Below, one piece after another: positions 1 to 64,000 of a stretch of DNA of 64,000 bases (positions within the stretch are counted from its first letter, which is position 1; every line of letters starts with the position of its first letter). Source of the DNA: Barthelona sp. PCE (Eukaryota); NCBI GenBank assembly GCA_040285745.1, contig JAUFOR010000002.1:868001-932000 (forward strand), written 5' to 3'. Made by a program: the position numbers and the translations under genes. The notes under the pieces were generated by a model. It searched no databases and had not been told where the DNA came from. It worked only from the letters and a program-made list of their open reading frames with translations.

Positions 1-1
1 A

Positions 2-280
2 CTTATATACACAACAAAAGCCCGTAACGATCTGGTTGTCAGCAAATCGCTTCACACAGGGCTCATATGCAGGCAACCGGCGCACATGTTGCCTATTGTG
101 GCTTCTGCTCATACAGATGGGATACTATTTACAGGGCAATTCAACGGAGTCGTTGCGAGATGGGACATGATCTCATTGCAGCACCAGAGCCGCGGCATCA
201 CAACATTAACAAAAGTTGATGCCTCAAGATCAAATGCAGCGCATGTCTTTGCTGATGAAAGGGGCTTTACTGCTGATTGA
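2..280 (+). CDS. 5'-truncated CDS, possibly WD40/beta-propeller protein (C-terminal part)
   Basis: Frame open from position 2 to TGA at 278-280; ILFTGQFNGVVARWD resembles a WD40 repeat end; overlaps the Rpn10 stop by 14 nt. Confidence 0.5.
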   Translation, partial: LIYTTKARNDLVVSKSLHTGLICRQPAHMLPIVASAHTDGILFTGQFNGVVARWDMISLQHQSRGITTLTKVDASRSNAAHVFADERGFTAD

Positions 281-1091
281 TGAATTCTTCATACTGCGAC
301 ACTAACAGCTCAATAGTTTCCGCATCACACTCACTCAGATCAATTCCCTGTTCCAACCAATACAAACCACACTCCTCTGTGTATGCTGCAGGTTCGGCGG
401 CTGCAGGCTCGGAAACGTTGGCGGACTGCATGCTTTCCTCAAGTACCTGCTGCATCTGTTCTTCTTCAGTCATATTGGGAGGTACATAAGCCATCATGTT
501 GTTTGCACCTCCGAAAAGAGAAGTTGCGCGCATGAGATCGGTCAGATTCCCCTGGCGACTAATGGTTATGAGCTCATTGGGGATAATCTCTTCATAGTAA
601 AAATGATGGTAACTATCAACAATGTTCCTTAAAACAGCGGCGTTCTGTGTTGTTACGTCACGGCCGAAAGACACAACAACGAGCTTAATGCGTGCGTCCT
701 TTAATGCATCTTGCACCTTCTGAAGACGTTCCTCATCCTCAATATCTATCGGATTACAAACTAACAACACAATGCTCTTACGAAAGTGATCCTCTGCACC
801 TGCGTTCTGTAGAGTGAGAATGCCCAAACGGATAGCACGTACAATATCATAAGATGGATTAAATTTTGCTTTCTGAAAACTGTTCAAAATCTTTGTACGA
901 TCCCTTGTACAAGGGCTGAGCACTCCACCCCCGCCCGTAACGAAGCCCACAGTATTTTCTCCGTTGGAACTTAAAAAGTAGTCTGTAAATGAACCGCTCG
1001 CAGTTAATTGTGCTTCTAGCCGGCTACTAATGTAATCATACGATCTCGCATAATCTGAATTGTCAATAACAACAACACAAGCCTCTGGCAT
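267..1091 (-). CDS. RPN10: 26S proteasome ubiquitin receptor Rpn10/PSMD4
   Basis: N-terminal EACVVVIDNSDYAR..SRLEAQ..NGENTVG vWA motifs; UIM-like MTEEEQMQQVLEESMQ. Confidence 0.85.
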   Translation of the reverse strand: MPEACVVVIDNSDYARSYDYISSRLEAQLTASGSFTDYFLSSNGENTVGFVTGGGGVLSPCTRDRTKILNSFQKAKFNPSYDIVRAIRLGILTLQNAGAEDHFRKSIVLLVCNPIDIEDEERLQKVQDALKDARIKLVVVSFGRDVTTQNAAVLRNIVDSYHHFYYEEIIPNELITISRQGNLTDLMRATSLFGGANNMMAYVPPNMTEEEQMQQVLEESMQSANVSEPAAAEPAAYTEECGLYWLEQGIDLSECDAETIELLVSQYEEFINQQ

Positions 1092-1332
1092 CCAATGAGA
1101 AGGAGAATAAAAGCTTTTTCAACAAAACAATGCTTTACTAATTGACTTAAGCTCGCAATACTAAACAACCTCCACATAAAGCGTTTTCACGCTGGGAAAA
1201 AGAAAAAATCACTAAACTTGGGCTTTTCATTTGTTCTGCTCAATATATGAATATTACCTGTATCAAATGTGGGAACATGGTTTAAATTGTGTAAGACCTA
1301 TACCTGCTTAACTACAATGATTTACAAAAGCT

Positions 1333-2694
1333 CTAACTATCTAAAAAGAGCCAACTAACAAACTCAGTTTCCTTTTTCGAATCCTTCCTCTTGTTACCAC
1401 CTGTGTTGCGCTCTTTTAGCTTTGTCACACGCCTCCATGTCTGTATCTCATCCACAAAACGGTTCATAAGCGATACATAATCCACGGGTATCAACTGCTC
1501 ATCCGTGTTGGCTTCCTCGCCAGGAGGGAGAGGAGTACCTGATATCAACCGAATGTACTCCTTGTACGGCTCACTCAATAACTCACAATTCAAAATCGGG
1601 AAAATCTGTTCCCTCAACGGTAGCGGGAAAAAACTCTTCTCTAACTTTTTTAATTTCTCTTTGCACACCTCATAGTACTCAAGTAGATTTTCTCTAGTTA
1701 TGACACCTGCAAGCTTTTTCTGCAAAAACATGCTGGAGTTCAACAAGCACTGTGATATAAAATAAAACTTCTCCTGTTCATCAATGATGTTCCTCGATTG
1801 ACTCAGGAACGTGATTGCGCGACATGAGTACAACTCTCTGGTGTTCTTATCCCTTCTCGCAACGCTCGCTGTCACTAGCTCCGGTCTGTAGTGAGCTGGA
1901 ACACCAAAAAGTCGTGTGATGCTAGTTTTCAGACTGTTTGGTATCGTGTGAAGAACTCCCTCCACGTAATGCGACTTATCTGTCTTTGTTATGGTTGGAA
2001 GCGGTGCCATCACATTAGATACAGGCTTTTTAAGCAGCTCAAACCTCCAACCATGGATAGTCGCTGGGGCTGGGTGCGTAGTCTCAAGAGATGGGAAGAT
2101 CTGAAGGAACAAATCAGGATTGACGAAAATATCATATGCAAAAAGGAAGAAAAATCCTTCTGGTGGTGTTTTTATCTGCTTTTGACTAATTATAACGTTT
2201 TCTTTGATCTTTTTTGGCATCCTTTCATCTCTGAAAGATTTTATCTTTAAACTATCGTGCTTAGTAACAGCCATCAGTCTTTGATTCAGTTCAGGGAGTT
2301 TAGTTCCCAGGTCATGCTCAGAAGTGACTGTGCTAAGTTTATAATAACGACGAAAAACTGGTTTTCGCGATATTGTTTTGCCAAAACCTCCAATACGACG
2401 CATTTCTTTATGCTTTCGCCGATATTTAGAGCCACCATATGGCCGAGCAGACTTGATAGCTGGACTACTGAAAGTCAAATCTGACAAATCCTCAAAATTG
2501 TGTGTGGAACATGATACACGTGATGTTACAGATCCCCCGACCGTCACTCTTGGGTGATTCGGCGCTTTATAACTAAGTTTAATCTCTGGAAGCTCAACAG
2601 CCTTAACTATTTCCAGATTCGAACCTTCCGATGTGTCCGACATCGCATTATCAGGAAAAGGTGAGTGTGAAGGCGAATCGAGACTGGAGGACAT
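1333..2694 (-). CDS. Protein with gamma-glutamylcyclotransferase (GGCT/AIG2)-like domain and basic low-complexity N-terminus
   Basis: First ATG at 2694; FLFAYD..PATIHGWRFEL..VEGVLHTI resembles GGCT-fold motifs (YFAYG..ARL.GYRL.F..VWGVLY). Confidence 0.5.
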   Translation of the reverse strand: MSSSLDSPSHSPFPDNAMSDTSEGSNLEIVKAVELPEIKLSYKAPNHPRVTVGGSVTSRVSCSTHNFEDLSDLTFSSPAIKSARPYGGSKYRRKHKEMRRIGGFGKTISRKPVFRRYYKLSTVTSEHDLGTKLPELNQRLMAVTKHDSLKIKSFRDERMPKKIKENVIISQKQIKTPPEGFFFLFAYDIFVNPDLFLQIFPSLETTHPAPATIHGWRFELLKKPVSNVMAPLPTITKTDKSHYVEGVLHTIPNSLKTSITRLFGVPAHYRPELVTASVARRDKNTRELYSCRAITFLSQSRNIIDEQEKFYFISQCLLNSSMFLQKKLAGVITRENLLEYYEVCKEKLKKLEKSFFPLPLREQIFPILNCELLSEPYKEYIRLISGTPLPPGEEANTDEQLIPVDYVSLMNRFVDEIQTWRRVTKLKERNTGGNKRKDSKKETEFVSWLFLDS

Positions 2695-2810
2695 CACACA
2701 AACCAGTGAAAGTGAAAGGAGGAAGAAAAACTTAACAGAAAAAACAAAACATTTATTTTGGATACGTGTGATATTTAAAGAAGGGAACCCCTCAATTTTG
2801 TATTGAAAAG

Positions 2811-3983
2811 TTAAAAAGAATAGTATTTAATACTTTTATCATTACAAGCTAAAAAGAGACCAGAATCACACACTTTATGGTCGAAACATTTCGATGCTGA
2901 GTGCTGCAACGTGTGCTTTGTCTGGCCCAAAAGACTATCAATCACATAGACGTTCGGACTGAATCCACTACAGACCAAGTTACACCCACTTTCTGTAAAA
3001 GACAGTGACAGAAGCGGTTCGCTACACACAGAGATCTCCCAAAGACACGCACTCCTGCTGCGAGAAGGCATTCGAATATCAAACACATACACATCACCAC
3101 CCATAGAAGAAGCAGCGACAAAATGATGGGAAATGTCAACGTCTGAGATGAATCGGCAGCCCATGGCACTGTGCATCACCAGCTGTCCGCTGCGCATATC
3201 CCACAGGTCAACAGCGCCAACCTGGGTTCCAACGCACGCCAAAGTCGATTTCGATCTCAGACACGTGATAGGGGAAATGTACCTCTGTGTGTGTATTGTA
3301 TCCATGTTAGAATCGTGGATACTTAACTCTCCAGCATATGAAGTAGAAATAAGGTGGTCATCTATCCACTGCAATCCACTTATACGCTCTCCGCATTCAG
3401 CCGACTCCTTCCGAGCTCCTCTTGAATCCATAATCGATACCAAACCACGATACGTCCCAATGGCAAACACATCATCGCTTAAAGCGATAGCTGAACCGTA
3501 ATCACCTTCAACTGATCCTGAAACAATTCTTTCTGTGATATCCATTGCAGGAGCAACAAAATACTCTCCATTGCGGCATATGCACCCAATAACTCCTTCA
3601 TTAACATGGGAAAAATGATAATCTAATGATTTTGGCATCATTTCACCAATAAAAGATGTGTTACTGAGCTCTGTGGATATAACTCGGTTGTTTTCCTCGA
3701 GGTACAAGTCCATTATCTGTTGTTTTGAAGGTACATTGTACTCAGAATTAATAATTCCTCTAAACACCTCAAGCTCATCGCTTCCAAAAACATAACGCTC
3801 ATCTAAACTGTCTAGAGCTCCCTCGCCCAGTGCGTTGAACAATAAGTCTTGCTGCTCAATTGGTAATTCACACCATACACTCTCAAATCTTTCAACTGTA
3901 TCGCTTTCCAGTTCTCCAAACAAAGTGTGTGGTTCCTCTAGTGATGATAGAAGCTGATATATATCACCAATTGAAAACTTCAT
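2811..3983 (-). CDS. WD40-repeat protein
   Basis: Repeats such as VGTQVGAVDLWDMR and ASSMGGDVYVFDIR; first ATG at 3983 (ORF track uses an alternative start). Confidence 0.75.
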   Translation of the reverse strand: MKFSIGDIYQLLSSLEEPHTLFGELESDTVERFESVWCELPIEQQDLLFNALGEGALDSLDERYVFGSDELEVFRGIINSEYNVPSKQQIMDLYLEENNRVISTELSNTSFIGEMMPKSLDYHFSHVNEGVIGCICRNGEYFVAPAMDITERIVSGSVEGDYGSAIALSDDVFAIGTYRGLVSIMDSRGARKESAECGERISGLQWIDDHLISTSYAGELSIHDSNMDTIHTQRYISPITCLRSKSTLACVGTQVGAVDLWDMRSGQLVMHSAMGCRFISDVDISHHFVAASSMGGDVYVFDIRMPSRSRSACLWEISVCSEPLLSLSFTESGCNLVCSGFSPNVYVIDSLLGQTKHTLQHSASKCFDHKVCDSGLFLACNDKSIKYYSF

Positions 3984-4117
3984 TGAAAAAGTGTGAAAAG
4001 TGAAAACTAGTGTTTGCAAAACTGATTTCAACCTGTTTTATGTCACAGTTCGTGAGCTATACCATAAGAATTATGATAGTCGTTTTGGATTTATTTGATG
4101 TTACTGATAATTCATCA

Positions 4118-6772
4118 CTATGTTGTTGTGCATATTCCATCTACAGCTGTCTCTGAATCAAGACAAGGGAGACAATATGAACGACCATATGCTGAAGTTT
4201 GATTGCCTGTACATGCTGTACAACCTGACATACCCGTGGACGGGGCGTATGTTCCAGGCAAACATGGCTCGCATAGTCCTCCCTCCTCTGAAAAGAATCC
4301 AAGTGGGCAAGGTGTTATATGACTGGAGTGACACTTGTTCCCAGGTAAACACTGATCACACATCTCAGTTGTCTCATTATAGTACTCTGTAATACCTGTA
4401 CATGGCAATATTGTGCGGTTAGCTGTGTGATATCTCCACCCAGGCATCTCTGTTGTGTTTGTACATTTAGAAGCTCCACCAAAACTGAATGCTCCCTCGG
4501 GGCACTCCTTCCGGATACCAGCAAGGCAGTAATACCCAGAGTTACATGTCTCACAATACTCTGTTCCATTCGACCAGACTGTGGCATACTGACCTGATTC
4601 ACAAAGACATGCAGTTCCATTTCCGGCACAATCAAGGCATGAAGACGCTCCTTCAAATGAATAGAACCCATCACCGCAGTCAGTGCAGTTATTTCCGGCC
4701 AATGACTTAGTGTTAGCCGGACACACGTCACAAATGGCAATGGAGTCTGCCACAACACCCTCAATTTCAAGCACAACGCTGTAATAACCATCAGGACATG
4801 CTGTTTGGCTAGATGATCCACTGGCAGCATAGTAGTTGAGATCAACGTCCAAGCATGCATCAAATGCGTCTCCGCCTGTGCTTGGGTTGTATGTGCCTCC
4901 AGGACAGTCGACACATGCTGCTATCGTCGTCCCTCCCTCCAACTCGTTGTACGTTCCTGATGGGCAGGCTGTGTATGTGATACCGTTTCCGTCTGCGTAG
5001 CTTCCTTTGGGAATCAAAGAACATGTGGAGCATGCGCCTGCTGCACAAAACTTATCCGCGTCACATGCAACGCAAGAGGCTGAACTTGTCGATTCGCTGT
5101 CTGGATTAGCGGTACCGGATGGACACTCTGTTTGGACATTGCTCTCTGTACTGTCGACATAGTAACCTGGGTCAGCACCCGTACACTCGGTCATTCCGGT
5201 GCTGTCCGCATAAAACCCCTTATCACAAACCTCTTTGCCACCAGTGGGTGTACAATAACTGCCTTCAGGACATATTGTCTGAGAAGTTGCTGCGTCTGAT
5301 GTCACATAATAACCATCATCAACAGTGATGCAAGATGACTGCCCAGTGTTCGGCTGATACTGCTTGTCAGTTTGCTGACAATCGCTGCATGTTGCTGAAG
5401 ATGTAGCCTCTGTGGCGCTGGAGGATGTGCCCTCTGGGCATGCTTCACGATGCGTGATGCCTTCACAGAAGTAGCCCGCCTCACACGATGCGCACTGAGA
5501 CTGTAACCAACGGCCTGTTGTTGTGCCATACGATCCTGCACTACATTCGTCACAATCAGAAAGCCACTTTGTTCCAGTAGAGCCACAATAGTAACCTAAA
5601 GGTGCAGTTACACATGAGCTTTGTCCTTTTATATTCTGATAGCTTCCCAGAGGACACACAGTCGGTTCGTATGCACGTGTGCTGTCAGCGTATTTGCCGC
5701 GAGGTGCTTTTACCTCCGTTTCGTCACCATTAGTGCTATAATAGCCTAATGTTGTCAGTCTCGGTAGGTATTCTGTAACAAACACCTCGCTAAGTGAACG
5801 GAATCGAGACTTTCCACCATATAAATGGAGTTTGTCATCGTATTCGAACGCAAACCCTCCAGAAGAAGCAGTAAACGTGTTTGTAATTGGGGGAGATCTC
5901 CACGCGTCCAAAATTGGATCAAACTCCAAAGTCGACCCTTCATAGTAGCTTGGTGCGATATCAGTAAACCCGCCCAATAACAAAATACGACCACGTGACA
6001 CAACCACTGCCCTGTTGGAAGCAGTAAATGTTGCATCCGGAGTCAGCGCCTCATATGTAACGATTGCCGTTGTCGATGTCAAAGAAGTTATATCCAGTGA
6101 GAAAAACTCGTCAGCAGACCCGCCGCTGTCTTCTCCTCCGTGGCAATATACTTTTCCGTCCTCACTGTTGTATGAACATGAACATAAACCCATCTGGGGG
6201 GGTGAACCACCGTTGACAGTGACAGAAAGCCATCTATTGAGACTGGAATCATAGATAGTAACATCGTTGTAGTACAGGCCTCCTCCGTTCGTGCCTCCAA
6301 ATATAACTGCGTATCTGTTTGAGTATGAGCATCCGCAAGGGTTAACTCTCTCAGTCGGTGATGATCCCGAAGGAGACAGCGTGCTCCATGTGTTCCCTGC
6401 AATGTTATAAGAAAGTACAGAGGTTAAGAAAAAGGATGAGATCCCGTGGAAAGTATAGATCTTATCGTTTAACAAGGTAACGAAATGACCTTTACGCTTC
6501 TCGGTATCTCCCATGCTCTCAAGCTCGCTCCATGTGTCTGTTGTGAGATCAAGCTTGAATGTAGTATCATAAACTGTGGAAGCACCACTTGTACCTCCAA
6601 TAATGTACAAAGCGTCGTTGTAGATCACACCTGATCCAAAATCTGAGCGGATGGGTGCTGTTCCCGTTGTGCTAAGTGTGCTCCAAGTTTCGCATAATAC
6701 GACAGGAGCTAAAAAAAGCAAGACAGTTATAAATACGTGTATGCTCTTTGAAAGGTTGTATCTAAGGTACAT
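4118..6772 (-). CDS. Secreted Kelch-repeat + Cys-rich (GCC2/GCC3, ephrin-receptor-like) repeat protein
   Basis: Signal-like N-terminus; Kelch GG motifs (LYIIGG, VIFGG, YCHGG, LLLGG, LYGG); many CPxGxY/CxxC repeats; no C-terminal TM. Confidence 0.8.
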   Translation of the reverse strand: MYLRYNLSKSIHVFITVLLFLAPVVLCETWSTLSTTGTAPIRSDFGSGVIYNDALYIIGGTSGASTVYDTTFKLDLTTDTWSELESMGDTEKRKGHFVTLLNDKIYTFHGISSFFLTSVLSYNIAGNTWSTLSPSGSSPTERVNPCGCSYSNRYAVIFGGTNGGGLYYNDVTIYDSSLNRWLSVTVNGGSPPQMGLCSCSYNSEDGKVYCHGGEDSGGSADEFFSLDITSLTSTTAIVTYEALTPDATFTASNRAVVVSRGRILLLGGFTDIAPSYYEGSTLEFDPILDAWRSPPITNTFTASSGGFAFEYDDKLHLYGGKSRFRSLSEVFVTEYLPRLTTLGYYSTNGDETEVKAPRGKYADSTRAYEPTVCPLGSYQNIKGQSSCVTAPLGYYCGSTGTKWLSDCDECSAGSYGTTTGRWLQSQCASCEAGYFCEGITHREACPEGTSSSATEATSSATCSDCQQTDKQYQPNTGQSSCITVDDGYYVTSDAATSQTICPEGSYCTPTGGKEVCDKGFYADSTGMTECTGADPGYYVDSTESNVQTECPSGTANPDSESTSSASCVACDADKFCAAGACSTCSLIPKGSYADGNGITYTACPSGTYNELEGGTTIAACVDCPGGTYNPSTGGDAFDACLDVDLNYYAASGSSSQTACPDGYYSVVLEIEGVVADSIAICDVCPANTKSLAGNNCTDCGDGFYSFEGASSCLDCAGNGTACLCESGQYATVWSNGTEYCETCNSGYYCLAGIRKECPEGAFSFGGASKCTNTTEMPGWRYHTANRTILPCTGITEYYNETTEMCDQCLPGNKCHSSHITPCPLGFFSEEGGLCEPCLPGTYAPSTGMSGCTACTGNQTSAYGRSYCLPCLDSETAVDGICTTT

Positions 6773-7177
6773 TAATGCGACTAATTCATCGAAAAAACTT
6801 CGATTACGTGAGAATGTGAAGAAAACGTTTTACATAACAAATGAACTTAATGTAGACCATATTTTCAAGTTAGATGATGTCTTTCCATGTACATCAAGGA
6901 ATGTGTATGATAAAAAAATTTATATAGCACAAAAACAAAAACCTGCAAAAATGTTGCATTGCATTTGTTTATATATTACATTTATTAATCCATTTTAACA
7001 ACTCCACACAATTTTAACAGATTAAAGACCATTGAAATACCTGCCCGAAAAAGTTTGCTAAAAATGCCATTGTGAGTAAACTCCCGTCGTACTAAGTACA
7101 TTATATCACCAAAGACTTGTATAATTTCTAAATAGTAGATACTGAAGTTTGTTTCATTTTACTCCCTTACTCCTGAC

Positions 7178-7846
7178 ATGACATTCGATTTTAGTGTCAA
7201 CTCTCGGTTGTTGTATGAACAGCATTCACAGAGAAACCGACGAAAGAAGCGTAGCTTAAGAGTGTGTCTGTTGAGCACAGTTCTCCTTCTTGTTGCATCA
7301 GTTACAATAGTTGTCATTCTTTACATCAACACAAACGAATATGAACAACCTGGACAGCTAGATTTGCCCCTAAATTTCACCATTAATGAAAAGAATTGGG
7401 TTTTTGCTCGTTTTTATGAGATTCGCAACCTCGATGATCAGATTGTTGGGCGAATGAAGGTACCTCTATTCTCACACACAATCAGATTGCTTACTAAAGA
7501 TGAGAAGCTAAACAAAACCATGGTTATTGAGCAACAAAGTTATGGACAAAAGTGTGAAGTACGAAATGGGAAGGCAGATGGCGACATGCAGTCTGTGATC
7601 GATGTTAATATTGAAGATAGTTATCTTGAGCGTGAGGTCACTTTTCAACTGTTTAATGAATTTGGAGTAATGTTAGCAACTTCAGAGGATACTGAAAAGT
7701 CCCTGTGTGTGCTCAAACACACTGCAGATGGTCGTGTATTAGCAAAAATTTCAAAAGAAAGTCTTAGTTTTCATTCCAGTATAGATGTGTATGATGACAC
7801 AGCATTTAGTCCTTCTATTTATGCTTTCGTGGCTGCTTTAATCTAA
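7178..7846 (+). CDS. Type II single-pass membrane protein, beta-rich ectodomain (possibly LURP/scramblase-like)
   Basis: Basic RRKKR then hydrophobic VCLLSTVLLLVASVTIVVILYI; 222-aa ORF followed by AGTAAA. Confidence 0.6.
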   Translation: MTFDFSVNSRLLYEQHSQRNRRKKRSLRVCLLSTVLLLVASVTIVVILYINTNEYEQPGQLDLPLNFTINEKNWVFARFYEIRNLDDQIVGRMKVPLFSHTIRLLTKDEKLNKTMVIEQQSYGQKCEVRNGKADGDMQSVIDVNIEDSYLEREVTFQLFNEFGVMLATSEDTEKSLCVLKHTADGRVLAKISKESLSFHSSIDVYDDTAFSPSIYAFVAALI

Positions 7847-7973
7847 CTGACTTCAGAATTTAATATTCTTCATTAGCAAATTATCATAGTAAACAAGAAA
7901 TTTTTTTTTTTTGTATTTATTATAGCAGAAACCTATCATGAGTACTTAACTCTAGACTGTTATATCCATCGAT

Positions 7974-8325
7974 TTAGTAAAGCATGACACGAACCTGGCT
8001 AGAGAGAGCCTTAGGAGGGAGGTTAGACTTGAAACGAGCTCTGAAAGCACCAGTGTTACCGTGGGACTTGTAAAGCTTACCCCAGATGGTACGGAGACCA
8101 GCCTTGGTTCTGTAAACGTAAGCAACACGCTTGCCGAGATAGAAAGGAGTTTCTTCCTTGGAGTTGACACCCTCAACCTTAACGATGGAGACGGAGTTGT
8201 CAGCGCCGTGACGCCAATGTCTGAAACCAGTAACAATTCCCTTAGAGTGGAGACTAAATGTTAGTTCTTCCCCATACATTCCTAAAAAGTAAAAATAAAG
8301 CATACCGAACCTTCTTTGCAACCAT
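7974..8325 (-). CDS. RPL35A: 60S ribosomal protein L35a (eL33), two exons: 8325-8306 and 8253-7974
   Basis: Spliced product MVAKKVRLHSKG...FYLGKRVAYVY...IWGK...HGNTGAFRARFKSNLP...VRVMLY. Confidence 0.93.
8254..8305 (-). other. Spliceosomal intron in RPL35A (52 nt)
   Basis: GTATGC...ACTAAC-ATT-TAG; removal restores the conserved R-L-H-S-K-G N-terminus. Confidence 0.9.
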
Positions 8326-8534
8326 TTGAGTGATGGAGTTTCTGTATAAAAGAATAAAAATGGAAAGGAGATGAGGGAGCTGTATCTGCTTTTATACAGC
8401 TTTTCTTTTACTTGTTTCACTATGATTGGTAACACTATACGTGTGTAAACCATTTGCTGTATCACAATTTGAATTTCTTCAATGTTTTATAGTTAGTATT
8501 TTTTTTATCTGCAAAAAACTAAATAAATAACTCT

Positions 8535-9602
8535 TTATTCCATGTTACAATCTTCTGGGTACTCGTTAGCAGCATGAGGCTCCATATCAGGATCATACTC
8601 TTCTCTTACGGAATTGAAAAATGGATGAAACATTGCTTCTCTAGCCGTGGGTCTTTCCTGATGGTCATACTGCAAACAGCTCTTAATGAGGTTCAGTGCA
8701 TCACTGGATACCAAGTGCTGATTGGTCTCTGTAACGAACTTTAAGAAAGGTTTCTTTTGATGTGTTCCGACGGCTCTTTCAATTTCCCAGTCAAGACTGA
8801 TGCTGTATTTAGAAAGATAAGCATAGAAATCATCAGTTCCAAGTACTTTAACAATCTTCACTAGCTGATCAACATTGTTCTGTCCCCTAAAGAAGGGCTC
8901 ACGACCAAAAATAAGTCCTGCAAGAACACAGCCGAAGCTCCAAAGATCAAGAGAGTAATCATAATACTGGAAATTAACCAAAAGTTCCGGTCCCTTGAAG
9001 AAGCGACTTGCAACACGCACATTGTAAGGTACACCGGGAATGTAGAATTCAGCTAGGCCGAAATCGATGAGTTTCAGCTGCTTTTTAATGGGATCAATAA
9101 CCAAATTGTTGGGCTTGACATCTCGGTGAATGATACCTCTTGAATGGCAGTGATCAAGAGCCTTCAGCAACTGGTAACAATAATAACGTATATCTTGTAA
9201 TGTGAATGAAGGCCACAGCGCACGATAGTCGACATTGTTAATAGCTTCAAAAATAATTGCAGGAACACGACTAAGAGTATCACGCACAATTTCCACAACT
9301 CCTACAATGTTCGGTCCACCGTTTAATGTGGTTAAAATCTTGATTTCACGTCTAATTTTACGCTTTTTAACTGGCTTTAAGATTTTTATGATGACCTTTT
9401 CATCTGCTTCTGTGTCCCAGCCTTCGAACACGTCAGAGTATTTACCCCTACCAATCTTGCGAGTAATCTCGTAACGATCCTGGTTTCCCCATTCTATCTC
9501 GTACGTTTCATACTCTGAATACTCTGGAGGCATCTCCACGTTGACGTTTCGATAAGGAGAACGAGCTACCTTCAAAGTATCAACTGTATTCTGTGACTGC
9601 AT
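8535..9602 (-). CDS. CSNK2A: Casein kinase II alpha catalytic subunit
   Basis: [48 protein letters not shown]. Confidence 0.96.
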
Positions 9603-9730
9603 AATGATATATTGAATGAATGCAATAACAGGTAAAAACTAATTTTTGCATGTGCACCGGATTATATACTATCAAATAAAAGTCATGCAGCGAATATTTA
9701 TTCCACTAAATAAGAGAAACAATGTTGATC

Positions 9731-10276
9731 TTATAATTCCTGATCTTCAAAGGTACGCAAGTACTCACCAATATCAGATTGCCATATGACAATCAAGTCC
9801 TCGTTATCAGCATGACGGAATTCCATTGAACCCTTAACAAGAACACCAAAACCTAAAGCATCTTCATGCTCATTAAATACTACGACACCTGCATTCACAG
9901 GGGCTCCTTCTGTCATGTGTTCAACGTGACCTTTGGATAAACTTTGACCATATGTGAATGTCATTTCACCTTGTGAATTAACAACAACCTTATTCAATGC
10001 AAATTGTGCTAAGTAAGGCAGAGCTGTGATTTGCAACTGGAACTTACCAGATTTAGTAAACTTACCGAAACACACTCCACTAGCTACCAACTGTTTTCTT
10101 GGTAGAGGAGTCACACGTCGTAATTGATTCTCTGACATGTAAAATAAACGTGTTTTGTGCATCCTGAAACAATACTTTTCATCCGGTCGTTCAACTAAAT
10201 GCCTTAAATTTCCTCCAATGAACTTTGCAAGCTTTTCAAACACTAATCTAGTCTCATCTTCTGTTAACTTTCTCAT
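9731..10276 (-). CDS. NIP7: 60S ribosome biogenesis protein NIP7
   Basis: MRKLTEDETRLVFEKLAKFIG, GVCFGKFTKSGKF, QSDIGEYLR; start placed at ATG 10276. Confidence 0.93.
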   Translation of the reverse strand: MRKLTEDETRLVFEKLAKFIGGNLRHLVERPDEKYCFRMHKTRLFYMSENQLRRVTPLPRKQLVASGVCFGKFTKSGKFQLQITALPYLAQFALNKVVVNSQGEMTFTYGQSLSKGHVEHMTEGAPVNAGVVVFNEHEDALGFGVLVKGSMEFRHADNEDLIVIWQSDIGEYLRTFEDQEL

Positions 10277-10345
10277 ACTGAGTGTGTATACGTTCTGAAC
10301 AAATGAAAAAAGGTTATATAGTCCGAAACATATTCTCAAAATTTA

Positions 10346-11056
10346 TTATTCACTTTCACTCATAAGTACAGGAGCTGGGGTGGATGATGGGATCCTAGCC
10401 CTTAAATAAGATGTTACCATAGAGATAGCTTCAGAATTGTAGCCACCACGAGGAACAATAACATCGGCGTATCTTTTTGACGGTTCAACAAAAGACAGAA
10501 AGGCATTTCTGACTGTCTTTTGGTACTGATCGCACACGTGATCGAGTGAGCGGCCTCTTTCAAGAACATCACGCTTAAGACGTCTGATGAATGCAATGTC
10601 CAAATCCACATCGACGAAAATCGACACGTCAAATAACTCGCGCAGCTTCTTAATTGCAAAGACAAGGATACCCTCCACAACGATAACGCGATGAGGTTCA
10701 ACATGAACTCCATCACCAACAACACGCATTGAAGTTGTGAAATCATACTTGGGCATTGTAATACTGTTCCCGCACTTGAGTTCCTTGATGTGCTCAATCA
10801 GCAGTTCAGTATCAAGAGAATCAGGATGATCCCAATCAATCAATTCATGATTCCCATGATCATACATATCAAGTCCCTTGTAATACATATCATGATGAAG
10901 TACAGAAAGGTGTTGTGAACCAACAGAACTGTAAATTGCATCCACAAGTGTGGATTTTCCACTTCCGGATGCTCCTGCGATACCAACAATAAGAGGCTTC
11001 TCGTTGTTGATGTTCTTTGGAACAGTTAAGTTATCACAAACAATTTCTGGCTCCAT
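10346..11056 (-). CDS. udk: Uridine/cytidine kinase (stand-alone, udk type)
   Basis: GIAGASGSGKST, DWDHPDSLD, VIVVEGIL, RRLKRDVLERGR, FVEPSKRYADVIVP. Confidence 0.92.
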   Translation of the reverse strand: MEPEIVCDNLTVPKNINNEKPLIVGIAGASGSGKSTLVDAIYSSVGSQHLSVLHHDMYYKGLDMYDHGNHELIDWDHPDSLDTELLIEHIKELKCGNSITMPKYDFTTSMRVVGDGVHVEPHRVIVVEGILVFAIKKLRELFDVSIFVDVDLDIAFIRRLKRDVLERGRSLDHVCDQYQKTVRNAFLSFVEPSKRYADVIVPRGGYNSEAISMVTSYLRARIPSSTPAPVLMSESE

Positions 11057-11298
11057 TTAGTCAACTAAAACGCAACAACCTGCAAAAAAGGTGAAAAACA
11101 AAAAATCTAAGTGAAAAAAAGCCCGATCTGCAAGCTCATACTGATCCGATCCCAAAAACAACTTCAGGTTGATCCAAATATAGCTTCCCACTGTGAATCA
11201 CACATAAATCATTATTAAAACAAGGATAAAACCAAAAGGAACAATTTCTTTTCATCACCTCTTTCTTGTATCGTTGAACGCATCTCCATACAACCAAA

Positions 11299-12489
11299 AT
11301 GGAGTTTGACGACGATTCTACTTTGTTTGTTGGATCAATTCCTTACACTTTAAGCAAAAATGGTCTTGCAGAGTTGTTCTCTGATTTCAACGTACTTGAC
11401 ATTGATTTCAAGCAAGCAACAGCACGATCGGGTGCAAACTATGCTTTTGTCTCCCTCTCAAATCGTAGGCAAGCACATATGGCTAGAAAACAGCTTCATG
11501 GTAGTGCTGTATCCAATAGATTTTTAATTGTTGACTGGGCTTATAGGAAGACGCAGCTTTATGTGTCTAATTTTGCTCCAGAAACAACTATTGATGAGTT
11601 AAATGAGGTTTTCTGCAAGTTTGGCGAAATTTATCCTCAATTTACAAAGGTTATTTATGATTACTGTACATATGGATTCATCATTTACAAGAGCCATAGC
11701 GGAACACGTAAGGCTGTATGTGTGATGAACGGAAACCGTCATCCCAAACTCGGACATAAGGCTCTACGTGTCAACTATGGTAGTGAGACATACATAAGGC
11801 ACGCGATATGCTTAATATGGGAGCCTCTTAGCGAGGAAGTGCTAAACAGAGATGTTATTGCCAATCACCTACAGAGTGTGCCGGTTCCCCTCAAGGCATT
11901 GGACGATGATGTAACTGACATCGACATCGACTCTGAAGTGATGATGAGTGATCATTTGGAGAGCCTGCAAGTCGTACACAAGCTCGATAAGTCAGTGTGT
12001 TTTATTCACTTTTCTGACAGTCTGGAGGGTGAGTATTGTGCTGAAAAACTCATTAATAACGTACCTGAATTCGAATTTGGTATCCCTAGTTGTAATTTTG
12101 TCATTAGCAGAAATCAACGAAACAACAGTGCTGGACAAAGTGGTCAAACCAACGCCAAAAGTAAGTTCAATTCATTCTTGGTTCAGAACAAGAACAAACC
12201 CCAAAACAGTCAAAATAATCAGAATAATCAAAATAGTCAACCTGTCAAAAACCGTTCGCTTCCGGATTTCCCATTATATTCATTTGATACAAGTAATGGT
12301 AAGGCGAATGCTATTGATGGTCAACAGCCATCCACTTCTAAATTCAATTTTTCTGCACCTACAACAACAGCTTTTAACCATTCATACATGAACAGTTCTC
12401 CCTTTTTTTTTAACCAACAGATTGTTCCTAAGGATGAACAAAACGATCAAAATGATAACATTTTTACTCCAAAGCTAGATTTCTTTTAA
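11299..12489 (+). CDS. RRM-domain RNA-binding protein with Q/N-rich C-terminus
   Basis: RNP2/RNP1-like LFVGSI..NYAFV and LYVSNF..TYGFI; QNSQNNQNNQNSQ tract. Confidence 0.85.
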   Translation: MEFDDDSTLFVGSIPYTLSKNGLAELFSDFNVLDIDFKQATARSGANYAFVSLSNRRQAHMARKQLHGSAVSNRFLIVDWAYRKTQLYVSNFAPETTIDELNEVFCKFGEIYPQFTKVIYDYCTYGFIIYKSHSGTRKAVCVMNGNRHPKLGHKALRVNYGSETYIRHAICLIWEPLSEEVLNRDVIANHLQSVPVPLKALDDDVTDIDIDSEVMMSDHLESLQVVHKLDKSVCFIHFSDSLEGEYCAEKLINNVPEFEFGIPSCNFVISRNQRNNSAGQSGQTNAKSKFNSFLVQNKNKPQNSQNNQNNQNSQPVKNRSLPDFPLYSFDTSNGKANAIDGQQPSTSKFNFSAPTTTAFNHSYMNSSPFFFNQQIVPKDEQNDQNDNIFTPKLDFF

Positions 12490-12780
12490 TCTCATACTTG
12501 TGCTTCCCCCTTTTTCTTCTTTTCTTCAGTTAGTACAGTGATAGTAAATACTAATCCCCTTCCGATGTGGAAGAAGCATTTGTATGTAGTACGCTCATAC
12601 ATTGAAACGGAAAGAAACCCTGCACATTATTAACTTCAAGCAAAACAATGTGAAGTATTGAATATGCAAAACGAGCTATATGATGTATATTAACCTTGAA
12701 ACACCCTTTATAATCAGCTTATATACTCCTATTAATGTTATTTCGTTTTCTACCCTTTTCTCAATTATTTGCGATTTTAG

Positions 12781-15700
12781 ATGCAAATCCAGGTCAATAT
12801 GGAAGAGATCCTTGATGTATGTTTTCCTTTTGTGCGGTTTAACGAATTCTATGGAATCAACAAATTTTTTTTGCGATAAGACCGCCAGTTTCATTAATTT
12901 AATGAACAAAATAACTGATATTTAGCTCGTTGAAATGGGAATTAACCCTTCAGCTATCAAATTCTCAACTCTAAGGATGCCTAGTTCGAAGTGGATTATC
13001 GTAAGAGATGTTGATGGTGACAATCTGTCTTGGGTCAACGTTGAAACCAAGAGAAAGTTTTCTCAAGCAATGAAGGCTGATTCTTTGGAAGATGTGGACA
13101 TCCACCCTTCATTACCACATTTAATGATTCGTACCGATTCAACAATCCAGATTGCTGAGATCGATGATGAAGGATCACTTAGCCCCATCAGTTCTACTAA
13201 TGCTACTGTTATTAATCACGCAAGTTTTGATTCTGACGAATCTATGTTTGTTATTACGAACACCCACTTCTGTAAGTGGAGCTACAGAACCGAGCAGACC
13301 CCTAAGCCCATCTTTGCTATCTCCCCTAACATTGTTAGTGGTGCCATCACTGGTGTTATCAAGCATGCTTCTTGGTACGGTGTTTCTGCACTCAATGAAG
13401 GTCTCAAAGCTGATATCCAACTGTACGACACAAGCAAGGGAAGCGGTCAAGAAGTCACAGGTTTCTGCCCCTTCTTCTACAACAACCGCGTCTCGATCTG
13501 GCACGACGGATCAATCAAGATGGCACCCATCACTGAGGGTGTAGCACCTGTTGTCCTCAGTCTCCCCCTCACCGGTGAAATTCCCATATCAGCTTCTTTG
13601 TATGGTGGTCTCATGTTTATCTTCACTAACAAGGGAACCATCTACGGAGTTAATGATACAGGCATTATCTCCCAGTCAAAGACTGAGTTCATCGCACGTG
13701 CTGTTGACAATTTTATTGTTACCAAGTCCGGTAAAGTCATGCGCATGATTGTTCCGTACGATCAGCTCCTCAACTACAACCTTTCACAGAAACTCTACCA
13801 AGAGGCTGCACAAATCGTTGCATCCACCCCTGAGCTCCGTAGCGTCTCCACAATGGAGCGTTTCGAAGGATACTCCAAGGAGGCTCTTGTGTCTTACCTC
13901 AGTGTATTACTCGAATACACTCTGAACGAGTACGAGACGGTGAAACTCGTTTCACTTCTCATTGAGCAAGACAAGCTAGATGCTGTAGAGACCTTCATTA
14001 AACAGGATAAGTTGACGCTCTCATATGAACTGGCAAGCATGTTACGAAACGTTCACGAAAAGCTCGCCACCCGTGTATTTATGTCTCTCAAAATGCACGA
14101 AGAAGTGTGTCTCACCTTCATGAAACACGAACGCTATCAGATCTGTCTAAAGTACGCAGAACAGATCGAGGAGGATATTGATTGGTACAGAGTGATGAAT
14201 GATAAGCTCTGCGATTTATTGTTAGAGAACGGTACCATTCAGCCCGCTGATGCCATCAAGCACTTTGCTAAATCTGATCTGCAGTATGCCACCAAGCTTC
14301 TGGTCGAGCATTCCCTCTTCGCCGAGTGCGCTCTGCCAATATTTGTTGAGAACCTCAACAGTGGAAATTCCGAGATCGCTCTCAAGTTGATCAAACTTCT
14401 CTTTTTGGAGAATGATGAGACAGAAAACACCATGCTCGCTGAGGAGTTTCTTTCTAACTCGCGTACATATGAGTTCTACGCAGGTATTCTGCTTCTTTCA
14501 AACGACGAGGAGGAGATCCTGAGCACCCTTCGCGAAAAGACTTCTGCTCTCAAAGATACCATCGACACCGATGTACTCAGTCATGCTCTTGTCAAGATTG
14601 GGGTTGAGTCCATCCCGTCCGTTCTCCTGTACGTTCTTAAGAACTTCGAGCTTAGCGAACAGGACCTCATAACACTTGTCTCATCGTTGTTATCTGGATT
14701 TGACCTTAGTGTCGTCATCCAGCCCCTCACCCAGCAGGGATACCACAACATTGTCTTCAGTGTTGGCCTTTCTCTCATTAAGGCAGGATCCAGTCTCAAG
14801 GGTATGGAGTACTTCTTTGTTGAGGCTTGTGTTAGCACCGAACAGCTCAATGTGCTGGAGGAGTTCTTACGCGTGCAACCCATAGGCGACGACGAGGTTG
14901 ATCCAATTAAGAACTTTTTGTTCAAGAAGAAGCTGTCCAACCACCTCCCTCTAATCACACTGTGCGATCGCTACTCTGTCTACCTGCACGATATGGTCAA
15001 CTATTTTTACGCTTCTGGACGTCTCAACATCATTGAAGCTTATCTCGCTCAGTTCCAGCGTGCTACAGACAACACTGATGTTGTTTTTGCTTCTCTCCTC
15101 GATATTGGTGTCGCTTCCAACGAAATACAGTCACTTTTATTGGGGCTCGAGAGTCAGTTCAACTTTGAGAAAGTTGTCAGCGTTTTCGAGAGTAAGAACT
15201 CTTTGAAGATTCTCAAGCCCGTCCTCGAAAACATCATTGCAAGCAACTCAATCGATCCAACCATTCACACCGCCTATCTCAAGGTTCTCATACTGGAGGG
15301 ATCGTCAAAAGTCAAGGAGCTTCTCGCCACAAACGATTTTTATGACACAAGGGGTATTGGTCTATTCTCTGAGAACATTAACCCCAGATATTCGGTTCTT
15401 TGTTTTAAGAAGGGCCAGCACTGGCAGGAATACGTTGATCTCTGCGTCAACAACTCGTTCCTCAAGGATCTTGCTGTCGACGCTGTCCAAGAGAAGAGTA
15501 TCTTGGAGCTTTGCCTCACTGCTGGTCATCAAGACATCATTGATATGATCATTAATGTTGGTATTGACGAGCTTAGCGATCCAGATCTCTTCAGCGAGAT
15601 AGTCCAGTCTTTCTTGCACCTTTCCGATCCAATTAACCTCATTAAATTGCTCGAAAGAGTTATTCTCCGTCCTACTGTGTTCTCTGACAACGAGGACCTT

Positions 15701-17596
15701 CAAACATTACTCATGGGTTACGCTATTAACAACAAAAGTGACAGCATCATGGAGTATGTCGAGACAATGGACAAGTACAACATTGGCAAGATCTCTAAAC
15801 TTGCAATCAAGGCTAACCTCTTTGAGGAGGCATTCCGTATGAATGTGCGCTTTGAGCGATACCAGGATGCTCTCAAGATTCTGCTGAAGAACATTGAGGA
15901 CTATGAACGCGCGCTCGAATTTGTGCAGAAATATAATGAGGTTGAACATCATAAGATCCTTGGTGCCTACCAAATCAAGCGTGGTCTACTCATTGATGCT
16001 GTTAGCTCTTTCCTTCTCATCAACGAAGTTGACTTCTTCAACGAGATCGTTGCTCATATCGCCACCAACTCTGCAAATATCCTTGAGCTCTATAATGAAG
16101 AGCAGTGTACCCTCATCATCAAATATCTTCAGGCTGTCCGCCATTCAGGTATCCAAGATCAGGGACTTTACACCGAACTCGTATATATGCTCAGCATTTG
16201 CAACAGATACCTCGAAGCTGAGGACTTATTGGAGAGTAGCAGCGGTACCATCAAACTTGACACTCTGGGAGAGCGTCTATTCGATGCTAAGAAGTTCGAT
16301 CTTGCTCTTCGATTCTTTAACAAGGCTGGTCTCTATCACAACGTCGCTCTCTGCAACCTCGAGTTGGGCAACCTTGAGGCTGCACTTGATGCTGCCAAGC
16401 AGTGCAACAACATTGAACTAGTTAAGGAAATCCTCGTCAAGGCTCTCGTTGCAGGCAAGTTCTCCATTGTCAAGATTGCTTCTCACAAGCTCATATCCTC
16501 TATGGAGGAGGTTGATTTCATCATTGACGCTTTCATCAAAGCGAACGAGGTCGATGAACTCCTTTCCCTCTTGGAGAGCTTGATCAATTTGGACAAGGTT
16601 ACACCAGCTCTGTTCACCCGTCTCGCAATCCTCTTTGCTGATTACAAGCAAGAGAAGATCATTCCGTATCTCAAGGTGAACATCAACAGAGTCAACATCC
16701 ACCTGCTCAAGAAGTACTTCAACGAGAATGGACTGTTTAAGGAGCTTCTGTTCCTCGAGCAGCACGATAAGAACTACGACAGCTGCATCCAGATCATGAT
16801 TAACAATAAGGATCTTTATGACGCCGATCAGTTCCAACTCTACATTTCCAACTTGCTTAACCTCGAGCTCATGTACACAGCACTTGCATTCATCATTGCC
16901 GAGCACCCTGAGGCCCTCAGTGGTTTACTCCGCATCCTTGATAGCGACAGGCTCGATAAGAAGCGTCTGATCAGCATGTTTGAAAAGGAAGGTCTTATGA
17001 GTGTTCTTGTTGAGTTCCTTGAGCGTATATTACAGAAGGAAGATTCTTCTCTTGTGAACGAAACGCTCATTGCTTTCTACCTTGAAGTATCAGATTTGGT
17101 TAAACTAACCGATCTTGCAACTAACAAGAACAACTATGACTATAACAAGCTTGTTAAAGTGCTTCTTGAGAAGGATTACCTTCAGGCTAAATTGCTTGCT
17201 GGAAAGATCTACTCGAAGCAACGTCAATTCAAGCAGGCTCTGGATATCTATCTTTACGATGAATTGTATGTAGAAGCCATTGAATTAGTGTATGTCAGTG
17301 ACTCTACAACTCTTGCAAAGAGCCTGTTGACAACACTCGTCGAGCTGAAGGAGGATGAAGGATTTGTAGCAATGCTTGTTAAATGTCAGCATCTTCTCAA
17401 TGTTTCTGAAGTTATGCAACTCGCCTGGGAGCACAAGTTGTCCCATCTTGCTATGCCCTTCTTCATCAAGAGTATTAATAAGTATGAGCAGCGTATGAAT
17501 CAACTCGAGTCTGCTGTTTCTGACATGAGAGAATTTATGTCTGATATCCGTGAAAGAGAGCGCAAGTATTCCGAATTCGTTAACTCCAAGTCGTAG
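12781..17596 (+). CDS. CHC: Clathrin heavy chain (divergent), two exons: 12781-12816 and 12926-17596
   Basis: Spliced N-terminus MQIQVNMEEILD|LVEMGINPSAIKFSTLRM matches the CHC N-terminus; LPLITLCDR, LIKLLERVIL, LFEEAF, LFTRLAILFADYK, LAWEH..AMPFFI. Confidence 0.92.
12817..12925 (+). other. Spliceosomal intron in clathrin heavy chain (109 nt, phase 0)
   Basis: GTATGT...ACTGAT-ATT-TAG; joins a 12-codon ATG exon in frame to the long ORF. Confidence 0.88.
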
Positions 17597-17662
17597 CTGT
17601 AATAGTAAATACGTGTTATGTTTGTAAGTTTTTTTCTTTCCCTTTTCGCACTTCTTTTTATT

Positions 17663-19018
17663 ATGTTAACATCATATATTCCAAGAACTCTATCTGAGGA
17701 TCATTCTCTATTGCTGGAGATGCTTAAAGAGTTTTTTAACGAACGAAAAGCATTGGGTCTTCCTCTTTTTACTTCACCTCTTATGGCTCATGGGCTTATG
17801 TCTGCTCTACCTGACGCAATGCGCATGTGTTTCTTGCAAATGTTTTTATTAGCAGAAGATGGTGTGCTGAGGTTTTCTAACCTGAATAGATTTCTCTCTC
17901 AGACTGATATGAAACTGACAATCCGCCAGCTGACGCTCATGAACGTCATCACAAAGGTGGATAAGACATTTGTAATTGAACAGTCGTTTTTTGAAAATTA
18001 TGGATCCTACCGCGCTAGTATGCTTCCTGTTTCTGCGAACAACTGTATAGAGTCGACATCTGATGATATACAGCACCTCCAGTCATGTATGGACATGCTC
18101 CGTCTGGCGTGCTGCCTGCTGTTGGTTGAAACGGATGATCGCGTTGATCAGTTTGGTGCTTTCATCGACTCAAAAGAGGATGATGTCCCTGAGTGCATAT
18201 TTGCCATGTTTGAGAATGCAGGAATTCGCTCTGACAGTGAGCAGTTGCTAACATTTTCACTCATGCTACTACCAGAACAACTTCTTTTTCTGGTAGATCC
18301 CCTATTTGCTCATAACAGTACTTACTTCGAGATGTTCATCGAGCTCGCGGTCATGCCACCCATGTCACCTGTTCCGCAGCGCGTTTCTGATGAGAGTGAG
18401 TTCCTTGCCATTTTGGAAGTATGTGGAGCTGTTCTTAATGGTCGCACAACCCAATTATTTGAGATTTTGCTGAAAAGCGACGCAGAAAAGTTGCATGAAA
18501 TACACAACCATCCGAAACTTGTTGTTGAACCGGATTTGAATATGTACGTTTACACAGATACCGTATTGGATTGCCTTTTGTGTTCAATTTTTGTTGACTA
18601 CACGCCTGATACGATATACCCTGGCTTCGCAGTGGCATCTTTTCAGGATAAAAGAACACTAGGATGCTGCAGCAACCTTAAAAAAGGTTTTGGGTCCGGC
18701 ATTACAGTTCACCAGATCGAGAAATTCGTTACCACACATCTGCATCCGAAAGCACGTTCAAAGGAGATTCCTACAACTTTACTTGAGCAGCTAAGGTTTT
18801 GGCATCGTGATTTCTACGGTTTTCAGACATACAACGTTGTGCTTGGTGAGAAACTTCCACGTGGAGATAAAAAGCTCAGCCGTTTGCTCGAACGTACAGC
18901 ACCTGTAATCACAGCCAACATCACACGAGGCGATCAGACAACGTTCTGGGTTGCAGTTCATGACAACGGGTCAGAACCAAGAGATCAGCTTCAGCAAGCC
19001 ATTCGCTTCAAGGTTTAG
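17663..19018 (+). CDS. TFB2: TFIIH subunit p52 (Tfb2/GTF2H4), divergent
   Basis: LVVEPDLNMYVYT, GITVHQIEKFVTTHLHP, IPTTLLEQLRFW match Tfb2 C-terminal motifs; ATG 17618 is an alternative start. Confidence 0.75.
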   Translation: MLTSYIPRTLSEDHSLLLEMLKEFFNERKALGLPLFTSPLMAHGLMSALPDAMRMCFLQMFLLAEDGVLRFSNLNRFLSQTDMKLTIRQLTLMNVITKVDKTFVIEQSFFENYGSYRASMLPVSANNCIESTSDDIQHLQSCMDMLRLACCLLLVETDDRVDQFGAFIDSKEDDVPECIFAMFENAGIRSDSEQLLTFSLMLLPEQLLFLVDPLFAHNSTYFEMFIELAVMPPMSPVPQRVSDESEFLAILEVCGAVLNGRTTQLFEILLKSDAEKLHEIHNHPKLVVEPDLNMYVYTDTVLDCLLCSIFVDYTPDTIYPGFAVASFQDKRTLGCCSNLKKGFGSGITVHQIEKFVTTHLHPKARSKEIPTTLLEQLRFWHRDFYGFQTYNVVLGEKLPRGDKKLSRLLERTAPVITANITRGDQTTFWVAVHDNGSEPRDQLQQAIRFKV

Positions 19019-21123
19019 TTAAAAATCCAATCCAGCTCTTGATTGGGAGACAACACATCCTCCGTCTCAATAGGTTCCATGACGTCCAGTTTACCTATAC
19101 TTACATTAGGACTCAATGGTGATGTTCCCACCATGCTTCCCATACGCGTCGACATTAAGAGTCTGGAACTCATTTTAGCCGACATCCGACCTGTTCGCGC
19201 TGATGTTGTAATGGACTGTGCCATCTGCACCTGTTGAGCTCGCATTTTTCGCTCTAAATCCATAATCTCTTCATCTGTAATTGGTATTTCATCAAGGTTC
19301 TTCTCCTTTATCTCGCGTTTCGTATCATTGATCCCGTGTGCGACTCTCTGCAACGTGTTAACCGTCTTTGCTGTCAAATCTGTAAGCTGGTTAGCATACG
19401 TCAGCGCCATCTGCTTCTGTTCATCCACGATATCTCGTACTGCCTTGATTTGCACCTGCCGCTTCCTTATCTTTGGATCATTTTTGCGCTTCATATCTGT
19501 ATATGTAGCCCAAATGCGGAAGAAATTCTGCATGACGATACGATCAAACACATCCTTGAACTGCTTGAATTCATCAATCTCCTCCGTCTCACGCTTCCAG
19601 TTTTTCAGAACGCCAGGAAGCTTCTTGACATTGCTAACGTGGTTCTTGCGTAATAAATCAACTGTTCCTAGCCATAATTTATACAAACTCTGTATGTGTA
19701 CCAGCATATCATCCAAAAAAACTTGAGACACGCGGAACAATGGATTAATCTCCTCAATTGCATCCTCCAGTCCATCGCCAATGATGGCAACAGGCATTAT
19801 CGGCCGCAACCCCTTCGGCATTTCATCCTCGCGCAAAATGTGGGCGGTGTTCAGCCTCTGCTCAAAAAACTCAAAGTAAGATTTCAGTAAGTGGATATGC
19901 TTCCAGTAACGAACACATTCAAAGCCGTAGACCAGGCGCCGACGATGCTTAAACTGCTCTTCAAGATTATACGTTCTCAACCTATATTTGTATGCAGCAC
20001 GCCACATTACGAATCCACGACGCTCTATCTTCCTGTTTCTTATTGTTAAAAATGCATCTAAAAGCTGAAACCGTTGTGATTTGCACGTGATTAGATGACG
20101 AAAACTTTTAAAAACCCGTTTTTTTAAAAAAACATCATACACACGCATTAAGAACAATATCTTCTCGCGGAGATCACGATTCCACTGCACAATGCGATCT
20201 AGACGTTCCATATAAAACCTCAACATCCGAGTCCGATGGGACTGCATCACACGTACATATGCTGCAAGAAACGGAGCTCGTTTCCGAGCACGATACCGTC
20301 TAACGAAAGCGCGCATTGCTGTGAAAATAATAATTCGATGGGCTATGTCTCCAAGAGATGAATCGTGCATATTCTTAATCCTGCACAAAATATCGCTCGG
20401 ATCAAGTTTCTCCTTCTCAAACACTTTGTTCGTTAAAGATACTGGAAGTCTCAGATGTTTGGGTTTGCGATGCCGTGCTGGCATGGGTGCAAAGCCTAAT
20501 GAGCTTTGAGCCTTACGCTCAGGTCTTGTATACTTTGTAACCGGTGATGCACTCAAACTGGGGAGTAAAATTGTTCCTGTACTATTACGGCGCTTTCTCG
20601 GCTCAGTCCTTTTCCGAGCAACCTTCTTCTGCGACGCACTGCGCTGAAGAACAGTCTTTGGATTTGCTTTCAGCTTTGGTATTTCAGAAAATTCTTCCGA
20701 CGGCCTCCACTTCTTGGGCAATTGTTTGGGACCTCTACGAAGAATATCATCTCCGAAAATCATCCTTGCAACATCCTGCATTCGTTTTGACTTATTAGCA
20801 ACCGGAATACCATGCAGTTCCGCTGAAGTCTCATTATTGTAGAGGTTCCTGTGTAACACATTTAATGAAGCTTCAGATTTAGATCTATAGTTGGACAAAG
20901 ACGAATGGTTTGTAGGAATATGAGGCATTTTTGGCTGAACATGGTCCAAACTAGGTAGTAAAAAGTTTTGATCATGTCGTGAAAGATGCGGTTGTAACCT
21001 GCGTTCAACCTCCTCCATCTTTTTTCTCAAAAGATTAGCTTCAACCTCTTTTGTATGTGCCTCTTTTTGCTTGAGGGTTGCCTCAAGCATTCTGTACTGG
21101 TTGAAGGCCTGTTTATGGCTCAT
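19015..21123 (-). CDS. Basic alpha-helical/coiled-coil protein with F..W repeats (Sfi1-like at best)
   Basis: 702-aa ORF from ATG 21123; FVMWR, VRYWK, LKNWK, FRIWA spacing. Confidence 0.55.
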   Translation of the reverse strand: MSHKQAFNQYRMLEATLKQKEAHTKEVEANLLRKKMEEVERRLQPHLSRHDQNFLLPSLDHVQPKMPHIPTNHSSLSNYRSKSEASLNVLHRNLYNNETSAELHGIPVANKSKRMQDVARMIFGDDILRRGPKQLPKKWRPSEEFSEIPKLKANPKTVLQRSASQKKVARKRTEPRKRRNSTGTILLPSLSASPVTKYTRPERKAQSSLGFAPMPARHRKPKHLRLPVSLTNKVFEKEKLDPSDILCRIKNMHDSSLGDIAHRIIIFTAMRAFVRRYRARKRAPFLAAYVRVMQSHRTRMLRFYMERLDRIVQWNRDLREKILFLMRVYDVFLKKRVFKSFRHLITCKSQRFQLLDAFLTIRNRKIERRGFVMWRAAYKYRLRTYNLEEQFKHRRRLVYGFECVRYWKHIHLLKSYFEFFEQRLNTAHILREDEMPKGLRPIMPVAIIGDGLEDAIEEINPLFRVSQVFLDDMLVHIQSLYKLWLGTVDLLRKNHVSNVKKLPGVLKNWKRETEEIDEFKQFKDVFDRIVMQNFFRIWATYTDMKRKNDPKIRKRQVQIKAVRDIVDEQKQMALTYANQLTDLTAKTVNTLQRVAHGINDTKREIKEKNLDEIPITDEEIMDLERKMRAQQVQMAQSITTSARTGRMSAKMSSRLLMSTRMGSMVGTSPLSPNVSIGKLDVMEPIETEDVLSPNQELDWIFN

Positions 21124-21166
21124 CACATGTTGAAATGCTGAAAAGGTTAAAAAATTTATATCAACT

Positions 21167-23092
21167 TTATTCCTTGCTTTCTATGATTCTCAAAAAGGAA
21201 AACCCCATAAATTCACCAATTAAGGATCGGGTATCCATATTAAATGCGACATCATCACTACCATTGAAAGTAAACACCACTTTTTGCAATAAATCTTCTT
21301 CTTTATCAAAAACAATATATTGGAAAGTGTTTCTTGTAACGCAGTGCACTTCTGTACGACATTCATCATCGGCTAACCTCTCAAAAAACTCATTAATATT
21401 CATGAGATTGAAAATTGGAGTGATGCCAGAAAGCCCAACCTCATACACATAGCCTCCCCCAACAAAGTGTGATTGCGTTATCCAAACGCCCTCGTTTTTG
21501 TGTCCATTGCTGTCAATCTCGCCAACAACTTTGAAATTATCATCATCTCTTACACACAGAACCCATTTTTCAACGAATCCAATTGCAATCATTTCCCCAA
21601 ATGGGTTCTTGACAAAACAACGATCTGCTCTTCTTAGATTTCTGGGCCGAAATATCCCATCTATATTCCTCACTTCACCATCCTTGGAAACAAAGCCATA
21701 TTTGTCGTGGAAGTCCACAAACACAAAGCCTTCTGATACAACAACACCGCCTACCACATTTCTAACATCGATTTGGATTAAGACATCATTGCACAGCAAC
21801 TTCAAAGCATAAAGCTCCACAAAAACTACAAAATCCTCACCCGCCCAAAAATGAGAAACATAATCATTGCTGATAACTGTGGATGACGCTTTTCCATTCT
21901 CATCAACCGTAACATTTTCCAATTGACCATGCTTGACTCGATAACCTGCACTGATACCCTCAGTGATCACTGAGTGCCGATTTTCAAAGTCAAAATAAAC
22001 TCTGAATCTGTCTTTCTCTTGAGCCAAATCAAAAAATTCACTTGCTTTCTTTTGCAAAATTCTAGGTGCAAAAGAGAAACATGCCATTATGGTAGAGATG
22101 TCACACAACACATACTCACCAATAGTGTTATTTTCAGTATCAATACAAACAACCTCACATCCTGAAACTAATGAAGATACCCAGTTTGAGTCGTTGATAT
22201 CCAGCTCCTCTCTGAAAGGGAGTATCGAAATACCATATCTGTCATTATACAAATGTACTACATCATTATCGATGCGCAACAAAGCAGAAAACGGTTTGAC
22301 TGAGTCTCCTCCTTTCTTCATCCTCCTTGTTTGGAATGTCTCGCAATCAATTAAGTAACAAATTTCGCTACCGTCGACGAATAAAACACATGTATTAACG
22401 TTAGTGAGTGGCACAACCGCGTCAAAATACATATCGGGAGGCAAAACCAAAAGAGTTTCGATTTCAAGTGATTTAAGATCGAAGTAGAACAGAGTACAAG
22501 GCTCAAGGTTATCATGATGTGTGAGGATAAGAGTGTTCATGTGTGGATCGTTCAGCGTACTGACGAACCCATGACCTTCAAATACATACAAAACGGTTCC
22601 AACATCATCTTCCCAATCAATGACACGCATCCTGATTGGGCCCACAAAGAAGCCTTCGTGTGGGTGCAAAAGGATGTGGTCTGGATCAAGTGCTGTTCCT
22701 CTTGAATAGCGCTCAAGATCTGGATCAATGAAAACATATTCTTGACGTTTAAACTCACTAAATGATCGAGTTACATCATCCCATGTGTAAAAAACGGTTA
22801 AAATTTTGAACCCCTCATCAACAAACTGTGTTTTCAAAACATAAAAGTGATTAGAATATACACACTTCCTTACTTCAAGTTCTGTCCCAATGTCACTAAC
22901 ACAAATTCTTTTCACCTCATCAAGACCCAGATTTTCAACGTCTAAAACGCCCAAATTAACAGAATCTTCTGAATTCTCATTTCTCAACTCTAAATACAAT
23001 AATTCAGATGAAAATCTCTTATTGAGAACTAGTTGCTCACCTTCTTTCCCGTTGCTAAGATTTAAAGGGAAAGTTTGAATCTCACGTCCCAT
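21167..23092 (-). CDS. Hypothetical beta-rich protein of a divergent lineage-specific family
   Basis: Long ORF from ATG 23092; composition and C-terminal motifs resemble ORFs at 36648 and 37847. Confidence 0.65.
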   Translation of the reverse strand: MGREIQTFPLNLSNGKEGEQLVLNKRFSSELLYLELRNENSEDSVNLGVLDVENLGLDEVKRICVSDIGTELEVRKCVYSNHFYVLKTQFVDEGFKILTVFYTWDDVTRSFSEFKRQEYVFIDPDLERYSRGTALDPDHILLHPHEGFFVGPIRMRVIDWEDDVGTVLYVFEGHGFVSTLNDPHMNTLILTHHDNLEPCTLFYFDLKSLEIETLLVLPPDMYFDAVVPLTNVNTCVLFVDGSEICYLIDCETFQTRRMKKGGDSVKPFSALLRIDNDVVHLYNDRYGISILPFREELDINDSNWVSSLVSGCEVVCIDTENNTIGEYVLCDISTIMACFSFAPRILQKKASEFFDLAQEKDRFRVYFDFENRHSVITEGISAGYRVKHGQLENVTVDENGKASSTVISNDYVSHFWAGEDFVVFVELYALKLLCNDVLIQIDVRNVVGGVVVSEGFVFVDFHDKYGFVSKDGEVRNIDGIFRPRNLRRADRCFVKNPFGEMIAIGFVEKWVLCVRDDDNFKVVGEIDSNGHKNEGVWITQSHFVGGGYVYEVGLSGITPIFNLMNINEFFERLADDECRTEVHCVTRNTFQYIVFDKEEDLLQKVVFTFNGSDDVAFNMDTRSLIGEFMGFSFLRIIESKE

Positions 23093-23162
23093 AATGAATG
23101 AAAAATATAATGCATCTTTCACTAGTCTTGTAGTTTATTATAAAAAGTCAAAAATGGCAACT

Positions 23163-25421
23163 CTACTGAATGCTGCAAATGCCTGATTCATCCTGCTTCT
23201 GAATACTAACCTGCTTTTCCTCAATAGGCACCCCAGGTCGTGCTTCTTCTTTTAAATTAGATGGGATCTCGGCCTTCACACTGTCTCGCAGATTTAAAAT
23301 GAGCTGACTATCAATCCAAGCTGGAAGACCAGCAACATCCTCCAACATATCATCTTCTTTGGCCATGTGATAGGCATCTGTGGACGTCAGAGATGAATGC
23401 ATGCCCTGGCTTGCAAGCTCTAGTTTGATTCTGAGGAAGATATGGCAGAACGAGAGATCATTCATTTGGTTATCAGGAACGCTACGCTCTGCAGTGGGAA
23501 TTTCCATTACTGCAACCGTCTGCGGTTCCTCTGATTCCACAGGCTCTTCGCAAATCACGGGAAGAGCGCGAGGTGCTCCAGTTTGAAGACTACTTTGCAA
23601 GTCCCTAATAATCTGAGATTGCCGCCTGGCCTCCATCGAAAACCGCCTCCTTGAGTGCTTAAATGTACTTAGTGTGATGCTTTGGGCACGCTTTGGTGAC
23701 TTCTTCCTCTCAAATAACTCCAGGAAACTGTCTACTGTTGCATCAGCGTTGGGTTTTTCAATCTCATCAAGCCCATTCCATTGCATTGTTGCATCAGAAA
23801 TCTGACTCACTGCTTTCACTGTCTGTGTATCCACTGATGTGAGGATTTTGGCTATTTGTGTGCCTTCTGAAGCGCAGTCGATCGATGTTTGCACATTAAC
23901 AGCACTTGTTTTTTGAATCGTCTGTGTTTCCACTGACTCGATTTCTGCAACAACAAGGTCAAATTGAACCTCTTCTGATACCTGCTCAACATGCGACTGA
24001 GTGGTTGACTCAGACTTGGAAATCTCGTGTTGTATACCAACAACTCTAAAATCATGCTCTAAAACCTCTTGGTTTGGTTCTTCAACATGCAAAACCTCTG
24101 TTTGTGTCTCTGTACTCATCATAACCGGGTCAATCTGCGATGCTGTTGCATGAACCACCTCCTTGTCTTCAATTAAAGGATCTACCACGCATTGCACAGC
24201 CATGGTTTCTGTTGGCGGCACATACTCGTACTGCACACCAGTTTCTTTATCTTCACTATAACATTGCTGATGGCGATTCATCTGATCTACCACGCATTGC
24301 ACAGCCATGGTTTCTGTTGGCGGCACATACTCGTACTGCACACCAGTTTCTTTATCTTCACTATAACATTGCTGATGGCGATTCACCTGATCTACCACGC
24401 ATTGCACAGCCATAGTGTCTGTTGGCGGCACATACTCGTACTGCACACCAGTTTCTTTATCTTCACTATAACATTGCTGATGGCGATTCACCTGATCTAC
24501 CACGCATTGCACAGCCATAGTGTCTGTTGGCGGCACATACTCGTATTGAAACCCCTTCTCAAATAATAGTGTGGGTGATGGTGTCTTCAACAAGTTCAAA
24601 AGCTTACCATTTTCGTTTGGAGAAACTGGGTTGTTAAATGAAATAAATCCCTCGCTGCGCAGCTCTTCTGCATCCTTCTTCAGCGTTGAAATCTGTGCCA
24701 CGAGCAGCTGATTCTCCGCCATCAATCTGTCAAGCTCATTACTCTTCTCAAATAGCTCAATTTCACGTTCCTCATTCACACGCTGTAGTTCTTCATATCG
24801 ACTCATGTTTAACGAGAGAGACTCCCTTTCATGGGTAATACTACCGATCTGTTCCTCATAATACCCTTCCAATTCCTTGGTCTGATTAGAAAGGGCAGTC
24901 AGCCGCTCCCGTAGCACAATACGTTCCTCCAGAACGTCTAACAACAGATTGCGCTCCGTTCCTTCCTTGGATTGTGCTAAACTGTCGAGTCTCATCGAAT
25001 TATGGTTAAACCCCATATCCTCACCATTTGTAGCTATAAGATCCTCAATATTAACATCGTCGACATCTTGTTCGCTGTATTCGCTCAGATCACTTTCATC
25101 CAACGCTAAATTGGAGCAAAAAAAATGCAAAAGTGTTAAAATAGTATTAAACTCACCTTCCTCCAAATCTATTGGATTTACCTTTGGTGCAAATGGGATT
25201 GTACCCAGAATATCAGTCAATTCAGAAAAGCTTGAACACTTAAACTTGAAATCGATACTTGTTGGGAATGCAAAGTGCAAAAGCTTCATCCAGCTGTCAA
25301 TCTTAGAAAAAGTATCGACAAATGTGCTCGCTGTAACACTAAACAGCTTGGTTGAATTAAGCCACTGAGTTAACCCACTTAACAACTCTAATTGTCGTGA
25401 TGAAAGTCTTTTCGCATCCAT
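23163..25421 (-). CDS. Coiled-coil protein with CH-like N-terminus, TQT/VQ motif array and C-terminal CaaX (CSIQ)
   Basis: 752-aa ORF; heptad-rich segment; 35-aa repeats; ends GICSIQ*. Confidence 0.75.
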   Translation of the reverse strand: MDAKRLSSRQLELLSGLTQWLNSTKLFSVTASTFVDTFSKIDSWMKLLHFAFPTSIDFKFKCSSFSELTDILGTIPFAPKVNPIDLEEGEFNTILTLLHFFCSNLALDESDLSEYSEQDVDDVNIEDLIATNGEDMGFNHNSMRLDSLAQSKEGTERNLLLDVLEERIVLRERLTALSNQTKELEGYYEEQIGSITHERESLSLNMSRYEELQRVNEEREIELFEKSNELDRLMAENQLLVAQISTLKKDAEELRSEGFISFNNPVSPNENGKLLNLLKTPSPTLLFEKGFQYEYVPPTDTMAVQCVVDQVNRHQQCYSEDKETGVQYEYVPPTDTMAVQCVVDQVNRHQQCYSEDKETGVQYEYVPPTETMAVQCVVDQMNRHQQCYSEDKETGVQYEYVPPTETMAVQCVVDPLIEDKEVVHATASQIDPVMMSTETQTEVLHVEEPNQEVLEHDFRVVGIQHEISKSESTTQSHVEQVSEEVQFDLVVAEIESVETQTIQKTSAVNVQTSIDCASEGTQIAKILTSVDTQTVKAVSQISDATMQWNGLDEIEKPNADATVDSFLELFERKKSPKRAQSITLSTFKHSRRRFSMEARRQSQIIRDLQSSLQTGAPRALPVICEEPVESEEPQTVAVMEIPTAERSVPDNQMNDLSFCHIFLRIKLELASQGMHSSLTSTDAYHMAKEDDMLEDVAGLPAWIDSQLILNLRDSVKAEIPSNLKEEARPGVPIEEKQVSIQKQDESGICSIQ
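24179..24548. repeat. Coding tandem repeat, 105-nt unit x about 3.5
   Basis: atctaccacgcattgcacagccat recurs at 24180, 24285, 24390, 24495; encodes QYEYVPPT(D/E)TMAVQCVVDQ(V/M)NRHQQCYSEDKETGV. Confidence 0.97.
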
Positions 25422-25528
25422 GTGACAGAAAATACTCTCACAGGACCTGAAGAAAAGGTATTAAATAGAAAAACAAAAATGTAATCTTAGATTGCAATTC
25501 ATTTCTTCCTGCTTTTCACAATTTTGAA

Positions 25529-26536
25529 ATGTCAAACATTCCTGATGTTACGGGATTTCAGTGTTTCACCACACCGAATATTAAAAATATACCACACGGA
25601 ATTAGAGCTTTGGCTACATGTCGTTTTCAACCAGTAATGAACGAATACGTTGTTAAACTTCTTGCTCTGTTCAAGAGTATGTTCCGTACCATTATGTATC
25701 CAGTGTATACTCTTATTGGGCTTCTTATCACACCTCTTGTCCTTCGTATGCTTACTATTAAAGAAAAGGACCATATTCATGTTATCCCTGCAACAAGTAG
25801 GCACCGTATATTCTTGCTCAACATTCTATTTCGTATTGGATTGGGTATTATGTTTTGCGCAGTTCTTTGTGGTTTATTCCAATTTGCATCACCATGTCAG
25901 TGTGTAGAAGACGTTTCCTTCTTCCGGCCCGTGTTGTGCGGTTTTCCGAACATGGAAATCGTGTCGACTGTTGGATTCTCTCTACTCATGCTTCCCGCTC
26001 TCGGTTGGACATTCGTTTGTGCAACCATTTGCGCTGTCATCTATCAGGAGGTCGTTCTTGCAACAAGCTCCATTGCTCAAGCAATCGCTAGTGCCATATT
26101 TGGACTTGCACTTGCCTTCTACTTGATTGACACTGCTGCTGTTATTAGATTTGTCGATCTAGCTTTGCTGCTCTTTTTTGGTTTCTTTAGTATTTTTAAC
26201 GAGGCAAACGATGAACAATTTGTCAAGTACAGCTATATTTGGTACTTTTTCGTCAGTTTAACGTGGATAATTTTTGCCTTATTGTTTGTGTTGCTGACTG
26301 TAATATTTACTCGTTCTCCACATGAAGCGCTAAAAGTTTTTCTGACCAAGACTGTCAACAATAGTGAAAACGATAAGAAAAAAGTCTTCGGTTCTTTGAA
26401 CGAAGTCGTGAGGAAACGACGTGAACCCAAAAAGAGAAACAGTGTCTTTGATTCAACAATGCAGCAATTATTACAATTAATCGTCTTTATTGCGCTATTC
26501 ATTGGTCTGGCCATTATTGATTCGATGTTTGAGTAA
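25529..26536 (+). CDS. Multi-pass membrane protein
   Basis: Several hydrophobic spans; TAA stop lies inside AGTAAA. Confidence 0.7.
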   Translation: MSNIPDVTGFQCFTTPNIKNIPHGIRALATCRFQPVMNEYVVKLLALFKSMFRTIMYPVYTLIGLLITPLVLRMLTIKEKDHIHVIPATSRHRIFLLNILFRIGLGIMFCAVLCGLFQFASPCQCVEDVSFFRPVLCGFPNMEIVSTVGFSLLMLPALGWTFVCATICAVIYQEVVLATSSIAQAIASAIFGLALAFYLIDTAAVIRFVDLALLLFFGFFSIFNEANDEQFVKYSYIWYFFVSLTWIIFALLFVLLTVIFTRSPHEALKVFLTKTVNNSENDKKKVFGSLNEVVRKRREPKKRNSVFDSTMQQLLQLIVFIALFIGLAIIDSMFE

Positions 26537-26614
26537 ACATCTAGTTCGTTTTAGAATTATTTCCACTTTCGCCCAAGTTTTGTGGGATTTTTAATGTCTG
26601 CAGAATAGGGAATT

Positions 26615-27274
26615 ATGTCTTTGCGCAGGAATACACTTTCCAAAGACAGGCCACAATCATTTTTGAACATTGGTTTTTCAGTTCATAGTCTACATCACTT
26701 TACTGAATGGAATCTTAGTCTTAACGATGATGCCCCAACGCACAAAGCTGAAAATCTACTTCCACAAATCAATAACTCTCAAAGAACGAACAAACAAGTT
26801 TTTGTTCCTCTCATTCCCAAGAAGAGCCCTGAAAAGCGTAAAAAGCCAGTTAGATTGAAAATTAACCCATCAACAATTGGTAATAAGGTCTCTAAATATA
26901 TAGTTAGCAGCTCATCTGCACCACGTGGATTAGACATCCCCTTAAATGAGGAAGTTGATCAAGAACACGATGATTTACGGACGGTCCTGCCAGACATATC
27001 TGCTTGGGACAAAGATCCGTTAAATTCGATTGGCAGTCCTGTTTTTGATAATTCGAAAGATACTAGTGAAATGCCTGTCATTTCAAAATTCTCAATACGT
27101 CTTGAAAAAGATAAGCTCTCAAACAGTACGAAAAACAGTCATAAACCTAAGAAAAGAAAGTTCTTGCATGAGCTGCCTCAGAAGAAAAGAGTTATGCGTA
27201 GAAAGTTCAAGAACAGCGAACGATCTCCCTTTCATTCGCGTATGCGATATATGTTGGACACTATGTATTTATAG
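26615..27274 (+). CDS. Hypothetical basic low-complexity protein
   Basis: 219-aa ATG ORF between tightly packed genes. Confidence 0.55.
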   Translation: MSLRRNTLSKDRPQSFLNIGFSVHSLHHFTEWNLSLNDDAPTHKAENLLPQINNSQRTNKQVFVPLIPKKSPEKRKKPVRLKINPSTIGNKVSKYIVSSSSAPRGLDIPLNEEVDQEHDDLRTVLPDISAWDKDPLNSIGSPVFDNSKDTSEMPVISKFSIRLEKDKLSNSTKNSHKPKKRKFLHELPQKKRVMRRKFKNSERSPFHSRMRYMLDTMYL

Positions 27275-27364
27275 AAATCTTTATTACATTGTAAAAGAAC
27301 TTTTTTTGCGTTATCAATTCATTATTCCTTCTCACTCAACTATGATTCATAGGAGAGTTTTTTA

Positions 27365-30358
27365 ATGTCTTTAGGTCAAGTTAAGAGTAGTGTTTCTGTC
27401 CAAATCGAAGGTTGTACAGATCAAGTTACAGATTTCTTCTTTTTTGAGAACAACGGACTTTGCATTGGATATGCGGGGAACTATTATGGACTTTCTAAAC
27501 ATTGGAATGGTTCAAACCCCAAAAGCAAGAAACGACCACTTGCTCGTCGAATGTTTGTGAAATTTCACCATGATCGCCGTGGCAACATTCTGTCAACAGC
27601 ATGGGCACAGAGACACAGACTAGGCCAATCTACCCAGATTGAGCTCACCAGTATACCAATTTTGACTGGCAGATCCATCAGCACCCCTACACTTTTCGAC
27701 TCAGTATACAATGATGATATCCCACACACTTGCTTCTCTGAGGATGGTGGTCATATGCACTTCATCAAAAGAAACAGAAAAAACGTTTTTGGGGGTGTAT
27801 TAAACGAGAGTAATAATTATGCGAACACGTTTACACAACGTAGTAACGAAAGTGGAGACCTTTACCTTGCGAGACCGTTTTCTCGTTCGGTAAGTGACTG
27901 CGTAGGTATCTCGATGAGTGCGAATGAAGAGGGATTGTATGCTGCGACTGCGGAGAACGGAGTGTATCGCATCCCATTCAGCACAATGGTTGCGGAGCAT
28001 GTTGACTGTGGCATCCGACGACAGCTGTGTTGCTTCACAGGCATACCAAACGGAAGCAGAATGCTTGCGGGTTGCGTTGCGTATCGCAATACTTCACAAG
28101 TTGTTCTGCTTAACGATACACTAGAAATATTGTCGCGTATTGATCTTCGTGGAGATATAAAATGCATTGAATTCCACCAATCATCGAATTTTTTCGCAGT
28201 CGGAACAGCATTTGCACTTTACATATGCCAGTTTCCAACTGGGTTGATATTGTCAACCATTGAAAACCCTCATGGTCTCTGTGCTTCACGCGTTCATTTC
28301 GGTGAGTACGGATCACACTCATGGGTTGGTATAAGTTTCGTAGGAATAGCTGTTGTTCAACTTCATAGCATCGACTTGGGCTCTGACTACGACTACCTGC
28401 TTGGTAAGCAGTTTTCTTATCAACCACAAAGATCGCATCGTTGCGTGCGAATAGTATCAACCAGCAGCGAACCAGCACCAAGACCAAAGACTGGGAAAAA
28501 ACGAAGAAGGCCAAAAACGGGCGGATCTGTTGATGACACTTCCTTTGCTTTTGTGAAGCGTGGAAATCAAACTTTCTTTGTTGACGGTGATACGCACATT
28601 GGACCTGTGAAATTCGCTTTAAACAGAGATAGAACTGCAGGGTTTTTTACATGCAAAAAGCAATTGTACAGATGGTCAGCTCAGTATGGTGTCGATGGCA
28701 CCGTTGTGAAGCTTCCAAGGCACCCAGTTAAAGCTATAAAGCTCATCAATAATACTGTGATCATTAGTACTGGTGTCAACAATACGTTTATGGCGTATTG
28801 TGGTGATAGTATGGAAATAATTGTTGCAACGAACGTGGAGAGCCTGTTTGACACGATTAAATATGTTGTCCATGGTTACAAAATTTGGTTTTTTATAGGA
28901 GTCAACACATCACTTATTAGATTTGGAAAAACGCGAACATCTGTCTCAGGAATCAACATTCCAGATGAAGATGTGGAGGGTATTCGGTTCCATCCTTCAG
29001 GGATGGCTGCGTTTTATCCCAATAAGTTCATATTTCCATATTCAGCAAACAATTCTGATTTTCAAACATTGAAGGCTAAATTCTTGAAGTCAGGCGCACG
29101 ATACTCCGATTACCTTGACACAATAATACAACATATGGGCAAGGAGCTGCACAGTGACGGAATCAGAAAGCTCATTTTTGCTGAAAGATTCTTTGATATG
29201 GCCGTTAATGAAGTTTCTTCAGCTAATAATGCACTTGTAGATGATACAAACACACAACTTCAGAATATGGAAGCTATGATGGGTCTCATTGAGATAAATG
29301 ACCGAAGCAATGAGGGAATTATAAACATCTTCACTGCAATAACTGATGATTTCTTGGATGTTTGTGAACTTTTTGAAGAAGCACAAATATCTCACGTTGA
29401 AGTGAAGCTTCTAACTACGCTTCTCGATCCTCAGGGTGTATATACTAGTAGTGAATCTACTTTTGCAGATGCATGTGATACCGCTCAAAGGTTAGTTGCT
29501 TTCCATGACAGAACTTGCAATATTTTGTCAGTCCGGTCAAATGGACTATTGAAGCACTTCTCTAATATGGTTGATGAAGCCATTAGTCAATTAAACAGCA
29601 ACGTTGCCCATCACTACGCCAAGAACTTCGAAAGAGTGACACTGAGGAACAAGTTGGTAATACATGCCTTTGATCTTGTTTCGAACAATGAAAAGACTCT
29701 ACACTTACTTAGTACAAAGGGCGTATCGCTAAGTGATTCTGATTTGTATGTCAAGGGATTAAAGTTTAATTTTAGAAGTCTGGAACAGATTATCTTAGAT
29801 CTATACAGTCACAAACCGGTTAATGCTCGCGTTATATCTCACAAGCACTTTACCCTTCCTAAACCTGTTGAGGAGCTGTCCTTAGTATTCAATGAGGTGT
29901 CAAAGGCGTTGACGATCACAAAGGAATTTTCGGAGGAGATGAAACCTTTTCCTTTTTTTTACTCTGTTGCTAATAGTATGGAGAAATCGCTGGAACAAAA
30001 CGCAAAACTGTACAGTAATTTATTTGACCGATTGACGTCATGCTGCTCGATGGATAGAATCGGAATTGTGTTCCACAACATGCCTCACGTTGAACAGCTC
30101 ATTGTAAGTTCCCGTCTGTTCCTCAATGGTTCTCTTGTATACTACGATGATGATTACCATGAAAAACTCAAATATTATGACTTAAACTGCTTTTTTGTTG
30201 ATAAAGAGACGTTGTCACCTCAAGAATATGAGAATACCTTAAAGCGTATTCACACTTTGGCATCCAGTGCTATTAGAGTAATATTTGTGGTCGATCAAGA
30301 TGATTGTTGTAAGCCATACCTCAAATTTGTTATTATACATGGAAATTTAACAGAATAA
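27365..30358 (+). CDS. Large hypothetical protein, beta-propeller-like N half and helical C half
   Basis: 997-aa ORF; IKCIEFHQSSNFFAVGT resembles a WD40 blade. Confidence 0.7.
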   Translation: MSLGQVKSSVSVQIEGCTDQVTDFFFFENNGLCIGYAGNYYGLSKHWNGSNPKSKKRPLARRMFVKFHHDRRGNILSTAWAQRHRLGQSTQIELTSIPILTGRSISTPTLFDSVYNDDIPHTCFSEDGGHMHFIKRNRKNVFGGVLNESNNYANTFTQRSNESGDLYLARPFSRSVSDCVGISMSANEEGLYAATAENGVYRIPFSTMVAEHVDCGIRRQLCCFTGIPNGSRMLAGCVAYRNTSQVVLLNDTLEILSRIDLRGDIKCIEFHQSSNFFAVGTAFALYICQFPTGLILSTIENPHGLCASRVHFGEYGSHSWVGISFVGIAVVQLHSIDLGSDYDYLLGKQFSYQPQRSHRCVRIVSTSSEPAPRPKTGKKRRRPKTGGSVDDTSFAFVKRGNQTFFVDGDTHIGPVKFALNRDRTAGFFTCKKQLYRWSAQYGVDGTVVKLPRHPVKAIKLINNTVIISTGVNNTFMAYCGDSMEIIVATNVESLFDTIKYVVHGYKIWFFIGVNTSLIRFGKTRTSVSGINIPDEDVEGIRFHPSGMAAFYPNKFIFPYSANNSDFQTLKAKFLKSGARYSDYLDTIIQHMGKELHSDGIRKLIFAERFFDMAVNEVSSANNALVDDTNTQLQNMEAMMGLIEINDRSNEGIINIFTAITDDFLDVCELFEEAQISHVEVKLLTTLLDPQGVYTSSESTFADACDTAQRLVAFHDRTCNILSVRSNGLLKHFSNMVDEAISQLNSNVAHHYAKNFERVTLRNKLVIHAFDLVSNNEKTLHLLSTKGVSLSDSDLYVKGLKFNFRSLEQIILDLYSHKPVNARVISHKHFTLPKPVEELSLVFNEVSKALTITKEFSEEMKPFPFFYSVANSMEKSLEQNAKLYSNLFDRLTSCCSMDRIGIVFHNMPHVEQLIVSSRLFLNGSLVYYDDDYHEKLKYYDLNCFFVDKETLSPQEYENTLKRIHTLASSAIRVIFVVDQDDCCKPYLKFVIIHGNLTE

Positions 30359-30382
30359 ACTGTTTATTAATACATTCCTTTT

Positions 30383-31348
30383 ATGCATTGTATTGATAGG
30401 AATTTATTGGGGTACAGGCTGGCTCTTTCCATAGTGAACTCAAATGAAGACATCAGCTTGCTGAACAGGGCCGATTTTCGTGACGATGATTTGTTTCATA
30501 TTGTTGTTAACTATTTATCTATTTTTGGGTACAATATTCGAATTTCAGAAAGTGAAATCTGCCACAGTTCAACTGGCAATTTACTTCATGAGCTTCCTGC
30601 ACCAATAAGTTTTATGGACCTAGGTTTACAGTCATCTCATCTCGATAAGCGTTTTTTAACAGATTTTTCAACTTCAAAGAGCATTGATGAAGATCTTTTT
30701 GAGCTTTCAAATGCATTGAACTACATATCTGTAGCTGGACTTGCTGTTTTTGTTGCAATTAAGGATTATATCAGAAAATGCAGACAGCAGACTGCATTTA
30801 GTGATGTTGTTGTTCTAGTTGGACCAGGAAACAACGGAAACGATGGACTAATAGCAACAAAACTTTTAGAAGAGCATACTTCCCTCAATATTCACACATT
30901 CACACCTAAAATCAGTAGTAGCAGGGACAGTGTCATTTGCCGTGAGTATGCCAATGCTAATGAGATATATAATCATAAGGAGTCAGTAGAAAATAATATT
31001 CAGCATTTTTTAGATTTTTTTTCCCCACAAACAACCCTTATTATCGATTCTCTTTTTGGTTTTGGTTTTAAAGGTACTCCTAGACCTCCGTTTATAAGTA
31101 TTGAAAATTTTTTCATTTCAATATATCAGGAATGGCACATATTCAGCATCGATGTCCCCAGTTTTTGCACTGTTTCTCACTTAAGCTGGCTTCCCCGTGC
31201 ACTAATTAGCCTTACATGCCCCAAGCATAAACATACAACTAAATTAATTCACTATTTAGGCGGTCGTTTCATACCTGATGAAGTACGCGATAAATACGGA
31301 ATTTTCAATGATTGGGTGGGTTCAAATATTGTTGCACTACTCCAGTAG
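30383..31348 (+). CDS. NAXE: NAD(P)HX epimerase (YjeF_N) with N-terminal extension
   Basis: VLVGPGNNGNDGL, IIDSLFGFGFKG.PRPPF, SIDVPS, LISLTCPK, HYLGGRFIP. Confidence 0.88.
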   Translation: MHCIDRNLLGYRLALSIVNSNEDISLLNRADFRDDDLFHIVVNYLSIFGYNIRISESEICHSSTGNLLHELPAPISFMDLGLQSSHLDKRFLTDFSTSKSIDEDLFELSNALNYISVAGLAVFVAIKDYIRKCRQQTAFSDVVVLVGPGNNGNDGLIATKLLEEHTSLNIHTFTPKISSSRDSVICREYANANEIYNHKESVENNIQHFLDFFSPQTTLIIDSLFGFGFKGTPRPPFISIENFFISIYQEWHIFSIDVPSFCTVSHLSWLPRALISLTCPKHKHTTKLIHYLGGRFIPDEVRDKYGIFNDWVGSNIVALLQ

Positions 31349-31379
31349 ATGAAAACTAGTTGTAAAACAAGACTATTTA

Positions 31380-33380
31380 CTACAATCCAAAGCTAATTGA
31401 ACCGGAACCGACTTTGAAAGATATTCCATTGGTAACATTACCTACAACCTCACTAATCTGTTCAACAGTCTCAGCTGCAACTTCCTCAATACGCTCAGAA
31501 ACTTCCTCAGCCTTTTCAGAAACTTCAACAACTTCTGCTACAATTTCCTCAGCCTTCTCAGCAACTTCAACAACTTCTGCTACAATTTCCTCAGCCTTCT
31601 CAGCAACTTCAATAACAACTTCTGCTGCCTCAACAACTGCTTCAGGTGCCTCAACTGCTTCAGCAACTGCTTTAACTGTCTGTGCAACTTCCTGCACAAT
31701 TTCACCAATTTCACCAACACTGATTGGTCCAACGTTAACGTCACAATCAGAATTCTCAAGACATGGTGATGGTTCAGGGACTGCGAGTAGTTCTTCATCT
31801 GAAGAAGCAACTAATGCTGATGCAGCGTGATCTTCAACATCTGTCTCCATCTCCTCAGCCATCTTCTTGTAATCTGGCATGCACTTAATGTACTTAGGAC
31901 GCAGGAAAACAGCCAGCAGACAAGCAACCAAATCAATACATGCAGCAAAGAAAAAGAGGAATGAGTAACCCTCGTCTTCATACTGTTCAATAGAGATTCC
32001 AGGTGCAACTGGAACCTCGAATGCCCAGTTCTTCAGGATGAGCGTTGCGATCGGAGCAGCAACAGAACCACCAACGGTACGCGCGACTGTGTTCATAGCA
32101 AGTGCAACTGTCTTGACAGGTTTTCCAGTGATTTTTTCAATTCTCGCAGCACTACCAAAGACAACATTCATCATTGCAATCATAATGATAGACAACATCA
32201 AACCGTTAATGAGTAGCTCAACACGGAGAGTCCACTCTGTTGCATGCCAACCTCCCATTAAAGCAAAACTACCCGCAACACCAGCCATACCAAAGGAAAC
32301 AACGTTGAGAGGGTTAGCTCCTTTTGAAACAACAACGGTTGCAACAGCTGAACCGATGGGCTGAAGGAAACTAGAAAATACCATTGTGAGTGCAATATCC
32401 ATAATGTTTGTAACTCCGAAAGAAGCAAGAAGGAATGGAAGCACAAAGAAGCTTGTAAACATAGCGAAACCAGAGAATACAGCAATAATACATGTTGCAA
32501 TCAGGTCACTCTCCTTAAGCAGATCAAACGCAATGATTGGATTCTCAACACGCTGCTCGACAACAATGAACCCAATCAAGGAAAGGAATGAAATAACAAG
32601 ACCGGATATGGGACCATAATGGGTGTACCCATAATCGTTACCAAAGATAATGTAGGTCAACAGGCCACCGAGGAACAAAAAGATGAGTGAACCACCACCG
32701 TAATCAATGGACACCTTATCTTTATCCTCAATGGGGGTTGGGGGAAGGAGGAACACCAAGAGAACAACAACAAACAGCAAGATAGAACTCTGAATAGTGA
32801 ACATAGTTGTCCAACTGAAGATGTCTACAAGCCAAGCACTAATAATCATACCAATTGCTGCCCCAAGAGAAAATGCTAAGGACAAAATGCCAATGACAAT
32901 TTTTCCGTACTTGTCAGGGAAGACAGTAATAGCCAACGACATCATCAATGATAAAGCGGCCATACCAATACCTGAAATAACACGAAGAATAATAATTGCC
33001 CACAGATTATCACTGAAAACAGGAATAAGCAATGAGGCAAATGAGTATATAAACAAAGTCACCACACTCATCGTCTTTGTGCCAAATTTCTGGTCTCCCA
33101 TGGCAGAAAGAACTGTGTTGGTTGATGCTGATGCCACTAAAGGTCCAGAAACCATCAAAGAAAGCATAAACTCAAGCAAGTTACCATAACCACTCTGACT
33201 GAATGTTTGAGAAAGCATTGGAAGAATTGGGGTGACAGCAATCTCCAGGCTCATGATTAATATCGCTGAGACAAACAGTAAAATCATCAATGTGATATGT
33301 ACCTTTGTCAATTTATCGTTATCGTCAATAACTGTATCATTGTCGTTATGTACTACGTTTTGAAGCTCCTCAGATGTCAT
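31380..33380 (-). CDS. MFS transporter (14-TM, DHA2/EmrB-like) with acidic repeat tail
   Basis: Motif-A-like AMGDQKFGTK, RVISGIG, IDYGG, VEQRVENPIIAFDLL; start at ATG 33380 (33437 alternative). Confidence 0.85.
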   Translation of the reverse strand: MTSEELQNVVHNDNDTVIDDNDKLTKVHITLMILLFVSAILIMSLEIAVTPILPMLSQTFSQSGYGNLLEFMLSLMVSGPLVASASTNTVLSAMGDQKFGTKTMSVVTLFIYSFASLLIPVFSDNLWAIIILRVISGIGMAALSLMMSLAITVFPDKYGKIVIGILSLAFSLGAAIGMIISAWLVDIFSWTTMFTIQSSILLFVVVLLVFLLPPTPIEDKDKVSIDYGGGSLIFLFLGGLLTYIIFGNDYGYTHYGPISGLVISFLSLIGFIVVEQRVENPIIAFDLLKESDLIATCIIAVFSGFAMFTSFFVLPFLLASFGVTNIMDIALTMVFSSFLQPIGSAVATVVVSKGANPLNVVSFGMAGVAGSFALMGGWHATEWTLRVELLINGLMLSIIMIAMMNVVFGSAARIEKITGKPVKTVALAMNTVARTVGGSVAAPIATLILKNWAFEVPVAPGISIEQYEDEGYSFLFFFAACIDLVACLLAVFLRPKYIKCMPDYKKMAEEMETDVEDHAASALVASSDEELLAVPEPSPCLENSDCDVNVGPISVGEIGEIVQEVAQTVKAVAEAVEAPEAVVEAAEVVIEVAEKAEEIVAEVVEVAEKAEEIVAEVVEVSEKAEEVSERIEEVAAETVEQISEVVGNVTNGISFKVGSGSISFGL
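31503..31612. repeat. Coding tandem repeat, 42-nt unit x about 2.6 (EVAEKAEEIVAEVV)
   Basis: ttcctcagcc at 31503, 31545, 31587. Confidence 0.9.
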
Positions 33381-34924
33381 TCCAATCTTTAAACTTAAGA
33401 AAGAGAGAAAAGAAAAGAAAGTGTCAATATGAGACATTAAGTGCCATTGCGAAATCTGCTGACACTGTTTTGGTCTATTTCAACTTAAAAAGGAGCCTTA
33501 ATATGACAATGGACCCTCAAGAGAAATACTTTGAAAACCAGGTCCCTGAGCCTTTTTTCACAATTACTTCTTCAATGAATGTGTTGGCTGTAAGAATTCC
33601 TTTGGTATCCCATACAAAGTGGCTAATACTGTACAATTTTGGATATCAAATACTAGTACAGATTTACACAGCTTTTTTGATGAGGCCATATGAGTGTTTT
33701 GCCTTTAGACTTACTGCTTGTGGTCGTAAGACTATAGAGGAGAGTTCAATTTTTCGTTTGCTCGAGTTCGTTTTTGCTGAATAGATTTTCTCCTCTTGGT
33801 TTTCTGTGGGATTACTAGAATAGCACATAAACTGTGGTGAAATTTAATACTGTTGGTGAAGTTGATGAAATTATTGCGGTATTAACTATCGATAATTTGA
33901 GGGAAAACAGCATCTAACTTCTTGTTAAATACATGTGGTGATGTGCCATGATTTGAAGGATAGTTTTGCTTTGACTTTTGTTTTATCCCTTATTTGAAAT
34001 CAAAAACATGTTAAGAATCAGTTGTTAATGATTTTTTTGATGATGCTTTAGTAACAACAGTTTGGTAAATGAAGTTCACCCAAAGCAAAACGATGAAGCT
34101 CACTCCTGATTATTAGGTCTGATAGGTGAGTAGTAGCCGAAATTTCAAGTTCAACGCGGTAATTAAATAAAATGGTTACTTTACTATAAAAGGTTTTTTG
34201 CACTAGTCTTGAGAACGTTTGTGGATCATTTGTTTTCGTTTCTTAATGTTTAATTTATTCTGCTAACTACACTCTTTTATACTATCTTTATTCTTTCATC
34301 ACAAACTTCTTTCTACTGTTCTTTTTCCAAAGAATCAAGCCAATCAAACATACTATGTTCTTAAACCATGTACAGCATAGAACACAATGGAAGTACAAAT
34401 GTTCACACAAAAAGTATCATCAATCATTTTTATGTTACTGCTTTTCTTATTCTTTTTAATGCCAAAACACGACATGCCATATACTCATGATTGTGAAAAT
34501 GTTGAAAAAACAGTTAATAGCACAAACTATAAAATTATTTCAAAAATAATAAATCTCGATATATTCAATAGATGATGTTTTGACAGTTATACATTATCCA
34601 TTGATCCTTAACTCAATGAGCTAATGTAATTTTTAAAGAAGCTAAGCAAACCATTCTTCACAAACCATATGAATTTGTTGAACTTAAGTATAAGAAAATT
34701 TCCATCAAATATGCAGAGAATGGAATAGAACGTATGCGGGTGTATTTCAGATAAAAAAAAGAAGATTATGACTTCACAAGGGCTGAGTTCTCTCGGATAC
34801 ATGCATGTTTACTGACAGATATCTAGTTGGATGGCGTGAATAAGTTCCTAAGATCGAGGTCGGATATAAAAAAAGATTCACTCTGTCAACTCCATCATTC
34901 AACACAAAAAAAAAACGACAAAAA

Positions 34925-34995
34925 TACGCAGACCGGGAATCGAACCCGGGATCTCAGCTTGGAAGGCTATATTGATACCATTTCAACATCCGCGT
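34925..34995 (-). tRNA. tRNA-Gly(TCC)
   Basis: ACGCGGA/TCTGCGT acceptor, TTGA/TCAA D stem, loop CT-TCC-AA, CCGGG-TTCGATT-CCCGG T arm, followed by TTTT. Confidence 0.88.
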
Positions 34996-35074
34996 TATCG
35001 GAAATTGTTTGTCTAAAATATACATTCTCAATTTAAAGAATGTCTGTGAAGATCAAGCTTCAAAACGTAAATTA

Positions 35075-35146
35075 TGTCAACACCGAGAATCGAACTCGGA
35101 TTGCTGCCTCCACAGGGCAGTATAATAACCATTATATGATGTTGAC
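35075..35146 (-). tRNA. tRNA-His(GTG)
   Basis: GTCAACA/TGTTGAC acceptor, CTGCC-CT-GTG-GA-GGCAG anticodon arm, CCGAG-TTCGATT-CTCGG T arm, A73. Confidence 0.9.
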
Positions 35147-35232
35147 CACGAAATTACGGAAATAACCAACAGTATATAATTACATTAGAAATTATATTGA
35201 TCTTGAATTTCCTCCGTTCAAAAATGAATTTA

Positions 35233-35305
35233 TAACCAATAGAAGACTTGAACTCCTGACCTCTCGGTTCGTAGCCGAACGCTCTTCCAACTGAGCTAAT
35301 TGGTT
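35233..35305 (-). tRNA. tRNA-Arg(ACG)
   Basis: AACCAAT/ATTGGTT acceptor, GCTC/GAGC D stem, TTCGG-CT-ACG-AA-CCGAG, AGGAG-TTCAAGT-CTTCT. Confidence 0.92.
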
Positions 35306-35391
35306 GTGTTAGATTCGGAAATCAGCTATTCAAAATATTAAATATATGTATATATTAAAAACTTTTGGAATGATTCACATTCTTTAAAAAT

Positions 35392-35437
35392 TACCTTACC
35401 AAGAATCGAACTCGCGATCCTCAACTCTAACCGCTCT
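35392..35437 (-). pseudogene. tRNA-like 3' remnant (B-box/T arm only)
   Basis: GGATC-GCGAG-TTCGATT-CTTGG-TAAGGTA in the same orientation as the tRNA cluster; no matching 5' acceptor strand. Confidence 0.4.
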
Positions 35438-36221
35438 TTTTGCCTGCATAATTTTTAAAAGTTATAATTTTTAAGATAGGAGCTTTAAATAAAGATTAAT
35501 ATATATAAAATAAAGTATTACACATATTTACATATATAAATAGTCAAAAATAGTATTGTAGCGCTGAATTGTAAGTTTTCCTTAAAGTTAGACATTTGTT
35601 CGGGAGGTGTGAGCTCCTTTAAGTACTATGTTTGTACTGATAATTGTACTAAAGCCCTTTTTTAAAAGAAAAGGGAAGATAAAAAAATGAAGTGAGTACT
35701 CAAGTATTATTCGAGGAAGAATCGCGTGCACTATCCTCAGGCAAATTTACTCTTACGAAATAACATGTTGCTCACAAATGTGCCCCAAAATTAATAATAT
35801 TAGTGTACTTTTCAAGATTCCTAGCTAGAATACGTTTGTAAAGTTTGCATGTTTCCGTATTGAAATCATACTGTGATTTAGGCATAATTTAGAGGCTGGA
35901 CGATTCATGCAACAATCAATATGTGATTGTTATAGGTGAAAAAAAGATTCTCTATTGAGTTTTTTTATAAGACAGGCGGAAAAGACAACATGTGATGTTG
36001 CAGTAAAGTTTTTGGTTAATATATGGAGTAACGTACCAATTTAAATAGGCAATTTGAAGAATTAGCTCAACATTGAGGATTTTATACACTTTTTTTGTTT
36101 TACGTTTTATAACTCTTTACGACCATCTAAAGTCAACAAAGACAGTTTATCTGCTTATTTATATAGCATACAAGTTTATTTACGTTATTTTAGAACTTAT
36201 ATTTTTTTTTGTCAATTTAAT

Positions 36222-36623
36222 ATGTTTAAAACACTATTTTTACTGGTTTTGATCTATGCTGGAGTCAGTGCATCCTACCGTTGTGGTACTTGTTGTTCTT
36301 TCCGTCCGGCTTTTAGCAGTTATACTCAAATCGATATGAAATGCAAGAGTTATTGTGCAGATAACGGAGGAAGCTGTGGAAGCTATTGGTCTTGGAAGCG
36401 TGGATGTACTAGCAGACCTGCATTTTCAAGTTATGAAGTTGTTGACACTCGTTGTTTGGATTTTTGTGTTAAAGTTAATGGCGCATTGTCCTCATGCACA
36501 GGTACATACAACTCTGCAAAGCGTTCGTGCACTTCACGTCAACCGTTTTCTAGCTATTCCACAACTGACTATACATGCGTTGGTTTCAAGCTTCAGGAAG
36601 CTTTAGACAAGGCATTTGGATGA
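36222..36623 (+). CDS. Small secreted Cys-rich protein with three internal repeats
   Basis: Signal peptide; repeats C(T/S)xRPxFSSY...D..C; paralog at 58975-59391. Confidence 0.85.
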   Translation: MFKTLFLLVLIYAGVSASYRCGTCCSFRPAFSSYTQIDMKCKSYCADNGGSCGSYWSWKRGCTSRPAFSSYEVVDTRCLDFCVKVNGALSSCTGTYNSAKRSCTSRQPFSSYSTTDYTCVGFKLQEALDKAFG

Positions 36624-36647
36624 TGAATAAATTATTTCTATTACTAT

Positions 36648-37727
36648 TTATTGCTTCTCAAAATAAAATATTTTGGCATTTTTTAAAAATTCACCAAGTT
36701 GGAACTCTCGTTTTGTCATCTTTTTCGTCTCAAACAAGTATGTTCGGGAAATAAATGTATCTGACTCTGGATTATAAGAGATTGAGCACAGTTTATCCCC
36801 ACAGAGTCCATGTGGAGTGTCAACTTTAACCTGTAATTCATCAATCATATGAGAGTACATACATAACGCAAGATAATCTTTTTCAGCACGCTGCCTGATC
36901 ATAACAAAAGAATTATCAATGATAACCATGTCTTTTCCGACGAAACCAAAGTCCAGATGATTAATTTCAAGCTCAGGAATCCCGTTGTACAGTGCATTCC
37001 ACTTGCGCAGTCTCGGATGCTCCCACTCAACAGCTGCAATATAACTAGATTCAAACATCAATTTTGTTTGAATGTAAAAGTCATCAAGAGAGTAAGGTGA
37101 TGGAGCAATTCTCAAAAACATAACTTCCATTTCGACCATAAATTGTTTCTCAATCTTGGGATTCTCTGTATCTATGAGAAGAAATGTGACTGAGTTATCA
37201 CTGACCAGAATTAAACTGCGGCCACATGTGGCTGCATATATTAAATATGGAACTTCTAACTCACCCACATTGACTCCATTAATGTAGAGGATAGATGAAG
37301 GAGAACTGTCTTCAATGACATAAGTTACTCCATTTATCCAGCCACCAAGAACACTCTCAGGTTTATGAAGAATTGTTTCACTTGATTCTGAATCAATTGT
37401 TGAACATTGAATTTTTGCGGCATAAGGTGCTAAAATGGATTCAATATCTAGTTCTAATGTTAAATTTAGATTACCAGAATCATAATTAGCCTTAATAACA
37501 GGTGGATACATATCTTCATGCTTATAGACAATAATTTTCTCATTTGCAAGGTCAAAACCAACTTTTGCATCTTCTCCACTTAATAAAATAGCATTTTCTC
37601 CAATGGTCTTTCCACAAAATTCATCTTTAATTTTGAAAGTGCAAAAATCCTTAAGACTAGTCGAATCTACCATAACATCATCAAATTCGACGTTAGATAC
37701 AGTTAAGTATTCTTTGTTTGTAAACAT
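36648..37727 (-). CDS. Hypothetical protein, divergent lineage-specific family
   Basis: 359-aa ATG ORF; SPYSLDDF and QLGEFLKNA resemble motifs in ORFs at 21167 and 37847. Confidence 0.65.
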   Translation of the reverse strand: MFTNKEYLTVSNVEFDDVMVDSTSLKDFCTFKIKDEFCGKTIGENAILLSGEDAKVGFDLANEKIIVYKHEDMYPPVIKANYDSGNLNLTLELDIESILAPYAAKIQCSTIDSESSETILHKPESVLGGWINGVTYVIEDSSPSSILYINGVNVGELEVPYLIYAATCGRSLILVSDNSVTFLLIDTENPKIEKQFMVEMEVMFLRIAPSPYSLDDFYIQTKLMFESSYIAAVEWEHPRLRKWNALYNGIPELEINHLDFGFVGKDMVIIDNSFVMIRQRAEKDYLALCMYSHMIDELQVKVDTPHGLCGDKLCSISYNPESDTFISRTYLFETKKMTKREFQLGEFLKNAKIFYFEKQ

Positions 37728-37846
37728 ATGAGATAGTTAAGCTCAAACACCCCTTTATTGTTCTTTTTTTGGAAGGACACAAATATGCTCCCACAAAAAA
37801 GCTACTTCTTAAAAATTTTGTTTAATAAACAAAGTGTTTTCTCAAA

Positions 37847-39712
37847 ATGCCTCGTTTTTCATCTTTTGTTTGTGAAGATGAGACAGTAGCAGTCCCAAAC
37901 AGCCAAGGTGATGTTTTTTCAATGCTTGATATGCGAGATAAGCGTCATATTTCAATTTTTTCGAGATTGAATGGGCATTTAGCGTTTGACGGTAACTTTT
38001 TAAATTTAAGGGCTTGCACAAACAGTGATAACATGTATGCAGAAATTATACCGGAAGAATATGTGCGTATTTATTCATTCTGTGAGTCTGAGAAAGTTTT
38101 TACACTTTTAAGGGAAGAAAATCATGATTTTCGTGGGAATTATATTTATGCATATCAGTCAACTCATCTGATATGCTTTTCGAGAAGAAGAATGATATGT
38201 TTGGATTTTTCAACTTTGCAGAAAACTATTTATGAGAATGTACTTTTTAGAGAAGCTTATAAAGCTGGATCGTATTATATGCACGTGGTTAAATCCGATC
38301 AGCATTGCGTGGTAATGTTAGATGATGATAGTCAATTTCGTTTTGTGCCAGTGGAGTATCCTGAATCGCTAAAAGAAAGGATTAATGATGGAAAACTTCT
38401 CACAGTGTTCCCGCAGTATGGTGAAAAGAAACAGAGGGATGTTGCTTTTTGCGATGGAGGCTTGTATTATTTTTCAGAGATTGGTAGTCATGTTTCTCTC
38501 ATTGAGTTTGATAATATTGAACTGAAAATACGATCACGCTCAATAAGAGCATGTTTTAACAAGGCTGATAGATGGTATTTCCTCAGCGGTGAATACATTG
38601 TATCAAATCATGAAGGTAAGCTAGTTCATGATGCATCGTGTCTGCGAAGCTATCGTTTGTGGAGATTCGGTGATGATGTATATACCCAAAGAGTTAAGTG
38701 CACTTCAGTTGTTGATAAGGTGACGATGTCGCTTGAACCTTCACCAATGCTGTGGGCTCTTGGTCACAACGCTACTGTTTCCCTTTCTGATAACAACCTT
38801 GTCATAAAAGGACGGGACAGGGTTGTGTATCTTGATTGGTGTAGAAGGCGCGTTTTCTTTTTTGGAACGTCGCCTCTCGCAACCAGCACTTCTCTCATAC
38901 ACTATTCAGAGGGTTCTTTCACACAGCTATTTGAGAATTGTATATTGACGTGCGATGGAACGACAGGAATTGGAGTTCACAGTATCGAATTACCAGAAAA
39001 AATCAAGATATTCCGTCGTGTGCGTGCAAATACGAATGGGACATTGCTTGATCTTCGAAAGTGCTCATATGTGACTGGGTTGGCTGATCCTTGGAATCAA
39101 GTTTCATATGATTCTGTTTTATTGGGAAAAGTCGGGTGGCTTTTTTTCTTTGGCTTTATTTTGGGGTTTAAATTCGACAGAGGTGATATTAAAGCGATGG
39201 TTCGGATAGATGTGGGGATTAAAGCCATATATTTTCCATATATAAACCCTTATGATCCAACTGTTGGTATTTGTGCTGTATGTAACGATTCTAATCCAAT
39301 ATTTGTTGTTTTAAAGATAAATTTTAAAACAAAAAGCATTCACAGTTGTAATTTTGATACATCGTACACAGTAGGAGGCAGTATCCCGTTGTTTATTGAT
39401 GAACGTCGTATATTATGCAATGGACGACTTATATCATTTAATTTTAGTGATGCAGAGATAACATTTGAGACAAGGGACGTCGCAATTCCTTTTCCATTGG
39501 AAGACAATCCAAATTATCATTTCATAACATATGACGGTGTGATATATCGCATTTCGGCAATACTTGATGGTTTTTGCGCCGTTGGGCATCAATTATCGAT
39601 GGTAGATGGTGAAATCGATGTACAGGAGGTGTCGTGGAATATATTGGATCTTTTACGAAGTGGTTCTGTGTATAAGTATTGTGATTTCAAACAATTGAGA
39701 CTAAGTCGATAA
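37847..39712 (+). CDS. Hypothetical beta-rich protein, divergent lineage-specific family
   Basis: 621-aa ATG ORF; NPYDPTVG and NILDLLRSG motifs. Confidence 0.7.
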   Translation: MPRFSSFVCEDETVAVPNSQGDVFSMLDMRDKRHISIFSRLNGHLAFDGNFLNLRACTNSDNMYAEIIPEEYVRIYSFCESEKVFTLLREENHDFRGNYIYAYQSTHLICFSRRRMICLDFSTLQKTIYENVLFREAYKAGSYYMHVVKSDQHCVVMLDDDSQFRFVPVEYPESLKERINDGKLLTVFPQYGEKKQRDVAFCDGGLYYFSEIGSHVSLIEFDNIELKIRSRSIRACFNKADRWYFLSGEYIVSNHEGKLVHDASCLRSYRLWRFGDDVYTQRVKCTSVVDKVTMSLEPSPMLWALGHNATVSLSDNNLVIKGRDRVVYLDWCRRRVFFFGTSPLATSTSLIHYSEGSFTQLFENCILTCDGTTGIGVHSIELPEKIKIFRRVRANTNGTLLDLRKCSYVTGLADPWNQVSYDSVLLGKVGWLFFFGFILGFKFDRGDIKAMVRIDVGIKAIYFPYINPYDPTVGICAVCNDSNPIFVVLKINFKTKSIHSCNFDTSYTVGGSIPLFIDERRILCNGRLISFNFSDAEITFETRDVAIPFPLEDNPNYHFITYDGVIYRISAILDGFCAVGHQLSMVDGEIDVQEVSWNILDLLRSGSVYKYCDFKQLRLSR

Positions 39713-39738
39713 CTATTTACAATGTTAATATTCACAAA

Positions 39739-40626
39739 TTAAACAGACATGTACGTCGTTTTTGGTTGAATAGGATGATACGTTGGATAACCTGCTGGTT
39801 GTGCAGGGGGAACAGTTGAAACTGGAGGTATGTACATAGTTCTTGATGTGTTTGGTTCGACGTCACGTGATGCCTCAGTAACTCTGCGATCGTATTCACG
39901 ACCTAATCGTAAAACACGCTCTTTGCAACAGCAGCAAGCACCAAGGTATTTGCCAGGAGCAACTTTGATGCAACTGTCCCTACAGCAACAACGGATACTG
40001 AGCGCTACGACTATACTAATAGCAATAATAGCACCAAACACAACAATCAGAATTTTCCATATCGTTTCCTGTTCCTTACTAATCTGATCCTTCACAAACT
40101 CATCGATGTATGCCCCGCTGACAAAGTTCTTTAATCCCCACGGAGATTCGATGGGAGTGCGGTGGTAAACGGTGTAGTTGGCAATAGCTGTAGTTGGGAC
40201 AATGGCGTAATCGATTTTCATCTGAGATGAGTCCCTTGAGTTCCATTTGAATGATACTGAATCAATTCCATCAAATACTACGTAGAAACGATCAACACTT
40301 CCACATAATGCGGTTTGTGAAGGAAGGAAACGAATATAACTACTTTTCCCAACATTGCATTGGGTAATGCTGTATGAGTAGCTGTTTATATTTACGTTGA
40401 CATCGAAATCATAAAATCTAGCAACTACGATAGAGCTATTTGTTCTGAGATGAGAAAAATTGACTATAATTTCACTATTCACAAAAAAGTTGGCACTGTC
40501 GTATCTAATACACCCAATTTGACCGTCACCAACAATGGGAGCATCACCATTTGTTGCAACAGTACAAGAATGAACTATAGCAAGTAGAAGCAATAATAAA
40601 ACGGTTTTCTGAGGGAAAAAAATCAT
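39739..40626 (-). CDS. Type I membrane protein with Cys-rich and Pro-rich cytosolic tail
   Basis: Signal-like N-terminus from ATG 40626; TM ILIVVFGAIIAISIVVALSI; RCCCR and ACCCC clusters. Confidence 0.7.
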   Translation of the reverse strand: MIFFPQKTVLLLLLLAIVHSCTVATNGDAPIVGDGQIGCIRYDSANFFVNSEIIVNFSHLRTNSSIVVARFYDFDVNVNINSYSYSITQCNVGKSSYIRFLPSQTALCGSVDRFYVVFDGIDSVSFKWNSRDSSQMKIDYAIVPTTAIANYTVYHRTPIESPWGLKNFVSGAYIDEFVKDQISKEQETIWKILIVVFGAIIAISIVVALSIRCCCRDSCIKVAPGKYLGACCCCKERVLRLGREYDRRVTEASRDVEPNTSRTMYIPPVSTVPPAQPAGYPTYHPIQPKTTYMSV

Positions 40627-40969
40627 TTTTATCAATAACAAGCAGATTTTAAACAAAGAAAAACAAAGAATTTGGTGAATAGTTGATAAAACTATAAACT
40701 ATTGTCTTTTCACTTCCGCCAAATTTTAGGACTGCTAAACACTTTGTAAATTGCAATATTACGTATTTATGATGTCAGTATATGTGATATGAGTGAATGA
40801 GTAGTAAACCATGGAACTCAACGCACGTTGGATTCCGCACGAATCCAAGGCATGGATCAGCCTAGGTACAGAGTACGGCGCCCAGTGGACCCAGAGACAA
40901 AACAGCGAAGGCAAAACACAGCCCAACACCTCCTTTGAATTATCTTACTTTTATTCAACAAGTTTAAAA

Positions 40970-42329
40970 ATGGGCAAAGAAAAGATTCACGTTGGTGTAT
41001 GCTCGTAAAGGCCGCCTGGAGCGGTTTCTTAAGTGTAACTCTTCTAACTCCTAGCTCGTCGTCATTGGACACGTCGATGTCGGTAAATCTACCACCACTG
41101 GTCACTTGATCTACAAGTGCGGTGGTATTAACGATCGTGACCTTGCTAAGCTTGAGCAGGAAGCTGCCAACCTTGGTAAGGGTTCTTTCAAGTACGCTTT
41201 CGTTCTTGATAAGCTCCAGTCCGAGCGTGAGCGTGGTATCACAATTGATATCGCTCTTCACAAGTTCCAGACTGATAAGTTCGCTTACACCATCATTGAT
41301 GCCCCTGGTCACCGTGATTTCATTAAGAACATGATTACTGGTACTTCCCAGGCTGATATCGCTCTTCTTGTCGTTGCCGCTGGTACTGGTGAGTTCGAAG
41401 CTGGTATTTCCAAGAACGGTCAGACCCGTGAGCATGCTCTTCTTGCTTTCACCCTCGGTGTCTCCCAGATGATTGTTGCCATTAACAAGATGGACGATGG
41501 TTCTGTCAACTACGGTCAGGATCGTTACAACGAGATCAAGGATGAGGTTTCCAACTACCTTAAGCGTGTTGGTTACAAGCCCGCCAAGGTCCCCTTCATC
41601 CCTATCTCCGGTTTCAACGGTGATAACATGATCGAGAAGTCCCCTAACATGCCCTGGTACAATGGTCCCACCCTTTACCAAGCTCTTGATGCTATCACTC
41701 CCCCCAAGCGCCCTCACGATAAGCCTCTTCGTCTTCCCCTTCAGGATGTCTACAAGATTGCTGGTATCGGAACAGTGCCCGTTGGTCGTGTCGAGACTGG
41801 TACCCTCCGTCCCAACACTTCTGTTACCTTCGCCCCCGCTGGTGTCGTTGCTGACTGTAAGTCTGTTGAGATGCACCACCAGGCTGTTCCCCAGGCTGTC
41901 CCTGGTGACAACGTTGGTTTCAACATCAAGGGTGTTGCTGCTTCCGACCTCAACCGTGGTTTCGTCGCTTCCGAGACTAACAACGATCCCGCCAAGCAGG
42001 CTATTGACTTCACCGCTCAGGTCGTCGTCATGTCCCACCCTGGTGAGATCCGTCCCGGTTACACCCCCGTTATTGATTGTCACACTGCTCACATTTCTTG
42101 CCGTTTCGATGCTCTTCTCAAGAAGATCAACCGTCGTACCGGTCAAGTCGCTGCTGAGAACCCCGAGTTTGTCAAGGCTGGTGACTCCGTCATTGCCCGT
42201 CTCATTCCCGGTAAGCCTCTCTGTGTCGAGCCTTTCACCCAGTACTCCCCTCTCGGTCGTTTCGCCGTCCGTGATATGCGCCGTACCGTTGGTGTTGGTG
42301 TCATCAAGGAGGTCAACAAGGCTGCTTAA
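40970..42329 (+). CDS. EEF1A: Translation elongation factor EF-1alpha, copy 1; exons 40970-40996 and 41055-42329
   Basis: Spliced [65 protein letters not shown]. Confidence 0.97.
40997..41054 (+). other. Spliceosomal intron in EF-1alpha copy 1 (58 nt, phase 0)
   Basis: GTATGC...TCTAAC-TCC-TAG; contains an in-frame TAA; removal restores the G-domain N-terminus. Confidence 0.93.
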
Positions 42330-42398
42330 GTTGTAAAAAAGCTTGTTAATTCTTTTTTCACCCTGTTCATTCTTATTCAGTTGCAGAATTGATTAAAA

Positions 42399-42671
42399 AT
42401 GGATTTTCAACGATTGCTGAGTCCGTTGTCAGTTGATTGGGCAAAATTTTCACATGCTTCAAAAGGAAAAGTGCATAATTTATTTTTGAGACATTTTCAT
42501 GCCGGATTGATACTCAGCATTACAGATTCAGTATTCGAAAATTGTTTATATCATGAAAATCTGCCGTTGAGTAGATCTTGGTTGGGCAGACGGAAGCAAC
42601 ATATTGTCACTGGTGTTAAGAAGTTATTAAACGTACAAGAGTTTTATTTTAAGGGTCTTATTCCAAAATAG
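42399..42671 (+). CDS. Candidate divergent small Tim (Tim8/9/10/13-like) protein with one Cys
   Basis: 90 aa; LILSITDSVFENCL...KQHIVTGVKKL parallels L..L.E.CF..C...E..C...C..KF; shares W..S...K...HF with the Tim9-like ORF at 43873. Confidence 0.45.
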   Translation: MDFQRLLSPLSVDWAKFSHASKGKVHNLFLRHFHAGLILSITDSVFENCLYHENLPLSRSWLGRRKQHIVTGVKKLLNVQEFYFKGLIPK

Positions 42672-42822
42672 AATGATAGAAGATGAACATTTGTAATAAT
42701 CATTGATTTGTCCTTTTTAATAAGGTGATGACCTTGTTTTGTGGTTTAGTATCTGTTTCAGAATTAGCATCAGGCATAAAAGATAGTAAATTTGTGTTTT
42801 CAAGTTTTTCAGTTTTTTTTTT

Positions 42823-43890
42823 ATGGATGTTGAAGTTTTTTCACATTTCGAATTGCCAGGGCATCTTCGATCACACTTGAATACCGAATTAGATGGGATG
42901 GGAGTTGCTAAAATGCAAAGAACGCTTCAACATTTTTCTAGCAGAGTTTCATACAATCATGAATGTATTTTAAGAGCAAAAAATCTGTTTACAAGTGAAC
43001 ACGAAAGGGTTGAACATGAACAAAGAGAGAACACACAGCTTATAGTATTACCAATTACGTTTGTATTGCGTTCAACAGAGAAAATTCAAGAAGGGATCAT
43101 TCACAGTTGTGACATTAACCCAACAAATACTTTGATGAGTGCAGGAGGAGTAGATGGACTTAGTGTGCTGAATATGAGTGGTAAAAAACACTTTTTCCGT
43201 TCGTTTACTTCTCCAGTCCGTGATTGCTCATTCTGCCCTGAATATAATTATATAATCGCTTCATTAGAGAGCTCGAGATCGCAACTAATCGATTTAGAGA
43301 CACAACATACAACACAGACATTCACTGGTCATGCTGGAAGTGTGTATTGCAACGCAGTTCACCCAACGCTTCCCCTTTTTTTCAGCGGGGGTCGTGACGG
43401 AGCAGTGTGTGCATTCGATCTTCGTCAAGGAAAACCGACACAGCGGCTTTACAGTGCTCGGTGTCCTGTTCTAAGTCTTGCAGCCAGCTTATTCTATGTC
43501 GTTGCAGGTGATCAAGATGGAAACGTTCATCACTTTGATCTTAGATCCCCTAACAAGCCTATAGTTGATACATCTGGTGTCAGGCCGATCAGAAAAATCA
43601 TTTCAGCATCTCATACTAGCTTCAGTGTGATTGATTCCCAAAAAATACGTCAGTATTACAGGGGAAACGAGTACAGATCAAAAGACCTCCCAAATAGTGT
43701 CGTGACGGGATGTTACAATACTGAGGATGGATCGACAATGCTTTTCAACCTCAAGGAAGGTATTCGTCTTGACTCCGACTTAGAAATAGATGGATCGTAT
43801 CATATGGGAGCAAATGCCTGTGTATTTGATAAGACATGTGAGCGTCTGTTTCTTTTTGATAGAAAAGGGACGCTAAGAGTTTATGAATGA
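42823..43890 (+). CDS. PLRG1: PLRG1/Prp46-like WD40 splicing factor
   Basis: DLETQHTTQTFTGHAGSVYCNAVHPT..GGRDG and GANACVFDKTCERL..TLRVY match Prp46 WD repeats. Confidence 0.7.
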   Translation: MDVEVFSHFELPGHLRSHLNTELDGMGVAKMQRTLQHFSSRVSYNHECILRAKNLFTSEHERVEHEQRENTQLIVLPITFVLRSTEKIQEGIIHSCDINPTNTLMSAGGVDGLSVLNMSGKKHFFRSFTSPVRDCSFCPEYNYIIASLESSRSQLIDLETQHTTQTFTGHAGSVYCNAVHPTLPLFFSGGRDGAVCAFDLRQGKPTQRLYSARCPVLSLAASLFYVVAGDQDGNVHHFDLRSPNKPIVDTSGVRPIRKIISASHTSFSVIDSQKIRQYYRGNEYRSKDLPNSVVTGCYNTEDGSTMLFNLKEGIRLDSDLEIDGSYHMGANACVFDKTCERLFLFDRKGTLRVYE

Positions 43891-44244
43891 TATTATTCTT
43901 TGGAAAATACTTTTTTTCTTTGGCTCAGGTAAAAGTTGTTCCTTTTCTAACGTATTGAGTCGTTCAACATCTTGTAATGGTTGATTTAGTAATATTTCAG
44001 GTTGTGAAAGAACAGTACTGCAAACAACAGAATAAACTTCATTGTATCTATCTGCAAAGTTTGCTAGTCTTCTTTTTTCAGTCAGACTGAGAGAAGCGGA
44101 TGAAAAATCATCTATACAATGTGAAAAAGCCCTAAAAGTCAATCGTTCAACATATTCTTTAACAAAACTACGTTGAAAATGACTTTGAAGTTCAATGAGA
44201 AACTTTTGCTCCTTTGTGAGAAGAGATCTCGATGACCAATTCAT
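43873..44244 (-). CDS. TIM9: Tim9-like small TIM intermembrane-space chaperone with degenerate twin CX3C
   Basis: RLTFRAFSHCIDDFSSASLSLTEKRRLANFADRY aligns without gaps to recalled yeast Tim9 [34 protein letters not shown]; start ATG 44244 (44277 alternative). Confidence 0.72.
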   Translation of the reverse strand: MNWSSRSLLTKEQKFLIELQSHFQRSFVKEYVERLTFRAFSHCIDDFSSASLSLTEKRRLANFADRYNEVYSVVCSTVLSQPEILLNQPLQDVERLNTLEKEQLLPEPKKKSIFQRIISFINS

Positions 44245-44277
44245 TGAATGAGTATTTAAAATGTAAAGCAAGTTCAT

Positions 44278-46206
44278 TTACTGAAAAAATCTTTTGGTGT
44301 CTGATAGAGCCTGAGGAAAACCTTTGACTTGATAACTTGTACGTATCCATTCAGAAAGAAGATGGTTCAGTCTGCCGAATCGGTGATCCAAGAGCAAAGC
44401 AACGCCATAATCTCTGGAATGTCGAATAACTCGGCCTATGCATTGGTTTACCTTTCTCATTGTTTCAACTTCAATCAATCTCCACTCTTCTTGTCCACCA
44501 GTAGCTAAGCGCAACCTTGTCGGGTTGACATGAGGATTAGGAAATGGGAGTCCGGCAATGATGACAATCCGAGCTATGTCATCCTTGAAATCCACGCCTT
44601 CTGAATAACGACCACCAATAACAGCAGTTAGAACAGCCTTCCCTTCCATGGTTGCGTTGCTAAAGTCATCAAAATTCTCTGATCGAAACACAGTGCAACC
44701 AACGTCAGGCAAACCACAATGGAACAAGTCCTCAACCTTTTTAGAAGGAAAGAAGACCACAATACCACCTTTGTTTGGGGCTACACGTGTGATTAGTGGC
44801 AGTGCTCTCTGTAAACATTTGACAGACTTGTCTCGGAAAGCAAACGAGAAGTCAAAAAAATTGCTTGCCAGTTTTTCAACCAGAAAGCAGCGGAACTGAG
44901 ACGGAGCAATGACGTGCGGCGCCACATACGACGATTGGAACGTGAGAAATTCGGAAAAATAATCGAATGGTTCCATCGTTCCACCCACAAGTGAAGCACT
45001 TTTGTAGTTATCAAGCGTCCTATTAAGGAGTGGGAATGGGTTACAACAGAAGAGATGAATGGTGTTTTCGTCCCGTGAGAGAAACACAGTATCAATGAGG
45101 GACTTGTACGAGAAACTTTTCTGTAACTTTTGCAGAAAGCGCAAGCATTCAACAATAGGGTTCTCATCGTTCTTGTTAATATGCATTTTGTGCTGCAACT
45201 TTTCCTCATATATGAAGAAAAAGAGAGCAGGGAATCCGTGAGGATCAATTCGAGAGGAAAGCTGTCGAAGAGATGAGCATTCAGTGAAACTGGAAATCTT
45301 GGTAAGAATAGAAGCGAAATCACGCAACTTTACCAGTTTATCACTCCCCAACACACGCATATATCTCTTGATATAAGTGTTAACACATTCAACGGCTCTG
45401 TCAAACATTATGATGGATACAGATGCAGACAGAAGAGAGTTGGCAGCATCAGGCATGTTATGCCCCTCATCGATGATAAGATGCGGCTCACTTGCCCAGC
45501 AATCCATGAATAGAAGCGGATATGGCATTAGGATGATGTCAGCAAAGCGCAACAATCTCCGGATAGCGTAATATGGACACTCTTTCATTGCCATTCCTTG
45601 TTGTTTCTGTTCATCAGCGCCAATGCACGTATGTGCTAACGTCATCATGAGGCCTTCAACATCTTTCCTGAACTTGCAGTGTGATTTGGGACAGAGTTCA
45701 TCTAAACATGGATTACTCGAGAGTTCTGGATGAATACACACCTTTTTCCTGCTAGAAACAACGACACTTAATCGGGTAGGACAGGTTTTTTCCAGTTCTC
45801 CAGCCATTTGAGCCAATTGTGTGTGGGTTCTAGTCGAAAAAATTACAACAGGGTGGGTGATCCTTCCAACATCCTCTATGTCAGGCAAAACACCATCCTT
45901 TAAGAGGTTAACATGTGACTGATGTTCTGAATTCTGTTCATTGATAAGTTCAGCTTGAATCTCGGAGTGTTTCTTTGGTATCCATGATGGAAGACCAGTT
46001 GAATTTGTAGTTGGAGAAACAGCATTTAAGTACAGATTTGAACGTAAAAAACTTTCAATTGCAACTGCAACCGCAATACTTTTACCTGTACCGGTTGGAG
46101 ATTCAAAAAGACCGATATTTGAGTCATTCATAACCCCTAAAAGCCTACGTGCAAGAGTTAATTGGCCCTCATATGGTGTAAATCTGAAAAGCTTTCGAAG
46201 ATCAAT
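44278..46206 (-). CDS. DDX11: DDX11/Chl1 (XPD-family Fe-S) DNA helicase; 5' end uncertain
   Basis: FESPTGTGKS, STRTHTQL, CPYY, IIDEGHN, GGTMEP, SEGVDFKDD, VNQCIGRVIRH..DYG; Q-motif FRFTPYEGQ lies upstream of first ATG 46131. Confidence 0.88.
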   Translation of the reverse strand: MDLRKLFRFTPYEGQLTLARRLLGVMNDSNIGLFESPTGTGKSIAVAVAIESFLRSNLYLNAVSPTTNSTGLPSWIPKKHSEIQAELINEQNSEHQSHVNLLKDGVLPDIEDVGRITHPVVIFSTRTHTQLAQMAGELEKTCPTRLSVVVSSRKKVCIHPELSSNPCLDELCPKSHCKFRKDVEGLMMTLAHTCIGADEQKQQGMAMKECPYYAIRRLLRFADIILMPYPLLFMDCWASEPHLIIDEGHNMPDAANSLLSASVSIIMFDRAVECVNTYIKRYMRVLGSDKLVKLRDFASILTKISSFTECSSLRQLSSRIDPHGFPALFFFIYEEKLQHKMHINKNDENPIVECLRFLQKLQKSFSYKSLIDTVFLSRDENTIHLFCCNPFPLLNRTLDNYKSASLVGGTMEPFDYFSEFLTFQSSYVAPHVIAPSQFRCFLVEKLASNFFDFSFAFRDKSVKCLQRALPLITRVAPNKGGIVVFFPSKKVEDLFHCGLPDVGCTVFRSENFDDFSNATMEGKAVLTAVIGGRYSEGVDFKDDIARIVIIAGLPFPNPHVNPTRLRLATGGQEEWRLIEVETMRKVNQCIGRVIRHSRDYGVALLLDHRFGRLNHLLSEWIRTSYQVKGFPQALSDTKRFFQ

Positions 46207-46841
46207 TGGAAAAAAGTGTTGTTTAAGATAGTGCTCTAAATGTTAGATTAATCTGGAAAAACAGTGGCTATTTATTATTTCGCTCACTCTGAATCCGGTT
46301 TAGTTCCTTTCAAATTCAGATATGGAACCCTGCAATGAAATTCATATTTCCTTATTGTAAAGGATTCAAAAAATCAATGTAAAATTGTTTTGAGGCACTC
46401 TAAAAGTATGTCAAAGAAATCAAAATAACGACTATTCAAACTTTTTATTCCAATATCTCATTGTATTTGATTCACCTTTTATGTGTGCTTAAAACACTGC
46501 AATAAGCATTTTTAAGCTATTTCAGGAAAGAAAATGCAGAAAAATGGTATTTTGTTAAAGAAATGTTTTTTTACTAAAACTTAATTTTGAGCTTGACCTT
46601 TCAGTACAAATCACACGAATACACAGTGATATTATCTTTATAACCATGAAACAGTGATACATAGCAGAAAGAGTAGTAAACCATGGAACTCAACGCACGT
46701 TGGATTCCGCACGAATCCAAGGCATGGATCAGCCTAGGTACAGAGTACGGCGCCCAGTGGACCCAGAGACAAAACAGCGAAGGCAAAACACAGCCCAACA
46801 CCTCCTTTGAATTATCTTACTTTTATTCAACAAGTTTAAAA

Positions 46842-48202
46842 ATGGGCAAAGAAAAGATTCACGTTGGTGTATGCTCGTAAAGGCCGCCTGGAGCGGTTTC
46901 TTAAGTGTAACTCTTCTAACTCCTAGCTCGTCGTCATTGGACACGTCGATGTCGGTAAATCTACCACCACTGGTCACTTGATCTACAAGTGCGGTGGTAT
47001 TAACGATCGTGACCTTGCTAAGCTTGAGCAGGAAGCTGCCAACCTTGGTAAGGGTTCTTTCAAGTACGCTTTCGTTCTTGATAAGCTCCAGTCCGAGCGT
47101 GAGCGTGGTATCACAATTGATATCGCTCTTCACAAGTTCCAGACTGATAAGTTCGCTTACACCATCATTGATGCCCCTGGTCACCGTGATTTCATTAAGA
47201 ACATGATTACTGGTACTTCCCAGGCTGATATCGCTCTTCTTGTCGTTGCCGCTGGTACTGGTGAGTTCGAAGCTGGTATTTCCAAGAACGGTCAGACCCG
47301 TGAGCATGCTCTTCTTGCTTTCACCCTCGGTGTCTCCCAGATGATTGTTGCCATTAACAAGATGGACGATGGTTCTGTCAACTACGGTCAGGATCGTTAC
47401 AACGAGATCAAGGATGAGGTTTCCAACTACCTTAAGCGTGTTGGTTACAAGCCCGCCAAGGTCCCCTTCATCCCTATCTCCGGTTTCAACGGTGATAACA
47501 TGATCGAGAAGTCCCCTAACATGCCCTGGTACAATGGTCCCACCCTTTACCAAGCTCTTGATGCTATCACTCCCCCCAAGCGCCCTCACGATAAGCCTCT
47601 TCGTCTTCCCCCTTCAGGATGTCTACAAGATTGCTGGTATCGGAACAGTGCCCGTTGGTCGTGTCGAGACTGGTACCCTCCGTCCCAACACTTCTGTTAC
47701 CTTCGCCCCCGCTGGTGTCGTTGCTGACTGTAAGTCTGTTGAGATGCACCACCAGGCTGTTCCCCAGGCTGTCCCTGGTGACAACGTTGGTTTCAACATC
47801 AAGGGTGTTGCTGCTTCCGACCTCAACCGTGGTTTCGTCGCTTCCGAGACTAACAACGATCCCGCCAAGCAGGCTATTGACTTCACCGCTCAGGTCGTCG
47901 TCATGTCCCACCCTGGTGAGATCCGTCCCGGTTACACCCCCGTTATTGATTGTCACACTGCTCACATTTCTTGCCGTTTCGATGCTCTTCTCAAGAAGAT
48001 CAACCGTCGTACCGGTCAAGTCGCTGCTGAGAACCCCGAGTTTGTCAAGGCTGGTGACTCCGTCATTGCCCGTCTCATTCCCGGTAAGCCTCTCTGTGTC
48101 GAGCCTTTCACCCAGTACTCCCCTCTCGGTCGTTTCGCCGTCCGTGATATGCGCCGTACCGTTGGTGTTGGTGTCATCAAGGAGGTCAACAAGGCTGCTT
48201 AA
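46842..48202 (+). CDS. EEF1A: EF-1alpha copy 2 (exons 46842-46868, 46927-48202) with +1 frameshift in C-run 47608-47612 (assembly error or pseudogene)
   Basis: CCCCC here versus CCCC in copy 1; otherwise the same sequence. Confidence 0.88.
46869..46926 (+). other. Spliceosomal intron in EF-1alpha copy 2 (58 nt)
   Basis: Identical to 40997-41054. Confidence 0.92.
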
Positions 48203-48226
48203 GCTTCTGTAATAAACATTGTTGCT

Positions 48227-49753
48227 TTACTTCTTGTTCTTCTTACTCTTCTCATCTAGTTCAGTCCAGTATTGTTTCAGTTTCTTTGAAGTAATTGGAG
48301 TGATTGTTGCCTGCAATATGGAATCAGGATCCCAACCGAACCTTAACATCTTAGCCTCCACTTCTTCGTAAAACGGCTGATTGAGCTCAAACAAATAACG
48401 GAATTGATTCTTTTCACCAGTGATATTAGCAAGCATCTCAACAGATTCTAGATCCTTAGAGATCAATTTAGGGATGATTCGTCTACGATTTTTAAAGAAT
48501 TCACTAAATATGACTGTTTTAGGAAGATTTAGCTCTGCAATAACATCACAGAAAGTATCAAAAGAGATAGAACAGTATTTGGGATGTGAACTCATTCTCT
48601 CGCTAAGTTCTTCTCTCTCAACAGCATTGAGTTCCATTACTCTATCCATTTCATTGGCGAACTTACGTTTGTGTTCAGCATCAAGAAGATGACTGCCCTT
48701 GAGACGGCAATACAGCAGAACATCACGAGCGTACGCCATTTTTCCAGGGAACATGCGCTGTGTGTCCACCAACAAGGAAGTCTTAACAATCGCTTGTGTA
48801 AACAAAACATGAGACAGTGCCGTTAGCATATCCAAAATTATATGCTTACTGACTCTCTTAGTGTTACAGTGATCAAACAGTCGGAATACGCTGACTTCTT
48901 TCATGTTCGTAAGAGCCAGGGGAACTGCGTGTTCTAAAGGAAGTGCACGGATGCTGTTAAGCTTAAACTTTGTGCGCTCTCGGTATTGTTCTAATACTGG
49001 TTTGAATTGATTTTGACTGGAAGGGAAAAGGGAGTCGACGTCTTCACATTTGGCACCCCTTGGGCCAGCATCTCTTCCCATCATGTCCTCAAACACAGAG
49101 TTGCGCTTGTTATCATCATATAATTGATATGGTCCCGTGTACACTTTAGCTGTTTTCTTGAGCTCTTCAGCTTTCTGATATTGAGACGGATCTCCGTTCT
49201 TTCTCTCATCAACTATTATGATGTCTTTGAGATGCTGACGCTTAGGACGCATTTGAAGAAGACGGCGTAGTGGAACAAAGTGGAAGGTGTTCTCTTCGTT
49301 CTTTTTCTGCTTTAAGAGTACACCCATGTTAGTACTTGGCCTCATATCATAACTGGTATATGTCAAAATATCTGGATAATGATCCATTTGTCGTAAATTT
49401 TCGCTATTGTACCAGAATGCCTCTCTGTCGAGTTCCATATCAAGTTCAAGCCTGTTAATATGCATTCTATACCGTGCCTCTGTAAATTTAGGCGGTTTCT
49501 CTTCGCTTTGTGGAAATTGAAGATAGGCCAGCTTATCAAACATCTCATCAGAAACAAATAATGGAGCAATCTCTTCAATTTCATCATCTTCGATAGTATC
49601 TGCAAAGTGATTCTTGATAGATTCAACTTCACTCTCCCAAAACTTATGAAATCCCTCTTCTGTATCATTTTGTACGATTTCTTGCCCTTGGTCATCAACA
49701 AAAGGCTCCATAGCCCCTCTTTCCGGCTCTCCTTCAGAGCCAAATGATTCCAT
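48227..49753 (-). CDS. RPC5: RNA polymerase III subunit RPC5 (POLR3E/Sin-like), divergent
   Basis: YLQFP, RLELDMELD...Y, GVL...FHFVPLRRLLQMRP parallel Sin_N motifs (LQYP; ELE..LD....Y; G....LHLTPV....QMRP); first ATG 49753. Confidence 0.62.
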   Translation of the reverse strand: MESFGSEGEPERGAMEPFVDDQGQEIVQNDTEEGFHKFWESEVESIKNHFADTIEDDEIEEIAPLFVSDEMFDKLAYLQFPQSEEKPPKFTEARYRMHINRLELDMELDREAFWYNSENLRQMDHYPDILTYTSYDMRPSTNMGVLLKQKKNEENTFHFVPLRRLLQMRPKRQHLKDIIIVDERKNGDPSQYQKAEELKKTAKVYTGPYQLYDDNKRNSVFEDMMGRDAGPRGAKCEDVDSLFPSSQNQFKPVLEQYRERTKFKLNSIRALPLEHAVPLALTNMKEVSVFRLFDHCNTKRVSKHIILDMLTALSHVLFTQAIVKTSLLVDTQRMFPGKMAYARDVLLYCRLKGSHLLDAEHKRKFANEMDRVMELNAVEREELSERMSSHPKYCSISFDTFCDVIAELNLPKTVIFSEFFKNRRRIIPKLISKDLESVEMLANITGEKNQFRYLFELNQPFYEEVEAKMLRFGWDPDSILQATITPITSKKLKQYWTELDEKSKKNKK

Positions 49754-49792
49754 TTGTAAAGAAGGTGTAATTGCAAATAGCACGTTTTTTTC

Positions 49793-50152
49793 ATGGCAAG
49801 TTTAAGGTCTGGACAAGAATTTCCGGCTGCTTGGCAAGAGCAAGTATATTTCAATATCGAAAATGAGGGCATAACCTTAATCCAGGCATATTTTATATTT
49901 GACACAGCTGTGAACGGTGTGACAACTGATAATCAATCTACAAGTGTGGGTGTCGAACGTGTAAGTGAAAAAATCATCAGCATTGGGTTTGAGGAAGTTA
50001 TTACCAAGTATCCAATGCATTCTTTAAACAATTTTCATACACTTAAAGTTGGGTGTATAAGTCGGACAGATGAAGAGTTTACTAGCACATTTTTGGTTAA
50101 ATTTCACTTAGTTGATGAAGAATCGATGACCTTTAGCATATATCCAATATAA
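49793..50152 (+). CDS. Hypothetical 119-aa beta-rich protein
   Basis: ATG ORF filling the gap between RPC5 and Vps15. Confidence 0.55.
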   Translation: MASLRSGQEFPAAWQEQVYFNIENEGITLIQAYFIFDTAVNGVTTDNQSTSVGVERVSEKIISIGFEEVITKYPMHSLNNFHTLKVGCISRTDEEFTSTFLVKFHLVDEESMTFSIYPI

Positions 50153-50176
50153 TAGTTGTTTATTGAAGATTTATTT

Positions 50177-53100
50177 CTATTTGTAAAGTTTGATGATACC
50201 ACAGCCCTGTGCGATCGCGACATAATCATGCTGCGCAACTCTGAATCCTACTATATCTTTTACGGGGAGCTGCGACCCGCTGCTAACAGGAGAGACCCCT
50301 AAACCCATTTGCTGCACGACTGCATTCCCAAACCTGTCATAACACACTCCTTTCTGCACTGCGTGTCGAGTGCCATCGATAGAGACGAATTTCTCATCGA
50401 ACAACCCGAGGACTCGACTTTCTGATATTCTGTTGAAGTCTAACATTCGCACAACTCCCTGTCGACTACCTGTTAAGAGGCGTGAACTGTTACTGGGGTT
50501 AAACAGGCGACACACTATATCTGAGCTATCTTTTGCGTCCAAGAGTGCTGAAAGTGAAGAGATACTGTCAATGTCTGTGTTTTCAATCCACCTATTACTG
50601 TTTTTAGAAAGTAGTGTCAGTCCGGCATCGTCAGTCCCACGATCACAGTTATGGACACTGTACAACAATCTTCCATCGCTTAACGAGAACAACTCCATTG
50701 TACCAGGGCGGACAGAAACAAAAACGCCCTTGCCAGTTCCAACATGTACTCCGCTTGTGACGGAGACCGCATTCACTGGAAGGCGAAGTTTATGTGCAAA
50801 CACAGCGCTGAGAAGCATAAATCTGAAATCAATCAAGCCGATGTAACCACGGTTTGTACCAAACACGAGAATATACCCATCATCACTTGTGTCAGAAGCT
50901 GTAACACATCCAAGACATGGTGGTATCTCCACTGTTCCAACGGAGGAAACAATTCTATCATCAAATACCTCAACTGCACCAGTGGATGGCACTAACAGAA
51001 GTGTTCTTCCATCCACACAGGGAAGCACTGTTTTGAAATTTGAGTCACCTCTTACACAGGTGTACTGTGTCTTTTCGGTGAGGGAACCCATCGATAGTGT
51101 AAAGATGGACTTCTGCGTTGCAATAGCCATCATTTCTCCTGATATACCGTTGTATGCACAAGCACTATTTATCATATCATTGTCAGGCCTCTCAACGATA
51201 AACTCCGGAAGCGGGCTGAGCTCTTTGACAAACCGGTTCATCCTCCAGAATGTCAGACCGGTACCGCAACCAACGAGGAACGAACTCGTCGCTACAAGGC
51301 TATCTGTGCACATGTCCTTCTGCTCGAGATGCGCAATTAGGTTTCCGTAGACCTTGAATCGCTCGTCAAGGTTCTGGTGTGCTGCGAGCGTTGGTTTGTC
51401 TGTAGTGAGCTTCAACTCTGGTCGCTTGGTACTGTGAGACGTTGCTGTCCCTAACACTGTCTCGCTTCGCTCAGAAATCGAGTCCTGGGTCACGTTAACG
51501 ACAGAAACTGGGGAGAAAGGCATCATTATGGGAGATTGAGGAGGGGAAAGAGCCTTGACAGAATATTCACGGTATCTCAGCTCGATGGTATCGACAATTG
51601 GTCTCTCCTCAACAATACGTCCGTAGTTGCCTGCAATTGATGCAAAGAGATCAATGTATGGGTACTTTTCGCGTTCTGCTGCGGAGAGTTCCTGATTGTC
51701 CAGAAAACGTACGAAAACGTGAGATGGGACAGGTGGGTGTACGAAAAGAGATAATCTCTGTTTCTGGTAAACCAATATAGGGTGCTTCAGAACAGGTGCG
51801 AGCACAGGTACAACAAAAGTGCAAAGGTCTGCCGAATCCATAAGATCGAAAAACGCATCAAAAACTGACAACGCGTTACGCCTTAGAAGACTGTTCGGGT
51901 GAACAAGAAAACAAGCTATACTGGCCGCTGTGTTCTGTATTTTTGTATTGGAAAGTCCTGGGGGGCGGTGGGCGGTGCAATGCTCGAATAGCTGTCGCAT
52001 AGAAGAGAGAACAGCGCTGACAACATGCTGGTTGGCATCCAAAATACCCTGATCCAACGCAGAGAACATACAGTCGCGTATTCTCGTGGAACGCAGCCAC
52101 TTAGCCAGAGCACCAATGGCACGAAAGAACGCCAAGCGAAGGATCCATTCATCAACGCCGAGGAACGTTATGAGATCCATAAACCGCGTTTCTCGTGCCT
52201 CGTTAGAAAGGAAGAACTGAAATCCATCACTAACAAAAAGTCCAACCATCTGCTGTTTCAGGACTGGAGAGAAACGGCGGGAACTTTTATCAAGAATAAC
52301 ACCCTCAAACATACGTGATAAGATCCTGCCAGTGCTCTTTATAAATCCAACACGAACGTCCGTTACTGCACGTTGTGCTAATGTGGCGATTGGCTCAATC
52401 ACAACTTCCATTGCTTTCAATACAACAATTCGAATATGAGAGTCCTTGTGGTTGACGAGTGTGTAGCATAGCGGCCACAGTGTTGTCTTTATCATAAGAA
52501 GCAACGTTTCTATGTCTGTAGCGCTCGAATCGGCTGCAATTCTTTGTAAAAAAAGTCCTAAAGTGCGCAACGTTGTTACTACTAGTGGTGCTGATACAGT
52601 ACCAGCGTCTTCACATTCTAGCAGTGTTAGCAGCAATGGTATTATATCTCGTTGTATGCACACACAATTGATATTGATGAAAATGCGCATCAAAAGCAGA
52701 GCCTTTACGACCAAATCTGTGTTAACTGAAGGTAGGATGCTTGTAGTGACCAGAGGCACAAGAAGCTCGATTCCACAACCAAAAAAGCGGTTAACAGTAC
52801 TTATGAAGTTGTCACTTGGACACTCCAACGGCTGCAAAGCAGTGTATCCGACAGCACGATCAAAAACATGTGACAGTGTTGTCCAATCGTCATGATCACA
52901 CTCATCATCTATGAGCAGCTCAAAGAAGAAAAAAATTACAGGGATTCGAATCTCTATTGCTACTCCAGATATTAACTCCAAAAACCAATGAACCCGGCGC
53001 ATTTCCGGTGTGAAAAGCGCACAATGCATGAATTCATCCATTGAAGGACGATCACTGGGGTCACTACTTAACGCCCGTCCAATCAATGACTCAAGTGGAC

Positions 53101-53854
53101 AGTCATCACGAAGATCTGTAGCAGGGAGTGTGCCTGTATCCTTGAATCTGACTAGCGATCCGAAATCAAACAAGTTTTGGCGCTTCAGCACGCGATACAT
53201 ACTGCACGCCATGTCGAAGATGTCCATACTGTGGTGCGATTCGTTGATGCGCATTCGAGATGTTTTGATTTCATCAATGAATCGCTCAGGGGCAATCTGA
53301 CCGTCCTGAACCCAATACGAGAAGTAGGCGCTGTTGTCGCTTGGATACTCTACCGGTTTAAACGGCAGGAAATCCGCAAGCTGCACAAAGTGACCACTGT
53401 TCAGCACGAAATTTGACAGTTTCCCGCTGTTGTTTATGAAGATATCACTGATCTGTAGTGCTTCATTGTACACACAAGCAATTTGATAAATAAAGAAGTG
53501 CTTCTCATACTCCGTAACATTGTCGCTGTTCTGAGCAAGGTAGTTTTCAAGAGTTGTGAAGCTGAACGGACGATATACGTACGCTAAAGCCTTTGCAGGG
53601 GAGAAGTGACACATGGAACGAACAATATATCGACAATCCCGCAACAGATCGTTGGTACTGAGAAAAAGAGATTCAAATTTTGCTAAGTCGAGCTTCTCAT
53701 CGTTAAAAAATACTTTAATGCAATGGCTGTTGGATGAAGAATATGCTCTAATACTCTTAAAAAGCCTTCCATTGTTAAGTAATTCATCAAAGGTCATGTC
53801 AAGATGATGCAATTGATAATCTCGTGACGAATTCGTAGATAAAACATTCCCCAT
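50177..53854 (-). CDS. VPS15: Vps15/PIK3R4 (kinase-like + HEAT + WD40)
   Basis: Myristoylation-type MGNVLS; GRLFKSIRA, LADFLPFKP..P.DN.A.FSY, IAPERF, MDIF, DLITFL...W.LR.AFF, GTNRGYIGLIDFRF. Confidence 0.9.
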   Translation of the reverse strand: MGNVLSTNSSRDYQLHHLDMTFDELLNNGRLFKSIRAYSSSNSHCIKVFFNDEKLDLAKFESLFLSTNDLLRDCRYIVRSMCHFSPAKALAYVYRPFSFTTLENYLAQNSDNVTEYEKHFFIYQIACVYNEALQISDIFINNSGKLSNFVLNSGHFVQLADFLPFKPVEYPSDNSAYFSYWVQDGQIAPERFIDEIKTSRMRINESHHSMDIFDMACSMYRVLKRQNLFDFGSLVRFKDTGTLPATDLRDDCPLESLIGRALSSDPSDRPSMDEFMHCALFTPEMRRVHWFLELISGVAIEIRIPVIFFFFELLIDDECDHDDWTTLSHVFDRAVGYTALQPLECPSDNFISTVNRFFGCGIELLVPLVTTSILPSVNTDLVVKALLLMRIFININCVCIQRDIIPLLLTLLECEDAGTVSAPLVVTTLRTLGLFLQRIAADSSATDIETLLLMIKTTLWPLCYTLVNHKDSHIRIVVLKAMEVVIEPIATLAQRAVTDVRVGFIKSTGRILSRMFEGVILDKSSRRFSPVLKQQMVGLFVSDGFQFFLSNEARETRFMDLITFLGVDEWILRLAFFRAIGALAKWLRSTRIRDCMFSALDQGILDANQHVVSAVLSSMRQLFEHCTAHRPPGLSNTKIQNTAASIACFLVHPNSLLRRNALSVFDAFFDLMDSADLCTFVVPVLAPVLKHPILVYQKQRLSLFVHPPVPSHVFVRFLDNQELSAAEREKYPYIDLFASIAGNYGRIVEERPIVDTIELRYREYSVKALSPPQSPIMMPFSPVSVVNVTQDSISERSETVLGTATSHSTKRPELKLTTDKPTLAAHQNLDERFKVYGNLIAHLEQKDMCTDSLVATSSFLVGCGTGLTFWRMNRFVKELSPLPEFIVERPDNDMINSACAYNGISGEMMAIATQKSIFTLSMGSLTEKTQYTCVRGDSNFKTVLPCVDGRTLLLVPSTGAVEVFDDRIVSSVGTVEIPPCLGCVTASDTSDDGYILVFGTNRGYIGLIDFRFMLLSAVFAHKLRLPVNAVSVTSGVHVGTGKGVFVSVRPGTMELFSLSDGRLLYSVHNCDRGTDDAGLTLLSKNSNRWIENTDIDSISSLSALLDAKDSSDIVCRLFNPSNSSRLLTGSRQGVVRMLDFNRISESRVLGLFDEKFVSIDGTRHAVQKGVCYDRFGNAVVQQMGLGVSPVSSGSQLPVKDIVGFRVAQHDYVAIAQGCGIIKLYK

Positions 53855-53894
53855 CGTCTCTACATATTGGAAAAGGATAAAAATGATACAACGT

Positions 53895-54713
53895 TTATTG
53901 AGATAGATTTAGTGTGGATATTGCTGCTGTAAGTTCACTAATATGTTCGTTTACCTTATCTTCCTTCTCAAGAGTGTCAACAACAACATTATGAAGTAGC
54001 TTCTCAAGTTTATCGCCCAACAGCAATTTCAGTGTGAATACTGCTCGTTCATTTTCGTGATCATTATTTGATTTTGAGATATCAAGCTTCAGTGATTTTT
54101 TCGTTGGGAACGCTACATCATCAGCCTCTTCTTTTGCCTTTAAATCAACAATTTCAACGCTCTGCTCGTTTTCAATGGCGCCTTCAGATAGCTTAGGAAT
54201 TACACTACTATCAATTGTTTTCTTGTAGTCTATGGGGTTGAGTTCGACGAGCTTCATTGGTGTACAGTATGACCGTAATGCATAGTAGTGTCTGAGGTAT
54301 CTATTGAGGAAAAGATCCATGATGATGTTAATATCATTGAAGCTAAACACAATGATACTCCTAGGGGGCTCATCAAAGCAATGTTGGAGTAATAATGATT
54401 TGAAAGAACTGTATAATTTCTCGAATCCGAAAAGATGCTCAAACGCTTCATCATGAAGATATGTAAGTAGGGAGAGAAGGCAACTCAACTTAAGTGGCGA
54501 GAATGCGTGTATTTGAGCAAAGAAAACTGTATCAACGAGGAAATCTTCAATAAACTTATCATCGAAATCATTAACAACATCAAAGGAATCAGAAACCAGT
54601 TTCCTTACCTTATTTATATCTGTTTCTTTGAGTAACTGTGTGGATACATCCTCACTAACAACCTGAAAGGAAAAAGGTTCAGCTGGTGGTACGTATTCAG
54701 ATTTTAAATCCAT
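53895..54713 (-). CDS. Flagellar central-pair C1a-32/CLAMP domain protein (CFAP119/CCDC189-like)
   Basis: FSPLKLSCLL, FKSLLLQHC..PPRSIIVFS, FLNRYLRHY. Confidence 0.65.
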   Translation of the reverse strand: MDLKSEYVPPAEPFSFQVVSEDVSTQLLKETDINKVRKLVSDSFDVVNDFDDKFIEDFLVDTVFFAQIHAFSPLKLSCLLSLLTYLHDEAFEHLFGFEKLYSSFKSLLLQHCFDEPPRSIIVFSFNDINIIMDLFLNRYLRHYYALRSYCTPMKLVELNPIDYKKTIDSSVIPKLSEGAIENEQSVEIVDLKAKEEADDVAFPTKKSLKLDISKSNNDHENERAVFTLKLLLGDKLEKLLHNVVVDTLEKEDKVNEHISELTAAISTLNLSQ

Positions 54714-54815
54714 CAGGAGGGTATGTTATAAAAATATTCCGTCCCTTGCGAACAATGCAATGAATAGAAAAGGGGCAAGCTTTGTTTTACAAATTCTTAC
54801 TTTACAAAAACCCTT

Positions 54816-56333
54816 ATGTTTACGGGGAATGTTGCTAGGGAAGCGGAGTCCGACCTGGACCTCGCCCTCACAAACACAGACCCTTCTGTACCAGTTTCAC
54901 AAGCTTTGACAAAGAGATTAGTAAGTTTGCTTGAGGAGGAGCAGTTGCAGGATCATTTTTCGGGAAATTTTGTTGATATCACAACGTTTGAGAACTCTGA
55001 GGACCCTATGGATGTACAAAACACAGAAAGGAGACGGTCTTCAATGTTACTGGGTAGTGGTCAGTTTGATACAGCAAAACGTGGCGCAATTTCAGAACAG
55101 AAACTAATGGCAGAGATAGAACGGCTGAGAAGTGCGATCCCACTGTTGAAGAAGACGAAGAAAGAGATCGAACGATCAATTGAGAAGGAGCGGGAACGGT
55201 TTTTGTATGAGAAGAAAAGTCATGAAAGCAAGGCAGAGCGGTTAAGAAATGACATTTCAAAGGCGAAAACGAGTGTATTGGGGGAGTTTGAAGAATTGGC
55301 GAGTCTGCGCAGTATTCAGTCAAATATTCACACAAATATAAACAGTTTCTTCGATTTAGCGATCCAAAGGAATCAATCCCTATTATACAAGTTGAAGCTG
55401 AACTTTGAGGCCGCATTGAAGAGAATCGAGTCGGAAGTTGAGGGAATGAAGAAGAATCCAAATACAGTTCTCAGCGAAACACTTTTTAGTTATAAGTCTT
55501 CAAAGCTCGAGTACCTAACTCTACAACGGCGTTTGTTGAAGGTTGAAGAAACAAGGAGCATCTTGGAGAAGAGAAACAGAATGCTACAGAAAAGAGTTTT
55601 GGTGATTGATGCAGATGTAGAAATTGTTGATAGCAAGTGTAGGGAGCTTAAACGAAGCCTTGCAGACATACATGTGAATATTTCTGCCCTGACAACTGCC
55701 CTTAAGAACCCAGTTAAGAAGCTCTTCGAAGAGGATCCTTCTCTGTTACAGACAGCTACGGTGGAACTGGCTGAAGACATTGAATATATCGATGTGGACA
55801 CAGACGAAGAGGTGGATGTGGGAGCACCAATCGCGTTAGAGCGCCAGTACCTGCACACAGCCCCGGCCGGAGGGTTTGAGCGGCTCATTGAGGAAACAAA
55901 GCCGAAGGTGGCTTCCAAAACGATACGAGATGCAGCCGCCGAGGAGTCAAAGCAGAGCGTTTTACACAACCTACGCGTCATGTTGAAGAAGGAGCATAAG
56001 AAATTGAAGGACTCCAGGAACAAATTGCATCTGCTTCGTAACTCAGACAGTACTCTTGAGAAATTCATTGGAGAGGCAATATCAGACGTTAAGCGTGATA
56101 TTCTTCAGCAATCTGGCTGCTCGCTTGCAGTTATTGAGAAGGCTGCCGCTGATCTTGAGTCGATTGAGGACATTGCAGTGTTTGACGGTAACGATAAGAC
56201 CCGTGTTCTCATTAAATTGCTATCGCGTGGCCGAGTCCTTAATACTATGTACTCGCTTTTGTTCCCCAACAAAGAGCAAATTGTGCTACCAACAACAGTT
56301 CCGTCTATCACAGAGTTCGCATCAATAGACTAG
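54816..56333 (+). CDS. Coiled-coil protein
   Basis: 505-aa ORF rich in E/K/L heptads. Confidence 0.7.
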   Translation: MFTGNVAREAESDLDLALTNTDPSVPVSQALTKRLVSLLEEEQLQDHFSGNFVDITTFENSEDPMDVQNTERRRSSMLLGSGQFDTAKRGAISEQKLMAEIERLRSAIPLLKKTKKEIERSIEKERERFLYEKKSHESKAERLRNDISKAKTSVLGEFEELASLRSIQSNIHTNINSFFDLAIQRNQSLLYKLKLNFEAALKRIESEVEGMKKNPNTVLSETLFSYKSSKLEYLTLQRRLLKVEETRSILEKRNRMLQKRVLVIDADVEIVDSKCRELKRSLADIHVNISALTTALKNPVKKLFEEDPSLLQTATVELAEDIEYIDVDTDEEVDVGAPIALERQYLHTAPAGGFERLIEETKPKVASKTIRDAAAEESKQSVLHNLRVMLKKEHKKLKDSRNKLHLLRNSDSTLEKFIGEAISDVKRDILQQSGCSLAVIEKAAADLESIEDIAVFDGNDKTRVLIKLLSRGRVLNTMYSLLFPNKEQIVLPTTVPSITEFASID

Positions 56334-56340
56334 TGTAAAT

Positions 56341-57153
56341 TTATTGCCTGGGCGCCAGGCGCATCCTATGCCGTTTGGATTTGCGCGCAGTTCGTTCAAA
56401 AGATCGTTGCAGAAGACTGGATCCCAATAAGTGAATGCAACGACTGTCTGGTGTCTCTAATCGGAATATACATCCTTCCTTCGGTACCACAGACGTGCGT
56501 TCCGTGTCTGCACAAACACAAACAAACACATTTCGGAGTTCGAGTAACACCGTCATCGATCGTCCTACAAGTGTTAAAACAGGCGACCGTCTAATTGTGA
56601 GCTGAGCGCCAGCCAATTCCATACCATAAACTGCGTTTTGCATCTGCCTGTCGGTTATTGTACCGTCTTTAGAGAGAGACTGAAAGTACGCATTCCACAT
56701 GCTGCGTAGGATTTCGACCACTGCTGAATCGATTTTTTCAGGTAAATCAGGCCTTGTTACTGATCGCTTTGTGTGTAATTTGTGTTGTTTTGGTACTCGT
56801 TCATGTAAGAATGTGTCCAAAATAATGTTTTTTTCATAAACCTTTGAATTCAACACGTCTGCCCGCTTTTCCACTGGCAAATGTCCTAGAGAATCCTGTA
56901 TATATGTGTTAAACTCTGCCTTGAGAACATCAGAGTTACTTACTATGTCTTTAGGTTGGGAAGTTGTCTTTGAAGAGCTATTTAGTTGAGCTCTGATCGA
57001 TCCCTTTTTTGAAGCAGGCTTCTTTGAACCAGTTCCACTTGAAATATCCTCAGCAGCAGTTTTAATGATCTTTTTCACTGATTTGGTTCGCTGCTTCTTT
57101 TTTTGCGGTCCCCCAAAGAGTGCCTTAAGAGCCTTTCTTTTCTTACTATTCAT
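56341..57153 (-). CDS. POP4: RNase P/MRP subunit POP4 (Rpp29)
   Basis: LRSMWNAY, MELAGAQLTIRRS..LVG...VLLE.RNVF, VVPKEGCIF, RSFERTARKSK. Confidence 0.85.
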   Translation of the reverse strand: MNSKKRKALKALFGGPQKKKQRTKSVKKIIKTAAEDISSGTGSKKPASKKGSIRAQLNSSSKTTSQPKDIVSNSDVLKAEFNTYIQDSLGHLPVEKRADVLNSKVYEKNIILDTFLHERVPKQHKLHTKRSVTRPDLPEKIDSAVVEILRSMWNAYFQSLSKDGTITDRQMQNAVYGMELAGAQLTIRRSPVLTLVGRSMTVLLELRNVFVCVCADTERTSVVPKEGCIFRLETPDSRCIHLLGSSLLQRSFERTARKSKRHRMRLAPRQ

Positions 57154-57245
57154 AAATGCATTAACTACGGTGAAAAAAACCGTGGGAACAGAAAATAGTT
57201 GAATAACGTTTACTTTACTTCATTTTCATTTCATTCCTTTCGTGA

Positions 57246-58967
57246 ATGCGGATATTTTTTGCAACCATCATCTTTTTATTGTATGTAGCATCAGCTGCTG
57301 ATTTTGACACTAAGACACGTCCATTAGAATTGCAGACTCTTTGTCTTACAAACTACACAACAGCAAAACTGTATTACACCCAGTTTTCCGACCTTTTTGA
57401 CCAGAAGATTTCAGTTATATATCCTGGATCTTGTAATTGTCCGAATAATTGCTTTGAGGATCTGGGAAACGGATTCTGTGCCGGTAAGTGCATGTGCAGT
57501 GTTGGATTCACAGGGAAAGACTGCTCAATCGTTGATAATGGTAATACTTGTAGTGGCAACGGTTTGTTTAGTGTGGATAAAAAGATTTGTATCTGCAAAC
57601 AAGGTTTTTCTGGATCATTATGTGACATAAAGGATGCAAAACTCCCTGAATTACCGAAGGTTTCAACAAAACAGTACTATTACAACGATAAGTACGGAGA
57701 GGATCATCCGCTGTTTGATCCCAAATTAATGTCTGTTATTCACATCGAAATTGACAAAGCAGACCTCGACTTCCTTTTGGACGTTAATAACATGAACAGT
57801 CGCGACTACAAGAAGGTTGGGCTTAAAATGTACTCTCATAAATTCGGCTATTACCAGAGTTCAAAGGCAGGGCTTCGAATCCGTGGCATGTCGTCACGCG
57901 CGAACCTCAAAAAGCAGTGGAAAATTTCATTTACAGCGTTTGGAGAAAAGAAAAAGTACAGCATGTCTTCATTTAATTTGAATGCTGAGGTCAATGATGC
58001 AACTGGAGCACACGACAGTATAAACTACATGATTAACCGAGGCCTTGGTCTCCCATCCCCCCGTACAGGTGTAACTGAGTTATTCATCAATGGTATAGCA
58101 ATGGGCTACTATGTTCTTTTTGAGTCTATCAATAATAATTTCCTGAAGACCCGCATTCCCGATTTAGAGAAGGGGTACATCCGCTATAAATGCCGAGGCG
58201 GAGCGAACTTTGCGTTGATCGGTGAAGAGACATGCAAAGACTATGAGAACGATCGCTTCTCTTATCTTGGTGTCAAACAGCACTATGAATGCGAGACAAA
58301 TAATTGTAATTGGTGCGATATTAGAGATGTGGCGGTAAGCGCAGGTCATGGTGATCATGAAAAACTTACTAAGCTTATTGATACTGATGCTTTTGCACGC
58401 ACTATTGCGTTTAACTCACTTGTAGCCAACTGGGATGATATGATTTTCAACACAAACAACTACCAGGTGGTGCGTAACCCTTCAACACAAAAGTTCGAAC
58501 TGGTTGTTTTTGATTTCGATTTATCATGGGGTTTCGACCACATTGGAGTGCTTAAAGACTCTGACACCACGTGGCAGGATATCCACGTTGATAAATGGGG
58601 CAATTATGGCAGATTTGCACCCAGCAGTGCGTGGAATAAGCCCAATTTTTGGAAGCGTGATGTGTTTTCAACGCTATTGGCTGATCCCGAGTGGAAGTCT
58701 CTGTACCATCACTATATATCAGAGCTCATCAACAAGACTTTCGCTGGGCAGACTTGGATAGAGTGGCTGCTTTCCTTCAGAGAAATGTCGTTACCTGCAA
58801 TCGCAAGAGATAAGTTCGGGCGTGTTCAGTTCCAGTATACTTTCGATGATGTGTCCAATAATTATCAAAATGATCTTACATACCCCAACGGAGTTCTTAT
58901 TGCACCAGGTATGATTACGTTTATGCAAGAGCGTATCGAAATCGTTAAGAAGCAGATCAACCTGTAA
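57246..58967 (+). CDS. Secreted CotH-family kinase with two N-terminal EGF/tenascin-like repeats
   Basis: Signal peptide; CMCSVGFTGKDC, CICKQGFSGSLC; CotH motifs LRIRGMSSR...KKQWKI, LFINGIAMGYYVLFE, NWDD....NNY, FDFDLSWG. Confidence 0.85.
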   Translation: MRIFFATIIFLLYVASAADFDTKTRPLELQTLCLTNYTTAKLYYTQFSDLFDQKISVIYPGSCNCPNNCFEDLGNGFCAGKCMCSVGFTGKDCSIVDNGNTCSGNGLFSVDKKICICKQGFSGSLCDIKDAKLPELPKVSTKQYYYNDKYGEDHPLFDPKLMSVIHIEIDKADLDFLLDVNNMNSRDYKKVGLKMYSHKFGYYQSSKAGLRIRGMSSRANLKKQWKISFTAFGEKKKYSMSSFNLNAEVNDATGAHDSINYMINRGLGLPSPRTGVTELFINGIAMGYYVLFESINNNFLKTRIPDLEKGYIRYKCRGGANFALIGEETCKDYENDRFSYLGVKQHYECETNNCNWCDIRDVAVSAGHGDHEKLTKLIDTDAFARTIAFNSLVANWDDMIFNTNNYQVVRNPSTQKFELVVFDFDLSWGFDHIGVLKDSDTTWQDIHVDKWGNYGRFAPSSAWNKPNFWKRDVFSTLLADPEWKSLYHHYISELINKTFAGQTWIEWLLSFREMSLPAIARDKFGRVQFQYTFDDVSNNYQNDLTYPNGVLIAPGMITFMQERIEIVKKQINL

Positions 58968-58974
58968 AGAATTT

Positions 58975-59391
58975 CTAATTTACATATTTGTCAAGATATG
59001 CTTGAATGTTGTAACGTACACAAGTGTAATCTACAATGCGTTTGAAACCGCTTGCATCACGAATATATCGGCAATCGCGTCTTATCTTCGCATAGGATGT
59101 AAAGCATGGTTGCGGCAGAGATTGATACTCTGGACCAATCAGAACACAAAAATTCAGACAGGTTTTGTCTAAAACTCGTTTAAAGCGACACCTGCTGTAA
59201 TAAGTAGCATATGTACGTCCCATTTCAACGCCCCTTTCAAGGCAATACTTAAGACAAGGATTGTAAACTGTCCTGCGATGAGTTACAGGATCTTTAGACA
59301 ATTTGCAGATACTTTCACATTGTCCCCCCTGAGCAACTGAAATAAAAGCACTTGTTAATATTAATGCAATAAAAAAAGTTCCAGAATGCAT
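58975..59391 (-). CDS. Small secreted cationic Cys-rich protein, paralog of 36222-36623
   Basis: Signal peptide; LDKTCLNFCV and VDYTCVRYNIQAYLDK versus VDTRCLDFCV and TDYTCVGFKLQEALDK. Confidence 0.8.
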   Translation of the reverse strand: MHSGTFFIALILTSAFISVAQGGQCESICKLSKDPVTHRRTVYNPCLKYCLERGVEMGRTYATYYSRCRFKRVLDKTCLNFCVLIGPEYQSLPQPCFTSYAKIRRDCRYIRDASGFKRIVDYTCVRYNIQAYLDKYVN

Positions 59392-59513
59392 ATGAAAAGA
59401 ATGAATAAATGGAAGACAGCACTTTTGTTTTCAAGTGTTTTTTTTTGTTGGATGACATGGAAGGTTTGTTGGTGACAGTCACTGTCAAAGGGTTAAATAG
59501 ATAGTAATATTGT

Positions 59514-60378
59514 TTACTTTGAAAAAGGTGGATGTAATAATATTGAATGAGTGATTGCAATGAGTAACAGAGTGCAATATGCATGCAATATAATTTCACT
59601 GGTAATCTTGAATGTGCTGAGAATACCAAAAGAAAAGAAATAGAGTAGAGAATGCAGCCAGTGTTCAGACTGCTGCAAACCAATAATTAATAGAGAACCA
59701 ACAACTCCGATAAAGGGATTGAGGTTTAAAATAGAGAAATCTGTGTGGGATAAAGAAGGTATGCTCAGTCCTACAGACCACAAAAAGTGTGCGGTAAAAA
59801 CAGCTACTGGAGCTGAGAAATTCTTGTGCCTACGGCACATAAGCTGCAGAGAGATGATAAAAGCAGCATATATCATGTCAACAAGGGTGTTAAACTGGTC
59901 GAAAGTAACGTCACCAGCCAAAATGGGAATATAAATGGGCAATGTACTGTAACCGATCAATACTAAAGTAATTGCAAGAAATACCCTCGTTAAGAGGTAA
60001 GCCAATACTTGTGTGTGTTATGAAGCATGTTTCACACTGTAATGTTGCATGTCCCCATATATTCGCATATTCAGAGGTTATAGCATCAAGAAATATGCGT
60101 TCTGTGTGGTTACTGAAAGAGATATTTGCGTTTTCTGCAACAATCATTGTTCCTGATATATAAGGACATTCAGTGAACATAATATCTCCAGATAACCTCA
60201 CTTTATGGAAGTGCAATTGAAAAGAATTGCAGTTAATCGAGAATTCCAAAATAGAAACACATGTGTTATTGGTAAATGATGCAGGGCCAACCTGTCGGTA
60301 TTCAAATCCAGCAGGACAAGCCCCTAGTACACCAATAAAAACAAAGAAAAGAAAAAAGAACCCAAAAAGGAAAGACAT
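59514..60378 (-). CDS. Probable single membrane protein (signal peptide, Cys ectodomain, multi-TM C-terminus) split by a frameshift near 60010-60020
   Basis: ORF 59911-60378 has ATG plus signal; ORF 59514-60005 has TMs but no N-terminal ATG; frames could switch in an ACACACAC tract; TAA stop within AGTAAA. Confidence 0.5.
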
Positions 60379-60512
60379 CGAAAAACAGGATATTTCAAGT
60401 TTATTGTAACGTTGATATTGTTTCTGTCGGTTAAAATACTGATATTGTCGAAAGAAATAATAAAGAATAAAGAGTACGCAAAACCTGTTTTGTTTTGATA
60501 ATTTCCACTTCT

Positions 60513-61106
60513 ATGGGCCCTTGTTCAAGCATTACTGTTCCTAGGAACTACCTGCAGCCACACAGCGTCTCACTCAACCACAATACACTGAAAGCATTTC
60601 GCAAGAAGGTTCGTAGGGGTCGAATTGCTCCATTCTTCCCTCCATCGTATGTTCCTGCGGACGGAATTGTGGAGAAATGCATGATTTGTCGGTTTAACTA
60701 CGCCAGTCTCAATATATGTGATTGCTGTCACGAGAATATTTGTTCAGAGTGTTATGCCGTTCAACGGCAACTGCATGGAAAACATAACATGCGATGCCCC
60801 TTCTGTCGTCATATCGGGTTTAAGGCACATTATAAGCCGCGTGCAACCGTCAGTCAGCTTGTTGCAAGAGAACAGCGAGAAACAAATCTTGAATCAAGGC
60901 GCATTAGGGCGCATACAGACGGCCTTCCAGTATACGACCCAAATGATTCAACGGCGCTGGGCGAAACAAAGGAAGCGATCGAGAGGAACCTTGCTCAGCG
61001 CTTGGAAGATGTTGAAGCTCAGATTGCAGCGTTATCTCCTAATATGTCAACAGAAGAGCGTTCCACAATCATAGCTGTCCTTCGAAACTCCGTGTATGAT
61101 CGGTAA
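60513..61106 (+). CDS. Sip5/GW2/DA2-type RING zinc-finger protein
   Basis: GRIAPFFP, CMIC..Y..LN...CC...ICSEC, CPFC; ATG 60513. Confidence 0.8.
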   Translation: MGPCSSITVPRNYLQPHSVSLNHNTLKAFRKKVRRGRIAPFFPPSYVPADGIVEKCMICRFNYASLNICDCCHENICSECYAVQRQLHGKHNMRCPFCRHIGFKAHYKPRATVSQLVAREQRETNLESRRIRAHTDGLPVYDPNDSTALGETKEAIERNLAQRLEDVEAQIAALSPNMSTEERSTIIAVLRNSVYDR

Positions 61107-61108
61107 TA

Positions 61109-61603
61109 TTATCCAATGAGAAATTCTATGTGATTATGCAAGTCTATCGCTTCTTCTCTCCACTCTGCTGCTTGTAAATAGAAAGCATACAATTCAAACT
61201 GAACTGGTGCTGATAGTGGTAATTCAAGACACAGCACCATGGAAGTGGTATAGTCTAGAAATTGTTCACTCAAAGATATGGATAGTAATGAATAAAACGC
61301 TGAAGTGTTCAGACGATACAAAGTGTACCAGAAGTTATGGTTAAGAGGCAACTTCTTCTTGCGCAAACAAGAGTTGAGCGCTTGCCTATCGTTTGGATTT
61401 GGTATTCTCACGTCTGAAATATCTATTATGGTCAATTGTATATCTCCTGCGCAGTGGGAACACGTACATTGTCTAGGTGAGCCCACGATATTAGAAAAAT
61501 CACGCCCAATACACACATCTGCATTTGTACGCTTTCGTTGTTCCAATGCGATTTTTATATCCCCTTCCAAATCAGTAAAAGCCAGAGATCTTCTCATATC
61601 CAT
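61109..61603 (-). CDS. Hypothetical protein
   Basis: 164-aa ATG ORF abutting the RING gene; CTCSHC motif. Confidence 0.5.
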   Translation of the reverse strand: MDMRRSLAFTDLEGDIKIALEQRKRTNADVCIGRDFSNIVGSPRQCTCSHCAGDIQLTIIDISDVRIPNPNDRQALNSCLRKKKLPLNHNFWYTLYRLNTSAFYSLLSISLSEQFLDYTTSMVLCLELPLSAPVQFELYAFYLQAAEWREEAIDLHNHIEFLIG

Positions 61604-61954
61604 TGTAAAGGAGATATTTTGGAAAAGTACATTATTACATCTTTTTGGATAAGCATATGGCTAAATGTATTGAACTATCACTGAAAAATATCATCGTGGT
61701 GGATTATTGTATGTTGATACTGAATTGCATTTTCTTTTCTTAAGATGTCTCATCACAGTTTTTTAATTCCAAAATTGGGTTTTTGTAAGGTCAACATTAT
61801 CTATTACCATAAACTTATTCTTTTTCCCTTCCGCATTTACAGTTTTTCATAGTATAGAATTGAATAATATTTATTTATATTAGTAAGAATAAGAGAACCA
61901 CACAAAACATTAAAAATGAGAATTAAACGAGAATAAAAAAATTAGGAAAAAATC

Positions 61955-62665
61955 TTACATTTTACCTGTGAAAAACTTGTTCATCGTATTATATTCTGGA
62001 GCAATGACTTCTCTTAGTGTTGGAAAACGTCTCATGTCAGGATAATACTGACCAAAACTCACACATCGGCAACGTGGATCATCATATCTGTTTGTGTGAA
62101 TGTGACCATGAATGTTTATGTCACAATTCATCTGTTCAAAGAGCTGTTGCAAAAATGTAATAGTGGGACCGAACTTCTGCATATCGAAACCGTCTTCTGA
62201 AAGACCAAAAATCATGTAGTGTGTAAACATAATTCTCACTCCATCAATATCCATAATAACACAGTGTGCCATCTTTGGAACATTGTTTAGTTCAAACACA
62301 AGCCCGTTTTGAATGAAATGACAACCCTTAATTTGATCAATATCTGCTTTTTTCTTCAGTTTTCCTGAATTACTGATATCATGGTTCCCCTTAAGGTTAA
62401 TGATAGATCCATTCAAATCACCCAAAGTATCAATGTGTGCTTTATCGTTCAAAAGGTCACCAAGATGAAATACAACTGTACTATCTTCCTTCACAGCGTT
62501 GTTCCAAAAATCATACGATGCTGTACACCATTCAGTTTCTTGATAGCCATCTTCTTCCAAAATCCTTTTCCTGGGATGTTGATAGAAAACGATATCTTCT
62601 TCGTGCATGTGCATATCCGCAACCATAAGTGTATCTAAAGTGATATTCAGTAATCGTTCTGTCAT
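61955..62665 (-). CDS. Calcineurin-like metallophosphoesterase, prokaryote/phage-like subtype
   Basis: ADMH, WNNAV...VFHLGDL, LKGNHD, FTHY, NIHGHIH. Confidence 0.88.
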   Translation of the reverse strand: MTERLLNITLDTLMVADMHMHEEDIVFYQHPRKRILEEDGYQETEWCTASYDFWNNAVKEDSTVVFHLGDLLNDKAHIDTLGDLNGSIINLKGNHDISNSGKLKKKADIDQIKGCHFIQNGLVFELNNVPKMAHCVIMDIDGVRIMFTHYMIFGLSEDGFDMQKFGPTITFLQQLFEQMNCDINIHGHIHTNRYDDPRCRCVSFGQYYPDMRRFPTLREVIAPEYNTMNKFFTGKM

Positions 62666-63045
62666 ATGAGTTAGCTTTTTAATCTACGCTTGTTTAAATG
62701 TGAAAAAGAAGAGAATCTTTAAAGTAAGAGAATATAGGATTGGCATCACTCAAGCTTTTTGTCTTTTAAATGGACCAAACTGAATGGAAGATGTTCCAAG
62801 TAGAACACCACCCTTACATGTGTTATGAAATAAGAAGTTATGTCAATTACATTTCAATTTCAGTCCACTGTTTTTTTTTATAGTTTATGAGTGTTTATTG
62901 AATAAGAGTAATCATATTTGCGGCATGTAGTGCGATCAATGAAGTTGATATAGTTTTTAACATGGTAGCTGATATAGCTTTTGGAATAGTAACTCGTTCC
63001 AACTTTTTAACCTATTTATACATTTGAATACGTTTCATTTCACAC

Positions 63046-63813
63046 ATGGAAGCGAAAGAAGAAAATGTGGGGCTTAGCAATGCAAATTTTGAAGAACAAT
63101 ACGTAGCTGATGTTTATAAGTCAATATCTCATCATTTTAACAGCACAAGGAGACAGCATAAGTGGCTACTGGTTCGCAACTTTCTCGATTCACTTGATTT
63201 TGGCAGCACAGTTATTGATGTAGGATGTGGAAATGGGAAATATCTAGATTTTCCCAATTTGCATATGTTTGGCTTTGATTTAACGGAAGACCTTCTATTC
63301 CACGCCCAAAAGCTCGGTGCCAGCGCCCATAAGGCTAACTGTTTGTCTGTACCAGTTCGCCAGAACCATTTTTGTGCAGCCATTTGTATCGCTGTTATTC
63401 ATCATCTAAGCTCTGTAGAAAACCGGATACAGGCGTTAACACAAATTGCAAGAGCGCTAGCACCAGGCGGGCGTGCATGTTTATGTTGTTGGGCTTTTGA
63501 GAATAACCCCAAGAGGATAAAAGGTGAGAAAAATGGAAATTGGAGACCAATCCCACCCAGTGAAGGAGGATGTCCAGGCGATTACTATGTTGACTGGCAC
63601 CTTGATGAGAGATATACCAAACACAGGGTTAAGGAAGCGCAGGAGTTGCCACATAAGGGTAGAGAGCGTGTTCGTTTTACTCGTTACTATCATTTATTCA
63701 TTGAAAATGAGTTGAAGGAACTTTGCTCGCACGTGGAAGACATCGACCAGGATTCGGTGGAAGAGGTATTTGATCAAGATAATTGGTATCTATACTTTAG
63801 TAAACAGAAGTAG
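63046..63813 (+). CDS. TRM9: Trm9/ALKBH8-type tRNA wobble-uridine methyltransferase domain
   Basis: EEQYVADVY.SI..HFNSTR, DVGCGNGKY, ICIAVIHHL, CWAFE, RYYHLF...EL, DNW. Confidence 0.88.
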   Translation: MEAKEENVGLSNANFEEQYVADVYKSISHHFNSTRRQHKWLLVRNFLDSLDFGSTVIDVGCGNGKYLDFPNLHMFGFDLTEDLLFHAQKLGASAHKANCLSVPVRQNHFCAAICIAVIHHLSSVENRIQALTQIARALAPGGRACLCCWAFENNPKRIKGEKNGNWRPIPPSEGGCPGDYYVDWHLDERYTKHRVKEAQELPHKGRERVRFTRYYHLFIENELKELCSHVEDIDQDSVEEVFDQDNWYLYFSKQK

Positions 63814-63869
63814 TGTTTTTTCATAATCATCCTTTAACATTGTTTTTTTTATTATTGCACGTTGTTTAA

Positions 63870-64000
63870 ATGAGGGAAATTGTCGTTTCCATCTCGGATG
63901 ACAATGTAGTTAGCCTCAAAAAGAGGTCTAACATTATTTTGCAACACAATTGTGATTTTGATGTTCTGGATTACGATTTCTTTTACTCCAAGCATTATTC
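63870..64000 (+). CDS. 3'-truncated hypothetical CDS
   Basis: ATG 63870 open to window end: MREIVVSISDDNVVSLKKRS... Confidence 0.45.
   Translation, partial: MREIVVSISDDNVVSLKKRSNIILQHNCDFDVLDYDFFYSKHY

Follow-up and report, generated by a model that had tools for sequence, protein, structure and literature searches.

A highly divergent small Tim homologue with one cysteine of the twin CX3C motif in Barthelona sp. PCE, and a nearby open reading frame that most probably is no second small Tim

The window, that is, the whole stretch of DNA analysed here, comprises 64,000 nucleotides of contig JAUFOR010000002.1 of Barthelona sp. PCE (positions 868,001 to 932,000 of the forward strand). Two short open reading frames (ORFs) lying on either side of a WD40 gene in this window were described in an earlier note as a linked pair of small Tim chaperones. 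The features concerned are the following:

42399..42671, plus strand: ORF2, encoding 90 aa in the spacer that separates EF-1alpha copy 1 from the WD40 gene, the candidate partner of the earlier note
43873..44244, minus strand: small Tim homologue in its 123-aa form (MNWSS...), starting at the second ATG at 44244; recognised by Pfam, profile, relatives and Atlas
44245..44277, minus strand: possible 11-codon N-terminal extension of the small Tim ORF, read from the sequence and without a counterpart in both relatives
44056..44130, minus strand: degenerate twin CX3C region of the small Tim ORF, as aligned by HMMER with yeast Tim9 and Tim8
43873..43977, minus strand: C-terminal tail of the small Tim ORF, about 34 residues, missing from both relatives in alignment A1; pLDDT below 50 at residues 99-134

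Read from its first ATG in the standard code, the small Tim ORF spans 43873-44277 (-) and encodes 134 aa, and this ATG adjoins, in frame, the TAA stop (44278-44280) of the upstream helicase gene. A start at the second ATG (44244) gives an N-terminus as long as in both relatives, as seen in A1, an alignment of the window small Tim with its two relatives (three sequences) that also served as a profile. At the opposite end the last 18 nt (43873-43890) are shared with the 3' end of the WD40 gene, which is convergent, and the protein consists of a conserved core of about 89 residues followed by the unconserved tail. Neither the 134-aa nor the 123-aa form was found in the protein collection, in which both neighbouring genes are present; the deposited protein set and annotation thus seem to lack the small Tim gene. 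Coding potential was scored with a 3-periodic Markov model against a null of 320 random ORFs, which took the place of a simple codon-usage log-ratio, uninformative for the small Tim ORF and ORF2 alike. For the conserved core the score is +0.66 bits per 100 nt, a value reached by 0.9% of the random ORFs; for the whole 123-aa ORF it is -1.41, which is unremarkable (reached by 12.5%).

Judged from its sequence, the ORF at 43873-44244/44277 (-) is a genuine but highly divergent small Tim homologue of the Tim8/9/10/13 type, in agreement with the earlier note. Comparison with the Pfam family zf-Tim10_DDP (PF02953), proposed there for both ORFs, gives 24.9 bits for the 134-aa form (E 1.4e-5) and 25.2 bits for the 123-aa form, above the cut-off of 22.3, and no Pfam family at E <= 10 for ORF2. 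Among PDB sequences, small Tims account for six of the eight matches of profile A1 at E <= 10: Tim8 at E 5.2e-4, two Tim9 entries at 2.3e-3, a small-TIM subunit from a ciliate at 0.071 and two Tim10 entries at 0.11. The ORF alone matches yeast Tim9 (3dxr_A) weakly in HMMER (E 0.13), and the gapless alignment to Tim9 claimed earlier holds for the motif-bearing core, which is ungapped, but not for the part N-terminal of the motif, where there are two one-residue indels. The language-model resource Atlas gives the ORF a recognition value of 2786 (about 91 of 100 known-family proteins reach 2300); its three top clusters listed are all PF02953, with scores of 0.87-0.88 and 192-200 of 256 features in common. 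One family is shared by 10 of its 10 best family-bearing matches, as it is for a third of shuffled proteins. When a profile built from the two relatives alone is run over the 629 ORFs of the window, one of them passes the inclusion threshold, the small Tim ORF at E 1.1e-27, and no further window ORF matches the small Tim profile. The relatives on their own fare worse against Pfam, one reaching 12.6 bits (P0001, under the cut-off) and the other giving no match (P0002). Assignment to a subfamily (Tim8, 9, 10 or 13) was tried and rejected, as the top matches vary by method, and the ORF is classed with the divergent, cysteine-poor homologues and not with the canonical members.

A search of 1,835,955,588 representatives yielded two relatives at E <= 0.001. 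P0001 (E 1.3e-19, 52% identity) is a transcript ORF of Barthelona sp. PAP020, and P0002 (E 3.4e-06, 31%) is a hypothetical protein of Eukaryota sp. GEM-RC1, a skoliomonad. The three-sequence alignment contains 20 invariant columns spread along both helices, and the small Tim is conserved in two barthelonids and one skoliomonad, all anaerobic metamonads of the BaSk clade. This is in keeping with the host foreseen in the earlier note, an anaerobe with a mitochondrion-related organelle. A word-based homologue search with the ORF alone returned nothing, despite the existing 52%-identical relative, so the reach of that method is limited; with alignment A1 it returned the two known relatives and nothing else. 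Metagenome scans for syntenic relatives, made with A1 and with the WD40 neighbour, produced pattern matches, none of which was confirmed.

Small Tims normally contain four cysteines joined in two disulfides, which are made by the Mia40/Erv1 relay. In the window ORF one of the four is left, the motif letters being A50-F-S-H-C54 and R70-L-A-N-F74 in the 134-aa numbering:

44128-44130, minus strand: codon of C1, replaced by Ala
44116-44118, minus strand: codon of C2, kept as Cys54
44068-44070, minus strand: codon of C3, replaced by Arg
44056-44058, minus strand: codon of C4, replaced by Phe

The HMMER alignment to 3dxr_A places A, C, R and F opposite C1-C4, as the earlier note had read them. Since three of the four cysteines are replaced, the two canonical disulfides cannot form to staple the hairpin. 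The earlier note had also suggested that the single cysteine might have a new role, which is not supported: C2 only is kept in the window protein and P0001, C1 only in the skoliomonad P0002, and the three orthologues have no invariant cysteine. With the survivors being C2, C2 and C1, a conserved functional single cysteine was rejected, and, because the surviving cysteine differs between orthologues, the retained residue is likelier to be a remnant than a site with a new function.

The AlphaFold2 model of the small Tim consists of a helix (residues 22-54), a loop (55-64) and a second helix (65-90), with a mean pLDDT of only 52. With this low-confidence model Foldseek gave no match at E <= 0.001, and a wide search with VIA-align brought up long helical hairpins of a generic kind (best Z 8.2) but no small Tim. 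The low-confidence model of ORF2 (pLDDT 59.5) is likewise a hairpin with the dimensions of the small Tim, its helix 22-52, which has Cys49 in its end, being followed by a loop and helix 59-87; the same wide search again listed generic long helical hairpins (best Z 8.4) and no small Tim, several chains being common to the two sets of results. Given the low confidence of both models, these wide searches weigh neither for nor against a small Tim fold.

ORF2 most likely is not a second small Tim, and it may be a chance ORF in the spacer between EF-1alpha and the WD40 gene. Its coding score of -2.62 is reached by 24% of the 320 random ORFs, its codon log-ratio shows no advantage of its own frame over the others, and Atlas gives it a recognition value of 1336, where the small Tim ORF has 2786; two other small gap ORFs stand out in coding score, at about 1% of random ORFs. 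Somewhat doubtful, but the better placed of the other readings of the locus, is that ORF2 is a genuine small gene restricted to the lineage, unrelated in function to the small Tim and its neighbour by position only. It is the longest ORF of its 493-nt gap, and random sequences modelled on this gap contain an ORF of at least 90 aa in only 1.3% of cases (P = 0.013), although by estimate some 0.2 ORFs as long would arise by chance over all large gaps of the window. The T-rich hexamers TTTCAC, TTCATT and TTTTCA upstream of it are promoter-like, being enriched before window genes, yet they are to be expected in any spacer. Its GC content (0.348) is slightly above that of the flanks (0.275 and 0.265), with GC1 higher than GC2 and GC3. 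Orphans are also common, and as three of the seven long window ORFs scanned have no Pfam family, the lack of a family is no argument against ORF2 as a gene. Against this stand the coding score within the range of random ORFs, the low Atlas recognition and the result of the word-based search, which found no homologue at E <= 10, a weak negative from a method that missed the 52%-identical relative of the small Tim.

The model put forward in the earlier note, in which the small Tim and ORF2 are the two subunits of a disulfide-free, hetero-oligomeric (3:3-like) chaperone, is improbable; it would require that ORF2 has diverged beyond sequence recognition. The coordinates, the motif letters of ORF2 (V45-F-E-N-C49 and H68-I-V-T-G72, with C49 its single cysteine) and the W-x3-S-x3-K ... 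HF pattern of both ORFs are present as quoted there, but the pattern and likeness of ORF2 lie within chance, 103 of 2000 shuffles of ORF2 scoring as well against the small Tim profile. The spacing from C2 to C3 is 19 residues in ORF2, as against 16 in the small Tim ORF and yeast Tim9. ORF2 has no PDB match at E <= 10 and no BLASTP match to the small Tim ORF at E <= 100, and it ranks 51st of 571 scored ORFs (E 9.5) against the HMM of the BaSk small Tims. The sole hhalign alignment with the BaSk small Tim alignment does set RHFH...FENC of ORF2 against SHFQ...FSHC of the small Tim, as had been noticed, at a probability of 0.67%. Besides that pairing, the hairpin model, the gap length and the upstream hexamers, the pair is favoured by complex prediction, rated as weak support: scores of 0.51, 0.43 and 0.42 (median 0.43) were obtained, the best of three controls, unrelated natural proteins and not other helical hairpins, giving 0.01. 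Contacts agree between the runs to at least 82%, and the partner has a pLDDT of at least 64, as against 38-41 in the controls. Of 78 solved complexes 51 reach the mark used for such scores, as do 2 of 108 mismatched pairs, and 7 of 44 blind neighbouring genes passed it; at values of 0.60 or below, where the present scores fall, it is passed by only 5 of the 78 solved complexes and by all 4 passing mismatches (of 180). Were ORF2 a true second subunit, which is improbable, the BaSk organelle would have an alternating two-subunit chaperone of the intermembrane space without any disulfides, one subunit of which is unrecognisable.

The explanation that is probable as a whole is that of a divergent BaSk small Tim acting as a disulfide-free, self-assembling chaperone of the intermembrane space, with ORF2 left aside. 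The organelles of barthelonids are bounded by a double membrane (PMC7542792), and the genomic survey of the clade describes organelle-only pathways kept in barthelonids, namely the glycine cleavage system, IscS/IscU, mtHsp70, Cpn60 and Pam18 (PMC11316075). The small Tim would be imported into the intermembrane space of this mitochondrion-related organelle without oxidative trapping, and would fold and be kept there by assembling with itself into a ring, which most likely is homo-oligomeric. Its task would be to shield hydrophobic membrane-protein precursors, for example a channel protein of the Tim17 family or beta-barrels, possibly while docked on a single TIM translocase as in Trichomonas. 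A single subunit type is suggested by the one detectable small Tim sequence in each relative and the lack of any other matching ORF in the window; the weak complex score with ORF2 speaks against a view limited to homo-oligomers. According to its main text, the survey found TIM subunits to be generally absent from the clade, except for Tim17 in one barthelonid, and it reports Tom40 as not identified in barthelonids; small Tims are never mentioned in that main text, although its supplements may list them, and the words 'Erv1' and 'Mia40' have no occurrence in it (PMC11316075). The general absence of TIM subunits and the lack of an identified Tom40, together with the loss of three cysteines, the added unconserved tail of 34 residues and the apparent omission of the gene from the deposited protein set, would suit a relic or repurposed gene, whose product is cytosolic or a decaying paralogue no longer working in the intermembrane space, but this is improbable given that the ORF is intact, that it is conserved across the barthelonid and skoliomonad lineages with its 20 invariant columns along both helices, that its core has a coding-like composition, that barthelonids retain the double-membraned organelle with its pathways, and that in Trichomonas a like loss of cysteines does not preclude function (PMC3174187, PMC11145794).

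As a chaperone of the intermembrane space, the small Tim would add a component of that compartment to the very reduced organelles of the BaSk clade, and it would imply that hydrophobic membrane proteins are still ferried across it. It is also a second case of cysteine loss from a small Tim in metamonads, in a lineage other than that of Trichomonas, whether the loss was independent or inherited, and it supports the view that small Tims can do without the disulfide staple where the oxidative relay has been lost. Irrespective of ORF2, the BaSk small Tim could serve as a marker for a residual organelle in the skoliomonad that was reported without one, and the three-sequence profile A1 can be used directly to probe the other BaSk genomes.

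Among known systems, the alternating hetero-hexamers of yeast, Tim9-Tim10 (3dxr, 6lo8) and Tim8-Tim13 (3cjh), are the best solved relatives by profile. They share with the window protein an equal core length, conserved residues flanking the motif (F..C..DF, Ser/Leu in the loop, R-Y/F after C4) and, going by its low-confidence model, the helix-loop-helix architecture, but have four cysteines where it has one, and no recognisable partner subunit was found for it. Caviomonads and other fornicates, the sister group of the BaSk clade, also with reduced organelles, are reported to have one unassignable 'small Tim (Tim8/9/10/13)' homologue (PMC9161772); their proteins are not among the two matches of the window protein at E <= 0.001. 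The single small Tim of Cryptosporidium, CpTimS, forms homo-hexamers in a reduced organelle (PMC5584982, citing Alcock et al. 2012) and is thus a precedent for a self-assembling one-subunit ring, although Cryptosporidium is an apicomplexan parasite.

The closest parallel is found in the hydrogenosomes of Trichomonas vaginalis, and it bears out the remark of the earlier note that partial cysteine loss is known in anaerobes. TvTim9-10a/b (with paralogues A-D) of this anaerobic metamonad are closest to Tim9 by sequence, have lost the twin CX3C motif, keep one cysteine and represent one sequence type instead of distinct Tim9 and Tim10; Erv1 and Mia40 were not found there, according to the account in PMC3174187, and the Trichomonas TIM complex carries a single small-Tim ring (PMC11145794). 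The window protein differs in coming from the BaSk lineage, sister to Fornicata, in having no Trichomonas protein among its two matches at E <= 0.001, in a retained cysteine that varies among its orthologues and in its extra tail of about 34 residues. A small Tim with a single cysteine was therefore already known from Trichomonas hydrogenosomes, and the protein encoded in the window is a new, apparently unreported, member of this type from another lineage.

The Tim ORF, a reading frame of 134 aa at 43873-44277 (-) with a shorter 123-aa form starting at a second ATG, belongs by profile comparison to the small Tim family, and its identification in the earlier note holds. Against the Pfam family zf-Tim10_DDP, whose cut-off is 22.3 bits, the longer form scores 24.9 bits and the shorter one 25.2 bits (E ~1e-5). 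In a single-sequence search of the PDB the best match is yeast Tim9 (3dxr_A), with an E-value of only 0.13; the alignment with Tim9, previously described as gapless, is nearly so, but strictly it contains two indels of one residue each, both on the N-terminal side of the motif. The residue letters quoted at that time for this ORF and for ORF2, its proposed partner, are all found in the sequence. A full HMMER pass through 1.84 billion representatives returned just two relatives at E <= 0.001.

Relatives of the Tim ORF (HMMER)
P0001, transcript ORF of Barthelona sp. PAP020: 91 aa, 52% identity to the Tim ORF, E 1.3e-19
P0002, hypothetical protein of "Eukaryota sp. GEM-RC1": 85 aa, 31% identity to the Tim ORF, E 3.4e-06

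The GEMRC isolate is classed as a skoliomonad (PMC11316075). A profile of all three sequences matches the solved structures of Tim8 (E 5.2e-4), Tim9 (2.3e-3), a ciliate small-TIM subunit (0.071) and Tim10 (0.11), small Tims making up six of the eight PDB sequences listed at E <= 10. The profile of P0001 and P0002 alone retrieves the Tim ORF with an E-value of 1.1e-27; none of the other ORFs among the 629 in the window falls below the inclusion threshold. In composition the conserved Tim core resembles coding sequence: among 320 random ORFs, 0.9% attain its score of +0.66 bits per 100 nt. A language-model look-up (recognition 2786), in which the top clusters are PF02953 (0.87-0.88), serves as a lead only. 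AlphaFold2 predicts a helix-loop-helix (22-54 / 65-90), though with low confidence (pLDDT 52), and structure searches with this model gave non-specific matches.

Opposite C1, C2, C3 and C4, the four cysteine positions of the twin CX3C motif of yeast Tim9 (3dxr_A), the Tim ORF carries A50, C54, R70 and F74, so that, as noticed originally, only C2 is left; the canonical disulfides of small Tims are impossible in this protein. C2 is also the sole motif cysteine in the barthelonid orthologue P0001, and C1 is the sole one in the skoliomonad P0002. An extra cysteine, C86, is common to both barthelonid-type sequences and is replaced by Ala in the skoliomonad orthologue. As no cysteine is invariant across the three orthologues while 20 other columns are, the comparison speaks for the surviving cysteine as a remnant and against the new inter-subunit bond or metal site suggested for it earlier.

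The Tim gene lies in a very compact eukaryotic sequence (standard code, G+C ~41%, most spacers 0-130 nt).

Features around the Tim ORF
ends at 42329 (+): EF-1alpha, copy 1
42330-42822: spacer of 493 nt, holding ORF2
42399-42671 (+): ORF2, 90 aa
42823-43890 (+): WD40 protein, 355 aa
43873-44277 (-): Tim ORF, 134 aa; 123 aa from the second ATG at 44244
44278-46131 (-): DEAD_2/Helicase_C_2 helicase

ORF2 had been proposed as a second small Tim, a claim that the sequence comparisons do not support. No Pfam family and no PDB sequence was retrieved at E <= 10, BLASTP gave no alignment with the Tim ORF at E <= 100, and the hhalign probability for the pair is 0.67%. Against the BaSk (barthelonid plus skoliomonad) Tim profile ORF2 comes 51st among 571 scored ORFs; of 2000 shuffles of ORF2, 103 do as well as the real sequence. 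Its language-model recognition is 1336, 2300 being the level attained by 91 of 100 known-family proteins. A word-based search yielded no homologue, a weak negative, as the same search also missed a Tim relative. On the positive side, ORF2 is modelled, at low confidence, as a hairpin with the cysteine placed where helix 1 ends. Complex prediction of the Tim core with ORF2 reached the mark weakly (0.51, 0.43 and 0.42), the best of three controls, none of them a helical hairpin, giving 0.01; between runs, contact agreement was at least 82%, and partner pLDDT was at least 64. In calibration, passes at <= 0.60 comprised 5 of 78 solved complexes and all four of the mismatches that passed (of 180), and blind neighbour pairs passed in 7 of 44 cases; a weak pass is therefore wrong more often than right unless the prior is good. 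That ORF2 is the true partner of the Tim is improbable.

Whether ORF2 is a gene of any kind is a separate matter, for which the chances are rather below even. Against it, 24% of 320 random ORFs attain its coding score of -2.62 bits per 100 nt; in this test the Tim core and two further small ORFs in gaps stand out, at ~1%. In its favour, promoter-like T-rich hexamers lie upstream, and a 90-codon ORF turns up in just 1.3% of random sequences built to resemble its spacer; an estimated 0.2 or so chance ORFs of this length would occur in the window's large gaps taken together.

At their 3' ends the Tim ORF and the convergent WD40 ORF share 18 nt (43873-43890), and the part of the Tim ORF within this overlap is a tail missing from the Tim relatives. 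On the other side, the helicase stop TAA (44278-44280, -) is followed at once and in frame by the first Tim ATG (spacer 0 nt; 44275-44280), and therefore either the Tim promoter or transcript start lies inside the helicase gene or the ATG at 44244 is used. The exact sequences of the Tim ORF (both forms) and of ORF2 were not found in the protein collection; since both flanking genes are present there, the Tim gene is apparently unannotated. Its neighbours are ordinary nuclear genes, namely EF-1alpha (two copies), the WD40 protein, an XPD/Chl1-type helicase and RPC5, and further a VPS15-like kinase, a flagellar C1a-32 protein and an MFS transporter; no other organelle-related gene was recognised among the window genes scanned.

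Two copies of EF-1alpha with its upstream region lie 5.9 kb from each other in direct orientation (40799-42330 and 46671-48203), with the Tim gene, ORF2, the WD40 gene and the helicase in between. The copies are identical except that copy 2 has an additional C within a C-run (near 47608-47612), which shifts the frame and splits this copy into ORFs 47203-47727 and 47534-48202; either copy 2 is a pseudogene, or the additional base may be a homopolymer error of the assembly. EF-1alpha also appears to contain a 58-nt intron after codon 9 (40997-41054, GTATGC ... TCTAAC ... TAG, within 40970-41055), without which the canonical [18 protein letters not shown]-terminus is recovered. Elsewhere, a cluster of three tRNAs (Gly-TCC, His-GTG, Arg-ACG; 34925-35305, -) sits in a 2.8-kb stretch of low G+C (32-34%) with no long ORF. 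Two small ORFs in large spacers, 49793-50152 (+, 119 aa) and 33503-33784 (+, 93 aa), match no Pfam family at E <= 0.001; their coding scores are attained by only ~1% of random ORFs, so that both are probably small genes that escaped recognition. Orphan and strongly divergent genes are frequent in the Barthelona sp. PCE genome, and three consecutive long ORFs have no Pfam family at E <= 0.001.

Consecutive long ORFs
36648-37727 (-): 359 aa
37847-39712 (+): 621 aa
39739-40626 (-): 295 aa

In canonical small Tims, two disulfides introduced by Mia40/Erv1 bring about both trapping in the intermembrane space and folding; hexamers of these proteins then ferry hydrophobic precursors from TOM to TIM22 or SAM. 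The host of the Tim ORF belongs to the BaSk clade of free-living anaerobes, the window being nearer to the barthelonids. Barthelonid mitochondrion-related organelles are bounded by a double membrane (PMC7542792), their predicted proteome is very reduced, and a single Tim17-family translocase is reported in one barthelonid (PMC11316075). The main text of PMC11316075 has no occurrence of 'small Tim', 'Tim9' or 'Tim10', and its supplementary tables may hold an entry; PMC7542792 makes no mention of a translocase. Among the literature matches listed for Barthelona or Skoliomonas 'Tim9' is absent, and those joining barthelonids with small Tims report none for the BaSk clade, one passage concerning caviomonads and the other being an item in a reference list. 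Cysteine-poor small Tims are already known; what is new here is a member from the BaSk lineage, in which none was found reported.

Because each BaSk relative has one detectable small-Tim sequence type, and because of precedents in Trichomonas and Cryptosporidium, the favoured reading is that the window Tim would self-assemble into a disulfide-free ring, which may serve the single Tim17-family translocase. Partial cysteine loss in anaerobes, invoked in the earlier note, is indeed documented: the closest precedent is Trichomonas, in which TvTim9-10a/b has a single cysteine and Erv1 and Mia40 are missing (PMC3174187). The hybrid TIM complex of Trichomonas bears a single small-Tim ring (PMC11145794), and Cryptosporidium has one small Tim able to form a homo-hexamer (PMC5584982, citing Alcock 2012).
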